Below are positions 1-16,692 of a stretch of DNA of 16,692 nt, one piece after another. Positions within the stretch are counted from its first letter, which is position 1; each line of letters starts with the position of its first letter. Position numbers and translations under genes: made by a program. Source of the DNA: a plasmid. The notes under the pieces are model-generated. The model was not told where the DNA came from. It was given only the letters and a program-made list of their open reading frames with translations, and ran no database searches. Location: sequence record NZ_CP146747.1, one strand, 5' to 3'.

Positions 1-134
1 CTTTGAGGAAGTTCTTGATGGATCAGAAAAATGTATCACAAATTTAAACAAAGACTCACTCATTTAAGAGACGCTACTATCATGAAATTTTGTTGTTGCG
101 ATAAGCAACTTCTGATACACGATTTTTAGCCATT

Positions 135-178
135 ACATCACTCGTTTTTAGAGTGATGTGTAAGTGCGCATTGCACTC
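135..178 (+). other. Candidate origin of transfer (oriT): 9-bp inverted repeat (acatcactc / gagtgatgt, 135-143 and 151-159) immediately followed by TAAGTGCGC (161-169). This matches the IR-plus-nick-region architecture of the RSF1010/R1162 and pIP501 family.
   Basis: Seen directly: perfect inverted repeat with a 7-nt loop followed by the TAAGTGCGC core. From memory, this core is the RSF1010-type nick region (nick after GTGCG). No relaxase gene is nearby in the window. Confidence 0.4.
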
Positions 179-595
179 TTTTTTTACGAAACAAGCCGAC
201 CAGCGTTTGAAACTTTTTAGTTTTTTATCATTCTATTTTAAAACGCTCTAAAACTCGATTTAAGCGACTTTAATTCGAAAGTGGCTCTATTTGTTCAAAG
301 GGAGCATTAAGAATGCTTAAACGAGCTTTTAAGTGGGTTTAAATTGATTTTGAATTGAATAGCTTGTTGTAAGTTGTAAAAAAACAAGTTAAACAAAGTA
401 TCGGTTTTCCATTTAAGGGTTGTTAGGGCTTGCCCTGAGCGTCTGTAAGACGCTTGATTGCATGATATGAGTATTTAGCTAGTCAAACAGTTAAAACAGC
501 TTATATGAGCAATTAGAGGGAATCCAATAAATTCCTAAAAGTGCTTTTGATCTTTTCTTTTAGCGAGTGAACGAAGTGAACGCTGCAAGTAAAAT

Positions 596-627
596 GTGAG
601 CGTGGTTTTCGCTCACTCCTTTTTTTG
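596..627 (+). terminator. Rho-independent terminator: stem gtgagcg / cgctcac, loop tggtttt, followed by tccttttttttg
   Basis: Perfect 7-bp GC-rich stem plus a T-run. No ORF lies upstream, so it may terminate a small RNA or read-through transcription from beyond the window. Confidence 0.5.
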
Positions 628-766
628 ATGATTTTGACTTTGGATTTTAATTTTTGAAAAAAATAAAAAAAGGCGAAGCCTATTATATATTTATCTTATA
701 TATTTTAATCTTTTATTCTTTTGCGTGGGGGAAAAGTCAATGGTAACGCCATTTATAGAAATTAAA

Positions 767-850
767 TAGCCCAAAAAAACTATGTATATAGCCCAAAAAA
801 ACTATGTATATAGCCCAAAAAAACTATGTATATAGCCCAAAAAAACTATG
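767..850. repeat. Replication-origin iterons: 22-bp direct repeat tagcccaaaaaaactatgtata x3.5 (767-788, 789-810, 811-832, partial 833-850). An AT-rich box (about 640-765) lies just upstream.
   Basis: Exact tandem 22-mers read directly from the sequence. An AT-rich region + 3.5 iterons + rep gene is the canonical layout of lactococcal Rep_3-family theta replicons (pCI305/pWV02 type). Confidence 0.85.
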
Positions 851-866
851 AAATTGTGTTGTGTTG

Positions 867-918
867 TGATATAATAAAAGCATAGAGAAATCGACGGCAA
901 AATCAGTTTCTCTATGCT
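867..918 (+). promoter_or_regulatory. repB promoter/operator: extended -10 (TGaTATAAT, 867-875) plus a perfect inverted repeat agcatagagaaa ... tttctctatgct (880-891 and 907-918) that overlaps the transcription start region.
   Basis: Sequence motifs read directly. Inverted-repeat operators for Rep autoregulation sit at this position in lactococcal theta replicons (established knowledge). No clean -35 hexamer is present. Confidence 0.5.
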
Positions 919-950
919 TAACCCAAATTACTCATAAGGAGCAACTTCTC

Positions 951-2108
951 ATGGAAATTATAACAAAAAAAGACCGAAACAGCAATGAAAGGACAGTGTG
1001 TTCTTTGAAAGAAATTGAGAAACGAAAAATTGTTGAACATAATGACTTGATAACATCCGTAGCAAAAATGGATAAAACGCCCTTAAAGATTTTTGAATTG
1101 GCGGTATCGTGCATTGATACGGAAAATCCACCAAAAAACAATACCATTTATCTTTCAAAAGCCGAACTCTTTTCTTTTTTTAAGGTGGACGATAGCAATA
1201 AACACAGTCGTTTTAAAGAAGCGATAGCAAAAATGCAAGAACAAGCTTTTTTTGAAGTAAGAGAAGAAAAAAATAAAGGATTTAAGTTTAGAAGAATTTT
1301 GCCAATACCAGAAGTAGCATGGACGGACTATGATGATAAAGTGCTGATTCGTTTTGACCAAGCGATTATGCCCTATTTGATTGACTTAAAACAATCTTTC
1401 ACGCAATACGCTTTATCTGACCTTGTAGAATTAAACAGCAAATACTCCATTATCCTCTACAAATGGTTATCTATGCAATATAACCAATACGAGCATTACA
1501 GTGTTAAAGGCGGACGGCGAGCGGAGCAAGTGGAAGCCTACCGCAATCCATCTATTCCAGTGAAAGAATTAAGAACAATAACAGATACTTTAAATCTTTA
1601 TGAACGTTTTACAAAATTTGAAAGTTACGTTTTGCAAAATTCGTTGAAAGAAATCAACGCTCATACACACTTTAATGTGACCTATGACAAGATTAAAAAA
1701 GGACGTTCAATTGACTCTATTGTCTTTCATATCACGAAAAAACGTCGAGCAGACGATAACAGTTATAAGCTAGAGGACAAGACATACAAGGAATCAATAG
1801 TCGAAAAAGAAGAACAAGAATTATTACTATCTGCAAGAGCAATGGAGAGTAAATATACTAAGTTATTGCTTGAAAATTTTCTTTTATCGCCTTATGAAAT
1901 GACAGATCGGTCAATCATGGTTGGCTTACAGAAAAATGTTTATCCAAAATATGATGAACTCAAAGAATTAAGGGGATTTGAGGGAGTAAAAAAACACCTG
2001 TCGTATGTTCATGATAAGCAAGAACCTTACTCAAAAAGGAACATTGCCAAGTATCTTAAAAAGGCGATTGATCAATACTTGCCAACTGTAAAACGTCAAA
2101 ATTTGTAA
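951..2108 (+). CDS. repB: Theta-type replication initiator, Rep_3 family (lactococcal RepB-like), 385 aa
   Basis: RBS AAGGAG 9 nt upstream of the ATG. N-terminal Rep_3-like segment (IVEHNDLITSVAKMDKTPLKIFELAVSCID). Located directly downstream of the iterons. Size matches lactococcal RepB. Confidence 0.85.
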   Translation: MEIITKKDRNSNERTVCSLKEIEKRKIVEHNDLITSVAKMDKTPLKIFELAVSCIDTENPPKNNTIYLSKAELFSFFKVDDSNKHSRFKEAIAKMQEQAFFEVREEKNKGFKFRRILPIPEVAWTDYDDKVLIRFDQAIMPYLIDLKQSFTQYALSDLVELNSKYSIILYKWLSMQYNQYEHYSVKGGRRAEQVEAYRNPSIPVKELRTITDTLNLYERFTKFESYVLQNSLKEINAHTHFNVTYDKIKKGRSIDSIVFHITKKRRADDNSYKLEDKTYKESIVEKEEQELLLSARAMESKYTKLLLENFLLSPYEMTDRSIMVGLQKNVYPKYDELKELRGFEGVKKHLSYVHDKQEPYSKRNIAKYLKKAIDQYLPTVKRQNL

Positions 2109-2121
2109 GGAGAGGTTTGAA

Positions 2122-2649
2122 ATGAAAGATAAAATGACTAATCAAACAATTTCAGGAGGATTTATTTTTGTAATTGGTATGGCGATGTTTACTTTGTTAG
2201 GAGGTAACTATAAAAAGCCAATACTATTTGGATCTATATATGTTATAGCTATTATTATTCAACTTTTTTTAATGAAAAAAATAAGAAAAGGCAACAGGTC
2301 TACTGAAAATAAGAAATGGGTAAATAGAGCATTTGTGTTTCTAGGAATAACATGTTGGTTTAGTATTTTGATAGGTTTAAAATTACTTGGCAACTTAAAT
2401 ATTTTATGGATATTGATATTATTTTTTGTAGGTCTGCACTTTTTATTTTTCATTCCTGCTAATGAAAATAAAAAGTGGCAAGCCCAAGTAATTTTCGTGG
2501 TTTTATTGACAGTTAACACTATTTTAGGACTATGTTTTTATTCAAACCAAATAGAAACCATTTTTATTATTGATGGTTTAATTAAAATGGGATACGGAGC
2601 TTACATGGTAAAAACCACCTATAAAGTTAATAGTGAGGATTTGTCATGA
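2122..2649 (+). CDS. Small polytopic membrane protein (175 aa, about 4-5 TM helices), translationally coupled to the next gene
   Basis: Strong RBS (AAGGAGAGG, 7-nt spacer). Highly hydrophobic segments. Its stop overlaps the next start (ATGA at 2646-2649). Function unknown. Confidence 0.55.
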   Translation: MKDKMTNQTISGGFIFVIGMAMFTLLGGNYKKPILFGSIYVIAIIIQLFLMKKIRKGNRSTENKKWVNRAFVFLGITCWFSILIGLKLLGNLNILWILILFFVGLHFLFFIPANENKKWQAQVIFVVLLTVNTILGLCFYSNQIETIFIIDGLIKMGYGAYMVKTTYKVNSEDLS

Positions 2650-3278
2650 GTGAGAATCTAAAAACGATCAAAGAGCTTGCGGATGAGTTGGGTGTATCAA
2701 AAAAGAAAATTCATTATCAAGTATCTAAATTAGATAGTAATTTGATACAAAGATTAGACGGTACTATCTATCTTAACAACGCTGCTATAAAAGTGATTAA
2801 AGGCAATATTGGATATGTCCCTAAAACTAAATTAGATAGTGTTGGTGTCCAAAATAGACAGTATTTAGATACCAAATTAGACACCGTAAATACAAGTTTA
2901 ATTGATGAAAAAAATGAACGAATCAATTATCTAAAAGAGCAAATAAAGAATAAAGATAATCAAATATCTGTTAAAGACGAACAGATAAAAAGTTTAGTAG
3001 ACGTACAAAAACAAACTCAAAATCTTTTAGACCAACAACAGCGCCTAGCCTTGCAGGATAAAAAGCTACTGGAAGAATACAAGGCAGAGAATGATAGCTT
3101 AAAAGCCCTTAAAATGCCTTCACAGGAGACAGAATTCAAACACTTAGACAATCAATATAAAGATGAAGTGAACGCCCTTAAAGAGAAGTTGGAAAATTTG
3201 CAGGAACAAATCAAAGTTCAAAAAAGGATAGAAGAACAAGAAAAACCAAGAAAATGGTGGGGACTATGGCGAAAATAG
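2646..3278 (+). CDS. HTH DNA-binding protein with a long C-terminal coiled coil (210 aa). It occupies the position of the lactococcal replication-associated OrfX/RepX-like protein.
   Basis: N-terminal HTH-like segment (IKELADELGVSKKKIHYQV). Heptad-rich, K/E/Q-rich C-terminus. Operon context with repB and overlap with hsdS. Confidence 0.65.
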   Translation: MSENLKTIKELADELGVSKKKIHYQVSKLDSNLIQRLDGTIYLNNAAIKVIKGNIGYVPKTKLDSVGVQNRQYLDTKLDTVNTSLIDEKNERINYLKEQIKNKDNQISVKDEQIKSLVDVQKQTQNLLDQQQRLALQDKKLLEEYKAENDSLKALKMPSQETEFKHLDNQYKDEVNALKEKLENLQEQIKVQKRIEEQEKPRKWWGLWRK

Positions 3279-3904
3279 ATGATTCAGTTAAAAAGAAAGT
3301 TCCAGAATTGCGATTTAAAGGATTTACGGATGATTGGGAAGAGCGTAAGTTCTCAAATTTAGCTGAAGTAAGACGGGGCTTAACATATAAGCCATCCGAT
3401 GTCCAAAAATATGGTATTAGGGTTCTTCGTTCTTCCAATATTGCAGAAGATACTTTTTTAATTAAATCGGACGATGTCTTTGTAAATAAAGAGGCAGTTA
3501 AAATTGACAAAGTGAAAAATGGGGATATTCTTATCACTTCTGCAAATGGATCTAGCCGTTTAGTTGGTAAGCATGCTTTAATTGAAGGGATTGAAAATGA
3601 TACTGTTCATGGTGGATTTATGCTTATCGCAAGGGCTGAAAAACCGGAATTTGTAAATGCTATTATGAGTTCTTCATGGTATAGTAAATTTATAAACATT
3701 TTTGTTTCTGGTGGGAATGGGGCAATTGGTAATCTAAGTAAATCAGATCTCGAAGATCAAAAGGTTTATGTTCCTAGTGAAATAGAACAAACTAAAATAG
3801 GATTATTCTTTAAGGGGCTCGACGATACTATCGCTCTTCATCAACGTAAGTTAGATTTATTGAAAGAACAGAAAAAAGGCTTTTTACAAAAGATGTTTGT
3901 TTAG
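3266..3904 (+). CDS. hsdS: Type I restriction-modification specificity subunit, half-size (one target-recognition domain), about 212 aa
   Basis: N-terminal conserved HsdS region (KKVPELRFKGFTDDWEERKFSNLAEV). C-terminal conserved repeat (LHQRKLDLLKEQKKGFLQKMF). The ORF stops right after the central/C conserved region. The probable start is the second in-frame ATG (3266) behind GGTGGGGA. The longest ORF starts at 3254. Confidence 0.8.
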   Translation: MAKIDDSVKKKVPELRFKGFTDDWEERKFSNLAEVRRGLTYKPSDVQKYGIRVLRSSNIAEDTFLIKSDDVFVNKEAVKIDKVKNGDILITSANGSSRLVGKHALIEGIENDTVHGGFMLIARAEKPEFVNAIMSSSWYSKFINIFVSGGNGAIGNLSKSDLEDQKVYVPSEIEQTKIGLFFKGLDDTIALHQRKLDLLKEQKKGFLQKMFV

Positions 3905-3947
3905 GGTCTATAATTAGATAATAACCCCGGATAAATCCCGTTAAAAT

Positions 3948-3990
3948 AGCCCCCAAGATCTAAAAGTTAGATCTTGGGGGCTATTTTTTT
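3948..3990 (+). terminator. Strong rho-independent terminator: agcccccaagatct / agatcttgggggct (14-bp stem) plus T7
   Basis: Perfect 14-bp stem, 7-nt loop and attttttt tail directly after hsdS. It ends the repB-hsdS operon. Confidence 0.85.
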
Positions 3991-4027
3991 GTTATAATGA
4001 TATAATAACTCTAAAAGGAGTAAGCAA

Positions 4028-4609
4028 ATGGATAATGTTTTTAAACCCATTAAGTATTTAAGTATCATTATGCTTGTTATTATTATCTCGGCTGTAATAA
4101 CTTATATTATCAATCCTAATTTTTCAGATACATTAAATTCTGTATCAAGTAATATTTCCAAATCGGTCTCACAGAAATCAGGATTAAATTTAGTTGTTGC
4201 TTATATTTTTAATAATGGATTTAAAGTCCCAATGGGGATGTTAATTTTTTCAATTATACCTCTCCGATTTTTATATTGGATTCAGCCACTTTTTACAGCC
4301 ATATTACCTGGAATTTTATTTGGGATAGCATTTAGATACTCAGTTGCAAAAGCTTTTATTATATTAATTTCTTCGCTACCTCATATGTTATTAGAGATAT
4401 TCGCATTTTGCTTATGGATGGTCGCTCTTGATCGTTTTAACAAATGGATTAGATACAAAATATCTAGGAAAAAACAAACAAATACTAAGTTATTTTATGA
4501 ATTCAAGTTAATATTAATCTCTTATGTTAAGTACGTTATCCCATTAATTGTTATCGCAGCTTTTACTGAAACTTATGTTGCGGATTGGATTAGTCATATA
4601 TTAAGTTAA
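4028..4609 (+). CDS. Integral membrane protein (193 aa, multiple TM helices), function unknown
   Basis: RBS AAAAGGAG 7 nt upstream. Hydrophobic profile. Followed 15 nt later by the recombinase gene, so likely co-transcribed. Confidence 0.55.
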   Translation: MDNVFKPIKYLSIIMLVIIISAVITYIINPNFSDTLNSVSSNISKSVSQKSGLNLVVAYIFNNGFKVPMGMLIFSIIPLRFLYWIQPLFTAILPGILFGIAFRYSVAKAFIILISSLPHMLLEIFAFCLWMVALDRFNKWIRYKISRKKQTNTKLFYEFKLILISYVKYVIPLIVIAAFTETYVADWISHILS

Positions 4610-4624
4610 AAAAGGAGTACTAAT

Positions 4625-5215
4625 ATGGTTCAACAAATTGTTCTTCCCATCAAAGATTCGAACGTCTTAAAAATGGTGCAAGATACGTTACTTGATAGTT
4701 TTCGGGCTGGGCGTCGTAACTACACGATCTTTCAAGTCGGTAAGGCCACACTACTCCGTGTGAGTGATGTCATGAAATTAAAAAAATCCGATGTCTTTAA
4801 CCCAGATGGTTCTATCAAAAGCACGGCTTTTATTCATGATAAAAAAACAGGAAAAGCGAATACGTTATATTTGAAACCAGTACAACAAGATTTATTAATT
4901 TATCATGATTGGCTGGTCCAACAAAATCTTAATTCTGAATGGTTATTTCCATCAACCTCTCGCACAGAGCGTCATATCACTGAAAAGCAATTTTATAAGG
5001 TCATGGCGCACGTTGGCGATCTTTTAGGCATCAACTATTTAGGAACGCATACCATGCGTAAAACAGGCGCTTACCGTGTTTATACGCAGTCGAATTATAA
5101 TATTGGTTTAGTTATGCATCTACTAAACCATTCAAGCGAAGCAATGACTTTAACTTATCTCGGTTTAGATCAAGCCAGTCGAGAAAATATGTTAGACCAA
5201 ATAGATTTTGGATAA
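4625..5215 (+). CDS. Short tyrosine site-specific recombinase (phage-integrase family catalytic domain only), 196 aa
   Basis: Catalytic signature is recognisable: Arg (LLRVSD), H-x-x-R (GTHTMRKTG) and C-terminal H...Y (LLNHSSEAMTLTYLGL). RBS AAGGAG. No N-terminal core-binding domain. Confidence 0.75.
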   Translation: MVQQIVLPIKDSNVLKMVQDTLLDSFRAGRRNYTIFQVGKATLLRVSDVMKLKKSDVFNPDGSIKSTAFIHDKKTGKANTLYLKPVQQDLLIYHDWLVQQNLNSEWLFPSTSRTERHITEKQFYKVMAHVGDLLGINYLGTHTMRKTGAYRVYTQSNYNIGLVMHLLNHSSEAMTLTYLGLDQASRENMLDQIDFG

Positions 5216-5523
5216 TATTTTTTATTTAAAAAGAGGGACAATCATTATGTTAAAAAATTACATTAACTGGCTTAAAAAAAAATAGAAATAAACCTGTTTT
5301 TAGGATGATATTTATTGTTTTAGTAGTCACATTTACCACTCTAACTATAAATTGACTTAACGTCAAATATATAATAGACTTGATAAAAGACAAAAAAGGT
5401 AAATAGTTATAAGGAAGTCTTAATTCAAAAAAGAAGTATTCAGCTGACAGTTATTATTTGTACTAAAATTATTGAGTTTTGAATCTCTTTATCTGATAAA
5501 CTTCTATGTGAGAGGTGATAAAA

Positions 5524-6360
5524 ATGATGCATCAATTTAACAAAACCATTGACTATTTAGAAAATACACTTATATCGGAAGTTGATTTTAAAAAATTTCA
5601 AAACATATCAGGTTATTCATATCCACTATTTAGTAGAATTTTTTCGATTTTATCAGAAATTACATTGGCAGAATACTTGAGAAATAGAAAACTTACACTA
5701 GCTGTAGATGATTTGTTGAATACCGATCAAAAAATTATTGATATTGCTTTGAAATATAATTATGATTCGGCTGATGCTTTTAGTTTTGCTTTTAAAAAGT
5801 TTCATGGGAATTCACCCTCAGAAGTTCGAAAAGGGAAAAACTATAAGTTATTTCCTAAAATGAAGTTAGCTTTAAAAGTAATAGGAGGAAGTCAAATGAA
5901 TATTAAAATCAAAACAAAGCCATCATTCAAAGTAGCTGGTATATTAAAAGAAAACATTGAATCTAATCAATGTCCAAGCACATGGGATCAATTATATAAT
6001 AATTATAGTTTTGATCAATTAGGGAGTTTTGGAAATGGTCAGTCATTAGGTGTCTGTTATGAGAATGAGGAAAATGATAAGATTAATTACATGGCGGGAT
6101 ATGACGTCTTAGATGATACTAAAGCTAGAAATTTAGGACTTGATATCTTAGAAGTTAAAGAGACTGAATATGCAGTAGTTCCTGTTAAAGGATCAGTCCC
6201 TGATTCCATTCATCAGGCATGGAAATTTCTACTTGAAGAATTTTTCCCAGAAAATGGCTACAAACATTCAGGCTTACCAGATTTTGAAGTATATACCGAA
6301 AATGACATTCTTGATCCCAATTATGAAATGGAGCTTTGGGTACCAATTGTAAAGCAGTAA
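5524..6360 (+). CDS. Transcriptional regulator with an N-terminal AraC/XylS-type HTH and a C-terminal GyrI-like effector-binding domain (Rob/MarA-like architecture)
   Basis: N-terminal motif (DIALKYNYDSADAFSFAFKKFHGNSPSEVRK) is typical of the AraC HTH second helix. About 160 aa of C-terminus has GyrI-like character. RBS GAGAGGTGA. The longest ORF starts with GTG at 5515. Confidence 0.7.
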   Translation: MMHQFNKTIDYLENTLISEVDFKKFQNISGYSYPLFSRIFSILSEITLAEYLRNRKLTLAVDDLLNTDQKIIDIALKYNYDSADAFSFAFKKFHGNSPSEVRKGKNYKLFPKMKLALKVIGGSQMNIKIKTKPSFKVAGILKENIESNQCPSTWDQLYNNYSFDQLGSFGNGQSLGVCYENEENDKINYMAGYDVLDDTKARNLGLDILEVKETEYAVVPVKGSVPDSIHQAWKFLLEEFFPENGYKHSGLPDFEVYTENDILDPNYEMELWVPIVKQ

Positions 6361-6371
6361 ATTATTAAAAC

Positions 6372-6407
6372 AAAATGTCCTTCAGAAATATTTCTGAAGG
6401 ACATTTT
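6372..6407. terminator. Perfectly palindromic hairpin (aaaatgtccttcagaaata / tatttctgaaggacatttt); a bidirectional terminator
   Basis: 36-bp perfect palindrome flanked by A/T runs, immediately after the regulator gene. Confidence 0.7.
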
Positions 6408-6650
6408 GTTATTCTATCTCTAGTCTCATATAATCAATTGATTGATATTTATTTTGTCTATTTAAAAAGGCTTTAGGGTTTTCACCATATTTGATGAAAT
6501 TGTATTTTTTATACAATGATATTGCACTAGTATTATTGGACACTACTTGAAGTTCTAATTGTTTGTATTGGGCTTTTTTACCCAACTCTATTTGATGCTA
6601 TCCTTAAATCTTAGAGTCACTATTGTATAATTTAGACAAAGGATAAAAAC

Positions 6651-6783
6651 ATGCAAAAACGCTACTCACAAGAATTTAAAGACACCCTTCTCGACTTCTA
6701 TCATTCTGGGCAATCCGTCACACAGCTTTCTAAAGAATACGGCGTGGCTATCCAACAAATCACTCCATTAAATTTAATTCGAT
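6651..6783 (+). pseudogene. N-terminal remnant (43 codons) of an IS3-family transposase OrfA
   Basis: Translation MQKRYSQEFKDTLLDFYHSGQSVTQLSKEYGVA... is the typical N-terminal HTH of IS3/IS150-group OrfA. The ORF ends abruptly and the frame is fused to unrelated sequence. A possible IS left end (TGGACACTAC...) lies near 6536. Confidence 0.5.
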
Positions 6784-7258
6784 GACATACTCAAGTATCG
6801 CTGATAAACCAGTGATTAATACCGCTAAAGATTCCGACACTAGTGTGACCGGAACAGGTACACCTGGCAATAGCGTTACAGTTTATGACGCATCGGGCAA
6901 AAAACTAGGTACCGCAACTGTTAAGGAAGACGGTAAGTGGGATCTTCCGGTAGAACAAGGTACATTAAAAGCTGGTGAAAAACTTACTGCTACGCAAAAA
7001 GCACCAGGTAGTAACCGAGATAGTGAACCAGCGACTGGTGTTGTTACTAAAGACAATCAAACATTACCGGGTAAAGAGAATACTCAAAACGGTACTAAGA
7101 CACCAGCAGCGAGTCAAGATAAAATACCTGATTCTGTACTAAACTTACCACAAACATCTGAAAAGCCTTCGAATTCAATATATTTAGGATTCATGTTACT
7201 AGTAGGCGCATTGGGATCTTTGTTGTTCCGAGTAAAAAAAATAAGAAGTAATTTGTAA
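6782..7258 (+). pseudogene. C-terminal fragment of a cell-wall-anchored surface protein: Ig-like repeat domain plus sorting signal LPQTSE, hydrophobic segment and RVKKIRSNL tail
   Basis: Sorting signal LPQTSEKPSNSIYLGFMLLVGALGSLLFRVKKIRSNL sits at the extreme C-terminus. There is no signal peptide or N-terminus; the reading frame opens only 17 codons upstream of the ATG (stop at 6731-6733), inside the IS3 remnant. LPQTxE is the sortase motif variant typical of Lactobacillus plantarum-group proteins. Confidence 0.55.
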
Positions 7259-7383
7259 ATGACGAAGATAATTCTAATACTATTTTATAAATTGCAAAAA
7301 GTAATTGATTAGCAAAAATATTTTTTTTCAAATAAAATAGATAAATCAGTGTAAAAATCGACAAATAAAAGTCTTGCATTTTC

Positions 7384-7412
7384 TATAGAATTTATATATA
7401 GTTAAGTTGATT
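7384..7412 (+). promoter_or_regulatory. Candidate sigma-A promoter for the pilus operon (-35 TTGCAT 7384-7389; -10 TATAGT 7407-7412; 17-bp spacer)
   Basis: Hexamers read directly. Lies about 200 bp upstream of the pilus-operon start. Alternative TATATA -10 registers exist, so assignment is uncertain. Confidence 0.3.
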
Positions 7413-7453
7413 AGATGGGTAGTTACTGATGAAACAGGCTATACCTTGAAATG

Positions 7454-7499
7454 TACTCGATTTATCGAGTATTATGATATAAATCTAGATGATATAAAT
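7454..7499. promoter_or_regulatory. Candidate operator cluster: 18-bp perfect palindrome tactcgat-tt-atcgagta (7454-7471) plus two copies of atgatataaat (7474-7484 and 7489-7499)
   Basis: Seen directly, between the candidate promoter and the start of the pilus operon. No regulator is assigned. Confidence 0.3.
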
Positions 7500-7616
7500 T
7501 AAAAGGTTGAGCGTAATAATTGTTTTGAGTTTCCAACCGAATTAAGCTGTTTTCAGATCTTTGATGGGTGTCAAGATTTGCTTACATATATATTTTAAGA
7601 GAAAGCGGGACGATAT

Positions 7617-16692: not shown

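Follow-up and report, generated by a model that had tools for sequence, protein, structure and literature searches.

The window, by which I mean the whole stretch of 16,692 bp analysed here, is a complete circular plasmid in which position 16692 joins position 1, as its colinearity with pIL1 and pS7b indicates. It has a pCI305-type theta replicon, with a Rep_3/L_lactis_RepB_C initiator encoded at 951-2108, about four 22-bp iterons at 763-850 and, on the minus strand at 867-951, the antisense RNA of repB that Rfam identifies as ctRNA_pND324. A sortase-dependent pilus cluster encodes a tip pilin, a major pilin and two class C sortases, and the remaining open reading frames (ORFs) encode a DUF6609 protein, a hypothetical protein, an orphan HsdS, a SpoIIM-like protein, a tyrosine recombinase, an AraC/GyrI regulator and an IS6 transposase. 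The region 1-630 has no ORF of 60 aa or more, and only ORFs of at most 32 aa are present there. It is mosaic, being composed of modules that differ in their distribution: a plus-strand segment at 88-174 that is homologous to transfer origins (oriTs) linked to relaxase genes, a segment at 175-332 that in plasmid comparisons travels with one particular type of sequence 3' of this block (the window-type right half), and a segment at 396-640 that sequence searches recover from more than 700 Enterococcus records and from small Lactobacillaceae plasmids.

A first-pass annotation, made from the letters alone, had seen no relaxase gene near the first of these modules, and this observation can be extended to the whole circular replicon. 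No relaxase or Mob domain is detected by Pfam in any ORF of at least 60 aa of the plasmid, and tblastn of the circularised window with three MobQ relaxases, two accessory ORFs (orf94 and orf88) and MobC yields nothing below E = 2, which also leaves no remnants of such genes at that threshold. As the whole circular plasmid is without a relaxase or an accessory mob gene, the element at 88-174, which I call oriT-B, is an orphan for the entire replicon.

The inverted repeat and the core

In the letters of the window, 135-178 reads ACATCACTC gttttta GAGTGATGT G TAAGTGCGC ATTGCACTC. The 9-bp inverted repeat that had been reported directly before the core is perfect: an inverted-repeat search of the window returns two 9-nt arms (135-143 and 151-159) that are 100% complementary around a 7-nt loop, and a G followed by TAAGTGCGCATTG (161-173) lies directly 3' of them. 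The putative nick-proximal hairpin, IR2, thus occupies 135-159 on the plus strand, where it is recovered by the repeat search, by folding of single-stranded DNA and by conservation in the family, and the putative nick core GTAAGTGCGCATTG occupies 160-173 on the same strand, its TAAGTGCGCATTG being invariant in all family members and matching the consensus of the MOBQ class.

The motif TAAGTGCGC is present once in the 16,692-bp window against 0.07 copies expected from dinucleotide-preserving shuffles, and perfect inverted repeats of at least 9 bp with a loop of 3-10 nt are expected about 1.0 times per shuffled window. Because of these two frequencies, a hairpin ending 1 nt before TAAGTGCGC is expected only about 2e-5 times per window (as the product of the shuffle estimates), and chance is no explanation for the repeat and core at 135-173. 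Conservation, presented below, is a stronger argument for the motif at 135-178 than these estimates. Folded as single-stranded DNA, 92-190 forms three hairpins (95-109, 135-159 and 163-177) with -16.8 kcal/mol and z = -3.9, and none of 200 shuffles folds as well.

The nick is predicted on the plus strand between G168 and C169, a placement that I take by analogy from RSF1010 and pSK41. From the end of IR2 (159) to this position (after 168) the distance is 9 nt, as compared with the 8-9 nt that marks MOBQ origins. Compared with the MOBQ consensus nick region TAAGTGCGCCCT, TAAGTGCGC is identical at 9/9 positions, and the next three bases are ATT instead of CCT; in terms of the published consensus NWACCNNTAAGTGCGCCCTYNN (PMC3832669), the core agrees with the first 9 of the 12 core bases. 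Against the pMRC01 subtype, TAAGTGCGCATTG, the match is exact (13/13), and by this measure the core is best assigned to that subtype rather than to the subtype of RSF1010, pIP501 and pUC11B (TAAGTGCGCCCT). The likeness to RSF1010 and pIP501 that had been proposed is supported as to the MOBQ class but too broad as to the subtype, which is that of pMRC01 (CATTG) and not CCCT. The first-pass annotation had also proposed a comparison with the pMRC01 nick region: besides the identity of the core, the right arm and core together (GAGTGATGTGTAAGTGCGCATTG) are identical at 22 of 23 positions, a single base being different.

The conserved block and its two hairpins

The conserved element at 135-178 is real but is only part of a larger block (about 88-174), of which a second hairpin and a box had been overlooked. 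The limits of oriT-B (88-174, plus strand, assigned to the pMRC01/MOBQ subtype) are set by BLAST homology, with window 88-173 being 79% identical to pGL4 and to copy b of pUC11E, and the block can be aligned with oriTs that adjoin relaxase genes in pMRC01, in pLC71A and in plasmids of Leuconostoc and Lactobacillaceae. Its approximately 87 bp comprise, in this order, the distal hairpin IR1, the box CTTCTGATACA, a spacer, IR2 and GTAAGTGCGCATTG. IR1 (GTTGC gataa GCAAC, plus strand, 95-109 with arms at 95-99 and 105-109) is indicated by the single-stranded fold and by covariation. The box (109-119, plus strand), situated between the hairpins, is nearly invariant, with a single variable position (G/A) in the family alignment, and is a candidate binding site for an accessory protein. 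A third and smaller hairpin, AGTGC gcatt GCACT with a run of seven T (163-185, plus strand), was picked up by the terminator scan and the fold as a terminator-like structure. It overlaps the core and is lineage-specific, being seen only with the window-type right half, while the relaxase-linked copies have ...CATTGACCTCGTTTCACTCGG in its place. Lying over the predicted nick, it could hinder or modulate cleavage.

In 28 family members, 98.2% of the cells of IR1 are paired and 4/6 pairs are changed on both sides, with a covariation score above those of all 500 shuffles (0/500 reach the observed value) and of all slid controls. For IR2, column-wise covariation on the MAFFT alignment is invalid, because loops of 3-11 nt displace the left arm, and the repeat was therefore searched in each sequence separately, with chance sites as a control. 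A perfect inverted repeat of 7-9 bp ends right at the core in 27/30 family loci among the matches listed, and the arms take 10 different sequences among the family loci listed in the genome scan, whereas of 87 sites in unrelated genomes at which the 14-mer occurs by chance, again among the matches listed, none has an adjacent inverted repeat of at least 7 bp. Both hairpins are thus under structural selection, their pairing being kept through compensatory changes. A hairpin recognised largely by shape beside a single-stranded nick region recognised by sequence is the pattern that would be expected of a relaxase substrate.

Distribution and linkage to relaxase genes

The repeat and core are found in 330 plasmid records of PLSDB, with 67 records at 99% identity or more over 100-215 (116 bp). 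The weaker matches are confined to window positions of about 105-182, and their hosts are plasmids of Lactococcus, Leuconostoc, Lactiplantibacillus, Latilactobacillus, Pediococcus, Weissella and Enterococcus. The repeat and core are also present on 34 metagenome contigs, all of them orphans, and the 13-nt core is unchanged across the 330 plasmid records and the 34 contigs. The copies of the oriT-B motif in pNZ4000, pIL1 and pS7b are identical. When species-representative genomes were scanned for the 14-mer core, at least 120 loci came up, mostly chance matches, and at least 30 of them are Lactobacillales loci that share the anatomy described above.

Plasmids pLC71A and pMRC01 and one from Leuconostoc have their match some 50 bp upstream of where a MobQ relaxase gene begins, and the match reads away from that gene. 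In 19/30 family loci among the matches listed, the start of the MobQ gene is found at a distance of about 110 bp from the core, on the opposite strand, and on the far side of the core there are conserved orf94-like and DUF3847 ORFs. The pMRC01 relaxase contains a MobA_MobL domain (PF03389, 2.9e-83) and NES_C_h, the C-terminal helical domain of NES, and its relaxase domain matches the PDB structures of NES (4HT4, 9e-24) and R1162 MobA (2NS6, 4e-14); by such homologies, the relaxase linked to the homologous oriTs is assigned to MOBQ. Sequence homologous to oriT-B hence stands beside a MobA/MobL gene in other replicons, one of the marks of a MOBQ oriT. Among Lactococcus plasmids, 24 records have an oriT of the pMRC01 type adjoining mobQ, and 15/24 are typed as conjugative.

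A companion site of the CTTG|CA type

Another orphan oriT, oriT-A, lies across the junction from oriT-B at 16525-16578 on the plus strand; the first-pass annotation did not include it. Its 13-bp inverted repeat (16525-16537 and 16550-16562) is followed by TGATAG and CTTGCA (16569-16574), that is, TGATAGCTTGCAGTAT, and on the circle the site is 288 bp upstream of the predicted nick of oriT-B, on the same strand. The combination of a 13-bp repeat and TGATAGCTTG|CA is not found in 135-178 and is present at 16525-16578, where the sequence is identical to the oriT listed in oriTDB for pS7a/b, with its nic at CTTG|CA (PMC7755788). In pUC11D and pNZ4000, the oriT-A sequence stands directly upstream of mobC and a PF03432 relaxase gene.

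In pNZ4000, pIL1, pGL4, pS7b and pUC11E, both types of oriT precede a repB, with about 290 bp between them. They occupy the same non-coding region of the same plasmids (for the CTTG|CA type, pS7a/b, pCD4 and pNZ4000), but their sequences are unrelated, the CTTG|CA type consisting of a 13-bp repeat followed by TGATAGCTTG|CA and being served by a PF03432/MOBP relaxase with a NikA/MobC accessory protein. I considered whether the published oriTs of pGL3/pGL4 and pCD4 might correspond to the motif at 135-178. They do not; they correspond to the CTTG|CA element, which lies some 290 bp further upstream, and this is also what the Lactococcus garvieae paper annotates as the oriT of pGL3/pGL4. In pNZ4000, with which a comparison had been advised, the relaxase-linked oriT is of the CTTG|CA type, although an identical orphan copy of the motif at 135-178 is also there.

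Plasmids pS7a/b are 94% identical to the window from 16100 across the junction to 975. They are mobilised, as reported in PMC4652767, by the helper pS80, and the determinant recorded in oriTDB is the CTTG|CA oriT (PMC7755788), not the motif at 135-178; in pS7b, the TAAGTGCGC motif is at 985, outside the annotated oriT (415-870). Because both the oriTDB entry for pS7a/b and the pGL3/pGL4 paper record the CTTG|CA site only, oriT-B seems to be under-annotated in related plasmids.

Comparison with known transfer systems

The closest known system is the oriT of pMRC01 and of the related pLC71A/pAF22 type, which adjoins a MobQ relaxase gene (traA in pMRC01, whose product is TraA), comes from the same host genus and has IR1, a CTTCTGATAC box, IR2 and GTAAGTGCGCATTG in the same order, with the identical core. 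The IR2 arms of pLC71A differ from those of the window by two transitions, both fully compensated. The window differs from this type in having neither a relaxase gene nor accessory ORFs in cis, and in the sequence 3' of ...CATTG, which is unrelated. According to PMC11097999, where the work of Hickey (2001) is cited, a cloned oriT of pMRC01 confers mobilisation by pMRC01.

The oriT of pUC11B and pUC11E likewise has a hairpin followed directly by TAAGTGCGC. However, it reads TAAGTGCGCCCTT and so belongs to the CCCT subtype, its hairpin is another one (TATACCATG), and the relaxase domain of pUC11B, itself a MOBQ plasmid, shares only about 50% identity with its pMRC01 counterpart. Plasmid pUC11E, which has no relaxase and is non-conjugative, is mobilised through an oriT identical to that of pUC11B (Ortiz Charneco et al. 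2024, PMC11097999). In its sequence I find three copies of the class, the pUC11B-identical one at 3703-3745 and CATTG-type copies at 4031 and 7012. Constructs of pUC11E lacking only 3579-3773 or 3579-3935 lost mobilisation by pUC11B, which fell below 1e-5 % (PMC11097999), and as these constructs keep both CATTG copies and are yet immobile, the pUC11B relaxase does not use sites of the CATTG type.

In staphylococcal plasmids, mimics of the pSK41 and the pWBG749 type of oriT have been described (PMC4993578). The mimics of the pSK41/pGO1 oriT resemble the present case in the relaxase family concerned (NES, 4HT4, 9e-24), in a nick core that is kept while the hairpin differs, and in their occurrence on relaxase-less plasmids, where a mimic of another type is often present as well; they belong to another genus, and the core is of the CCCT subtype. 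Those pSK41-like mimics that combine an identical core with another hairpin are nicked in vitro but are not mobilised by pSK41 in vivo (PMC4993578). In RSF1010/R1162, too, the nick falls within TAAGTGCG|C, 8-9 nt beyond an inverted repeat, and the relaxase domains are homologous (2NS6, 4e-14), but the window has CATT instead of CCCT 3' of the nick, has an additional distal hairpin and box, and belongs to Gram-positive hosts. The mechanism, the family and the identical copies in pNZ4000, pIL1 and pS7b all existed already, and oriT-B represents a strategy that is already known rather than a novel type of element.

Recombination of halves at the core

The left half of the window sequence is found at 95-100% identity in other plasmids and contigs, where it is paired with at least four unrelated right halves, namely that of the window, that of pPECL-1 and Enterococcus durans, that of pGL4 and that of the relaxase-linked copies. 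Conversely, copy a of pUC11E has its right half in common with the window (95%) and an unrelated left half. The point at which the halves switch is always within 155-174. On one metagenome contig, the core contains CATTGCA three times in a row.

Initiation at one oriT followed by termination at another would yield joints at the core, and the reassortment of halves there suggests past activity of a relaxase. Recombination through short homology in the shared core of 13-23 bp may, however, also have produced the joints. A further-reaching reading, to which I give some credence while leaning against it, is that the nick core is a hotspot of relaxase-driven recombination that joins the pCI305-type cassette to new partners, and that the tandem pair of oriTs is a selected 'dual-key' module. 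If true, the hotspot would explain why a single left half has four or more unrelated right halves as partners, and why the converse is also seen, and the pair would render one backbone mobilisable by two relaxase families in lactic acid bacteria.

Interpretation and alternatives

Taken together, these comparisons make it probable that the block at 88-174 is a conjugative oriT without a relaxase gene of its own, belonging to the MOBQ class and the pMRC01 subtype, which would enable mobilisation by a relaxase provided in trans. The replicon has no mob gene, and the block is closely similar to a conjugative oriT of the same host range, as is characteristic of orphan oriTs. Mobilisation in trans is already established for related cases such as pS7a/b with pS80 and pUC11E with pUC11B. 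In the proposed course of events, a co-resident pMRC01-like conjugative plasmid would supply a relaxase of the MobA/MobL-NES type, probably with small accessory proteins. The relaxase would recognise IR2 (135-159) as a hairpin, together with the single-stranded core next to it, cut the plus strand within TAAGTGCG|C (168|169) and remain covalently attached to the 5' end. The strand would then be piloted through the type IV secretion system of the helper, with the origin of replication and repB (169 onwards) entering the recipient first, and be rejoined by the relaxase upon the second arrival of the hairpin and core. With the neighbouring CTTG|CA oriT (16525-16578), the replicon would be open to two unrelated mobilisation systems.

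The suggestion that a MOBQ-type relaxase of a co-resident element might act on the site was too broad, as the MOBQ plasmid pUC11B excludes copies of the CATTG type; a co-resident conjugative lactococcal plasmid remains the best explanation. Searched by tblastn with the pMRC01 domain, Lactococcus has only two groups of such relaxases, the pMRC01 type (at least 95% identity) and the pUC11B type (about 50%), and since the latter ignores CATTG-type sites, the helper is likely to be of the pMRC01 type. A relaxase-linked copy with the arms ACATCACTC/GAGTGATGT was not found in the 30 genome loci among the matches listed, nor, with the exact arms of the window, on the 34 metagenome contigs or in 45 plasmid records spread over the 1,307 that encode the relaxase family. 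Because these sets hold no relaxase-linked copy with the same arms, and because the staphylococcal mimics provide a parallel of sites that are nicked and yet not mobilised, efficient processing of the window variant is to be read as an inference. The sequence on the 3' side of the core, unlike that of the relaxase-linked copies, is a point against its use.

The same observations lead to the main rival of the orphan-oriT reading, namely that the block is a relic, well preserved but no longer used, which recombination once took from a mobQ plasmid and which has been retained through its linkage to a very successful pCI305-type cassette, without any extant user. Such a relic would account for the missing cognate relaxase with identical hairpin arms, for the replaced native 3' flank and for the fact that the annotated functional oriT in the homologous region of pS7a/b is the neighbouring CTTG|CA site, and it would agree with the disregard of CATTG-type copies by pUC11B and with the immobility of the pSK41-like mimics in vivo. 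Against it stand two hairpins that are still perfect, a core that is invariant in 330 plasmid records and 34 metagenome contigs, and arms that differ from those of pLC71A by two fully compensated transitions. In addition, the several different flanks are joined at the core, which argues for repeated events of the relaxase type and not for one ancient capture. I therefore regard a relic as unlikely, though it is to be taken seriously.

Alternatively, the structures may be signals of transcription, with 135-159, 163-177 and the T run at 179-185 forming an intrinsic terminator, as the 3' end of a small RNA or as an insulator of the replication origin, and with a merely secondary likeness to an oriT. 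The scan does flag terminators on the plus strand at 153-174 and 163-177, each followed by a run of T, there is a second terminator-like hairpin at 596-616, and 1-630 is without an ORF of at least 60 aa. The first-pass annotation had likewise considered a small RNA from 1-630, and this idea is not supported. Rfam, at E <= 1 on 1-1000, reports the repB antisense ctRNA (867-951) only and nothing in 1-840; the scan of 1-847 gives terminator-like hairpins only and no promoter-like site; and the mosaic composition of 1-630 speaks against a single unit. The module at 545-640 is also conserved in unrelated Rep_3 replicons, where it precedes the iterons, and its terminator-like hairpin at 596-616, with the T run, is almost invariant and is separated from the downstream iterons by about 150 bp both in the window and in pF03-5, a Rep_3 plasmid of 1.9 kb. 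For this reason, the hairpin is best assigned to the Rep_3 replicon, perhaps as an insulator of the origin, and not to the end of a transcription unit of 600 nt. As to the block itself, the T run and the small hairpin are limited to the window-type right half, whereas conservation throughout the family, and beside relaxase genes, extends to IR1, the box, IR2 and the core. A terminator role of 163-185 would be compatible with oriT function but leaves the motif unexplained, and as an explanation of the whole it is improbable.

That the motif is a nick site for rolling-circle replication, in a double- or single-strand origin, I consider very improbable: it does match very small plasmids without mob genes (pPECL-1 of 1,815 bp and lactococcal and lactobacillal plasmids of 2-3 kb), but the window replicon is of the theta type (Rep_3, 22-bp iterons, ctRNA), the genes to which the motif is tightly linked encode MobA/MobL relaxases and not Rep proteins, TAAGTGCGC fits the MOBQ oriT consensus, and the window has no RSB sequence of an ssoA. 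A canonical ssoA in the module at 396-640 was considered separately and dropped, because there is no match to the RSB at up to 3 mismatches, the z-scores of the folds are only -1.95 and -2.7, and the module is common to Rep_3 theta replicons.

Implications

If the orphan oriT is functional, a block of 87 bp would make a pilus plasmid of 16.7 kb without transfer genes transferable alongside a pMRC01-like conjugative plasmid. The same block is found on hundreds of lactococcal and enterococcal plasmids, and predictions of mobility that are based on relaxase genes would then be too low for dairy and clinical Lactococcus and Enterococcus. A functional block of this size could also be used for the food-grade delivery of plasmids.

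Results and discussion

The window represents the whole circular plasmid, with position 16692 abutting position 1; its end and start adjoin each other in pIL1 (L010, 5830-5850) and in pS7b (L132). On this circle, oriT-A, an orphan origin of transfer of the CTTG|CA type (16525-16578, plus strand), is located 288 bp upstream of the predicted nick (TAAGTGCGC) of oriT-B, the orphan pMRC01-subtype origin, with which it shares the strand. It consists of a 13-bp inverted repeat (16525-16537/16550-16562) followed by TGATAG and CTTGCA. The oriT listed for pS7a/b in oriTDB is the same sequence, and oriT-A matches, without any difference, the sequence found 5' of mobC/relaxase in pUC11D and pNZ4000. In many related plasmids (e.g. 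pS7b, pJM3C and pNZ4000), RefSeq places a small 'cytochrome B' open reading frame over the CTTG|CA oriT, which is probably a spurious annotation; in the window, the plus strand holds no open reading frame of at least 60 amino acids between about 16285 and 16611.

The control features of the replicon are those that are standard for pCI305-type replicons: the antisense regulator of repB, ctRNA_pND324, is found on the minus strand at 867-951 (86.9 bits), and about four iterons of 22 bp are located just upstream of it (763-850). The non-coding module at 396-640 also occurs in over 700 Enterococcus plasmid records and in small Rep_3 plasmids of the Lactobacillaceae, and in every case it lies upstream of the replication origin. 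Within this module, the segment 555-626 (TTTTAGCGAGTGAACGAAGTGAACGCTGCAAGTAAAATGTGAGCGTGGTTTTCGCTCACTCCTTTTT) is nearly invariant, and the pairing of the hairpin at 439-455 is preserved in Enterococcus by a compensated change. The module could act as an insulating terminator or as a priming site. When the terminator-like hairpin of this module is read on the minus strand (565-625), its inverted repeat (GTGAGCG..CGCTCAC) is followed by ATTTTA and then by CTTGCAG, at the same 6-nt spacing from the repeat as in the CTTG|CA oriT. This likeness may be a coincidence, because CTTGCAG occurs five times in the window.

The plasmid also carries a sortase-dependent pilus cluster with an adjoining IS6 transposase (7617-15348 and 15415-16098). 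The cluster encodes a VWA-domain tip pilin, a major pilin and a pair of class C sortases, and is 99.5% identical to a plasmid of L. garvieae and 98.8% identical to a plasmid of Streptococcus iniae. Near-identical lactococcal replicon/oriT sequence is also present in a 5.5-kb 'Dactylosporangium' contig (L033) and in a 5.7-kb 'Klebsiella pneumoniae' plasmid record (CP044372.1), most likely as a result of contamination or mislabelling.

An exact copy of the IR2 hairpin and nick core of oriT-B lies at 11040 (minus strand) in pNZ4000 (L174), 5' of one of its repB genes, and the same plasmid holds a pUC11B-type oriT (39483-39545, plus strand) that an IS6 terminal repeat (GGTTCTGTTGCAAAGT) truncates directly after TAAGTGCGCC. 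In the 1.8-kb plasmid pPECL-1 (L003, 850-913), which has no mob genes, and in E. durans (L085, about 437-520), two oriT cores with different hairpins face opposite ways at a distance of about 55 bp. In a metagenome contig (L154, about 1273-1330), CATTGCA is present three times directly after the nick core (GCGCATTGCACATTGCACATTGCACTC), which may be a scar of slippage or of re-ligation at the nick.

Comparing window positions 155-174 with L085, L005, L143, L146, L158 and L163, I found that the left and right halves of oriT-B are exchanged among plasmids: the same left half is joined to four or more right halves, and a single right half occurs with two different left halves. The junction of the exchanged halves falls within the conserved nick core itself, and this exchange is compatible with recombination of oriT copies mediated by a relaxase.
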